The position numbers and the translations under genes were made by a program. Under the pieces are notes generated by a model, which had not been told where the DNA came from, ran no database searches, and was given only the letters and a program-made list of their open reading frames with translations. 64,000 bases of DNA, taken from Eledone cirrhosa (lineage: Eukaryota). Where the stretch lies: assembly GCA_964016885.1 (NCBI GenBank), contig OZ024741.1, positions 270,320,001 through 270,384,000 of the forward strand, read 5' to 3'. This document shows, one piece after another, positions 1 to 64,000 of the stretch; within the stretch, counting starts at the first letter, position 1; each line of letters starts with the position of its first letter.

Positions 1-1292
1 AGCGTTAGATCATCTGCGTATAGGAGTTCCCATGGGCAGCCGGTCTTGAACTCCTCTGTTATAGCCTGAAGAGCAATAATAAATAGGAGGGGATAAGGAC
101 AGAGCCTTGGTGAACACCAACTTTTACACTAAATTCTTCACAATATTCATTGTTAATTCTAACCTTACTGACTGTTTCATTATACATAGCTTGTATAGCT
201 CTCACAAGCCATTCATCTACACCTAGTTTTCTAAGAGCCTACCAGATAATGGAGCGGGGGACTCTGTCAAAGGCTTTTTCCAGGTCTACAAAAGCTAAGT
301 AGAGGAGTTTACTTTTAGCTAGGTACTTCTCTTGTAGTTGTCGTACAAGGAAAAGAGCGTCTGTGGTACTTTTACCTGACACAAACCCAAACTGCATTTC
401 ATCTAGATCAATTCGCTCTCTGATTAGTTGCGCTATAACTCTTTCTGTGACCTTCATGACCTGGTCAACTCACTTAATGCCTCTATAGTTTCCTCTATCT
501 AGAGCATCTCCTTTACCCTTGTAGCAGTTAATGATGATGCTGCTACTCCAGTCTTTTGGTATGACCCCATTCTGTATTACTTGGTTTACTATACGGGTGA
601 CCATAGTATGTCCCACCATTCCAGATGCCTTCAACATCTCAGCAACTATCTCCGAAGGCCCAGCTGCCTTGCCTGTCTTCATATCTTTGATTGCCTTACT
701 TATTATACTACCTTTAACTTGCACCGCTGGTCCTTCTATTGGATCAATCTGGGGCAGACTATCTTTTTCACACTTAATAATTCTCCTCATTTAATAGTCT
801 CTCGTAGTGACACTTCCAGGCTATTTTCTTATCAGCATCAGTGAGGGCAAGTACACCGTTAGCATTACGGACACACTTCTCCCCGACAATATCACGGTTT
901 TCCTTAACACATTGTCTAGCAGTCCTGAACACCTCGCGTTTTTGGTCCTCACGTTGTAGAACATGCTTGAACTTTCTTTCCTCTGCTTCCCTTTTTGCAA
1001 GGTACACTTGTTTCCTAGCTTTTCTCCTGGCCACTTGATAGTGCTCTCTACTTCCCCCATCCTGGCATACTTTCCAAGCCTTCTTTTGGGCCTTGATTGT
1101 CTCTTCCACCTTCCTGTTCCACCACCAAGTTACTCTCCTCCTGCCAATAGGTCTGCTCCAGCCACAGATTTCATCTGTTGCTTTCAGCAGGTTCACTTTC
1201 AAGAATTGCCACTGTTCCTCTATATCGCACGTCTCTAATTGCTCTTCCTTATTGTCAAAGGCATCAAGTAATAAGCTTTTAAATTTGTCACT
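1..1292 (-). mobile_element. RTE-clade LINE, disrupted RT fragment
   Basis: ORFs 774..1202, 470..790 and 239..457 are collinear with the 793-aa ORF at 50402 ([25 protein letters not shown]); frameshifted. Confidence 0.93.
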
Positions 1293-1320
1293 GTCTATGG
1301 GGATATATATTTGTATATAT

Positions 1321-2201
1321 CATCATGATGATCATCATCATCGTTTAACGTCCATTTTCCACGCTAGCATAGGTCTGGACGAGAATTGTCCCACTTGAGG
1401 CAAAATTGGTTGTCTTGCTCAGGACTGTCTGGCGGGTTTTCTACGGCTGGATGCCCTTCCTAACACGTTTACAGTGTGAACTGGGAGGTTTTTACCATGT
1501 TACCTACACGGCCACATTACAGCGTGGACTGTGTTTTTTTTTGTCGTGACACCTACACGACCTCATTTATTTAGGACTGGATGTTGTGGTACCAACATAA
1601 TTTTTCAGAGAAAGGGGTGGGGGTAGTGGGATGGGGGTGTATTTTTGGTTATATATCATCATCATCATCATCGTTTAACGTCCATATTCCACGCTTGCAT
1701 GGGTTTGGACGGGAGTTTTCCCACTTGAGGCAAGAGTGGTTGTCTTGCTCGCATAGGACTGCCTGGTGGGTTTTCTACAGCTGGATGCCCTTCCTAACAC
1801 CAACCACATTTACAGTGTGGAACTGGGAGGTTTTTACCATGTTACCTACACGGCCACATTACAGCGTGGACTGTGTGTTTTTTTGTCGTGACACCTACAC
1901 GACCTCATTTGTTTCGGCCAGGATGTTGGTACCAACATAACTTTACATTGAAAGGGGTGGTGTGGATGGGGTGGGGGTGTATTTTGTTAGAGGTGCCTAC
2001 TAGGCGGGTCTTCTGTATTACTGTGTAGCGCCAAAGATCTCGGTTCAGTGACATTGTCTTGGAGAGGTGTAAGTGTGTGAAGTCGGAATTTATCAGGTCG
2101 TCCCAGGTTTTTCTGGGTCTGCCTACTCCGTGGCTACCGTCTATTTTTATTGCTCTGCACTTTTTTATACAGCTGTCGTCTTTCATGCGCATCACGTGAC
2201 C
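1321..2201 (-). mobile_element. Two RTE LINE 3' fragments with (GAT)n tails
   Basis: [18 protein letters not shown]-terminus, the 3' UTR seen at 52790-53185, and (CAT)n on + at 1321 and 1655. Confidence 0.9.
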
Positions 2202-2233
<32 letters not shown>

Positions 2234-2276
2234 AAATGTATATATATATGTATGAATAAATGTATATATATATATG

Positions 2277-2936
2277 TAAATGAAAGGTAGAGTTAACTCA
2301 TACTGAAACCCTGTAATTAACAAGCTCAAAGTATAAATACTGAGCATTATAACAATAACATATGTAGTAATAAACACAGTAAATTATGTGTCTAATATTA
2401 CGAGGGTTGAAGAACCACATTTGTTTGAAATATTTAACCATGAAGCAGACAGAATGATAAAAATAAAATAAAATTATACAGACCGCCTCAATAACAATTA
2501 CATCTCTCGGACAGATTAGGGATTAATCTGTTTCGCCCTGAGTGTGTTTGTAACAGATAATCCACGGGCATCATCAGCGAGAGAATCTGATTAAATGCGA
2601 CAAACACCTATATTAACGTTCACACAGAAAAATGAATTCTTCACCTCGTGTGCCGTAAGTCAAAAGTGGTGTGAGTGGATTGGGCAGAAATAACAGAAAT
2701 AACAGTCCAACACACGCAACTTTATAGGTTTACCTAGGGAGGGAGCCGAAATATAAATGAAAGGTAGAGTTAACTCATACTGAAACCCTGTAATTAACAA
2801 GCTTAAAATATAAATACTGAGCATTATAACAATAACATATGTAGTAATAAACACAGTAAATTGTGTGTCTAATATTACGAGGGTTGAAGAACCACATTTC
2901 TTTGAATATTTAACCATGAAGCAGACAGAATGATAA
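2277..2936 (-). mobile_element. Penelope-like pLTR/retrozyme-type element, about 1.4 copies of a 477-bp unit
   Basis: Direct repeat 2277-2460 / 2754-2936, (TA)n on both flanks, hammerhead fold inside. Confidence 0.7.
2503..2584 (-). ncRNA. Canonical type I hammerhead ribozyme
   Basis: UCUCUCG-CUGAUGA-U-GCCC..GGGC-GAA-ACAGAUUA(AUCCC)UAAUCUGU-C/CGAGAGA: 7-bp stem I, 8-bp stem III, GUC cleavage triplet. Confidence 0.88.
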
Positions 2937-3048
2937 TATATATATATCTAGTTCAAACATACATCTAGTAGGCACCTCTTAACCATTATACCCTCACCCA
3001 TCAACTCCTGCCACACCATCTTTACACTGTAGACAAAATATATCTCGA

Positions 3049-4290
3049 CCACACTGTAAAGTGGTCATGTAGGTGTCACGACAAAAGCACCCAGCACACA
3101 CTGTAAAGTGGTCCTGTAGGTGTCACGACAAAAGCACCCAGCACACACTGTAAAGTGGTCGTGTAGGTCTCACGACAAAAAGCACCCATCCCACACTGTA
3201 AAGTGGTCATGTAGGTGTCACGACAAAAAGCACCCAGCACACATTGTAAAGTGGTCATGTAGGTGTCACGACAAAAAGCACCCATCCCACACTGTAAAGT
3301 GGTCGTGTAGGTGTCACAACAAAAAGCACCCAGCACACACTGTAAAGTGGTCATGTAGGTGTCACGACAAAAGCACCCAGCACACACTGTAAAGTGGTCA
3401 TGTAGGTGTCACGACAAAAGCACCCAGCACACACTGTAAAGTGGTCGTGTAGGTGTCACGACAAAAAGCACCCATCCCACACTGTAAAGTGGTCGTGTAG
3501 GTGTCACAACAAAAGCACCCAGCTCACACTGTAAAGTGGTCATGTAGGTGTCATGACAAAAGCACCCAGCACACACTGTAAAGTGGTCCTGTAGGTGTCG
3601 TGACAAAAAGCACCCACCACACACTGTAAAGTGGTCATGTAGGTGTCACGACAAAAGCACCCAGCACACACTGTAAAGTGGTCATGTAGGTGTCACGACA
3701 AAAGCACCTATCCCACACTGTAAAGTGGTCGTGTAGGTGTCACAACAAAAGCACCCAGCTCACACTGTAAAGTGGTCGTGTAGGTGTCATGACAAAAAGC
3801 ACCCAGCACACACTGTAAAGTGGTCCTGTAGGTGTCGTGACAAAAAGCACCCACCACACACTGTAAAGTGGTCATGTAGGTGTCACAATAAAAGCACCCA
3901 CCACACACTGTAAAGTGGTCATGTAGGTGTCACGACAAAAAACACCCAGCTCACACTGTAAAGTGGTCATGTAGGTGTCACAATAAAAGCACCCAGCACA
4001 CACTGTAAAGTGGTCCTGTAGGTGTCGTGACAAAAAGCACCCAGCACACACTGTAAAGTGGTCATGTAGGTGTCACGACAAAAAGCACCCAGCACACACT
4101 GTAAAGTGGTCATGTAGGTGTCACAACAAAAGCACCCAGCACACACTGTAAAGTGGTCGTGTAGGTGTCACAACAAAAAACACCCAGCACACACTGTAAA
4201 GTGGTCATGTAGGTGTCACAACAAAAGCACCCAGCACACACTGTAAAGTGGTCGTGTAGGTGTCACGACAAAAATTACCCAGCACACCTG
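3049..4290 (+). repeat. 47-48 bp tandem satellite (about 26 copies) inside an RTE 3' UTR that ends in (GAT)n at about 4450
   Basis: Unit cacactgtaaagtggtcatgtaggtgtcacgacaaaagcacccagca; runs directly into the RTE terminal motif aagggcatcc...ggacgttaaacgatgatgat. Confidence 0.95.
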
Positions 4291-4879
4291 TAAATGTGGT
4301 TGGCGTTAGGAAGGGCATCCAGCCATAGAAACCAAGTCAGAAACAGTTCTGTATGAGCAAGGCACGGTCACCTGATCCGACTTGCCTGTAATGGGACAAC
4401 TTGTATAACCCATGCTAGAGTGGAAAATGGACGTTAAACGATGATGATGATATGTATGTATAAATGTGTATATATGTATGTATAAATGTATATATATATA
4501 TATATATATGTATGTATAAGTGTATATATGTGTGTATGTATATATGTGTATTTATGGTTGTTTTCCTTTTTATGGTATGTTTAATATAGGTAGAATATAT
4601 TTCCTCACAGTGTACAATATATTGTCTACATCAATTTTTGCTATTTGTCTGCTCCGTTATGTGTGTTAATATGGGTTTAATATACTACTAAATGGTTTAA
4701 GATGATTAAATAATTGTGAACCATGGTATTTATAACTAAGTCATAATATTCTGTGTTATTTGTGCTGCTCCAGCCAGTAACTGGTCAAGGTTAGTTTGGT
4801 TTTGTGGTATTCACTTGCCTTTTTTTCTTTTCAATGATGGGTGGGGTTATAAAAGAAGTAATTTCACATGTCCTATCTT

Positions 4880-6240
4880 CATCATCATCATCATCATCAT
4901 CACCATTTATCGAGTATTCTTCCACACCTGTGTGGATTTGTCAGGAATGTCACATTATGAGACAAGTCTTGTCAGGTGATCATGTCTCGCTCATACGGAT
5001 ATGAAGTTTATTTTTGTTTCTTCTATGGCTGGATGCCTTTGCTAACACCGACCACGTTACAGTGTGGACTATTGATTTTTATTGTGACACTAAAATGATC
5101 GTCTAATAGGGAGGGCTGGATGCTTTGTTCTTGTGTCACCATCGCAACCACCTTACAGGGTAGACTGGGTGCTTTTTTCTCATGTCACCAGCACAACCAC
5201 CTTACAGAGTGGATTAGGTGCTGCCTCTTGTCATGTTACCAGTACGACCACCTTACAAGATGGACTGAGTGCTTTTGTTGTTGTGACACCAGATTGCCAT
5301 ACAGAGTGGACAAAGTGCTTTTTTGTCATGACAGCAGCATTATGGAAGATGGGGGTGGAGCAGATATGGAGAGTACCCATCTTTCCATGCTTGTATGTAT
5401 GGGTTAAACAGGACAGGAGAGGTACATTCTGAATGTCAAAGGTGGGGAGGGGAAGGAGTATATGAGTTGGATGTGGATGATGTGAGTGGGGTATTTAGCT
5501 AGTAAGTCGGGGAGGTATTATGACTGGTGAAGACAAGTATCCTCTACATGTTGTTTCATTCTGTGCACTTAGGAAGGCAGGTATCCTGCAGTACAGCATA
5601 ATGCCAGAGATCTCGATACTGTGTCATCTCCTTTGAGAGGTTTAATTGTGCAAGGTCAGATTTTTTTCACTTCCTCACAAGCTTTCCATAGCTTCCATCA
5701 GTTTTGAATGCCCTGCACCTTTTCATGGAGCTGTCATCCTCCATGCACATCACATGTCCATGTCACTACAATCTCCTCACCTGCACACTGTATCTGATCC
5801 CTCTTATGCCCAGTTTTTCTCTCATTTCATTGACACTTCGCCATTCATGCACTCTACTATAACACATCCATTGACGCATGCAAGCTTCATTTCTTTCAAA
5901 TCTTCGTAAATTCCCAGGTCTCACTTCCATGCAACATTGCTGCTCATACACAAGCATCATATAATCTATCTTTCATTTTGATAAAAAAAGCCCTTTGTAG
6001 TTAGCAACAGTAGTAGTTCTCTGAATTTTTTCCATCCCGTTCTCACTCAGACTACTGTACTTTCAGAACACCCACCTCCATTGTTAATTAGGTCACCCAG
6101 GTAACAGAATCTATCAATTTCTTCTATGGAACGCTCTGGGCATTTAATAGAGATTGTTTCCTGTGACCTGTTGCTGCTTAATGTTGTTGTGCATCAACCA
6201 CATATAAAACCTGCGTTTTTTGCTAGCCTGCCTGATTTCC
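4880..6240 (-). mobile_element. Old degenerate RTE LINE 3' part
   Basis: (CAT)n, 3' UTR repeats and remnant ERNEACMRQWMC..LGIRGI translation. Confidence 0.8.
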
Positions 6241-6849
6241 AGAGAAAAAGGGACTGTTAATTTTTCCATTGTCGTTGTCTTTTTAGATTCATATATCAGC
6301 CTTCACTGAAAAGTGGTAATGATAACAACACGGCAAAAAGTGCCCAGTCTACCCTGTAAAGTGGCCATGATGGCGACACGGCCAAAAGCACCCAGTCCAC
6401 ACTTTAAAGTGGTTATGTAGGCGATACGGCAAAAAGCACCCAGTCCATACAGTTAAGTGGTCATGTATGGCAAAAGCGCCCAGCCTACACTGTAAGGTGG
6501 TGGTGTCACAACAAAAAGCACCCAGTCCACACTGTAAAGTGATTGTGCAAGGAGGCAAAAAGCACCCAGTACTCACTATAAATGAGGTTGGAGCTAGGAA
6601 GGGCACCCAGCCATAGAAACCAAGATCAAAATCGGTTCTGTATATATCATCATCATCATCATCATTTTACGTCCGCTTTTCCCTGCTTGCAAGGGTGGGA
6701 TGGGTCCTATTCAGCACAGCATCTTCGTCATCTCCACCGTGAGCTTCAGCGATCTGAGGTCTGCTCTCACCACCTCCGCCCATGTTTTTCATGGTCTTCC
6801 TCTACTGCGTTTTCCCTCAACTGGCATTTCTTATATATTGTGGGATTCA

Positions 6850-8160
6850 TTATACTTCTCCAGACCATAACAAAGGAGTTTAAGAATAGCTGCCCATGGG
6901 AACTTCTCTATGCAGATGATTTGGTTCTTATAGTTGAATCCATAGAAGAGTTAAAGAATAAGTCTGACTGTCGAAACAGAATTTGCAATCAAAAGGTCTG
7001 GGAGTAAACTTAGCCAAAACTAAAGTGCTAGTAAGTAGGAATGAAGATAGGACACTGATTCCTTGAGGAAAGTGGCCTGACTCCTTATGCAGAAAAGAAG
7101 TAACCAGAAGAAACTCTATATGATGTACACAATGTAAATCTTGGATACACAAGAAGTGTAGTGGGATTGCAGGCTGACTAACAAGAAAGGAAGACTTTGT
7201 ATGTAATAGATGCACAGGGATAATCAAGGGGAAGAGTGTCAGTGATATAAACCTTTTCCAATCACATGAAGGATCCATAGAAGTGGTTGATAGCTTCTGC
7301 TACCTAGGTGATCTAATTAGCAGTGGAGGAGGGTTCTCTGAACGCATAGTAGCTAGAATAAAGATAGAATGGAAGATGTTTAGAGAGCTACTCCCTATGA
7401 AAGAAAAGCTGGTTGTATGACACCTGTGTGGAAAGTGCGATGTTGCATGGTAGTGAGACATGGGCAGTAGTCGCAGAGAACATGCGTAGGAATGAAGGAA
7501 AATGAAGCAAACATGCTTCATTGGATGTGCAATGTATATGTGAGAGAAAGGCAGAGTTTAGATGAACTGAGTGAGAAATTGGGTTAACCCTTTAGCATTT
7601 AAACCGGCTGTATCCAGCCAGAATTCTTTCCCCTTTGTGAAACTGGCCATAACCAACAGCTCATACTGACATTAAGATATCATTCTTAAAATAAACAGTA
7701 ACATCATCAAACTCTTGTAGACTTGAGATTTACCATGTAAATACAATAGTAAATATGTATGCATGCATGCCCTCATGCTTATCCCGCTTCCATGGCGTGA
7801 AGCGACTGAGAATACAAGACTCCCCCCTGGACAGGATGCCAGTCCATCGCAGGGTTAAACCTCCAGCTATTGCTGGTACTCATTTTCAGCTGAGTATACT
7901 GGAGCAACCTGAAGTGAAGTGTTTTGCTCAAGAACACAACGCGCAACCCAGCCCAGGAATTGAACCTACAACATTACGATCGTAAAGTCCAACACCCTTA
8001 CCATTAAGCTACATGCCTTCACATAGTTAGTAAAGAGTAATGTAAATGCTAAAAGGTTAAGAGGAATCTGAAGTGGTGTACAAGAGAGAAGACTGCATTG
8101 ATATGGACATGTGATTTGCATGGGTACTGATTGCTGGATGATGAAATTCCAGGAAATCCA
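6850..8160 (+). mobile_element. Degenerate RTE RT fragment interrupted by a TTAA MITE containing a SINE
   Basis: [11 protein letters not shown] motif; the RTE text resumes after the insertion at 8061 (gaggaatc..agactgcattgatatggacatgtg). Confidence 0.8.
7584..8060. mobile_element. piggyBac-type MITE (TTAA TSD, CCCTTTAGCATTTA termini) with nested SINE at about 7765-8020
   Basis: ttaa-ccctttagcattta ... taaatgctaaaagg-ttaa. Further copies at 26462-26686, about 27391-27610, 40399-40623, 46243-46512 and 62028-62309. Confidence 0.85.
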
Positions 8161-8169
8161 GTAAAAGGA

Positions 8170-8900
8170 AGCCATAGTACAGGTTGCCTGTTCCCTGTTG
8201 TTAAGAAGAGAAACTTCTTTCCAGCATTGCAAAGTAGCATTAGCTCATGAAAATGAATTGGCAGCATAAGTTTCCCCTGTATTAGATTACTACCAGGATA
8301 ATGCCATCTTTCCCTGGTGCTTTGCCTTGAACAAGTGAGCTTAGCCTTTCTGAATTTGTCCTCTTGTGGAGCCAGGTCTAGTTCTTCTATGAGGGGCTGG
8401 CAGGCTCAGTAACCACTCTCCATGAAGTATAAGTTTTGATATTGTTTAGCTCACCTCGTCATATGCTTAGCATGGTCCTTGATAATTAGTTTAGCTTTGG
8501 ATTTCAGAGGTGTGATCTTCCACCATATCATCTGAGGTAAGTCTGGCTACTTCCTTATTGCAAGGTCCACCATGTCCAGGTAATTCACACCACAGTTGAC
8601 CATCTGTAGTAAATCTGGCCACTTGCACTATTGTGAGGGTCACCATGTCCAGCCACCTCACAGTTGACCATCTGTAGCAAGTCTGGCTACCTGCAGTGTT
8701 ACAAGGTCTGTCCAGCAACCTCACAGTTGACCATCTGTAAGTCTGGCCACTTGCAGTACTACAAGGTCAGTGTCCAGATAATCACTGTTTTCCTGCTCTC
8801 CTACATTTACTGGAGATCAGAGCAAGATGCTGTTGACATTTCAATTGGCCAGCCACATGACTTTGTCTTGTATTTTCCGTTGCCTGGTTCAGTGAGAATT
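8170..8900 (-). mobile_element. Highly decayed LINE (RTE/BovB-like) fragment
   Basis: Minus strand gives EELDLAP...GKAPGKDGI, the typical pre-RT motif. Confidence 0.55.
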
Positions 8901-9282
8901 TTTTTTAAAAATACTTATCAAATGATCTAGCAGTTCAACAAAGTGCAATTGATAAAATAAATACCAAACTAAAGCAAGTACTGTTGTCAATGTAGCAATC
9001 CCAGAATGGTTTCAGAACTAAATAACACACACACACACACACACTTTTATTGGTGTATGTGTTATTTAGTTCTGTTTAGCCATCATGACTAAGGCCATGC
9101 TGGAGCACTGTCCTTTGTATACAAGTGTGTATATATATATATATATAATAATATTAAATGTGAAGACTAAAATCCAAAGAGGGCTCAATAAGGATAAATA
9201 TATATCAAATATATAAGAACCATAGAGCAAATATTTATTAAAATAACAGATTAAAGTTTAAGCAAAGAATTGCTGCTTTCAC

Positions 9283-9320
<38 letters not shown>

Positions 9321-9324
<4 letters not shown>

Positions 9325-10660
9325 GGTACGGTGGGACACACCATGGTCACCCGGATAGTCAACCAAGTCATACAGAATAGGGTTGTTCCGAAGGACTGGC
9401 GTAGCAGCATTATCGTTAACTGTTATAAGGGTAAAGGAGATGCCCTAGATAGGAGTAACTATAGAGGCATTAAATTAATCGACCAGGTCATGAAGGTCAC
9501 GGAAAAAGTAATAGCGCAACTAATCAGAGAGCGAATTGATCTAGATGAAATGCAGTTCGGGTTTGTGTCAGGGAAAAGTACCACAGACGCTCATTTCATT
9601 GTACGACAACTACAGGAGAAGTACCTAGCTAAAAGTAAACCCCTATACTTAGCTTTCGTCGACTTGGGAGAAGGCCTTCGACAGAGTCCCCCGTTCCATT
9701 ATCTGGTGGGCTCTTAGAAAACTAGGTGTTGATGAATGGCTTGTGAGAGCTATACAAGCCATGTATAAAGAAACAGTCAGCAAGGTTAGAATTAACAACG
9801 AATATAGTGAAGAGTTTAGTGTAAAAGTTGGTGTTCATCAGGGCTCTGTTCTTAGCCCCCTACTATTTATTATTGCCCTCCAGACTATAACAGTGGAGTT
9901 CAAGACCGGCTGCCCATGGGAACTCCTATACGCAGATGATCTAACGCTCATAGCTGAATCAATGGCCGACCTAGAGAAGAAATTCCAAACATGGAAGCAC
10001 GGCCTAGAATCAAAAGGCCTTAAAATTAACCTGGCTAAGACTAAAGTTCTAGTTTGTAAGAAAGAAAATAAAGCGGCGGTCCCCTCCGGGAAGTGGCCAT
10101 GCGCAGAGTGTAGGAAAGGCGTAGGTAGAAATTCCATTTTGTGTCCCAAATGCAAAGTTTGGGTGCATAAAAGATGTAGTGGGATCACAGGTAAGCTAAC
10201 TAAGAACATACATTTTATATGTGGCCGGTGTTCTGGGGCAATAAGTAGCAGCAAGTGCCCACGGAATACTAGCTCTTTCAACTGCACAGAGGGTTCTATA
10301 GAAATAGTGGACAGCTTCCGTTACCTGGGTGACAAAATCAGCAGTGGGGGAGGGTGCTCTGAAAGTACAGTAGCTAGAGTCAGAACTGGGTGGAAAAAGT
10401 TCAGAGAGCTTATACCACTATTAGCCGCTAAAGGGTTCTCCCTAAAAATGAAAGGCAGGCTGTACGATGCCTGCATACGAACAGCAATGTTGCATGGCAG
10501 TGAGACCTGGGCATTGTGTGCAGAGGATATACGCAGACTCCGCTGGATGTGTAATAGTAATATACGTGAACGACAAAGCATAAACGAACTAAGGAAAAAA
10601 TTAGAAATAAGAGGGATCAGATGTTGTTTACTAGAGAAACGTTGATGATGATGATGATGA

Positions 10661-10663
<3 letters not shown>
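9321..10663 (+). mobile_element. RTE LINE RT fragment with one frameshift and internal deletions
   Basis: ORFs 9331..9717 and 9743..10645 are near-identical to the 50402 ORF (YADD); the sequence jumps from the ORF straight to the (GAT)n tail; (TA)n on both flanks. Confidence 0.95.
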
Positions 10664-10694
<31 letters not shown>

Positions 10695-12269
10695 GGCTTC
10701 TACAAGACTAATATATATATATATATTAGTCTTGTAGAAGCCATTTCTGCATTAAAGTTGATGTTTACTCTCTTATAATGTATTGAGTGCCTCACTAACG
10801 GTGGTTACCCCCTCTCCTCCCTCGATTAAACCCGGGACACACACACACACATATATATATATACATACATACATGTGTTTATATGGTATATGTATTTATT
10901 TATGTATCTTTATGTATGTTCATTTTGGTGGTGGTGAGGAAGGAAGCAAATATTCGTCTTGTTGGTGTTGTTATGGAGGGTACTGGGTGGAGGGCGGCTC
11001 TAAAATCCCATTGTTCTTTTCGATGGAATTTTAAATGTTGTTGTCACCCCTCATAGTTTCTGTTATCAATACCGTTGTTGTTGATACTGCTGATGTCATT
11101 TGTTGTTTATATACGCAATTTGATTAACAGCGACGACGATGGTGATGAGAATAATGTGGGGGGGGGGGGATATTCTGGAGGTGATGGTGGTGGTGGTGGT
11201 ATACTGAAGGTTGTGGTGGTGATGTTATATATATACACGTACTGGAGGTGATGGTGGTGGTGTTATATATGTGTGTATATAGTGTGTGTGTGTGTTTTTA
11301 TATATATATATACTGGAAGTGGTGGAAGGAAGGGGTGAGGAAACTAATTTAGGAAGAGGTGACCTGGGTAGAAAATTGTGACAATTTGCACGTGTGATGA
11401 AGTAATGTCGATTTATTTACGCAATTCTTTAAGTATTATTGTCATTGGGTGGAGATGATGTCGGCGGCCTTGGTGGTGGTGGTGGTGAGGGCGTTGGTGG
11501 TGGTGGGGGGGCCGTTGATGGCGTTGGTGGGGGGGGGGGGTGTCGATGGCCTTAGTGATGGTGGTGGGGATGATGTTGATGGCCTTGGTGGTGGTGATGA
11601 TGTCGATGGCCTTAGTGATGGTGACGGTGGTGGCGGTTTTAGAATTAGAAACGTGTTGCCCCTTAGGCTTCAGGTCGGCCCTCATCGAGCAGACATATTA
11701 GGGTTAGGGTTTTCCACCTGTGACCATGGCGTCATGTTCCCATGCACATATAAGGAAACGCAGAATCACATTATCCAATGTGTCCCCTATTCTAAGACGA
11801 CAGATTGTGATTTGAATTTTGACTGCTATTTCTAGCAGCTCTGGTGACTTATGATTGTGATCGCCAATGTTTTGGTGGCTTTTCACGTAGTTTTTAGAAA
11901 ATATGTTTTGTTTTTCTTTTTCTCTCTCCGTCGGCGCACTCATTTATTATTAAGAAATTACTACTACTACTATTACTGCTGCCGCTGTTGCCATTACTAC
12001 TACTACTACTACTGGGGACATGTAATCTACCGTGTCAATTCTATGTTGTTTTCGTCGTATTTTGACATGTAATCATGTATTCACTGTATATATATATAAA
12101 ATGTGTGTGTGTGCACTCGACAGTCACCCGAAATGTGTAAACGAATCTAGTTGTTTAACCCTAGGTCATCCCTCGTTGAACAAATCTATAATCAAAGGCG
12201 CCACAACCGTTACTATTGCGTATGTTTCTATATCTAGGTTATCTAATATATGTGTGTATGTGAGTGTGT

Positions 12270-12613
12270 CAGTAGCGAAGGGTAACCTGGAAAGCAAGGC
12301 ATGCAGTCAAATGGCGGAAAGTGGGGCTGTGCAGCCCCCCACCCCCAATTCCCTCTAATTGATCCACCCGGTCAAAGCAGCATTAGTGTTATCTAGTGTG
12401 TGTGTGTGTTATCTTTTTATGTGTCTACGATTTAGTAAGCAGTCAAAATTCTGCTTGCCCGAATAGCTGCCGTGTGCTTGTGTGTGTGTGTGTTATCTTT
12501 TTATGTGTCTACGATTTAGTAAGCAGTCAAAATTCTGCTTGCTTCAACCGACGCAATTGATCAACTCAAGATTCTATAACGCATGCACTGCATGCACGGA
12601 CCCTTCGCCCCTG
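12270..12613. mobile_element. Possible hAT-like MITE
   Basis: Imperfect 14-bp TIR cagtagcgaagggt / acccttcgcccctg; gtgtgt on both flanks. Confidence 0.45.
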
Positions 12614-12644
12614 GTGTGTAAATATATATCATATCATCATCATA

Positions 12645-13453
12645 TCTATAAAAGGCAGATTGTTGTTGTTGTTGTGTGTGTGTGTGTGTGCACATGTTCC
12701 ATGTTTATACATTTGCACAATTTCAAACCGATTCGACTCAAAGTCTGTGAGAATGTTGTAAATGGTCTAACTTAGGTCAACGACTATTTATTCCATTCAA
12801 ACTCACCCACAATTATGGAAATAATCGATAAAACTAAATACATGACGCTTTACCCCTCTAATAGAATCTGCTTAACTCTCTCTACTCCCCTTCAAATTCG
12901 ATAAAACTACATACATGCTTACAAACTTCCTTTAGGAACGCCGAAGAGAGAGAGAACGTTTGTTTTTGAGTGTGGAACGGTCAAACATTTATTTACTTCA
13001 ATGACAGAGAACTTAACTCTCCCCCATATCACACCCCTCCCTACTGTCTTAAATTTAGAAAACATATCCTCTATGAGGTCACTAAACCTGCTAGAAACAG
13101 CAGCTAACTCTCCCCCATATCACACTACTCCCTACTGTCTTAAATTTAGAAAACACACATTAGACAACCATGCAGAACAACTCCATCGCAGCTCTGTTGT
13201 TCGGCTGGCATCGTCTACGCGCGTATTGCGCAAGTACTGTGAAACAATAAATTTCAACACTTCTTTGCACAGAGATAATATCCATCGGCGAAACTACAAT
13301 TGTCACTGCTGGCGCAGCTCCTGCTTCGGCAGTCCAGGTCTGCAATTCATTCACCCAGTGCCTGGCAGACAAAAAAGTGCTGCCATAAAATGGGTGGTGC
13401 AACCTAACTTTGGTAACTTACTGACCCCGAGCAACGCCGGGCTTTAATGCTAG
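12645..13453 (+). mobile_element. Non-autonomous Helitron
   Basis: 5' TC, 3' hairpin cccgagcaacgccggg then CTAG, inserted between A and T; same 3' end as 47637-49335. Confidence 0.8.
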
Positions 13454-13781
13454 TATATATATAATTAATCTGTTATGAACATAACTGTTGAATACTCATC
13501 AACAAAGCATATATATGTGTGCGCGTATGTATATATAGATATAGATATATGTGTGTGTGTATGTATATGTATATGTGTGTGTATATATATATGTATGTTT
13601 GTGTGTGTATCAGAGAGTGTAATATACAAGATAATCAGATTGGAAAACATGATTAAAAGCAAAACAAAACAGAAACTGATAATAAGCGTCAATATATACT
13701 CTTTAGGAAGAAAATATGTGTGTGTGGATAGAGAGAAAAGGTGGGTGGAGAATCGACACCAATGTCGGATTGGTACTTTAT

Positions 13782-16700
13782 TTATCGGCCTGATATGCGA
13801 TGGGGCCCACCCACAGCCCCGGCGGACAGAATGGAGAAGGCGTTTCCCCGGAGGACGGCAAGGGAGACGCGCTGGAAAAGCCACTCCAACTCGCGGGGCT
13901 CACACCTGCGGCTGGCCAGCTCACCGCCTATGGTGGTGGGTAAGGAGGTAGCCCTGGGGCCGAGGACACCAGAAGTTTCCACTGCCAGAGGTACGACCGC
14001 AAACCTGTCGGAGAGCGACCGGTATTGGAGGAGTTTGGCCTCCTCAGCCCGACGTGCAGCAGAACCTGGGTTAGTCGCAGACTGCACCAGGTTGCGGCTG
14101 CAGAAAGTGTCGGTGCAAGTGGCATCTCAGACGGGAGGCTTGCCACCGCGGAACGGGAAGTTGGTCATGCCATCTGGCCTTTTGCCGTCCCCTCGATCCA
14201 GCCCCACCGGCTCGAGCTGGGAAGGGAAGCCCGCATCGTCCAAGCCATGCTTAATGACCTCCTTGAGGGCAGCATAGCATGGAATTCGGCCGGCACTGTG
14301 ACGACAGGAAAGCGGGTGGAGGCCGAAAAAGTCCACGGTGGAACCGCAGCGACATTGGTGTGGCTGGCAGATCCGGAGGCCGAGCCTCAGGGAAACGCCG
14401 ATGCGCAGGCTATGGTTGTCTAGCTGCGTGCCAGTGGAGAAGGAGGGCAGGGCATGGAGCCAGGCACCACTGTGGGGTTTGGAAGCCGCACGAAAACAAG
14501 CAAGGCGGTGCTGGTCGAGCTGGCGCGTGAGCCTGTCTGAGGCCAGGCTGCACTGGGTGGCATCCCAAGTGCGTTGGGGAGACTTGACGTCAACAGTGGG
14601 AGAAGGAGGAGGGACGTCTACTTGGCTAAGTCCCAGCCGGTCCCACGTCTCACGGGCGGCCTCGCGTTCTCTGAACACAGAGGGTTCTGTTGTGTTTTGA
14701 AGAACCCTGCTGACGAGGACGCGGCACAAAGTTACCGACGAAAGATACGCCGGCAAAGATAGTGAGATCGGAGACCGGAGGCCAAGGCCGCCATACCTGA
14801 CAGGTAAAGTGGCCTGTTGCCACCCTATGTCGTCAAACTTGACGTTGCATACCTCTTCGGCTGCTGCTCGGATACAAGTATCGAGGAGAGATGTCTGGGT
14901 GTAGCACGGAGCGCTGCAGAGGGTATAGAGGAGCTTCGGCATGGCGAAGCAGTTCCTCAGTAGAAAGAGAGCTGGGTGGCCGTCAATCAAGCCCAGTCGG
15001 CTTGTGAGAGTCTGGTGTTGTTGAAGCCTGGACCCGATGGTGAAGCGGATGGCTGGAGGGTGGATCGGTGACCCGAGGATGAGGACATCCTCTTTGGGGG
15101 TCACCTAAACCTGGTGGAGAATGGACCGCACGTCCAAGACCGAGGCTGCAAAGCTCGCAGCATTGAGGCTGACATTTACCACCTCCGATTTGACCTGGAG
15201 GCCGATTCCCGCCAGGGCAGGAACCACCGATTGTAGGTCATGGCAGACCTTCCGTACGGGCCCGCCCAATGTAGCATCATCCAGATACCAAACGTTGAGA
15301 GGGGCCGTGATACTCCGGGCGATGTGGTCATTACCAAGGGCGAATAGGAGGGGTTCCAAAGGGTCGCCCTGTTGGACCCCAGTAGCCGAGGGTATGACCG
15401 TATCAGCAACAAGGAGCATGCTCGGGGCTCCATACGACAGGTAGGCCAGCGAGTAAGCAGAGGGGGCTCGGCTGAGGCAGACCTCGAGCAGATGATCCCG
15501 GCGTAAAGAGTTGAAGGCATTCCTCATGTCAAGCTTGACAATGAGGTGCCTGGAGTCCCTGGATGCCAGTTCCGATGGGCAGCTGTTGAAGAACTGCCTG
15601 GTTGCATGAGCGGCCTCCTCACAGCCACCGGACACGCCGACATCCAGTTGCACCGGACTAAACTCCTCACCCAGTTCGTGTGTGACGGACTTGCAGATCA
15701 CCTTGGCAGCCAGCCTCCGGAAGACATTGCCCACAGCAATGTGGCGTATGCCACCCTCTTTCTTCCTGAGAGCGGTGAGGCTGGCCAAAAAAAGAGGCCT
15801 CGGGCGTAAGGGTCCAGGGCGCCATGGATGAGGCTATTGGTGAGCGTCACAATTGCACTCAGAAGGCGGCGCCCGGCCTCAGCGGAGAGGGGGGATATCA
15901 ACTCCTTGAGGTGGCCTGGTCGGAGACTATCAACACTTCCGCAGCTGCTAGCTGGGAAGGACCTGATGGCGGACATGATGTTTGCATCAGAAGCCACAAG
16001 GAGCAAGTGGGGGTCGGGTGTGAGTATAGGTCTGAGTTCAGTGGGTGGCTCAGGGTGTTTGAGTCGCAGAGCAGCCAGGACCTCCTCGGTGGATTGGAGG
16101 GCAGTGTCCTCTGACTGCGACCGAGACATCACTCATAAGCTTGGCGTTTACCTGGTCACTCAAACGCTTGGCGCTGGCCTCGGGGATGGAGGATAGAGGG
16201 TACCTGAGGGTGGGTTGTGTGGCGTCCCTGGGCACGCTTGGAATGTGCGCTCACCCAAAGGACGAGACATTGGCCTTGACGAAGGCTGCTGTTGACCGGC
16301 CGCCCCGGTCAGCGCCAGAGCTGGGGAGGCCGAGGGCGAGTGGGGCGAAATAGAACAGCCGCTCCCAGTCACTGGCTCGATTGGAGTCCAGGGCGCTCTC
16401 AATCGAGGAAGCGAGGGCATCGGCTACCGGCACCCGTGCCGCTCTCGGGATCCTGAGTGGGATCTTCCGGAGCTGCCTGAGCCGAGCGATGTTGACCAGC
16501 GAGGCTTGGGCGTCAGGCAAGCTCGCTGTCTTATCTGGTGGCGTGCCAGACGGCCGTGGCTGGGAAGACGTGGGGAAGAGGCAGCTCCTGCACCTCCACG
16601 CTGCGAGGGCATTGGAAGCTCGACGAGTCAAGCCAACGCAGGTGAGGTGGTGGAAGCAGCCACACCCCAAACAGTTCCGGCCCCTCTTCCGTCTGTTAGT

Positions 16701-16832
16701 GGTGCTGCAGGTGTCGGTTTGGAGGGATGGGGTGTGGGGCCGGGGACTGGGGCACCGAGCAGCATCAGAGGTGGGTGGGTGGCTGGCTGGTGTGTCTGGG
16801 TGGAAGGGAAAGTGCTGGTAAGAGGGCCTCAT
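13782..16832 (-). mobile_element. CRE-type non-LTR retrotransposon (N-terminal PHD-like finger, RT, zinc knuckle, restriction-like endonuclease), disrupted; 5' UTR may extend to about 17110
   Basis: Motifs in order: CLGC..HLTC..WRCRSC; GGIRHIAVGNVFRRL; KLDMRNAFN; GVQQGDPL; WYLDD; LPVRYGGLG; CRCG..H..SC; KRPDG; EEAK..QY; PLAVET.G; QRVSLAVLRGNA. Split over about 6 frames. Confidence 0.92.
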
Positions 16833-17299
16833 AGCTCACCTATATATAGAGAGAGGTGTCAGAAAACAAGAGAGAAAAGAAGGGGCTGCATGGAGGGGGA
16901 CACACAGGAAGGTAGAATGTTAGTAGCACGCACATATGCGAGCAACTTAGCAGTTTGTCATAGGACCTTGTGGCTGGAGGTGAGTAACTGATGCTGGGGT
17001 TGGCTTCCTCTTGTTAATGGTAGAGTTCTTGTTGTTAATGTCACTGTTGTCGTTGCCTTCCTATTGTTAATGGTGAAGATATAGAGCGAAATACAAAATC
17101 CGCCAGCAGACAATTATATAAAAAAAAAGTATATAGAAATATAAGTTAACATTTCTGTTTGGGATATAATTAGGATGTGATTTGAGGGTATTTGACTGCA
17201 GTTTCGGGCAGGTCAACTATGCATTGTGCATAGTTACAGAGTAATATATAAATAGTAGTTTATGGTGCTTATAAATGTGTATTTGTGTGTGTATGTATG

Positions 17300-17334
<35 letters not shown>

Positions 17335-17409
17335 AAACTAAGATATTTGAAGGCGTCTGTGAGAGACAGATTAGACATGCGTAACTGTTTACAATTATAA
17401 TGTAAATAG

Positions 17410-18052
17410 TCACCCTCTCTCTCTTACACTTTTACCCTTTCTCTTTCACACTCTTATCCTCTCACTCCCACCCTTTCTCATTCTCACTCTTATCCTCTCA
17501 CTCCCACCCTTTCTCATTCTCACTCTTATCCTCTCACTCCCACCCTTTCTCATTCTCACTCTTACACACTCTCTCGCTCTGTTTCATCTCTTATTCTTAT
17601 CCCCTCTCTATGTCTCCTATACTTTACCCTTTCTCTTTCACCCTCCCACTTTCACTCATTCTCATCCTTTCTCACTTATGCCCCTCTCACTCTTACCCTT
17701 TCTCCCTCGTGCCCCTCTCACTCTCAATTTCATCTCTCTTATACTTTTACCCTTTCTCTTTCACCTTCCCACTTTCACTCTCATTCTCATCCTTTCTCAC
17801 TCATGCCCCTCTCACTCTTACCTTTTCTCCCTCTCTCACTCGTGCCCCTCTCACTCTCAATTTCATCTCGCTTATACTTTTACCCTTTCTCTTTCACTCT
17901 CATTCTCATCCTTTCTTACTCTTTCCCCTCTCTCTCTCTCAATTTCATCTCTCTTGCACTGTTACCCTTTTTCTTTCACCCTCTCATTTTCACTCTCACT
18001 TATCCTCTTACTCCCACCGTATTTAATTCACCCCCTCTCTTTCTCTTTCTCT
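17410..18052. repeat. Pyrimidine-rich degenerate tandem repeat
   Basis: Repeated cactcttatcctctcactcccaccctttctcattct and related CT-rich units. Confidence 0.8.
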
Positions 18053-18436
18053 AACACACAAGTTCACCGAACATCCACAGGTAAACCTATTTCTAGGTTT
18101 ACTGTTTACTATTGTTGTTGTTGCTGTATCTATCATCATTATTGCTGTTATTGTTGCTATATCTATCACTATTATTGCTGATGTTGTTACTGTTGTTTAT
18201 CTCTAGATCTTCCACTATTATACAAATGTACCTCACATGTGTGTGTTTACTGTCTCTCATATTACCACAGCAACGCAGCACCATTTTATTTTATTCAGTT
18301 TACTTCTTGAGATGGAGGTATGGGGTAAAAATTACTATTATTTTATATCATTTTCGTAAACACACTCCGTTTTGTTATTGGTCTTTGTGTGTGTGTGTGT
18401 CAAATATTTCGATATAATTTGAATAAACTCTAGTCC

Positions 18437-18592
<156 letters not shown>

Positions 18593-19576
18593 TGTTATAC
18601 TTGGGGAGGGTCATATTGTTGTAACATTGCCAGAAATAATAACAGAACACACTCACTGTTTGGTTGCTTTTCGCTTCTGTATCTTTTATATCTCCATAGT
18701 TAATTTATTTGGCAATCAATGTTTATCATTATATATATAGTAATAATAATAAATTTGAAGACTAAAATCCAAAGAGGGCTCCAAAGCAGCGATTCTTTGC
18801 TTAAACTTTAATCTGTTATTTTAATAAATATATATATATCACATAAGAAACGAAGAATCAGTGTTGCGACGAATAAAATTTATTAGATATTACAATAATT
18901 TCTCTGGCGACCAGCTCGAGGCACGATCGATATAATGATCGCACCTGACTCTGAAATTGCAAGGTCCTCGGATACGTCTCGATTCTACGAAGAAGAGTTT
19001 CCATATATATAATCTCTATACCTCTCATTTATGAGAGAGAGATGACTTCTACAGGACTAGAACTGTTTCATTCGAATGAAATCATCAAGAATGTAGAACT
19101 TATTTCTATATAATTTTTTTTAAAAAGATGTCTCTACTTCACCAATGTATTGACTACCTTTTTTAACTGTGGTTAGCCCCGACTGAATTCGGGAATCTAC
19201 ATATTGTATAGACACCACAAGCGTCTTAAGGCCATCTCTGCTATGACAACTACCTTGTCCGTGTTTCTCTAATCCCGCCGAGGTTAACTTTGCCTTTCAT
19301 CCTTACGGGGTCGATAAAATAAAGTACCAGTAATGTACTAGGTAATTGCTAGCCTTGTGCCAATAGTAGAAACAATTATCAATATTTCTTCTTCCTCGCT
19401 CTCATTCTCAGGTCATTCATGTTTAGGTGCGTGTTTAATGTGTGTGCCTATGCGTTTTTTGTTGTATTTCCGTTGTTACAAATGGTTTCTCTGTGTATTT
19501 GCGTAATAAATAAAAGAAATAGGTAGGAAGATAAACAAATAAATAGAAAGATAGATATTGGTATGTACACACACAA

Positions 19577-19618
<42 letters not shown>

Positions 19619-20490
19619 GTTATATAGTAAGGTGCAATATTGGTTGTGTAAAATGGTCCAATAACTTTAAATGATTGGAATTTTACCTTGCCTTCGGATT
19701 TTCATTTTGATATATATATATATATACATATTTATAACTACCACCGTTTAACTTCCATTTTTTCCCACGCTAGCATGGGTTAGTCGAGTTGTCCCGTTGT
19801 GAGATATGTCAGATCAGGTGACTATGTCTTGCTCATACATAACTGCTTCTGGCCTGGTTTCTGTGGCTGGATGCCCTTCCTAACGCCAACCACATTTACA
19901 GTGTACTGGATGTATGTGTGTGTGTGTGTGTGTGTATGTATAATGCAGATTAAAGTTTAAGCAAAGAATCGCCGCTTTCACCCTTTTACCAGATAGATCT
20001 CGTGAAAGCAGTGATTCTTTGCTTAAACTTTAATCTGTACTAATAATAAATATTTGCTCTACGGGTTTTTTACTTATATATATTATAATATAATCCTTAT
20101 CGAGCCCTCTTCGGATTTTGGTCTTCATAATTATTATTACTATATATATATATTGTTATACTTTGGGAAATCCAACAGGTGTGTGTGTTTTTATTGACAG
20201 CATGACCCCCTAAAGTATAACAATATCTGTTTCAACACACGTTTTCAGATAAGAAATCTCGCAAAACAAATTCAAAAACGAATTTTATATATATATATAT
20301 CAACATATGATGATGATGATAGAGAGAAGTATACATAGAGATATGTGGGATTAATGTGAGTTTTTAACTCCGTTAATTAATTTGACAAGGACGATTGGTT
20401 ACTCTTTCATTACGTTTAATGGTTGGTGAGGCGCGTTTCGCCACTGATCAGCTCAAGGTTTTTGGGGGTTTTTTCATTACCATTGTAAGG

Positions 20491-20548
20491 GGTCTGATGA
20501 GCCGTGGATTACAGAGTTGAGCTGATCAGTGGCGAAACGCTCGTCACC
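20491..20548 (+). ncRNA. Type I hammerhead ribozyme with short stem III, in a partly inverted-duplicated element (about 20385-20710)
   Basis: GGU-CUGAUGA-GCC..GGC-GAA-ACG(CU)CGU-C/ACC; about 70-bp inverted repeat 20385-20456 / 20517-20588. Confidence 0.75.
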
Positions 20549-21013
20549 AACCAATAAATGCAATGAAGGAGTAACCAATCGTCCTTGTTTTATTTTATTT
20601 TACTATAATACACTCTGTATAGCTCTACACCTCAACACAGAAGAGAACCTAAACATCGAGTGCTCATCCGGGTGAACCTACAGTAACTCCAAGTTACACT
20701 CCCTGGATAAATATATAACATTAAGAAAGATGCTGATTTTACAATTGTTTCTACTTTTGGCACAAGGCCAGCAATATCCCAATGTATTACTGGTACTTTA
20801 TTTTATCGACCCCGTTAGGATGAAAGGCAAAGTTAACCTTGGCAGGATTTGAACTCGGACCATAAAAGGATGTAACTCTTTGCTGCAAAGCATGGCGTCC
20901 GACCCTCTACCGATACTGCCAATCAACCGCCCAAACGATAGGAAAGGTTTTCCGTAGTCTGGTTGTTCTCAATTACTCAACAAAGAATGTTTAGATTGGA
21001 CAAGCTATCGAAC

Positions 21014-21065
<52 letters not shown>

Positions 21066-21405
21066 TGTGTTGATGTGATGTCTAAAAACTACCAATAGTG
21101 ACTTGCGTATTAACTAAAATGTTGGAGGGGGAAATATCAGCTGTGATAGTTCCAGTTGTTAACAGAAGACCTTAGTCAATTAATTAGTTAATTAAATAGA
21201 ATAATTAATTATAGGATTAGGATTAAATCATGTGGTTAAAATGTGACTGACTCAGATATATTTTTTTCTTGTGTTTTTGTTATAGTTTTGTAATAGTTAA
21301 TTTTTGGAATTAATACAAAATTTACTTTTTATATTTTTATCTTTTATTTCCTTTGTTTTTTTCATTTCTTTTTTGCTTTTTGTATTTTTTTTTTTTTAAA
21401 TCAAG

Positions 21406-21478
21406 GTTACTGCAAACTAGCAACACTGCCACTAACTACAAGCATTACAACCATCACTGTCATCTGTATTGTTAAATT
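21406..21478 (+). other. Possible non-coding 5' UTR exon of YPEL
   Basis: Very long T-tract then tcaAG, 73 nt of unique sequence, then GTaaga. The exon at 31779 starts with an acceptor, so an upstream exon must exist. Confidence 0.3.
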
Positions 21479-24408
21479 GTAAGAGGATTTGTGATTGTGA
21501 CTACATAAGGTTGTGCTTTGTTGTTGTCTAGCTCTGATCAAGCAGAACTATGACTGTAGGCATTCATCATCATCACTGATTAAAGTCCATTTTTCCATAC
21601 TTGCATGGGTCACACGGGTCATCCACATCAAGAGACAAGTCTGGCCAGGATTGGCCATGGCATACCATGCTTGGATGGGACTATAAATTTGGCCAGGGTT
21701 TTTACAGCTGGATCATTTCTAGTTATAAATATCCTTCTAAGTGAACCTCAGTGTAATACATGCATGCAGAGCAAACAGCAAGTATTTAAGGCCATCTTCC
21801 CTGCTAAAGCAAAGGTTAGCTTTGCAGGCTCCATGACAAACTTTTCAATAAAATAAAGTATCTTGCTCAAGGACACAATGCATCACCCGGTCCAAGAATC
21901 AAACTCACAACCTTACGATTGTAAGCCCAATGCTCTATCCACTAAGGTATGCACCTTCACACTTAAATGTAGCTGCCACATTATTTAATAATCCCTTCAC
22001 ACCACTACATTTTTTGATGTACCTAACTAACGTATATGGTACATTTCATGGAGACCATTCTGATGTCCTGTACACTACACTACTACACACAGTCACCTTC
22101 TTTTTATTTCCACCTCACCAAATACTTTACCATTAGCCATCATCTTCATCTTTCCAGATCAGCAGTTGTCAACCTTTCGAACCTCACAGACCACTAAATT
22201 CATAATTTTAAATCCTGCGGATCACTAGTATGAATTATTGGTCAAAGGTTGAAACAATACTGAAGTGTACATGTGTCATATTGTCGATAGATGATGCATA
22301 TGTGTAAAATTCTTTCATGGATGTTAGTTCTTTACTGAGGAGAAACATTTTTTACGTGGGTTATAAAATATATTTTAACTGACTATTATTTGTTTTATTA
22401 TTAATAAGATATAAAAATTGCAAATAATGTCAACATTTTTCTGCGGACCACCAAAATTTTCTCTCGGACTCCTGAGATTACCAGAAGAAATCCCAGTGGG
22501 TTTTCAATCCAATACTTCAACAATGTTCTATATTGTCTAGATACAGTGTAACATTGAAACATTAACTGCCTCAACTGTCCAATATTAATCTCTGGTGAGT
22601 TTTGTTTGTCATAGAATCAATCAGTTCAATATTACTGTGGATGGAAAGTGTCTAGTGGTAGTATCTTCTAGAAAATACATACTTTATAATATATGGTGAT
22701 GTCTTCAAAATCTTAATCAATCAATCAGATGTCTGGAACATTGATATCAGTTTATTGTAAAATTGTTATATTGCTTATTGTTGTATATACTCATGTATAG
22801 GCGGCGGATTGGCCAAGTTGTTAGAACGTCAGATAGAATACTTTATGGTATGTATTCTGACTCTCTGCTCTCGGACTTCAAATCTCGCCGAGGTCAACTT
22901 TGCCTTTCATCCTTTCGAGGTCAATAAAAAAAAAAGTACCAGTCTAGAACTGGGGTCGATTCTTTCTCAATATCTTTCTCGTTTCCTTTCTCTCACTTTC
23001 TATCTTTCTCTGGAAGAAATCTGCCCTAAAAATGCCCGCCCTTGCGACTATCAGGAGTTACAGGTTTAATCATACATACGTATACTCATGTATAAGACAA
23101 AAATAAAATCGCTGATAAAATTTGTAGGATGGGGGAGTAGACTTTTATATGGATGAGATTATACATGAATATATATGATGCAGTAGATTTTCTAATATAA
23201 TTTTTCCTATTTTATCATCTAAAGTTTGTCTTGAGCCCAAAGGCTCATGAGGCCGGTGCTTATCCCAGTTTCCGTGGCATGAAGCGACTGAAAGTACAAA
23301 ACCCACTCCCGAACAGGATGCTAGTCCATCACGGGGTTACACCCCCACCCCCCCACCCCAGCTACTGCTAGTACTCATTTTCAGCTGAGTATACTAGAGT
23401 AACATGAAATAAAGTGTTTTGCTCAAGAACACAACACACAACCCAGTCCGGGTATCGAACCCATGACGTTATGATTGTAAGTTGAATACACTTACTACTA
23501 TGTTCCATGCCTCCACCTATTTTATCATTAACCCTGTTTAATTCCAACCCACTGGGCACCACCTGTACTAAAGTGTTCATACTTCAATTGAAATCTTGAT
23601 AAAATATTTTGTAGCGTAAAGGCATCATCATAATTTTTATATCTACTTTTCTATACTTTAGTTGTGCTGCTAGTCTCCGAAACAGCATCATACCACTTGT
23701 GTTCCTTCTTTGTGAGGTTCAATGTCCTAAGATCAACTTTCACTGCCTTTACCCATGTCTTCCTTCATCTTGATCTCCCATAAGATCCTTCCATTTGGAA
23801 ATAATAAACTTATAACTGGAGGTCCCTTTTCCTGTCCTTTGGAAATAATTGTTTCTACTTTTGGCACAAGGCCAGCAATTACTCAGTGGATTACTGGTAC
23901 TTTATTTTATCGACCCCGTAAGGATAAAAGGCAAAGTTAACCTCGGCGGGATTTGAACTCAGAATGGCAAGGGCCATAACTCTATGCCTCAAAGCATGGT
24001 GTCCGACCCTCTACCAATACTGCCACTCCACCATCCTTTGGAAATGATATACTTATAATGGTGGTCCCTTTTTCCTGTCCTTTGGGAATAATGGTTTCTG
24101 ATTTAGGCACAAGATATATCATCATCATCATCATCATCATTTAACGTCCATCTTCCACACTAGCATGGGTTAGATGTTTTGTTCCATTTGATGCGGAAAT
24201 GGTCGGGAGACCATGTCTCGCTCGTACGGAAGCGTCTCTAACAGATGTTTTACATTTGGATGCCGTTCCTAATACCAACCACATTTACAGTGTGGACTGG
24301 GAGCCTTTTTACCGTGTCTCCTACACGACCACCTTACAGTGTGGACTGTTGTGTCATCGACACAGTGGACGGAGCGTGTGTATATATATGTACATCTATA
24401 AAGATCTG

Positions 24409-24439
<31 letters not shown>

Positions 24440-24441
24440 AT

Positions 24442-24585
24442 GAAGGCGCATGGCTTAGTAGTTAGAGCATTGGGCTTGCAATCGAAAGGTTGTGAGTTCA
24501 ATTCTCGGACCGGGTGATGTGTTGTTTCCTTGAACAAGACACTTTATTTCACATTGCTCCAGTTTACTCAGCTGTAGAAATGAGA
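24442..24585 (+). mobile_element. Second tRNA-derived SINE family (CORE-like central domain)
   Basis: A/B boxes tggcttagtagttagagc..gagttcaattc then cttgaacaagacactttatttcacattgctccag. Other copies at about 7765-8020, 21850-21960, 23245-23510, 33200-33320, 39405-39735 and 63873-64000. Confidence 0.8.
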
Positions 24586-25117
24586 TGATAGGACTGGGGT
24601 CCCTATCATTCCACTGCAAAGTGGTCTAGGAGGTGCCACGGCAAAAAAGCACCCAGCCCACACTGTAAAGTGGACGTGTAGGCGCCATGGAAAAAAAGCA
24701 CCCAACACTCACTGTAAATGAGGTTGGTGTTAGGAAGGGCATCCAGCTGTAGAAATCAAGCCAGAATCAGTTCCCGTATGAGCAAGACAAGGTCAGCCGA
24801 CCGAACACTGCCCACAACAGGACAACCCATCTAACCCATACTAGCATGGAAGAACGGACGTAAAACGGTAATGATGATATATATGTATATATATATATCA
24901 TCATCACCGTTTTACGTCCATTCTTCCATGCTAGCATGGGTTAGACAGGTTGCCCTGTTGTGGGCAGTGTCCGGTCGGCTGACCTTGTCTTGCTCATACG
25001 GGAACTGTATATATATATACAGATACATCTTTATACATGCACATATACACACACACATGTATATATATATATCACATAAGAAATGGAGAATCAGTGTTGC
25101 GACGAATAAAATTTATC

Positions 25118-25214
25118 AGACATATTACAATCATTTCCTTGGCGACCGGCTTGAGGCACGATTGATGTAATGATCAAACCTGACTCTGAAATCGCAAGGT
25201 CTTCAGATACGTCT
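25118..25214 (-). ncRNA. Type I hammerhead with long stem II insertion; degenerate copy at about 18885-18980
   Basis: AGACGUAU-CUGAAGA-C-CUUG.CGA..UCG.CAAG-GAA-AU(GAUU)GU-A/AUAUGUCU. Confidence 0.65.
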
Positions 25215-25548
25215 CAATTCAGTTTGGAAACTCTGCTTCTCCATTTCTTATGTGATATCATACTCTGCTCTGTAAGAGCATCGAGTGCTCAAACGGCCTA
25301 CCACTTACGGACGTTTTAAGCATCCCACACTAATTATATATATATAGTAATAATAATAAATTTGAAGACTAAAATCCAAAGAGCGCTCGATAAGGATAAA
25401 TACATATCAAATATATAAGAACCGTAGAGCAAATATATATATATATATATATATATGTCAACATGAATGGACCTGTTATTTTTATCTAAAGACATTTTTT
25501 CCAATTCCATTTCACCCGTCCCCTCAATCTATCTTATTCCTCATTCTT

Positions 25549-25584
25549 TCTTCTGATGAAGGACTAGCGTCCGAAACGTTAAGA
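25549..25584 (+). ncRNA. Minimal type I hammerhead in a ~205-bp repeat (25456-25660)
   Basis: UCUU-CUGAUGA-A-GGAC(UAGC)GUCC-GAA-ACGU-U/AAGA; loopless palindromic stem III. Confidence 0.78.
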
Positions 25585-28500
25585 CCCTCTTCCTGCTATA
25601 TCAAGCGTTAACCTAATATATACCTTCTATATACTGTACCGATTGTTTACCTTTTACATACACGCACACATATATATATATATACACATACACACTCAAT
25701 GAGATAGGTGACTGTGTGGTGAATACAACAGGTGAATGGTGAATGTATGTATTTGTTTATTTGTTTTTGTAGAGAGAATGGATGTTTATTTTTTCTCACC
25801 CAAAACCTCTCAAAGTTGTATAACAACCTTGAGATAACTCAAACTGTGGAGTAGTAGAGAAGTGTATTTGGGGTTGTTACACTGTTGGAGTTATATAGTA
25901 CTAGATATCATAGAGTTACTGTTCATGGAAATAGCTTCTCCACTATATCTCTCATGCTTCCCTCTATGTGCCTCTCTCCTCTAATTCTCTCTCTATATAT
26001 ATGTGCCTCTCTCTAATTCTTTCCTCCCTCTCTCTAATTCTCCTCCTCTATGTCCCCCCCCCCTCTCTTCCCCCTATCCCTCTACACAACCTAATTTTCC
26101 AAAAGTAAACATCCTTTCTCTCTCTCTCTTCTCACCTAACTCTTATCAATTCCTGCCAAAGACAATCACTCCATTGTTCAACTTTTATTTGTTTATTTAT
26201 TTATTTCTATCTCATAAAACCCTTTCTAACAAGAATACATCCAGGCTTTGCACTTCAATTTTCAAGATAATCAAGAATTATGATATGTTTGGTGAAAGAA
26301 TTATAAATAACTTTCACCTTAATAAAATACAAATGTTTACCTATTGACATCTTATATTACCTTTCATGAAACAACGAGCTCTTCAGTAAAAGATTTGAAC
26401 ACTTTAACCCTTTCGTTACACCACCACCCCACACCCCGCATGCTAATGTGGAAAATGGACGTTAACCCTTTAGCATTTACAGTACATTATATTTACTATT
26501 GTATTTTCGCAGGAAAGTTTTTACCTCCCATAATATTGAATCTATGAGATTTTGATATTTTTGATATTATTTATTTTGAGAACAATACCTTAACATCAGT
26601 ATGAGTGGCTAGTTACAGCCAGTTTGAACAGAAAGAGGTGAAAGAATTCTGACTGGATATGGCCGGTTTAAATGCCAAAGGGTTAAACAATGATTATGAT
26701 GATAATGATTTCTAATGAAATACATTCTTTTTACATTAATTAATGAAGAATTTTGATGGATTTACTAAAATTATTAATTCATTAGTAAGATAGTAACTTA
26801 ATGCAAGGTTCTGATATAAAATTATGTTGGAAGATTTTATTTTAAATTGGACACCTTTATAATGGGTGGTTTTATTTCATAGAACCAGAGCCGTTTTTGG
26901 CCCGGTTGGTAACTAAAGGGTTAACTCTTTGTAGCTCAGGATATTAGGATTAAAAAGAAAACTTCCATGCTTCACACCAGTTATATTTTTTTTAATTAAA
27001 CAAGCATTTCATTCAACTATTAAAGTGTTTGTTTTGATGTGAAATTATTAAAAACATAGTTAAATAAAATGAGATAATCTTGAGATAGGAATTGAAATAG
27101 AAGCTTTGCCATCACATTTTGACTAAATAATTGTTTCTACTTTTGGTACAAGGTCAGCAAATACTGCAGTGCATTACTGGTACTTTATTTTATCGACCTG
27201 TAAGGATGAAAAGCAAAGTTAACTTCGGCGGGATTTGAACTCAGAACATAAAGGGCCATAACTCTATGCTGCAAAGCATGATGTCTGATGCTGTACCGAT
27301 ATTGCCAATCCATCACCTTAAATAATATAGTCTAATAATGGGGCGTATAACCCATCTTTTTTATCATTCCAGCTTATAACCTCAGCTTTGTTAACCCTTT
27401 AGCATTTACATTACTTTATATATATTATTGTATGTTTGTGGTAAAGGCTTTATCTCACATAATCATTTCACATAATATCGAATCTATGAGATTTTGATGT
27501 TATTTATTTTGAGAACAATACCTTAACAGCAGTATGAGTGGTCAGTTACAGCCGGTTTGAATAGAACGAGGTGAAAGAATTCTGGCTGGATACGTTCAAA
27601 TGCTAAAACGTCAAAGTTGAGTTGTAAAGAAAATACTGGGACATCATATGTACTCTATTATGTGTTCCAGCTGAGAGGCTGAGGCCCCATCATTATGCTG
27701 TTCTATTTTTTTTTAACCCTCTGTGCCTCTCAAAAGGTTAATAAATTGTCATCATCGTCATCATTTTTACGCTCGCTTTTCCATGCTTGCATGGGTTGGA
27801 CGGGTCCTTCTCAGCTCAGCATCTCTCCACTTATCGCGTTTTATCATCATCTCCTCTGCCAGTCTTAGTGATTTGAGGTCAGTTCTCACAATCTCTGCCC
27901 AGTCTTTCTTGGTTATCCCCTACTGTGGCTTCCTTCCACTGGAATTACCTCGCATTTCTTCACTCATCGGTCATTGTCTATGTGCATCACATGTCCATAC
28001 CAACGCAGTCTCCTCTCCTGCACACCATCTTGGATTCCTTGCCCTTAGTTATTAATCATTCTCATTTTCACATCTACTTTCCATATTGATTACAGTTCCT
28101 GTTTGGAGTTAGTGTCCTCTTAGACAGATTGGGGGAGTATGTCTTGCTCATATATTCCATGACTTTTATGGCTAGCAGTTCTTCTTGACACTAACCATTT
28201 AACAGAATGATATTTTATCATGGCACTAGCACTTGACATGTCATGTCCTTAACAAGACAAAAGAGTCTTTGTTTCCAATTGCCAACCACTTTACTGAGTG
28301 TACTTGGTGTATTTTATCATGGCACCTGTAATAGAGATGTTGTTGTGTCGTCAAGACAAAAGAGCTCTCACTACCCTTTTTTTATTCCCATCACCAACCA
28401 CTTTACAGAATGTACTTGGTGTATTTTATCATGGCACCAGTACTAGAGGTTTCATTGCAAACCCCCCTCCTCATTCCACTCTACCATTTATCTATTCTTT

Positions 28501-29200
28501 CAAGGCAAATCAGTCTTGAAATTTAATTTGATGGAGAATGATGTCCATGTGTATGTGAAAGAATAGAACAGTTTTTCTCCAATCAACAACATAGTCCCCC
28601 AACCTCCTGGAAATAGTAGCCAAGTCTCCCACTGATCATGTTCTACAGTCATGAAAAAGAGAGGGAAGGACACATTTAATATAATGTAATCAGCAGTATA
28701 CGATGGTTGTGAAAAAAATGGAATGGTTATGGGTCAAATGCCTTCAAATATAAGTCTGCCTGATCAGAATTGACCTAAAACTAAACAGTGAGCGAACAAC
28801 ATAACCCTCTATATGATTGTTCCATTTGACAGAAATAGCAGCCAAATATCTTTAATATCTTAGAAAAATGAAGGGTACATTGAATAGTGTAATCCTAACT
28901 ATTCTTTCTTTTGTCCTGTAACTCTTGAGGGAGTTGTAGAGACACTGTATTGGCATAGGGTGTTTCTAGGGCACTTTTTAAACCTGGCAGAGCCCATCTT
29001 CTCTCCAGGTCTGAATACCACAAAGCATTCTATCCGACATTTTAACGACTCCGTCAATTCGCCGTTTAATCCTAACTGTTCTATGGTTGAAAAATAAACA
29101 AAAAGATATGGTGGTCATGTGGAATGCCTTCCATAATATATTTGCTCAGTCAGGAGCGACAAGGGGTTCAATGTCCTTACAAAAGGCACCATTTATATTA

Positions 29201-31583
29201 TGACAACCTCCCTAGTGTTAATCATAGGGAGGACTGTTCAGCTGTGCCAAGGACAAGACAACTTCCCTAGTTTTAGTGATAGGGAGGACTGTTCAGCTGT
29301 GCCAAGGACATGACAACTTCCCTAGTGTTAGTGATAGGGAGGACTGTTCAGCTGTGCCAAGGACATGACAACCTCCCTAGTGTTAATCATAGCGAGGACT
29401 GTTCAGCTATGCCAAGGACATGACAACTTCCCTAGTGTTAATGATAGGGAAGACTGTTCAGCTGTGCCAAGGACATGACAACCTCCCTAGTGTTAATGAT
29501 AGGGAGGACTGTTCAGCTGTGCCAAGGACATGACAACCTCCCTAGTGTTAATGATAGGGAGGACTGTTCAGCTGTGCCAAGGACATGACAACTTCCCTAG
29601 TGTTAATGATAGGGAAGACTGTTCAGCTGTGCCAAGGACATGACAACCTCCCTAGTGTTAATGATAGGGAGGACTGTTCAGCTGTGCCAAGGACATGACA
29701 ACCTCCCTAGTGTTAATGATAGGGAGGACTGTTCAGCTGTGCCAAGGACATGACAACCTCCCTAGTGTTAATGATAGGGAGGACTGTTCAGCTGTGCCAA
29801 GGACATGACAACCTCCCTAGTGTTAATGATAGGGAAGACTGTTCAGCTGTGCCAAGGACATGATAACCTCCCTAGTGTTAGTGATAGGAAAGACTGTTCT
29901 GCTGTGCCAAGGACATGACAACCTCCCTAGTGTTAATGATAGGGAAGACTGTTCAGCTGTGCCAAGGACATGACAACCTCCTTAGTGTTAGTGATAGGGA
30001 GGACTGTTCAGCTGTGCCAAGGACATGACAACCTCCCTAGTGTTAGTGATAGGGAAGACTGTTCTGCTGTGTCAAGGACATGACAACCTCCCTAGTGTTA
30101 ATGATAGGGAAGACTGTTCAGCTGTGCCAAGGACATGACAACCTCCCTAGTGTTAATGATAGGGAAGACTGTTCAGCTGTGCCAAGGACATGACAACCTC
30201 CCTAGTGTTAGTGATAGGGAGGACTGTTCAGCTGTGCCAAGGACATGACAACCTCCCTAGTGTTAATGATAGGGAAGACTGTTCAGCTGTGCCAAGGACA
30301 TGACAACCTCCCTAGTGTTAATGATAGGGAAGACTGTTCAGCTGTGCCAAGGACATGACAACCTCCCTAGTGTTAGTGATAGGGAGGACTGTTCAGCTGT
30401 GCCAAGGACATGACAACCTCCCTAGTGTTAATGATAGGGAGGACTGTTCAGCTGTGCCAAGGACATGACAACCTCCCTAGTGTTAATGATAGGGAAGACT
30501 GTTCAGCTGTGCCAAGGACATGACAACCTCCCTAGTGTTAATGATAGGGAAGACTGTTCTGCTGTGCCAAGGACATGACAACCTCCCTAGTGTTAATGAT
30601 AGGGAAGACTGTTCAGCTGTGCCAAGGACATGACAACCTCCCTAGTGTTAATGATAGGGAGGACTGTTCAGCTGTGCCAAGGACATGACAACCTCCCTAG
30701 TGTTAATGATAGGGAAGACTGTTCAGCTGTGCCAAGGACATGACAACCTCCCTAGTGTTAGTGATAGGGAAGACTGTTCTGCTGTGCCAAGGACATGACA
30801 ACCTCCCTAGTGTTAATGATAGGGAAGACTGTTCAGCTGTGCCAAGGACATGACAACCTCCCTAGTGTTAATGATAGGGAAGACTGTTCTGCTGTGCCAA
30901 GGACATGACAACCTCCCTAGTGTTAATGATAGGGAAGACTGTTCAGCTGTGCCAAGGACATGACAACCTCCCTAGTGTTAATGATAGGGAGGACTGTTCA
31001 GCTGTGCCAAGGACATGACAACCTCCCTAGTGTTAATGATAGGGAAGACTGTTCAGCTGTGCCAAGGACATGACAACCTCCCTAGTGTTAGTGATAGGGA
31101 AGACTGTTCTGCTGTGCCAAGGACATGACAACCTCCCTAGTGTTAGTGATAGGGAAGACTGTTCTGCTGTGCCAAGGACATGACAACCTCCCTAGTGTTA
31201 GTGATAGGGAGAACTGTTTAGCTGTGCCAAGGACATGACAACCTCCCTAGTGTTAATGATAGGGAAGACTGTTCAGCTGTGCCAAGGACATGACAACCTC
31301 CCTAGTGTTAATCATAGCGAGGACTGTTCAGCTGTGCCAAGGACATGACAACCTCCCTAGTGTTAATCATAGCGAGGACTGTTCAGCTGTGCCAAGGACA
31401 TGACAACCTCCCTAGTGTTAATCATAAGGAGAACTGTTCAGTTTTGCCAAGGACATGATAACCTCCCTAGTGTTAATCATAGGGAGGACTGTTCAGCTGT
31501 GCCAAGGACATGACAACCTCCCTTGTGTTAGTGATAGGGAGGACTGTTTAGCTGTGCCAAGGACATGACAATCTCCCTAGTGT
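29201..31583 (+). repeat. 55-bp tandem satellite, about 43 copies
   Basis: Unit gacaacctccctagtgttaatgatagggaggactgttcagctgtgccaaggacat; no spacers. Confidence 0.97.
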
Positions 31584-31778
31584 TGGTGCCACAGTAGAAT
31601 GCGAGGATGGTGAGAGGTCCCACATAAATACCTGCCACACTGTGACTAGCAGGAATAACAGACATTAAATGATGATGATGACTTATATTTCTTATATTTT
31701 CTTTTCTTTTATCTGTTTTTCTTTTCATCTCCATCTTGTTTATATATATATATATATATATTTTCTAATTACTTTCAG

Positions 31779-31989
31779 GTCTCCTCACTCTGACGAGCTC
31801 CGTTCTGTTCAGCCGTGGCGTGACTGCAACTGCAGAACAACGTCAGTGCCAGCGGCTATGTTTCCATGACCACTGCTTCCAAGAATGGTGAAGACATTCC
31901 AAGCCTACTTACCGCCCAAGTGCCATCGCACGTACAGCTGTGTGCATTGCCGTGCACATCTAGCTAACCATGATGAACTCATTTCCAAG
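31779..31989 (+). CDS. YPEL: YPEL first coding exon (5' UTR 31779-31884, ATG 31885)
   Basis: Acceptor ttctaattactttcAG at 31777-31778, donor GTaact at 31990; in-frame TGA at 31867 upstream of the ATG. Confidence 0.93.
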
Positions 31990-34722
31990 GTAACTAACTC
32001 CTCCATTACCTTTCTCTCTTCTCATAACCTTTCTCTCTCCTCATAATCTTTCTATTTTGCTCTCCTTAACTTTTTCCCTGCCTTCTTCAGCTTCTCTTTT
32101 CTCCTTTGTCTCTTCTTTCACATTTATCCTTCATTTACTGCTTTTTATATATATTTTTTGTTTTGTTTTGTTTCTTTCTTATATTTTTGTATTTTGTCAC
32201 TTTTGCTTTATTTTCTGGTGTCATTCTTTATCTTTGGATTTTCCTATTTTCTTCATTACTATTTTGTCTTCCACTGCCTACTCTGTCATCTGTCTACTTT
32301 GTCTTCCACTCCTTACTCTGTCATCTGTCTACTCCTGTCCACTTTGTCTTCCACTGCCTACTCCTGTCCACTTTGTCTTTGACTCCCTAATTTGTCACCT
32401 GTCTACTTTGTCTTCCACTGCCTACTCTGTCACCTGTCTACTCCTGTCTTCCACCCCCTACTCTGTCATCTGTCTATTTTGTCTTTCACTCCCTACTCTG
32501 TCATTTGTCTATTCCTGTCTACTTTGTCTTCCACTGTCTACTCCTGTCCACTTTGTCTTGTACTGTCATGTCTAGTTTGTCTTCCACTGCCTACTCTGTC
32601 ATCTGTCTACTCCTGTTCACTTTGTCATCTACTGTCTTCTATCAATTCTGGTTTCCTCTGTCTTCTATCCACTTTGGTAGTCTATGTCATTGTCTTTCCA
32701 TGTCCTATCTCCATTCTCTACTTGTGTCCTCCTATCTCTGTGTGTTTCACTTTTCTATAACATTATCTTCCTCTTGTGTCAACATTTTTGCCTGTTCTAT
32801 TTTGCTTTTTTCCTGCCAGTTTTTCACCTTTGTTCTTATATCAACTTACTTATGTCTCTGGAATCCTCGCCTCAACATACAGTAAAAAAACAACAAAAGA
32901 GGCAGGAAAAGAAACTATATTCAACTTACCCTGCCTACCTCATTCTACCCATCACACAACCAAACCCTGCTTGATATAGATTTGTAATGTTGTTGTCCCA
33001 GCCAGCATCAGAAGTAGGTCTCAGAGTGTTCTGGATCACTGGATCTCTCTACCTTTAATTAACTACATTTACATTATACATCACTAATATAGCTGCCAGA
33101 GAACTCTGCAACAAAACTAACAACTTCTCTATATTTTGTCTGCACCCTTTCGCTTAAAAGGATTTTTTAAATGGGGAGTCCATCATTGGGTAACCTCTTG
33201 TTGCAGTTGAATACACTGGAGTAACATGAAATGAAGTGTTTTGCTCAAGAATACAATACATAACCTGGTCCAGGAATCAAACCCATGACATTATGATTGT
33301 AAGCCCAACACCCTAACCACTATATCACACATCATCACATTATTATAAGGCCATCAAATTTTCTGAATCTTATTACAATCTCACACCTGACTGAGACAAT
33401 AGGGTGTCGGCTTTCAAGCCAAAGACTTGACTGTTCAAATCTTATTGTCAAGGCTGTGTTGTGTCCATGGCCAAGACACTTCATTGTTACTGAGGTTCAT
33501 CTCAGCTTAGTTATAAATATATATTCCACTGATATGATATATATTTCAATATAGTAGGAACTGAGTTTTCAAAGCTTGCAGTACTGAGCTCAAATCATCT
33601 TACAGATCTGGTATGATATATATTTCAATGTTGTACGTAGTGGGAACTGTGTTTTTAACCTGTTGACTGCAAAATATATTTTACACAGCTACAATTGCCG
33701 TACCATTTTTGTTTTCTTTTTTTCAGTAGAATGACTATTTTGATTGACAAACGTCACATCAGTGAACCAATCTAGCTTTGAAGTTATAAACTGTTGGAAA
33801 TGAGTTCATAATTTTGAACTTAGAAACTTTTGGGAACAAGTTCATAACTTTGAAGTTATGAAATGTTGGGAAGGAGTTCAAACATGTTAGGACGAGTTAT
33901 CTCATTAAAGCCTGCAATACTGGACTCAAATCATGATATATTTCTATGCTGTAAGTAGTGGGAGCCATATTTTCAAAGCTTTCAGTACTAAGATCAAATC
34001 ATCTGACACTCTTGTGTTACAGTCAACCTTGAAATTATAGCCAATCATTTGTCTTTTTTTTTATTGTAACAGCTGATTTATAGTCATACATCATATAGGG
34101 GTATATGTGTATATCATCATCATCATCGTTTAACATCCATCTTCCACACTAGCATGATTTAGATATAAATGTGTATATGTGTATATCTGTATAACAAAGT
34201 GCAGGGCAATAAAGATAGACGGTAGCCACGGAATAGGCAGACCTAGAAAAACCTGGGACGAGCTGATAAACTCCGACCTCACACACTTACACCTCTCCAA
34301 GACAATGTCACTGGACCGAGACCTCTGGCGGTACTCAGTAACAGAGAAGACCCGCCTTGCCAGTAGGCATCTCTAACAAAATACACCCCGTCCCGCCACC
34401 ACCCCCACCCCATCCACACCACCCCGTTCTATGTAAAGTTATGTTGGTGCCGCGCCATCCAGGCCGAAACAAATGAGATCGTGTAGGTGTCACGACAAAA
34501 AAACACACAGTCCACGCTGTAATGTGGCCGTGTAGGCAACACGGTAAAAACCTCCCAGACCCACACTGTAAATGTGGTTGGTGTTAGGAAGGGCATCCAA
34601 CTGTAGAAAACCTGCCAGACAGTCCTATGCGAGCAAGACAATCACTCTTGCCTCAAGTGGGACTACCCCCGTCCAAACCCATGCAAGCGTGGAACACGGA
34701 CGTTAAACGTTGATGATGATGA

Positions 34723-34760
<38 letters not shown>

Positions 34761-37700
34761 GGAATAGAATCAAACGAAATTTCATTTCTCACTCTTAGTA
34801 CGGCACTTACTTAAATGTAAGTATGTATGTATACGTACATACATATATGTATACAGACGTACAGTAGCATGTATATATATACATACAGGCATACATATAT
34901 ATATGCACGTATCAGTTTACCGAACATTTATTATAATGCTCGGTTTGTTCGTTTGTAAACAAACAAACAAACAGAATTACGCCGTACAGTGTTTAGGCAA
35001 CCACGTCACCTTTTTGTTCAACACTGACACAGGAACGATGTACTAGTTTCAAGCTTATTAGCTATCGTCAGCACCGTATACCCTTCTGGTTGAACGTCCG
35101 AAAGTATATACTTTCCTTATGAAAATTAACGGCTGAGCAGCCTAATTTGCATAAGTGAAATTTTAGTAAGTAAGTTAATTTTTATAATTTTCTTATTTTA
35201 CGTCTTTCATATAATTGTTCTGCATCCCCTTGCATTGAACCACAAAGTTACTAAGACAAAACCTATATATTTGCTAGCATAGGTATGCATCTGTATATAT
35301 ATCTTGGTAGATATACTAATTCTTTATATATATATATATATATATAAGTTTATCCCGGGTTCAATCGAGGTAACCACAGTAAGTAAGGTACTCAATGCAA
35401 GCAGAGTATAAATATATAATATAGAAATGGCTTCTACAGGACTAGAACTGTTTCATTCAGAAGAAATCATCAGGAAGCCCTTTATATTTATACTCTGCTT
35501 GCATTGAGTACCTTACTTACTGTGGTTACTCCCGATTGAACCCGGGATAAACTTATCTTTTAGCACTTTACTGTGCCCCTCTTAACCAGGGGTTCCTGAT
35601 GATTTCTCCTGATGATTTCTAGTCCTGTAGAAGCCATTTCTGTATATCTGTTAGAACACGAAAAGTGTGAAACAACAGAATGTTCACTTTTCGTGTTCTA
35701 ACATATATGCCTAGCTTTTATAAAAATTTTTCGGGGATAGCCGTGGTGGTGGTGATCGTATGTCATTGGCTAATTTTCAACCAATCAGAGTACCTCTCTC
35801 TATATCTCTTCCACTGTTACTTACGCCTGTTTCTCTCTATCTGTTCCGTCTCTATATATATCTCTTACTCTTTCGCTTTGCACTCCTCCCCTTCAATACC
35901 ATCTCTCCCCCTCTCTATATATTTGTTACTCTATCGCTGCACGCTCCTCTCCTTCAATATATCAATTACACACGCTTTACACTCCTTTATCCCCAGCGCC
36001 CCTATATATACACCCCCCCTCTCCCGCATCTATATTTTAATGTACCGTTGCACCGTGAATATATGTGTCTATATATATATACATATATATTGTATATACA
36101 CATTCATGTATGTGTATACACACTCATGTATGTATATACACTGGTTTTATGTGTGTATTGTAAATTTGTACTGTTAAAACACGAAACTAACATTCGATTG
36201 ACACTTTGATTACCTGTACAGGCAATAGTTATTAGAATGCTGTTGAAGTGTGTATATATTTTTGGGGGACATCCTGTATATACACACATTATATATAATA
36301 CAATAAACAGATAAATACACACATATATATATGAGCTTATTTAATTATAAATATTGTGAATTTTTAACTCAGTTCAATTATATATATAAATGGCTTCTAC
36401 AGGACTAGAACTGTTTCATTCGAAAGAAATCATCATAATATTGAGAGGGGGGACTAGATAAAATATTTCAAATCAAATGTGTATAAGTTATAAGTTAAAA
36501 TGTATAAATAGAGACGATAGTGGAGGTATATCTGTTTAGTGGAACAGTAGACGATAGAATTAAATACAGACGATAATCTCCCTTTAATGAAACAGCAGAC
36601 GATAGAATTAAGGCAATTTAAATTTTAAGCATTTGCATTTTTGCCTTTCATCGTTACGGGGTCGATAAAATAAAGTACCAGTAATACACTGTCACTAGAC
36701 GACTTTCAAATTGAATTGTTGGTTCCATTTCTTTAGTATTTTCAATTGTAGTTATCTACTTAAAAAGCGTTACACGGTTAGAGACATAATTCGTAAGTTA
36801 TATCTTCCCTATTAAACCATTGCATTATTTCGCCTACAATAGAACAAAAATGAAATGTTCTTTAAAGAAACAGGAATATAACTTTATAAAAAAAAAAGTT
36901 GCATCCGCTTCTTTTATCATTGATAATTTTTTCGTTTTAATATTAATTGTTTTTTGTAGTTGTTTATATTAAAAATCTTACTGTAATATTTACTTAAACG
37001 AAGGCAAACATCTAAACTTATAGATTAATCTTGAGCGAAGGACTAGATAAATCTCTCTCCCTCTCTCTCTCTCTATATATATATATATAAACGAAGAATG
37101 ATAAAATTTCAAGCAAAGAGTTTAATTAGGTATATTTTGTAATATTATTAACTAATTATTATAATTAACGCGCATATTTTGCTATCCTCAAACACGTTTT
37201 ACACATGGCATGAAATATAACTAATCCGAGATGGCTAGGTTTCATCTTCTAACTGGATATACGAAATCCATTATGTCTTGACAACAACATGAGGTAACAT
37301 TATGTTATTCACAGACACACTTTGTACACTGTTCCATATCAGAATGTATTTCCTTCGTCACATTCACAAACAGTATTGAAAATATGTTCTTCGGCAAATA
37401 AAAATGTTTTGTTCATAATATTTCAACTAGCGATTGCTCTACTCCACGCACGACCACCATAAATTAATGACCAGCTCAACACAAGTATTGGTAGAGCGTC
37501 AGACACCATGCTTTGCAGTATTGTTATGGTCCTTTGCATTCTAAGTTCAAATCCTGCCGAGGTTAACTTCGACTTTCATACTTACTAATTCGATAAAATA
37601 AAGTACCAGTAATGGACTGCCGTAATGGATTTGTGCCGAAAAATAGAAACACTATTAATGTGCAATAAGAGCAAAATATAACGACATTGCTCAATTATTT

Positions 37701-40700
37701 TATCTAATGTTGTAATAACACAAGGAAATGTTGTTTGTGTATTTTTTTTTATATTTGCTCATAGGCTTTTACAATTTCGCTCAGCCAACAACTATTAAAA
37801 AGTGAGTTGCTTAAGATAACAATTTAATCACAAATTGTTGCTATCTTTTAATACACTCCAACAAGTCATCAAATTATGTACAATAAAAACAAATCTTATT
37901 AATTTGCTCAGGGAATATAAAGAAAATGTATATACACTGATAATTGCAATTGTATGTAAATATTTTGTTTTTGTATTGTATATTTTATGTTTTCTATTAT
38001 GTATAATATATTGATTTAATATTGATTGTTTTTTGTAGTTGTTTATATTAAAAGTCTGAAAATATTTTTATACATCTTACACTAATATTTATAAGATAAT
38101 TTATAATAACAATTACATAATCTAATTACATTACAACGATAATTTATTATTAATATATATCCTGTTTAACTAGAGTTATTACAAGCGTTGCCTTAAAAAA
38201 ATATTAAACTAGACATGAAAAATGCGCAAGCTCAAAAGTGCCACAGAATGTTATAATAAACCTTCAAAAGTGTGGGACTAGAGTTGTTGCTAAAAAATAT
38301 TGTAATCATTATATATCGTACATTCTGTGGCATCCTTTATAAAAATAGCTTAAACCAACGAAGCCTTTATTTTTACGCTATTTCACTTAGTTAATTCTTA
38401 GAGTGTAACATATAAAAATAAATACATCTATGTTTAATGTAATAACAGCTATAAATAATTACGTAATATTATTATCATATACTCATAGTAACAAAATAAT
38501 TGTGTTGAAACTTAATATGATGCTTATATGAACGATCAAATCTATAATGATAATTTCTTAAATATACTAATAGTAAAATAATTTAGTTATCTATTGTTAC
38601 ATTTTCATAGAACTATAATATTAACAATCGTATTGCATTATCAAATTTTTATCACTACAAACTTTCATATTGGAATTACCTTAAGCCACTTATTATTACT
38701 TCGCTTTCGTACTTTTACAGCTGTAGATATTGCGCTGTATCTTATATCTAATATCAATATCTCGTGGTAATTTGCATGAAGTGTAAAATAGGTTTATTAA
38801 TAACTTTAATATGAAATGTATTATACAGGGCTGTGGAGTCGGCCAAAAATTGACTGGCTCCAACTCAGGATCCGATACTCCATTATTTCCTAAATTTCAG
38901 CTCCGCAGCTCTGTTATTATATTAATTAATTTATTTTATAGTTGTAAATCATATTTTTATATGTTACACTCTAAGAATTAACTAAGTGAAATAGCGTAAA
39001 AATAAAGGCTTCGTTGGTTTAAGCTATTTTTATAAAGGATGCCACAGAATGTACGATATATAATGATTACAATATTTTTTAGCAACAACTCTAGTCCCAC
39101 ACTTTTGAAGGTTTATTATAACATTCTGTGGCACTTTTGAGCTTGCGCATTTTTCATGTCTAGTATATATATATGTGTGTGTGTGTATGCATATCTCTAT
39201 ATTATATATGTGTGTAAACTCAGCATAGGCAGACATCTAATACCCAGTAAATAGATAGCCTGTTCTTCCTATCAGATATTTCCCAATGACAACACATCTG
39301 GGTCTATTCCATCCTAGTCATGTTTTAATTGTTAAACACTGTAGTATAACTGACCTCTATGTTTTATAATTGTAGTGGAAAACTGTATATAAGATGGTGG
39401 CATTTACATATGGCTTACTGGTTACAGCATTGGACTTACAATCATGAGGATGTGAGTTTGATTCTCGGACCAGGTTTTGCATTGTGTTACTTCATTTCAT
39501 GTTCCTTCTGTTCACTCAGCTTTAGAAATGAGTTGTAATGTCACTTGTGTCAAGCTGTATCAGCCATTGCCTTTCTCTTGGACAACATCCGTGGCACAGA
39601 GAGGGGAGACTGGTATGCAATGGGCGACTGCTGGTCTTCCACAAACAACTTTACCCAGGCTTATGCCTTGTAGGGGAACTTTCCAGGTGCAAATCCCATG
39701 GTCATTATAGACCGAAGGGGGTCTTTACTCTTTACTAGATTATAGAGTTTGTTTTAGTTGAAGGAGGAAAGGTAGTACCCAAGGTTTTGGGGAGTTGAGG
39801 GCTCTAAGGCTACAAGAAAAGGAGGAAAAAACTACAACACATGGGCTATCTCCTGGCTAGAGATCTGGTCTAAATCCTTACAAGACAGCAAACTCCACAA
39901 ATGGCACCCAGAGGTGTTGTTTTTTTCCCCAGTTTCTTGTTAAGTTTGGAGTAAGAGGCAATGCCTATGACGATTGCTTCTGACAGGACCTGTTGGAAGG
40001 AGTGTTTGAGGACACTGCCCCCAGAACCTTCTCGGGAATAAGTGTGGGTGAAGAAGATAAGATTCCAACATTTTGTCCAACACACTTCAATATGGACTGG
40101 GTTCTTTTTTTTCCTCATGTTACCAGCATAACCACCTTTAGCCCAGTGCTTTCTTTAGCAAAAAACATTGGCTCGGTTGAGTTATAAAGGTTTTCAAAAA
40201 ACTTAACAGTTGGTAAATGATTTTACATAATTCCAGATTATGGTAAATGTCTCTCATCCTATTTTTCTCTTTGTTTCTTTTACAGTCTTTCCAAGGAAGT
40301 TTAGGACGTGCCTACCTCTTCAACTCTGTGTAAGTATATCTGCCATATGATGATAATGATGATAATAATGTCCACATGGCATACATCGTGATACTTTCTT
40401 AACCCTTTAGCATTTAAACCGACCGTATCCGGTCAGAATTCTCTCACCTGTTTCTGTTCAAACCAGCCATAACTGGCCGCTCATAACATTTGTGTATTGT
40501 TCTCAAAATGAATATCAAAATCTCATAGATTTGATATCGTGTGAGATAATTACGTGAAGTAAAGCCTTCACCACAAAAATACAATAGAATATATAAAGAA
40601 TAATGTAAATACTAAAGGGTTAAGTTCATATCTCAGGTTGTTAGACAATTGCAAGCGTGTTGGCTTGCCTCAAAGTATTCCATTGGCCCTTATGGTAGTG

Positions 40701-42788
40701 AATTGATTGTCGTTTTAGTTTTAGTTTTTGCTTCCCTTTTTCTTTTTTCTTTTTTACCTCTCTTTTATGCGTTTATATTTGTGTTAATCAACGATATTAT
40801 ATTTATAATGTTAGGGGGTGAATTGGCAGTATCGGTAGGGGGTTGGACGCCATGCTTTCTAGCATAGTTACATCCCTTTACGGTTTGAGTTCAAATCCCG
40901 TCGAGGTTAACTTTGTCTTTCATCCTTACGGGGTCAATAAAATAAAGTACCTGCAATGTACAATGTGCTGGCCTTGGGCCAAAAGTAGAAACAATTATAT
41001 TTATAATGTTATTTATACAACTGTTGAGGAAGGTGGGGTGGGTGTTGCTGGCCATTCTGCTGGAATACTTTTGCAGTCTTGACCGTGAGGTGCAGCCCCA
41101 ATACTGCCGCACCCTAGGCCTAGAGCCCCCTCCTTTCCTCCTCCCATTCTTCTGTGGCCCTAGAGCCTTTGCCTTTCTTTTCCGTTTTCATTACCACAAA
41201 AGACACTTGTATTTTTTACAATAAAACATTTGTCATTTATGTATCCGGTATGTTAGAGCAAAAAAAAAAAAAACTATTATAAATATAATATTGAGATAAG
41301 TATTTACAGATCTAGTCAACCCATTCTAGCATGTTAAAAAACTAACATTATAACAATAGCAATAATTGTTTCTACATTAGGCACAAGGCCAGCAAATACC
41401 CAGTGCATTACTGGTACTTTATTTTATCGACCCCGTAAGGATGAAAGGCAAAGTTAACCTTGGCGGGATTTGAACTCAGAATGGCAAGTGCCGTAACTCT
41501 ATACGTCAAAGCATGGCGTCCGACCCTCTACCGATACTGCCAATTCACCGCCCTATAACAATAGCAATAATTGTTTCTACTTTAGGCACAAGGCCAGCAA
41601 TTACCAGTGCATTACTGGTACTTTATTTTATCGACCCCGTAAGGATGAAAGGCAAAGTCAACCTCGGCGGGATTTGAACTCAGATGGTAAAGGGACGTAA
41701 CTATGCTGGAAAGCATGGCGTCCGACCCTCTACCGATACTGCCAATCCACCGCCCTTTATATAACAATAGCAATAATGATGACAATACTTCTTTCACTTG
41801 CACAAATCTTCTGTATTGTTTGTGTTTGTTTCCTCTATCTCTATATTATCCTCTGTTTATTGAATAATACCACGTAATCATCCTATCTGCATCTATGCCC
41901 ACTATTTTGTCTGTTTACAAAGACTTCTCAGTTAGTCATTCAACCAATAAGTCTATTCTCACCCAAATCTTACTCTAGAGTTACGGCCCTTTGTGTTCTG
42001 AGTTCAAATCCTACCGAGGTTAATTTTGCCAATCATCCTTACGGGGTCGATAAAATAAAGTACCAGTAATGCATTGGGGTAATTGCTGGCCTTGTGCCAA
42101 AAGTAGAAACAATTATTATAGACTGTCCCTGCTATTTTTAGAGGATATGATTTCCAGTGAGTTTCAGCTGCTTGAAGCTAACATATCAAAGGGAGTTTAT
42201 CCGGTTGTAAGATTGTATATATATATATATATATATGTAAGGTTATATTTAAAATTGTTGGGTTACAACTAGTAAATATTTATAACTGATATAAAAGCAC
42301 TCGACAAATATTTGGAGTATATTTACAATATTAAATAAATGGAAAACTATATTTATAAAACCATATCTATTTCATTATATATATTTCGGGGATATCATAT
42401 TAACAATATGCTATGCCTTCATCAGACAAAATACAATATAAACAGTTTTATAGATAAATATATTCGAGATACCGTAATAAACATCAACTTCATTTGAAGA
42501 GGTTTACTCTAGCAGTGAAAATACAGAGAGAAAGAAAAAAAGAGAGAAAGAAAAGAGGGAAAAACGAAAGAAAGAAAGACAAAACGAAGAAAAGGAAGAA
42601 AAAGAAAAAGAAGAAATGCATGGAACAAAATAGAGAGATGGAAAAATAGATAAAGTGAAGAGCTTCATGTAAAGAGACAGAAAGATATATATATATATAG
42701 AGAGAGAGGAAATAGAGATAGATACATATATATATATAGAAAATTAGGTAGTGGGAGGTCATTTTGAGTAAGTGTATCAATGATACAT

Positions 42789-42819
<31 letters not shown>

Positions 42820-45800
42820 GCTCAAGTATTAATGTAAGGGAGATATATAGAGAGATATAGAGAGAGAAAAAAAAAATAATAATACGCTCAAATTTTTATA
42901 CCACATTGAGAATGTTTTCCGATAACTTAGAGTTTGCGGAGTGAATCAGTTGGATTCACATTGAGATTTGTAGCTGTCACATAGACATATGAATTTTTAA
43001 AACTAAACATAAGATAATGAATTTTCACACATTGTGAATACTTGTTTCATTCAGGAATACTGATATTTACAGTGTAGTGTAAGTTTTATAAATACTAATA
43101 CATTAAAACATAGGGTTTTCTACGCCTCGAATATGTCTGGATATTTTTAAATTTTTTTTCTCTATATATATCTCTCTATATCTCTCTATATATCTCCCTT
43201 ACATTAATACTTGAGCTAAATAAATAAATAAATAAATAAATAAATGTATCATTGATACACTTACTCAAAATGACCTCCCACTACCTAATTTTCTATATAT
43301 ATATATATGTATCTATCTCTATTTCCTCTCTCTATATATATATATATATATCTTTCTGTCTCTTTACATGAAGCTCTTCACTTTATCTATTTTTCCATCT
43401 CTCTATTTTGTTCCATGCATTTCTTCTTTTTCTTTTTCTTCCTTTTCTTCGTTTTGTCTTTCTTTCTTTCGTTTTTCCCTCTTTTCTTTCTCTCTTTTTT
43501 TTCTTTCTCTCTTTCTTTCTCTCTGTATTTTCACTGCTAGAGTAAACCTCTTCAAATGAAGTTGATGTTTATTACGGTATGTCGAATATATTTATCTATA
43601 AAACTGTTTATATTGTATTTCGTCTGATGAAGGCATAGCATATTGTTAATATGATATCCCCGAAATATATATAATGAAATAGATATGGTTTTATAAATAT
43701 AGTTTTCCATTTATTTAATATTGTATATATATATATATATATAGTTAGTTACCTCCCTTCTTAGGAATTGTTCAACTATGTAAAATGTTGAAATTGAAGC
43801 TAACGAAGGCAGTTCTCTCCACAACATTTCCTTCCTATTCTAGTATATAATTACTCTCGGGTCTTGAATAATATCTCGCCTTCCCGCTTATCAATTTTTT
43901 CCAACACCCAACCCCGTTCTTAGCGCCCTCACCCCACTTGTTAAATTTTGCTAATTTATCTCTGGTGAAATTTTATTTTAAGTGGTAGTATTCTTGCGAC
44001 AATTAATTTTCTTTAGACATTAAAAAAAATATACATGACGAAAAAAGTACTTTACTAGAAATGCCATACGTTAAAAAATAAATAGGATGGGTTGGGGTCT
44101 CAACATGTAAACTAAACGACTAATTCTGTTTTGTAAAAAAAATCAACGGAGAGTACCTAGAAAATTACCAAAGGAACCATGAAATCCATGCAAGTGTTGA
44201 AAAACTGACGTAATAGCGATGATGATGATAAAAGACAAAGTTTAACCATCGGGATTTAACTCCTAAAGTCCTGTACCGCACGAAACCACATTACCAAAAT
44301 ATTCTTGACTAAACAGCACCATGGACTGCATCACAAAAATTCAAGTCTAGTTTTAGTTTACTGAACATTTTCACAATGATCTGTCCACTAGTGTGTGTAT
44401 TCCCTCTATTTCTATATTATCCACTGTTTAGGCTCCTTTAAATAATATTACCTCATAATCACCCATCTATCTCCTGTGCCCACTACTTGTTTGTTTATAA
44501 AGACCTATGGGCATGAATTTTGGATAATGACCAAAAGAATATGGTCGCGAATACAAGCGACTGAAATGGGATTCTTTCGGAGTGTCTTTGGAGTAATGTT
44601 ACGAGATAGAGCGTGTAGCTCGGAGATCAAAGAATCACTCCAGGTAGAGCTGCTACTTCTACGAATTGAGAGATCACATCTCCGATACAACAGGAATGTG
44701 GTTAGAATGTCTCAGAAAAGAATCGCTGGACAGATTTTACGAGCAAAACCAACCGGCAGGAGAACCAGGGGTAGACCCCAAACAAGATGGTTGGATAACA
44801 TCCATGAGCTTGGCAGGTCTTGCTTGTGGATCCAGCCGGATCAGTTAGAGACGGTTGCTTCTGGCAGGACTGCTGGAAGGAGTGTTTGAGGACTCTGCTC
44901 CCATGATCCTCTCAGGAATAAGTGGGCGAAGAAGATAATGAACTCTTGGCTAGTAAAGATACTATGTTTGAATTAATTAACAAAGCCATTTTTAGATGCT
45001 TTCTTTTAAACCATTACAGGTCGTTAAGAGTTAATTAATAATATATAATCCTTTGTTTTCAGTGTCAATGTCGGGTGTGGCCCTGCTGAAGAGCGTGTCC
45101 TTCTTACAGGTCTTCATGCAGTTGCAGATATTTACTGTGAATGCTGTAAAACCACCCTTGGGTGGAAATATGTAAGTCATATCTCTCACTCTCTCTCTCC
45201 ACACTGCTATATGTAAGTCATTTATTTATTTCTCTCTATCTCCCTTCTCCCATCTCACCCCCCCTTTAACCTCTCTCTATCCCTCTCTTTCTCTCCACTG
45301 CTATATAGATGAAATGTAGTTTAAATATTCCTAGATACTTTTAACCTTTAATTTTTTCATGTTTCTTTGTTCCACACTCTGATTCAATAGTCTAGTTTTC
45401 TTGATGTTCCAAACTCCTACTTATATTATCCATATCACTTGGTTGGGTAACATTGTCAACATGAATGGACCTGTTATTTTTATCTAAAGACATTTTTTCC
45501 AATTCCATCCCGCCCGTCCCCTCAATCTATTTTATTTCTCATTCTTTCTTCTGATGAAGGACTAGCGTCCGAAACGTTAAGACCCTCTTCCTGCTATATC
45601 AAGCATTAACCTAATATATACCTTCTATATACTGTACCGATTGTGTTGTTATTTCTGTTTACCTTTTACATATATATATATCAAACTGAAAATTATTTGT
45701 TACTGATGTACTGAAAATCTCAATATATGATAGCTAAAAATACCACATAGACTATTATATATATACTAGCCGAATTACCCGTGCCTTGCTGCGTTCCACA

Positions 45801-48800
45801 CATTTTTTTTGTAAGAAAATGATGATTGATTTTAAATCAGTGATATAATTTATGGAGAAAAACTCCATTAGGGTGTCTTAATATTATTGAAATTTGCTGA
45901 AATAATTTTGTGAATAGGCATCATATCTTGTCATTTACCTATGGTTTAAATTTCATATAAATCGAATTGAAAAAATTTTCAGCAAGGGTTTGTGCCCCTT
46001 TGATAAAAATGAAATATACTTATCCAAGTACCCTGGGCAATGTAGTTTCAGAATATATATGGTTATGGGAGGAGTTCATGAACAAACAAACAAACAGACA
46101 GGAACTGCAACTTTATATATATAGATATATAGAAGAATTTTTACAAAGATAACTATGGGAGATTCCTAGCAGAGAAATCTAAATAAACTTGCTCTACCAT
46201 TAATCTCATTATTACTTGCTAATAATCAAACCATTTAGTTGTTTAACCCTTTAGCATTTACATTACTCTATATTTACTATTGTATTTTTATGGTAAAGAC
46301 TTTACCTCACATATTATCTTACATAATATATCACATACCATTTACATTATTCTATATTTACTATTGTATTTTCATGGTAAAGGCTTTACCTCACATAATA
46401 TCGAATCTATGAGATTTTGATATTATTTAATTTGAGAACAATACCTTAACATAAGTATGAGTGGCAGGCAACAACTGGTTTGAACAGAAAGAGGTGAGAG
46501 ATAAAGGGTTAATGTTTAGCTCAGAAGCACAATAACATATGTTGTTTACTCAAGAGAAGGCTACGTTGGTATGGTCACGTGATGCGCATGAAAGACGACA
46601 GCTGTATAACAAAGTGCAGGGCAATAAAGATAGATGGTAGCCACGGAGTAGGCAGACCCAGAAAAACCTGGGACGAGCTGATAAATTCCGACCTCACACA
46701 CTTACACCTCTCCAAGACAATGTCACTGGACCGAGACCTTTGGCGGTACTCAGTAACAGAGAAGACCCGCGTTACCTAAATACAAAGTAAAACCTACTAC
46801 AGTCAGTAGGCATCTCTAACAAAATACACCCCCCGTCCCACCACCCCACCCCATCCACACCGCCCCTTTCAATGTAAAGTTATGTTGGTGCCACAAAATC
46901 CAGGCCGAAACAAATGAGATCGTGTAGGTGTCACGAAAAAAAAACACACAGTCCACGCTGTAATGTGGCCGTGTAGGCAACACGGTAAAAACCTCCCAGT
47001 CCCACACTGTAAATGTGGTTGGTGTTAGGAAGGGCATCCAACTGTAGAAAACCCGCCAGACAGTCCTATGCGAGCAAGACAACCACTCTTGCCTCAAGTG
47101 GGAAAACTCCGGTCCAAACCCATGCAAGCATGGAACACGGACGTTAAACGATGATGATGATGCATCAGGTTTAACCCAATGAGCTTGAAGACACCAGCAG
47201 TAGTCCGGCACTTCACTGACTTCCTCTCATTCCTACAAAAACCAACTGCTCATCTGAAGACAACTGTCTTGGTGGTTTTTGTTGAAGAAGCATTTACTGG
47301 GAAGAGTTTCTAGAAAAATGTACCTCTATAGCATTAAGTTATCACCTTACTCTGCCATAGACAGTTTTCCTCAAAATATCTACTATCTATTACTGATAGC
47401 TATGTGAAGTAAAACATATGTGGTTGCCCTTTTTCTTAAGCCATAACAAAAATGTTTGAATCCTGCATAGTTTAGAGGTGTAGTATAGAAACGAGAGACT
47501 ATATATACACTACAGTTGTGTGAAGTGAGGTATGTAGAGTTTAGAGGTGTAGTGTAAAAATGAGAGACTATATATATATACACTACAGTTGTGTTGAAGT
47601 GAGGTATGTAGAGTTTAGTGTAGAAATGAGAGACTATCTCTATATATATAAAACGGAAAATGTCTCTGTGTGTGTGTATGATTTTTATGCATTTCCACAT
47701 TTCTCTACCGATTTTGATGATTTATTTTCCAATGTGCTCCAAATTTACCAACAATGGTCAACGCGTAATAAACTTAGCCAAAAATTTCCTGCTTCTATGA
47801 AAAAAATCGATGAAACTAAATACATGTGGTAACCCTCTCTCTTACATGTTTAATCCCTCTCTCTACTACCCTCAACAATCTATGAAACTAATTACATGTT
47901 GCAACTCTCTTTAAAAGGTTCATCCCTCCCTCTACTCCCTTCTCAATCTCCTCTGCAACTCTCTTTAAAAGGTTCATCCCTCCCTCTACTCCCTTCTCAA
48001 TCTCCTCTGCAACTCTCATTAAAAGGTTCATCCCTCCCTCTACTCTCTTCTCAACCTCCTCTGCAACTCTCTTTAAAAAGTTAATGCCTCTCTCTACTAC
48101 CCTATCACCATTACAATTTACAACAACGACAAAACTTCGTTCAGGAACGCGACATAAACTTTGAAAACTAAGCAACACATCAATTTATACAACAACAAAC
48201 ATAGCTTTACTCTCTCTGTCGCTCTTCCCTCTCTCTATAATAGATTATTCGCCCTCTCTATAATTCAACTGCTTTACTCTCTTCATGCTTTGAGGTTTAA
48301 CACACCTCCCTATAGTTTCTTAGCTTTACTCTCTCCATCGCTCTTCCCTCACTCTATAATAGATCATTCCCCCTCTCTATAATTTAACTGCTTTACTCTC
48401 TCTCTGTCGCTCTTCACTCTCTATATGATAACACTGTTTTACACACCTCCCTATAGCTTCTTAGCTTTACTCTCTCTGTCGCTCTTCCCTCTCTCTATAA
48501 TAGATTATTCCCCCACTCTATAATTTAACTGCTGGGGGAGTCATTGGAGTTCCATATTGACATACGGCTTTTCTGGGGCATTTTAAATCGGCTTATTGCA
48601 AATAACAACCCGCAAAATAACACTTCGTACAATAGATTAATGCTATAGACATATGAATTGGAATGTTTGAATTATTTATTTTTTACGACTTTAATTGGTT
48701 AAATATTAATATGACAACACCCATAGTGTTGTACTTCTGGCAATTCTGCCGAATACACTGCCAAGGATGAACCTTTTCCCCTCGGCGTCAGATATCCAGT

Positions 48801-51800
48801 TCAATTTCCGGTGATCCCAATTCCCGGTGAGACCATGTTTTGCCATGTCCATTAACAAGTCACAAGGGCAAACATTGTTGGTGACGGGCATCCATTTGGG
48901 GGAGCCATGCTTCTCCCATGGCCAACTTTATGTTGCCTGTTCCCGCTTAGGGAGCAGGAATGGACTTTTTGCTTACACTCCTCAAGGGATGACATGCAAT
49001 ATCATCTACAAAGAGGTGCTATAGATGTTCGTGCAAGTGTAGGTGTTGGAGCTATGTTGTATGGAAAACTATTTCCTGGTAGGGTCACCCATGGCGGACA
49101 GATCTGACACCCAGCGGCATCAGGGCCACCATCTTGCAACTTTGGTCTGCTAAATTCGCTATTGGAAGATTATTAACCCATCATTGAATGCTAATTGGTT
49201 CGTAACTTTTAATAACCAGTTCAAGTGCTTTATGCACTTAATTGATAAGCTTATTCGCTTTCAAGCCGTGTTTACCTGTATGTAACTTTTCATAGCAAAT
49301 GAACAAACCCGAGCAACGCCGGGCAAAACTGCTAGTATATATATATATATATATATAAATACGCAAACACATGAAAACACCACAACCAAACACTAGCACA
49401 ATCCAAAACGAAACCACACAGACAACACACCACAACAACCTACGTGCCAGCTCCACACAGAATACGAACAACCGTCAACGTAACAACAAACCCATAACCC
49501 CCAACTGCAACTGCAAAAAGCGTGTAGAATGCCCATTGAACGGGGAGTGGCTTGTTAAAAACATTATTTACCGGTGCGATGTCACAGCTGGCCAAAAAAG
49601 TACTCCTACATAGGGGTGACCTCGACTACATTTAAGGAGCGCTGGTATAGCCACAAAAGCTCTTTCAACCACAAGCCCAAACGCTCCCAAACCAGACTAA
49701 CAGACTTGATCTGGGACCTCAAAGACAAGAACATGGGATACCAGATCAAATGGTCAGTTAAAAGACACGTGGCCCAACTCCCCAATGACAGAAACCACTG
49801 CAGGTTATGCCTGGCCGAGACGGCTGAGATCATTAAATTGAAATCGGCCATAAACTCGAGGTCTGACATAATAATAAACTGCAGACACACCAGGATGAGC
49901 ACTTTCTCCGCACAAACATTCGGTCGAGGGCCAGCCACTAACCCTGTCTCAACATAGACATAACCACCTTTGCTTTACCACACTGTCCCTCATCTCACTA
50001 TTTTTGTCTTCTCTAACATGTAACCCATTGTAATGTCAGATCTTGTAAATATCATGTTGCACCCATCACCCCCACCACCACCACCACACACATAACCATT
50101 CATCCACAACCATCAACAATACTTTGCCTGCCCAGACATTCGGCGCCAGGTGCCATTGACTAACCCTAAATCGAATTCGACATACCTTACCACACCATCT
50201 CTCATTTCAGTACCATTGTTTTCCCTGTGTCTTCTCTGTCAGTTTTTAAGTTGTAACCCATCGTAACATTTGATCCTGTAAAAATCATGTTGCACATGTG
50301 CATATATATATATCAAAAAACGTGACAATCACCTGATCACCTATAGATCCGGGGAACACACAAGCCAGGTAGATTATATCCTTACCAGAAGACGTGACAG
50401 AGTGTCTGTTGTAAACACTAAATCCCTCCCCCATGAAGAATGCACCTCCCAACATAGACTGATAATTAGCGACCTCATAGTCAGGACGAGACGTACTCGA
50501 CAACAGAAGAGGACTATCCTCAGGAGGAAAATATGGAAGCTAAAGGACCCCACAGCCAGGAATAAATTTCAAAGCATATTACTTGATGCTTTCGACAGTA
50601 AGGAAGAACATTTAGAGTCGGACAATATAGAGGGAGAGTGGGAATTTCTGAAAGCAAACCTGCTGTTGGCGACAGACGAAGTCTGTGGCTGGAGCAGGCC
50701 TGTAGGCAGGAGGAGAGTAACATGGTGGTGGAACAGTAAGGTGGAGGGGTCAATTAAGGCCAAAAAGCAGGCTTGGAAAGTATGGCGGGATGGGGGAAGT
50801 AGAGAGGACTATCAAGTGGCCAGGAGGGAAGCTAGGAGACAAGTGTACTTAGCAAGAAGGGAAGCTGAGGAAAGAAAGTTCAAGCATGTTCTACAACGCG
50901 ATGACCAAAAACGTGAGGTGTTCAGGATTGCTAGGCAATGCGTCAAGGAAAACCGTGATATTGTCGGGGAGAAGTGTGTACTAAACGACGATGGCACACT
51001 TGCCATCACCGACGCTGATAAGAAGGTAGCTTGGAAGTGTCACTATGAAAGGCTACTAAATGAGGAGAATAATTGGGAGAAAGGCAGTCTCCCCCATATC
51101 GACCCAATAGAGGGACCAGCAGTGTTAGTCGAGGGGAGTATAATAAGTAAGGCAATCAAGGATATGAAGACTGGTAAGGCGGCTGGGCCTTCGGAAATAG
51201 TTGCTGAGATGCTGAAGGCATCTGGCACGGTGGGACACACCATGGTCACCCGCATAGTTAACCAAGTCGTACAGAATGGGGTTGTTCCGAAGGACTGGCA
51301 TAGCAGCATCATCGTTAACTGTTATAAGGGTAAAGGAGACGCCCTAGATAGGAGTAACTATAGAGGCATTAAATTAATCGACCAGGTCATGAAGGTCACG
51401 GAAAAAGTAATAGCGCAACTAATCAGAGAGAGAATTGACCTAGATGAAATGCAGTTCGGGTTTGTGTCAGGCAAAAGTACCACAGACGCTCTTTTCATAG
51501 TACGACAACTACAGGAGAAGTACCTAGCTAAAGGTAAACCCCTCTACTTAGCTTTTGTCGACTTGGAGAAAGCCTTCGACAGAGTCCCCCGCTCCATTAT
51601 CTGGTGGGCTCTTAGAAAACTAGGCGTTGACGAATGGCTTGTTAGGGCTATACAAGCCATGTATAAAGAAACAGTCAGCAAGGTTAGAATTAACAACGAA
51701 TATAGTGAAGAGTTTAGCGTAAAAGTTGGCGTCCATCAGGGCTCTGTTCTCAGTCCACTACTATTTATTATTGCCCTTCAGGCTATAACAGAGGAGTTCA

Positions 51801-54800
51801 AGACAGGCTGCCCATGGGAACTCCTATACGCAGATGACCTGACACTCATAGCGGAATCAATGGCCGAGCTAGAGAAGAAATTCCAAACATGGAAGCACGG
51901 CCTAGAGTCAAAAGGACTTAAAATTAACCTGGCTAAGACCAAAGTACTAGTTTGTAGGAAAGAAAACAAGGCGGCGGTCCCTTCTGGGAAATGGTCGTGC
52001 TCGGTGTGTAGGAAAGGCGTAGGTAGAAACTCTATTTTATGTCCTAAATGCAAAGTATGGGTGCATAAAAGATGTAGTGGGATCACAGGTAAGCTAACTA
52101 AGAACATAGATTTTACATGTGGCCGGTGCTCTGGTGCAATAAGTAGCAGCAAGTGCCCACAAACTACTAGCTCTTTCAATTGCGCAGAGGGTTCTATAGA
52201 AATAGTGGACAGCTTCCGTTACCTGGGCGATAAAATCAGCAGTGGGGGAGGGTGCTCTGAAAGTACTGTAGCTAGAGTCAGAACTGGTTGGAAAAAGTTC
52301 AGAGAGCTTATACCACTATTAGCTGCTAAAGGGTTCTCACTAAAAATGAAAGGCAGGTTGTACGATGCCTGCATACGAACAGCAATGCTGCATGGCAGTG
52401 AGACCTGGGCATTGTGTGCAGAGGATATACGCAGACTAGAGAGGAACGAAGCTTGCATGCTCCGCTGGATGTGTAACAGTAATATACGTGAACGGCAAAG
52501 CATAAACGAACTAAGGAAAAAATTAGAGATAAGAGGGATCAGATGTTGTTTACTCGAGAGAAGGCTACGTTGGTATGGACACGTGATGCGCATGAAAGTC
52601 GATAGCTGTATAACAAAGTGCAGGGCAATAAAGATAGACGGTAGTCACGGAATAGGCAGACCTAGAAAAACCTGGGACGAGCTGATAAACTCCGACATCA
52701 CACACTTACACCTCTCCAAGACAATGTCACTGGACCGAGACCTTTGGCGGTACTCAGTAACAGAGAAGACCCGCCTTACCTAAATATATAGTAAAACCTA
52801 CTCCAGCCAGTAGGCATCTCTAACAAAATACACCCCGTCCCACCACCACCACCCCCACCCGATCCACACCACCCCGTTCTATGTAAAGTTATGTTGGTGC
52901 CGCGCCATCGAGGCCGAAACAAATGAGATCGTGTAGGTGTCACGACAAAAAAACACACAGTCCACGCTGTAATGTGGCCGTGTAGGCAACACGGTAAAAA
53001 CCTCCCAGACCCACACTGTAAATGTGGTTGGTGTTAGGAAGGGCATCCAACTGTGGAAAACCTGCCAGACAGTCCTATGTGAGCAAGACAATCACTCTTG
53101 CCTCAAGTGGGACTACCCCCGTCCAAACCCATGCAAGCGTGGAACACGGACGTTAAACGTTGATGATGATGATGATGATGATGATATATATATATAATAT
53201 ATATATATATATATACACAACAAGGCTCCTAACATTTTTATAGTATATGCTTTCATACACACTCCTTTTATGCTTTAACATCATTTTAGTGCTACTGCCA
53301 ATAATAATCATCATCATCATCATCATCGTTTAATGTCCATCTTCCATGCTAGCATGGGTTAGACGGGAATTGTCCCACTTGAGGCAAGATTGGTCGGGTG
53401 ACCGTGTCTCGCTTGTATAGGACTATCTGACAGGTTTTCTACGGCTGGATGCCCTTCCTAACACCAACCACATTTACAGTGTGGACTGGGATATTTTTAC
53501 CGTGTTACCTACATGGCCACATTACAGCGTGGACTGTTTTTTTTTGTTGTGACCTACACGACCTCATTAGTTTGGACTGGATGTTGTGGTACCAACATAA
53601 CTTTACAGAGAATGGGTGGTATATATATATATATACATTTCTATGGTGTAAAGTGATATTTAGTAGGAACCTTCTGTATGACATTTATGTGAAGTGAAGC
53701 ATGCAGGTTCTATTGTCTAGAAATGAAACTAAATACCAGTAATTTATAGGAGGTTATTATCACAAAACTCACATCGACGAGTGATGGCCATAGCAATTTA
53801 TTTGTGCCCTTAGCTCGGCCTTTTAGTTTTATGATGGTTAGAATCTTTGAATTTAATACCTGTATGTATAACTTTTCAAATCCAATTACTTGCGCCAAGC
53901 TAATTTGGATATGAAAAATTGGAGGGCAGGGTTGTGTGTATTCTAATATTTTGTGTATGAGGGGCTTCTCAAACCTGGAGTGCCCCGGGCCTCCAAAGGT
54001 CTAAATCCAACCCTGTGTGTGTGTTATAGTTGATAAAGGGGGGAAAGGTCCATACCAATCAAAGGTTATAGGTAAAAAGTAAAAGTGAAAAATCACAGAG
54101 GTATATTAAGAGATTATTTTTTGCTTTAATCCAACAATGAATAAATGAATAATTCTATAATTGTTGTATTACCAGTTTCTATTAGTTTGGAGAAGAAAGA
54201 TCTGGAAGTTGAAAGATCCCTCAGCCAGTAACAGATTTAAAGATATCTTACTCAACGCCTATACAGTAAAGAAGGACAGATATAAAGGCATTCAATATAG
54301 AAGAGCACTGAGAGTTTCTAAAAAATAACTTAATAAAGACAACAGACGAGATCTGTGGGTGGAGCAAGACCACAGAGAGAAGGAGAGTGACTTGGTGGTG
54401 GAACAATAAGGTAGATGAGGCAGTTAGTGAGGCAGTTACAGGAAAAGTACCTAACTAAAAGTAAGCCGCTCTACCTGGCATTTGTCGATCTGGAAAAAGC
54501 TTTCGACAGGGTGCCCCGTTCTATAATCTGGTGGGCTCTTAGATAACTAGGAGTAGATGAATGGCTTGTGAAGGCTGTACAAGCCATGTATAGGGCAGCA
54601 GTCAGCAAAGTTAGGGTTAACAATGACTATAGCAAGGAATTTAGCATACAGGTCGGTGTCCACCAGGGCTCTGTTCTTAGCCCGCTCCTGTTTATTATTG
54701 TATTGCAGGCTATAACAGAGGAGTTTAGACCAGATGCCCATAGGAACTTATGTATGCGGATGATCTTACACTTATAGCTGAATCTATGGTGGAACTAGAG

Positions 54801-57026
54801 AAGAAATTCCAAACATGGAAGCAGGGACTAGAAAGAAGTCAACCTGACAAAGACTAAGGTCCTCATAAGTAGACGAGAAAACAGAACCCAGATCCCCATC
54901 AGGGAAATGGCCTTTCTCAGTATGTAGGAAAGGTGTAGGTAGGAATTACATGCTCTGCCCCAAATGCAAACTATGGGTACACAAGAGATGTAGTGGAGTC
55001 TCAGGAAGTCTAGTTAAGAATGTAGGCTTTACATGCAGCAGCTGCACTGGGACAGCAAACAGCAAACGACCACAGGAAACAAACACTACCAAACTCTAGA
55101 AGGGCTCTGTAAAAACAGTAGACAGCTTCTGCTACTTAGGTGACCAAATTAGCAGCGGAGGGGGTGTTCTGAAAGTACAGTACCCAGAGTAAGAATGAGA
55201 TGGAAGAAGTTGAGGGAGCTACTGCCACTGCTAGCTGCAAAAGGCTTCTCCCTCAAAATGAAAGGCAGACTGTATGATGCGTGCATACGAACAGCAATGT
55301 TACATGGTAGTGAGACCTGGGCGATGTGTGTAGAAGACTTGCGTAGATTAGAAAGAAATGAAGCTTGCATGCTCCGATGGATGTGTAATAGTAATATACA
55401 CAAACGGCAAAGCATAAACGAATTGAGAGAGAGACTAAGCATAAGAGGAATCAAATGCTGTGTGCAGGAGAGGAGGTTGCATTGGTATGGACATGTGATG
55501 CGTATGAAGGATGACAGCTGCATAAAAAGGTGCAGAGCACTAAAAGTCGATGGAAGCTTTGGAGTGGGGAGACCCAAAGGTGATCACACAGGACCGAGAC
55601 CTCTGGCGTTACGCAGTAATACAGAAGACCCAAGTTCCCACAGGTACAAGCCAAAGCTGAAGCATATAGAGAGTATGCCCGCATCCCCTCCCACTGCAAA
55701 GTGGGAGGGGAGGTGTCATGACAAAATCACCCAGCCCACACTGTAAAGTGGTCATGTAGGCACCACGGAAAAAAAGCACCCAGCACTCACTGTAAATGAG
55801 GTTGATGTTAGGAAGGGCATCCAGCTGTAGAAATCAAGCCAGAATCAGTTCTCGTATGAGCAAGACATGGTCAGCTGACCTGGCATTGCCCACAACAGGA
55901 AAACCTGTCTAAAATGGTGATGATGATGATATCAATCTTATCAAATATTACAAAATATATATTACTAGTGGGGCCCATGGAAATTCCACTGACAAATAAA
56001 TTAAGAGGAGCTATTTAAGAGCCGTTTGTATAGCTGTATATTATCTCTTCTCTCCTGTTGTCTTAGTCTACCTTGCTCTAAAACAATATGATTCTGTTCT
56101 TCATTCATTTCCTCACGTCTCTCTCTACACACACACAACTCATTATAATTGTGTGTGTGTGTATGTATATATGCATATGTATACATTTATATGTATGAGT
56201 ATATAGATATAAATGCACAAACACACATACACATGCAAAACACTCACATACACACACACACAAGTGTAGCTAATCTTGGAATGCTCATCGCTATAGCATT
56301 TCACCAGCCCCTTCCTTCTTCAATCATTACATAGATGTGTGAATGTAATAACTATTTAGTATAATGTGTCTATTTATGAATATGTATGAGTACATGTGTG
56401 TGTGTGTACACTTCTGTTGTCTGTGTATCTGTTTATGTATTTATGTGTAGACTAGCTGGCCCTGTGCCATAAAAAATGACGGTTAATTGTAATATCTATA
56501 CATAATATAAAAAAGAGATGTTTGTTGGTTGGTTGGTTGGCTGGTTTATTTGCGCTCACTCACACAAGTGATACAAACACACCCCTTCCTTCTCAGTCAT
56601 CTCTAGTGTGTTACAGACAAATACACAAGTCTATTATATTAGTAGACGTGGTGGATTGGCAGCATCGGTAGAGGGTCTGACGCCATGCTTTGCAGCATAG
56701 AGTTACGGCCCTTTATGATCTGAGTTCAAATCCCGCCGAGGTTAACTTTGCCTTTCATCCTTACAAGGCCGATAAAATAAAGTACCAGTAATACACTGGG
56801 ATAATTGCTGGCCTTGTGTCAAAAGTAGAAACAATTATATTAGTAGATGTGTATGTATGTAACTAAAACGTAACTTATAAACAAACGGACAAAACGCACC
56901 AAGAATTATAATAAGATTTTTTTGTTTTCTTTGCAGGAACATGCCTTTGAAACGAGCCAAAAATACAAGGAAGGCAAGTTCATTATTGAGTTGGCCCACA
57001 TGATCAAGGACAATGGCTGGGAATGA
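31885..57026 (+). CDS. YPEL: Protein yippee-like (YPEL1/2-type), 4 coding exons: 31885-31989, 40286-40329, 45063-45171, 56937-57026; 115 aa
   Basis: Spliced translation [35 protein letters not shown]|[15 protein letters not shown]|[36 protein letters not shown]|[29 protein letters not shown] is recognisably the Yippee zinc-binding family (two CxxC). All three introns are GT..AG with polypyrimidine tracts and compatible phases (0,2,0). Confidence 0.97.
32262..32640. repeat. Degenerate minisatellite
   Basis: Recurring ctactttgtcttccactgcctactctgtcatctgt / ctactcctgtcca units. Confidence 0.85.
34187..34725 (+). mobile_element. 5'-truncated RTE LINE 3' end
   Basis: [18 protein letters not shown], 3' UTR and (GAT)n tail. 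Confidence 0.93.
35035..35077 (-). ncRNA. Minimal type I hammerhead, U.U at base of stem II
   Basis: ACGGUG-CUGACGA-U-AGCU(AAUA)AGCU-U-GAA-ACUAGU-A/CAUCGU. Confidence 0.75.
35429..35479 (-). ncRNA. Type I hammerhead, U.U at base of stem II, within fold-back element 35344-35642
   Basis: GGCUUC-CUGAUGA-U-UUC(UUCU)GAA-U-GAA-ACAG(UUCUAGUC)CUGU-A/GAAGCC. Related partial copies at about 10691-10840, 19044-19092, 35591-35640 and 36390-36436. Confidence 0.72.
38208..39164. repeat. Inverted repeat, 213-bp arms (38208-38420 / 38952-39164)
   Basis: Arms read as essentially perfect reverse complements; the spacer holds a small hAT-like MITE at 38826-38913. Confidence 0.92.
40286..40329 (+). CDS. YPEL: YPEL coding exon 2 (44 nt)
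   Basis: tttcttttacAG | [16 protein letters not shown] | GTaagt. Confidence 0.96.
41349..41777 (-). mobile_element. Two tandem tRNA-derived SINEs (Deu/Nin-domain type) with a triplicated 18-bp target
   Basis: tataacaatagcaataat at 41349, 41554 and 41760 brackets two ~185-bp SINEs (B-box GAGTTCAAATCC; core gcctttcatccttacggggtcgataaaataaagtaccag). Confidence 0.9.
42324..43725. repeat. Inverted repeat with ~550-bp arms (42324-~42875 / ~43151-43725), Penelope-like, a hammerhead in each arm
   Basis: Arms are near-perfect reverse complements including their microsatellites; (TA)n flanks. Confidence 0.92.
43616..43681 (+). ncRNA. Type I hammerhead (mirror copy on minus strand at 42368-42433)
   Basis: UAUUUCGU-CUGAUGA-AGG..CAUAUU(GUU)AAUAUG..CCC-GAA-AUAUAUAU-A/AUGAAAUA: 8-bp stem I, palindromic stem III. 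Confidence 0.7.
44503..44936 (+). mobile_element. Second RTE-clade LINE family, 3' fragment; related pieces at about 39975-40060 (+) and 62666-62860 (-)
   Basis: [29 protein letters not shown], ending in gaagaaga. Confidence 0.85.
45063..45171 (+). CDS. YPEL: YPEL coding exon 3 (109 nt)
   Basis: ttgttttcAG | [37 protein letters not shown] | GTaagt. Confidence 0.96.
45547..45582 (+). ncRNA. Minimal type I hammerhead, second copy (repeat 45454-45671, YPEL intron)
   Basis: Ribozyme sequence identical to 25549-25584. Confidence 0.78.
45766..46125 (-). mobile_element. Short non-autonomous Helitron
   Basis: Minus strand begins TCtatatatataaagttgcag..(gttt)n and ends gggtaattcggCTAG-t. Confidence 0.7.
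46539..47162 (+). mobile_element. 5'-truncated RTE LINE 3' end
   Basis: [12 protein letters not shown].., 3' UTR and (GAT)n tail. Confidence 0.93.
47637..49335 (+). mobile_element. Internally deleted Helitron retaining the PIF1 helicase C-terminus (about 48790-49024) and a ~54-bp internal tandem repeat
   Basis: [42 protein letters not shown] are RepHel helicase motifs V-VI; 5' TC; 3' hairpin plus CTAG. Confidence 0.92.
49371..49957 (+). pseudogene. Penelope-like element GIY-YIG endonuclease (probably Naiad-type), one frameshift at about 49600
   Basis: CNC..CPLNGE linker, NIIY..YIGVT..FKER..H..SF, IWDLK, IKWS, CRLC.AE; directly follows (TA)n. Confidence 0.88.
50402..53185 (+). mobile_element. 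Young 5'-truncated RTE LINE: uninterrupted 793-aa frame (end of APE, RT, PHD insert, C-terminus), 3' UTR and (GAT)n tail, in the last YPEL intron
   Basis: SQHRL (APE end), [35 protein letters not shown]; no stops over 2382 nt. Confidence 0.97.
53308..53620 (-). mobile_element. RTE 3' UTR fragment, tail-to-tail with the preceding copy
   Basis: (CAT)n followed by the reverse complement of the RTE terminal motif. Confidence 0.85.
54175..55930 (+). mobile_element. Older degenerate RTE LINE with internal deletions
   Basis: ORFs 54568..54777 and 55195..55746 are homologous to the 793-aa ORF; 3' UTR and (GAT)n. Confidence 0.92.
56647..56833 (+). mobile_element. Full-length tRNA-derived SINE with 14-bp TSD, about 100 bp upstream of the last YPEL exon
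   Basis: attatattagtaga at 56633-56646 and 56834-56847. Same family at about 19270, 20745, 22800, 23850, 27130, 37480, 40815, 41980, 57625, 57860, 59140 and 59410. Confidence 0.92.
56937..57026 (+). CDS. YPEL: YPEL last coding exon
   Basis: ttttctttgcAG | [32 protein letters not shown]. Confidence 0.96.
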
Positions 57027-58379
57027 AACTAAATATTTTTGATGCCACAGCAGAGGACGGTTGCATGGCTCCTTCCTCTGCTGAACCACTTGAAGCAAGA
57101 ACATTTTGAAGGAGAGGAAAGAAAGAAAAGAAGGGATGAAGGAAAGGGAGGGATCATACCAGCACCCCAAATCAAAAAAAAAAAATTTAAACATAAATAA
57201 AAAAGAGAGATTGATAGAAAGAAAGAAAGAAAAAGAAAGCCAAAAAACCCACTCACTAACTTTGTTTCCTATTTATTTTTTTGTTTTAAATTCTTTCTCT
57301 TTGTCTTTCTTTATCTGCCATTTGTGGTAGTTTTTGTTTTTATCTCTCTCTCCCTCTCTCTTTTCATCTCTTCTCTATTTCTCTTTAGCTCTCTTTTCTT
57401 TCTGTCTCTGTCTATCTGTCTTTCATACACACACTCACATACTCACACATGTATATTAGGAACATGCATGATTGCCCATACATCTCATTACATTTTATTT
57501 CAACAAACAATCCATTTTTTCTTCATTTTTTTTCTCTTTATAATTTTTTTTTACAAACCTGTATCTAATTTTGCACTGTCCCCTAAACTGCAGCTTAATT
57601 GCTTGAATATTTTTATTATTATTAAGGGTGGTGGATTGATAGTATCGGTAGAGTGTCAGACACCATGCTTCGTGGCATAGAGTTACGACCCTTTACGTTC
57701 TGGTTTCAAATCTTGCCGAGGTTAGCTTTGCCTTTCATCCTTATGGGGTCGATAAAATAAAGTACCAGTAATGCACTGGGGTCGATTTAATTGACTTTCC
57801 CCTCCCCTTCAAATTGCTGGCCTTGTTCCTAAAGTAGAAACAATTATTATTATTTGTAGTGTCGGACACCATACATTGCAACATAGAGTTATGACCCTTT
57901 ATGTTCTGATTTCAAATCCCGCCGAGGTTAGCTTTACTTTTCATCCTTATGAGGTCGATAACTAAAGTCGGTTAAATCGACCCCAGTGCATTACTGAATG
58001 CACTGGGGTCGATTTAACCGACTTTCCACTCCCCCAAAATTGTTGGCCTTGTGCCTAAATCAGAAACAATTATTATTATTATTACTATTTATTCTATTAT
58101 TATTATTCATATCACTTTTCATTGTTTTTATTATCCTTCCGAGGGTCGATGAAACTAGTACCAGTAAACTACTGGGGTTAATCTAAGCTACAGCCCCCTC
58201 CACCACTGATTTACTTCTGTCACTACTATTACTACTACTACTTGTAATTGTCATCTGATCATGCCTTATTTTTTTATCAGGTTGCATATCCATCTAGTCC
58301 CCTGTTTCACCTTACTTCGTACCTCACCACACATCTCATCGCACCTCATACCACATTCATGCAGGTGTTTTCATGTCAC

Positions 58380-58422
<43 letters not shown>

Positions 58423-58694
58423 GTATATATATATCCTCATTCTCATTGCTACATTAAGCTATCAAATCTTTTCTTTCTCTCTTACTCCCTACCCCCACTC
58501 CTCGGGGACATCTTCTACAGCCACCGCCACCACCACCACCACTATCATCAGCAAATATCACCTCAACTACAACAAAAACTACAATAACAACACAACACAA
58601 CAACACAACAATTATCTAATGATCTCATTTTAACTATGCTGTCTGGGTTGTTTCTTAATTTGTTTAATTACTTATCTCCTTAATTCTTCTTTTT

Positions 58695-59095
58695 ATTTGT
58701 GGGGTAATTAATGAGCTTTCTCGTTAGTACTTAATATTGTGGGGTAATTAACGGGCTTCTCGTTAGTTCTTAATATTGTGGGGTAAATAATGAGCCTTCT
58801 CGTTAGTACTTAATATTGTGGGGTAATAATGAGCCTTCTCGTTAGTACTTAATATTGTGGGGTAATTAATGAGCCTTCTCGTTAGTATTTAGTATTATGG
58901 GGTAATTAATGAGTCTTCTCGTTAGTACTTAATATTGTGGGGTAATTAACGGGCCTTCTTGTTAGTACTTGATATTGTGGGGTAATTAATGGGCCATCTT
59001 GTTAGTACTTAATGAGCCATCTCGTTAGTTTCTAATATTATGGGATAATTAACAGGCCTTCTTATTAGTACTTAACAGGCCATCTCGTTAGTATT
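58695..59095. repeat. 40-bp minisatellite, about 10 copies, in the putative 3' UTR
   Basis: Unit ttgtggggtaattaatgagccttctcgttagtacttaata. Confidence 0.93.
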
Positions 59096-59892
59096 TTTCT
59101 TTTAAACTCCCATCATATTCAGTTCTCATTGTTTCTTATTAAGGTGGTGGTTTGGCAGAATCTTTAAGAGTTTTGGATAAAATACTACCTTGTGGTATTT
59201 GTTCTGGATCCTTACATTCTGAGTTCAAATCCTGCTGAGGTCAACTTTGCCTTTCATCCCTCTGGGTGAGGGGTTGATGAAATAAAGTACCAGTTATATA
59301 CTGGGGTTGATTTAATTAATTACCTGTTACCTCTCCCACCTCAAATTTTTTACCCCTTTCATTGTTAATAATATTATCATCATCATCATCACCGTCATCA
59401 TCATAAAGGGTGTTAGATTTGCAGAATTAGTTGAGCATGGATTAAATGCCTTGTGGCATAGAGTTACGTCCCTATACGTTCTGAGTTCAAATCCCGCCGA
59501 GGTTTGCTTTGCCTTACGGGGTCGATAAAATAAAGCACCAGTAATGTACTGGGGTCAATTTAATCGACTTTCCCTTTCCCCACATTACTGGCCTTGTGTC
59601 TATAGTAGAAACCATTATTATTATTATTATTAAGTAAAGCACCAGTAATGCACTGGGTAATTGCTGGCCTTGTGCCAAAAGTAGAAACATTATTATTATT
59701 ATTATTATTGTTTTATTATCATTATTATTACTACAATGAACTTAGCCAACTATATATTGTGATTGGTGGTAATTATATCCTCACAACAATAACACCACAT
59801 ATGCCCCTCCACACATGCCCTTCCACGCTCCTCACACACACCCTCACAAAACTGGAGATCCTTGAAACTATAGATAAAAACAACAACAGTAA

Positions 59893-59926
<34 letters not shown>

Positions 59927-60742
59927 GTGTATAAAAACGACAACAAAATACAATTTGATAAAAATAAACAATCTCACATTTTATTTTTGTTTTCTGGCCA
60001 TTAATTTTTAAGACAGAAAAACAACAAATTATTTAAAAGTAAAAGAAACACTTTTTTTTTTTTTCTCTTTTTTAATAAAAATTTAAAATAATCTTTTATC
60101 GAAAATAAAAGCATCCTTTTTTTTTTTTTTTTTTTTTTTTTGTAAAGAAAAAAATATATATATGAAAAAAAACTGCAGTAATAAAAGGTTTTTTTTTCTA
60201 GTGTTTATAATGGGTTTTTGTAATTTAATTGCTAAATTTTAACTTATTTCTTGTTCCTGGTTTTATTTTGTTTTGTTTATATATATATATATACATACAT
60301 ATATATACTGTCTGTTTTGTTATATATATATATATATATTGTGTTTGTTTTGTTTTTGTTTTTCTCTGTTATTTTTATGTATTAAGTTTGTTTCCTCTGG
60401 ATTTATATATCGTGCATTGCTTTATAAGCATTGCTAACTTGCCAAAAGTTCACTCTCTCTCTCTCTCTCTCTCTCTGTTCCTCTCTCCCTTTCAATCAAT
60501 CAGTTTACAGTGATAAAGGTTCTTGCTACCATTGATCTACATTGATCTGCCTACCAAGTGGCATTTACACATTTCTAAGAACTCTGTCAGTATCTGTGCT
60601 TAGGGTAGTAAAAAAAAAAAAAAAAAACTTGTTTTAAAACAACAAAAAAAAAGACTTTCAGTGTTACCCTTTGCTGTTTCTGGTATATCAGCTCTCCACC
60701 ATCTCTAGTTGATGCTGTCATGCCAGTTGCAGTAGAAATTGC

Positions 60743-61150
60743 TTGGCCAACTTTAAGCTGATTGTTGTCCACTCAGCGCTCAGTTTAAATTACATTTTTG
60801 AAAAATAGTTTGGTCAACTTTAAACCTATCGTTGACCACTCAGTTTAAATTACATTTTTGAAAGATAGTTTGGTCAACTTTAAGCCGATTGCTGTCCACT
60901 CAGCTCAGCGCTCAGTTTAAATTACATTTTTGAAAGACAGAATGGTCAACTTAAGCCAATTGTTGTCCACTCAGCTCAGCGCTCAGTTTAAATTACATTT
61001 TTGAAAGACAGAATGGTCAACTTAAGCCGATTGTTGTCCACTCAGCGCTCAGTTTAAATCACATTTTTTAAAAAAGGTTTGGTCACGGTTTAGCCGATTA
61101 TTGTCCACTCAGCGCTCAGATTAAATTACATTTTTGAAAAACAGTTTGGA
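60743..61150. repeat. ~60-65-bp minisatellite, about 6 copies, in the putative 3' UTR
   Basis: Unit ..ggtcaactttaagccgattgttgtccactcagcgctcagtttaaattacatttttgaaa.. Confidence 0.92.
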
Positions 61151-61516
61151 AGCTACTTTTTTTACCAATATTGTTATCTAATCCAGGTCAGTCTTCATTC
61201 AGCCGACCTCTGATCAAAGGTGTTTTCCAGCTGTGACCAGCCCCCTTCATCTTTGTATATCTAGAACTGCTTTGTCCAATGCCTCCTTGCTTTGTTAAGA
61301 TGATAAGGCTGGGATTTGAAGGAATTTGGCCACTATTTCTAGCAGGCTGAGAAACCACCTCACTGAGCTGGATTCATAAAGAAATTTCTTTCTTTCTTTT
61401 TTTTCTGTTGAATTTCATTTTCGCTATTATTTTCTGATAAATAAATAAATTATTCAACTGATTAATTTGTTTTTTAACAAATTAATCAACAATTTTTAAT
61501 GTGATTGTGGTTCACA

Positions 61517-61549
<33 letters not shown>

Positions 61550-64000
61550 GATCCTATATATTTTCAACACCACAAATTTCTCTTCCATGTTTAGTTACCA
61601 TATCAGTAAAACTGAACCACTGATTGCTGGTTTCCTTGAAGTCCAGAGTCAGTCAAGTTTTCTTTATTGTTTATTTCTGTAAGGCTGATTTCTGTGATCT
61701 GGCTGGCTAGCTGTCAGGTGTCTCTGCTCTTTCTTTTTTTTTTTTTTTTTTTTTTAAACATTACATCTTGCCACGAGATCATAAAGCGACAACTTCCCAA
61801 TAAATCTTTGATTGAGAGGCAATACACCATTTTAGTCATTGTTTTAAGCACTACATTTTTTCACAACAGATAAAAAATATTATTATTATTGTCAGGATTT
61901 TTTTGGTGAATTTTTTTTTTTTTTTAATAAAAATATCTTGCAGCTGTATCTCATGTTTTTGTTGGTTTTTTTTTTCTGATTTTTAAATTAGTGGTTTTTC
62001 TCCTTTCAGCAGTTGTCATCCATTTCTTTAACCCTTGAGCATTTATATTACTCTATATTTACTATTGTATTTTCACGGTAAAGGCTTTACTTCACATAAT
62101 ATCTCGCATAGCATTTACATTATATATTGTATTCTCAGAGTAAAGGCTTTATCTCACATAATACGAAGCTACGAGATTTTGATGTTGTTTATTTTGAGAA
62201 CAATACCTTAACATTGGTATGGTATGAGTTGCTGATTACGGTTGGTTTGAACAGAAAGAGTTGAGAGAATTCTGACCAGATATGGCCGGTTTAAATGCTA
62301 AAGGGTTAAATATTGTGACTAGTTTGACAAACTCCTATGAATTTCAGGACATTTCAGTGACATGGCTTGGAATCTGCAAAAAGCACCCCAAGGACCAGAT
62401 GATAGATTTAAAAAATTGATTTGACAAATTCCTCTTGTGAATTTCAGGTAACCAAGACTATCACTGCAGTTGAATACATCAAACTCTTCTAGGAACTTTC
62501 CTCTTGATATTTATTTTTCCTTTACTATTTAGTAGTAAAGAAAGGCAGCACCTATGATCCTTTATTTTTTTAAGGCCTCCTAGACAGGTCAGATATCCCC
62601 TATACAGTGACTTGGGTTGGAATCTGCTAAAAGCATCCAAAGGACCAGGTAACAAATTAAGTCTTTTCTTCTTCACCCACTTCCTAAGAGGGTTGTTGGG
62701 ACAAAGACCTCAAACACTCCTTCCAGTGGGTCCTGTCAGAAGCAACCGTTTCCAACTGATCTGGCTGGATCCCCAAGCATGACCAGCCAACAAGCTCATG
62801 GATGTTATCCAACCATCTTGCTTTGGGTCTCCCGCCGGTCGGTTTTGATTGAACCAAAGAATCCTGTCGTCCAGCGCCACACCTAGCCTCTTTCGCCCAC
62901 AGCATTTAAACCGATTAAGTCATAAACCAAAAACTCAAAATGCAAAGAACCATGAATACCATAAAGCATCTTGTCAACAATTTTGCCTATCTTCTTTCTT
63001 GGACTAGTATTTTATTTTATTTAACCTCCAAAAGATAGAAAATAAGATTGACCTCAGCAGGATTTAAACTCAATGCAGAGAGGCAGAACCACTACCATGA
63101 GGTATTTTACCCTACATACTAACAACACTGCTAATGCAAAACCATCAACTTCCTCAGATTTCGTATTTCCCCCTCTCATATATCAACTGATTGGGTTTAA
63201 TCTATAGCCAATCTCCAGAGTCTTTGATCATATACAGAGAAGTTAACTAAACCTTTTTTTTTTTTTTTTTTTTATATTACAAAACTTAGGTAGGATCAAT
63301 GTTTATATTTTGTTTCCATAACATTAAGCAAATAAGAGATAAAATGCGCACCTGGATTGGCTGTTAGTCTACTATAAGTAGTTTATCTACAGGGAGAGTT
63401 GAATTCAATATTACAAACCATAATAAAATTTGAGGGTGCAAGTGTACTTGAGATTTCTCTCAATTTTTTTTTTTTTTTAATTGTTTTTTTTCTAGGATCT
63501 CCAAGACTATTGGACGGAAAGCATTGATCATCCACTAACCAGAAACTGGGTCTCAGTAATAACAACAAAGTGGACAATGGATTATCCACTGACCACACCT
63601 GGTCTCAGTAATAACAAAGTGACTCTACTAAAGACACTTGAAGGACAGTTTTTGTGTGCTAAGCCAAGCAATGGATTAAAGCCACCACTCATGAATAGGT
63701 ACAGTTCATCTAGTTCACTTCCACATAGTTTCCATGCATCAAATTTTACATGCAAGACTTAGTTTGGTCCAAGTCTATTGTAGAAGATACTTTCCCAATG
63801 TGCTGTGCAGAAGGATCAACGCCAATACAATATGGTGGAAACCTCTTAAGTACAATTGGCTGCTGTATTGTGAAGGCAGGTGGTCTAGTGGTAAAGGTGT
63901 TGGACTAACGATCATAATGTAGGTTCAATTCCTGGGGTGGGTTGTGTGTTGTGTTCTTGAGCAAAACACTTCATTTCACGTTGCTCCAGTATACTCAGTT

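Follow-up and report, generated by a model that had tools for sequence, protein, structure and literature searches.

Non-LTR retrozymes of metazoans have been described in coral, mussel and axolotl (Cervera and de la Pena 2020, PMC7229834) and in vertebrates (Li, Clavereau and Pollet 2026, bioRxiv 10.64898/2026.07.22.740005). In the former account, most metazoan retrozyme circles leave the ribozyme free to fold, with the exception of some mussel circles, and how the circles avoid cutting themselves was left open (PMC7229834). Penelope-like elements (PLEs) leave a recognisable signature at their insertion sites: (TA)n targets, copies that are partly tandem and have inverted arms, and a tail (PMC8557442). 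For the anole PLE, two internal reverse-transcription start sites have been reported to account for the tail, and insertion in vitro did not need ribozyme cleavage (PMC11167929). PLE hammerheads are described as carrying an extra base after A9, and a large stem III marks monomer-active variants in fungal and protist PLEs (PMC4209133). The mechanism of Penelope-type integration has so far been worked out only in part.

We analysed a 64-kb stretch of the Eledone cirrhosa genome, here called the window, which holds an insertion between two TA repeats. Our reading is that it is probably a decayed single-ribozyme insertion of a non-coding non-LTR retrozyme family, likely mobilised by the reverse transcriptase (RT) and GIY-YIG endonuclease of a PLE; the family would pass through a circular RNA and be held in check by a leader that switches the ribozyme off. 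The insertion has the following parts:

2277-2936, minus strand (the RNA sense): whole insertion, a single arm of one 477-bp unit and a 5′-truncated second pass, 1.39 units
2277-2753, minus strand: unit monomer, non-coding, 36% GC
2753/2754: unit junction, identical in all subfamilies examined
2754-2936, minus strand: second-pass (pLTR-like) partial repeat, corresponding to 2277-2460
2274-2280, minus strand: fixed 3′ end A, putative reverse-transcription start 1, fused to the TA target
2347-2369, minus strand: fixed 3′ end B, putative start 2
2202-2275: imperfect (TA)n target, 3′ flank
2937-2948: short (TA)n, 5′ flank, about 12 nt

The two passes, 2277-2460 and 2754-2936, are identical in 179 of 184 alignment columns at a spacing of 477, which bears out the sequence-only reading of a 477-bp unit present about 1.4 times between (TA)n. 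No ORF of at least 150 aa was found in the unit (2277-2753), and hence no RT and GIY-YIG ORF of the kind that defines an autonomous PLE. The ribozyme sits in the unrepeated part, leaving one core in 1.39 units, and with one ribozyme only the locus cannot itself release a monomer; it is a worn, ordinary single-ribozyme copy of a known class. To its left, positions 1985-2201 belong to a truncated member of a second abundant repeat (2668 candidates, copies 95-98% identical), which the microsatellite and the retrozyme insertion interrupt at a TA step. We considered and rejected an insertion inside a MITE with terminal inverted repeats: the left-flank repeat continues differently elsewhere (4 of 11 loci were informative), and for the same reason there is no clean empty site for the insertion.

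The ribozyme itself is built as follows, all on the minus strand:

2503-2584: predicted type I hammerhead, exactly one in the 477-bp unit
2584-2578 with 2509-2503: stem I, 7 bp
2577-2571: core CUGAUGA
2570: extra U between A9 and G10.1
2569-2566 with 2538-2535: stem II, 4 bp, closing a 27-nt loop II
2534-2531: GAAA
2523-2519: 5-nt loop III, closing stem III of 8 bp including A15.1-U16.1
2510|2509: predicted cut, following the GUC triplet

The conserved core (CUGANGA, GAAA and UH) is thus present with stems I-III in type I order, and the 7-bp stem I, the 8-bp stem III with its 5-nt loop and the GUC triplet are all where the sequence-only reading had placed them. A hammerhead descriptor with stems of at least 6, 4 and 6 bp matched once in the window and not at all in 150 dinucleotide-shuffled windows searched on both strands. 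The earlier description of a full canonical hammerhead holds for the complete stems and core, but 'canonical' is too strong a word because of the extra base after A9 and the unusually large loop II; the Rfam hammerhead models gave no match to 2503-2584 at the gathering score and none among nine matches up to E=10. The 101-nt hammerhead segment has a fold z-score of -1.6. Type-SGC (scrambled) hammerheads have their blocks in a non-circularly permuted order (PMC10085705). That assignment was rejected, as the block order C-G-S is that of type I, and so was a scrambled reading with loop II as substrate, in which the 3′ part of loop II does not pair with the strand beside C3.

The class is already known, a non-LTR retrozyme that is likely PLE-mobilised, and the variant feature is a long stem III combined with a leader-paired loop II. 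Like the metazoan non-LTR retrozymes as reported, the unit is non-coding with one type I hammerhead and less than 45% GC, copies range from monomers to short multimers, and PLEs occur in the same genome. Units of about 470-485 nt exceed the 170-400 nt given in PMC7229834 and fall inside the 51-972 bp given in bioRxiv 10.64898/2026.07.22.740005. Arrays are mostly of 1-1.5 units here, whereas long arrays are described for metazoan non-LTR retrozymes; stem III has 8 bp instead of the 1-2 bp described there, and the extra base after A9 and the 27-30-nt loop II with its complementary leader also set the family apart from those accounts. With EN+ PLEs (Neptune/Poseidon) the family shares partial tandem and inverted arms, (TA)n targets and two fixed 3′ ends with a tail (PMC8557442, PMC11167929), but it has no ORF and its tail measures about 75-90 nt where 30-40 are reported. 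The extra base between positions 9 and 10.1 and the G10.1-C11.1 pair recall PLE hammerheads; those of metazoan PLEs are described as minimal and dimer-type, whereas the full stem III here resembles the monomer-cleaving fungal and protist variants (PMC4209133). In plant LTR retrozymes and hammerhead viroids, too, a complementary strand is predicted to keep the ribozyme of the circular RNA blocked, although both have type III hammerheads and plant retrozymes have LTRs, a PBS and a PPT, in contrast to the type I hammerhead and PLE-type ends found here (PMC4918200, PMC7229834).

To describe the family, we searched the 3.0-Gb genome. With the unit as query we obtained 2017 first-look candidates, of which the best 40 were scored; full-length matches among these were 85-93% identical. 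Three exact core patterns gave 205, 250 and 646 matches against 0, 0 and 26 for their reversed controls, and of the 100 matches listed first among the 646, 91 were judged by eye to belong to the window's family. Genome-wide, the family has about 600 intact cores. About 200 distinct loci were fetched, and clustering of 108 near-full units resolved six subfamilies with at least three members which, with one older and one younger group, makes at least eight; their eight majority sequences lie 5-26% apart. In the youngest subfamily the extra base is A and the unit measures 472 nt; its copies reach 99.5% identity to the majority sequence. The window copy belongs to a small subfamily and differs by about 3% from that subfamily's majority sequence, and its ribozyme core and stems equal the majority sequence of the family. 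Four near-identical two-armed copies (L289-L292) lie within 240 kb at G000:C1:217.42-217.66 Mb and are probably part of a larger segmental repeat. A metagenome scan returned five matches, none with a stem III or a stem I complement by eye, which we took as chance. Among the literature matches listed for hammerheads or Penelope in octopus and for retrozymes in cephalopods, we found no published work on this repeat family. In three sequencing runs of unknown kind, all from one sample, only a high-copy repeat was visible, which is uninformative on expression.

The ribozyme is conserved above its flanks. Over the eight subfamily majority sequences, 0 of 13 core columns and 2 of 34 stem columns vary, both of the latter compatible with G-U pairing, against 99 of 214 flank columns (46%); because many loci were chosen by core patterns, core conservation is inflated, whereas most of these patterns covered neither the leader nor stem I nor the 3′ strand of stem III. 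Loop III varies in 5 of 7 columns and is reverse-complemented in two subfamilies (window 2519-2523) with its stem unchanged, a micro-inversion of the hairpin loop. In stems I-III, 96.5% of alignment cells are paired, and the changes between subfamilies are G-U compatible. Two-sided covariation above shuffles was found neither in the hammerhead stems nor in the leader helix introduced below (one pair each, within shuffles).

Loop II is fixed to an unexpected degree, apparently because a strand upstream of the ribozyme, the leader, is complementary to it. The elements of this predicted helix, again on the minus strand, are:

2589-2607: leader strand, 5-23 nt upstream of stem I, with predicted pairing to loop II
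2607-2600, 2597-2596 and 2593-2589: leader helix parts of 8 bp, 2 bp and 5 bp
2544-2562: partner strand of the leader within loop II, complementary at 15 of 19 positions

Across the eight subfamilies, 1 of 15 paired leader columns varies (G-U compatible), as do 0 of 15 paired loop II columns and 5 of 8 unpaired leader columns, with no compensatory change in the helix; for the paired leader positions p is about 0.001 with columns taken as independent. In 66 distinct copies, 95-97% of the helix cells pair. A duplex as stable as leader/loop II arose in 25 of 5000 shuffles and in 35 of 5000 random 45-mers from the window. The 5′ part of loop II also complements the 5′ strand of stem III, with a duplex of -8.8 kcal/mol compared with -15.4 kcal/mol for the leader. 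For the youngest subfamily an uninterrupted leader helix of 12 bp is predicted, which is also more stable (-18.8 vs -15.4 kcal/mol).

When the leader is included, the minimum-energy fold combines the leader helix with stem III at -28.5 kcal/mol, with a probability of 0.31 against 0.095 for the hammerhead; in constructs without the leader, the hammerhead fold has a probability of 0.16-0.19. The leader helix is ahead of the hammerhead in the circular folds of six of seven units, with probabilities of 0.19 vs 0.05 for the window copy and 0.93-0.94 vs at most 0.0004 for the youngest subfamily; the circle of one locus, L117, is the exception (helix 0.04, hammerhead 0.13). The leader is thus predicted to out-compete the active fold in most contexts examined, and the helix may act as an off-switch of the predicted ribozyme. 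This bears on the earlier expectation that the ribozyme should cleave as a monomer: stem III is long enough for a monomer fold, but cleavage would depend on context, as the leader is predicted to compete. The minus-strand segment 2490-2600, which had been singled out for transcription, leaves out most of the leader including the 8-bp helix part.

The same pairing could instead activate the ribozyme, as a tertiary pseudoknot bracing stems I and II, with no off-switch at all, a serious possibility to which we give a little less than an even chance. Watson-Crick pairing of loop II with the stem I side is a feature of pseudoknot-stabilised hammerheads (Perreault et al. 2011, PMC3088659); in that account, pseudoknots occur in about 40% of hammerheads and the gain in rate can exceed 100-fold. 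The 5-bp part of the helix adjoins the distal ends of stems I and II, as a brace would. Folding programs are blind to pseudoknots and make the two folds exclusive by construction, so the probabilities above do not decide between switch and brace. The published pseudoknot examples have 4-6 bp (PMC3088659), whereas the 15 of 19 positions here are predicted to be too long to coexist fully with stem II: the return linker to stem II has 5 nt (8 in older subfamilies) for a paired span of 19 positions, so that on geometry only, and barring a sharp bend in the helix, the full helix excludes stem II. The continuous and stronger helix predicted in the youngest subfamily also argues against a brace.

The insertions carry the marks of Penelope-type integration. 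Of 324 segment starts, 128 lie at unit position 10 or below and 151 at positions 74-96 (279 together), giving an A-to-B tail of about 75-90 nt, while the 5′ ends of segments are scattered with no fixed 5′ end. A set of 86 loci selected through their core pattern shows inverted arms in 61, a length above one unit in 34 and TA at one or both sides in 74. Back-to-back arm pairs number 99 in 177 loci; 24 have an unclassified end, and 65 of the 75 that can be classified combine an end A with an end B (p=3e-11 vs 50%). The family thus combines partial tandems and inverted arrangements with truncated 5′ ends, a tail between two 3′ ends and insertion into microsatellites, and the two fixed ends, the (TA)n targets and the back-to-back arms uphold the retrozyme/Penelope link that the initial reading had drawn. 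Hundreds of insertions in effect map two start sites and the two-armed product of this type of integration on a 480-nt substrate. In other copies a SINE-like repeat of about 190-200 bp, with A/B-box-like motifs by eye, lies directly behind fixed end B at unit position ~76-90 (L034, L035, L036, L045 and others; 22 locus ids, 16 deduplicated). No tRNA was called in the SINE-like repeat of L045. The region of fixed end B is an AT-rich target hot spot common to the SINE-like repeat and the family.

Arrays able to release a monomer occur, as 7 segments or loci in older subfamilies and at 8 of 24 loci, with up to 5 cores, in the youngest. The tandem copies that had been anticipated elsewhere therefore exist, but loci with two or more cores are a minority of the family. 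Repeats within a locus differ at 273 of 7683 nt (3.6%; 52 segments) and the inverted arms of one locus by 3.8% (71 pairs), while the divergence to the nearest other locus is 3.4%. Recurrent differences between first and second pass show no direction bias (34 vs 34 pairs). Since divergence within loci is about that between loci and there is no pass bias, the repeats must have been nearly identical when they were inserted and have decayed since. Such a pattern fits a circle read more than once, and also a homogeneous linear multimer. With a junction shared by all subfamilies and 5′ ends that are not fixed, the template was effectively cyclic, and on balance we lean towards a circular RNA. Folded as a circle, the unit has no extra structure relative to shuffles (z -0.8).

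In the cycle we propose, read-through transcripts of loci with two or more cores would be cut to unit length, about 470-480 nt, and the unit-length RNAs closed into circles. A PLE protein would nick (TA)n, and reverse transcription would begin internally from two sites separated by about 80 nt, one for each DNA strand, and continue past the ribozyme and across the junction of units up to its stopping point, to yield arms of 0.2-5.6 units. While the RNA serves as template, the leader/loop II helix would likely keep the ribozyme uncut (off state); in the on state stems I-II-III would form, possibly braced by part of the same helix. The leader helix is in this way a candidate answer to the question of how circles avoid self-cutting. 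A more specific scheme is a tentative proposal that we would not favour over doubt: the helix over 19 positions, which is tighter in the youngest subfamily, would keep a hammerhead able to act as a monomer switched off while it is part of the circle, so that the Penelope RT can copy round from two starts, and would let it go in nascent multimers. If true, a mobile element of a metazoan would possess a conformational switch like that of viroids, and the family would offer a small substrate for the study of PLE integration.

The template could also be linear. Loci of 1.x-mer or multimer length would then be transcribed by read-through, and the transcripts copied uncleaved and with template jumping, with no circles and with a ribozyme that is rarely active or protein-assisted. 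We find this rather unlikely, but several observations point to it. The anole PLE is reported to use mainly unprocessed RNA, and its ribozyme mutants still insert (PMC11167929); eight of nine predicted Xenopus retrozymes are reported without cleavage in vitro (bioRxiv 10.64898/2026.07.22.740005). In our family, 50 of 56 arms extend past the cut site and the frequency of ends increases beyond about one unit. Three 5′ ends fall within 1 nt of the cut, but ends do not pile up there (6 of 56 within 8 nt vs 4.0 expected, p=0.21; 2 of 36 in the youngest subfamily), so there is no clear genomic footprint of cleavage. Two sibling loci, L055 and L057, have two pass-specific differences in common, which fits a linear template. 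Against these stand the lack of a general pass bias, a junction that does not change even between subfamilies differing by up to 26%, the absence of a fixed 5′ end, and a ribozyme conserved far above its flanks. Variants common to the repeats of one locus, taken from 177 loci of older subfamilies, showed no A-to-G excess as a footprint of RNA editing (6 vs 3 of 40). The longest array, of 5.6 units (L282:2370-5031; G000:C1:42756869-42759530), has variants that alternate every second unit and a stem II change common to four of its five cores; the period of two suggests duplication of a two-unit block at the DNA level, or else a dimeric template, and DNA-level duplication may thus be a second route to longer arrays.

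Returning to mobilisation by a PLE, elements with RT and GIY-YIG domains are abundant in this genome (10596 candidates, of which the best 150 were scored); they are located in TA repeats and bear minimal hammerheads of their own. Compared with 50 GIY-YIG loci from this set, the unit gave low-complexity matches only and no real similarity. A partner PLE is likely, without a matching element among these 50. A 21-nt match in L081 (E 0.11) was rejected as a shared element, as there is no hammerhead there. Five loci (L151, L152, L159, L163 and L165) form a PLE family with long RT and GIY-YIG frames, of 938 aa in L151, and with a minimal hammerhead that has a U3-A8 core variant and a palindromic stem III. 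The Neptune/Nematis type is suggested for this family by a Cys motif that precedes the GIY-YIG domain.

We find it improbable that the unit represents no more than the pLTR, or terminal repeat, left by an autonomous PLE as 5′-truncated debris. The PLE-type hammerhead and insertion structure would suit such an origin, and PLE copies are described as mostly truncated (PMC8557442); yet in mapped loci the upstream sequence enters another unit or stops, with no shared coding sequence seen, and the unit is absent from all 50 GIY-YIG loci. A local tandem duplication or a chance motif without RNA function, to which the weak fold z-scores and the missing Rfam match might point, is very unlikely and largely refuted by the empty shuffled windows, the hundreds of dispersed copies, within-locus repeats as diverged as different loci and structure-specific conservation across subfamilies.

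Other repeats and frames share the window with the retrozyme insertion. A repeat at 41348-41777 is related to the SINE-like repeat found in family loci. Two minisatellites are present, one at 3050-4300 with a 47/48-bp unit repeated about 26 times inside a dispersed repeat, the other at 29200-31584 with a 55-bp unit repeated 43 times at 96% identity. Three reverse-transcriptase-like frames, which we take to be of LINE type, lie at 50282-52783 (minus strand), 9262-10645 (plus strand) and 14127-15833 (minus strand), and one of them is open for 833 aa.
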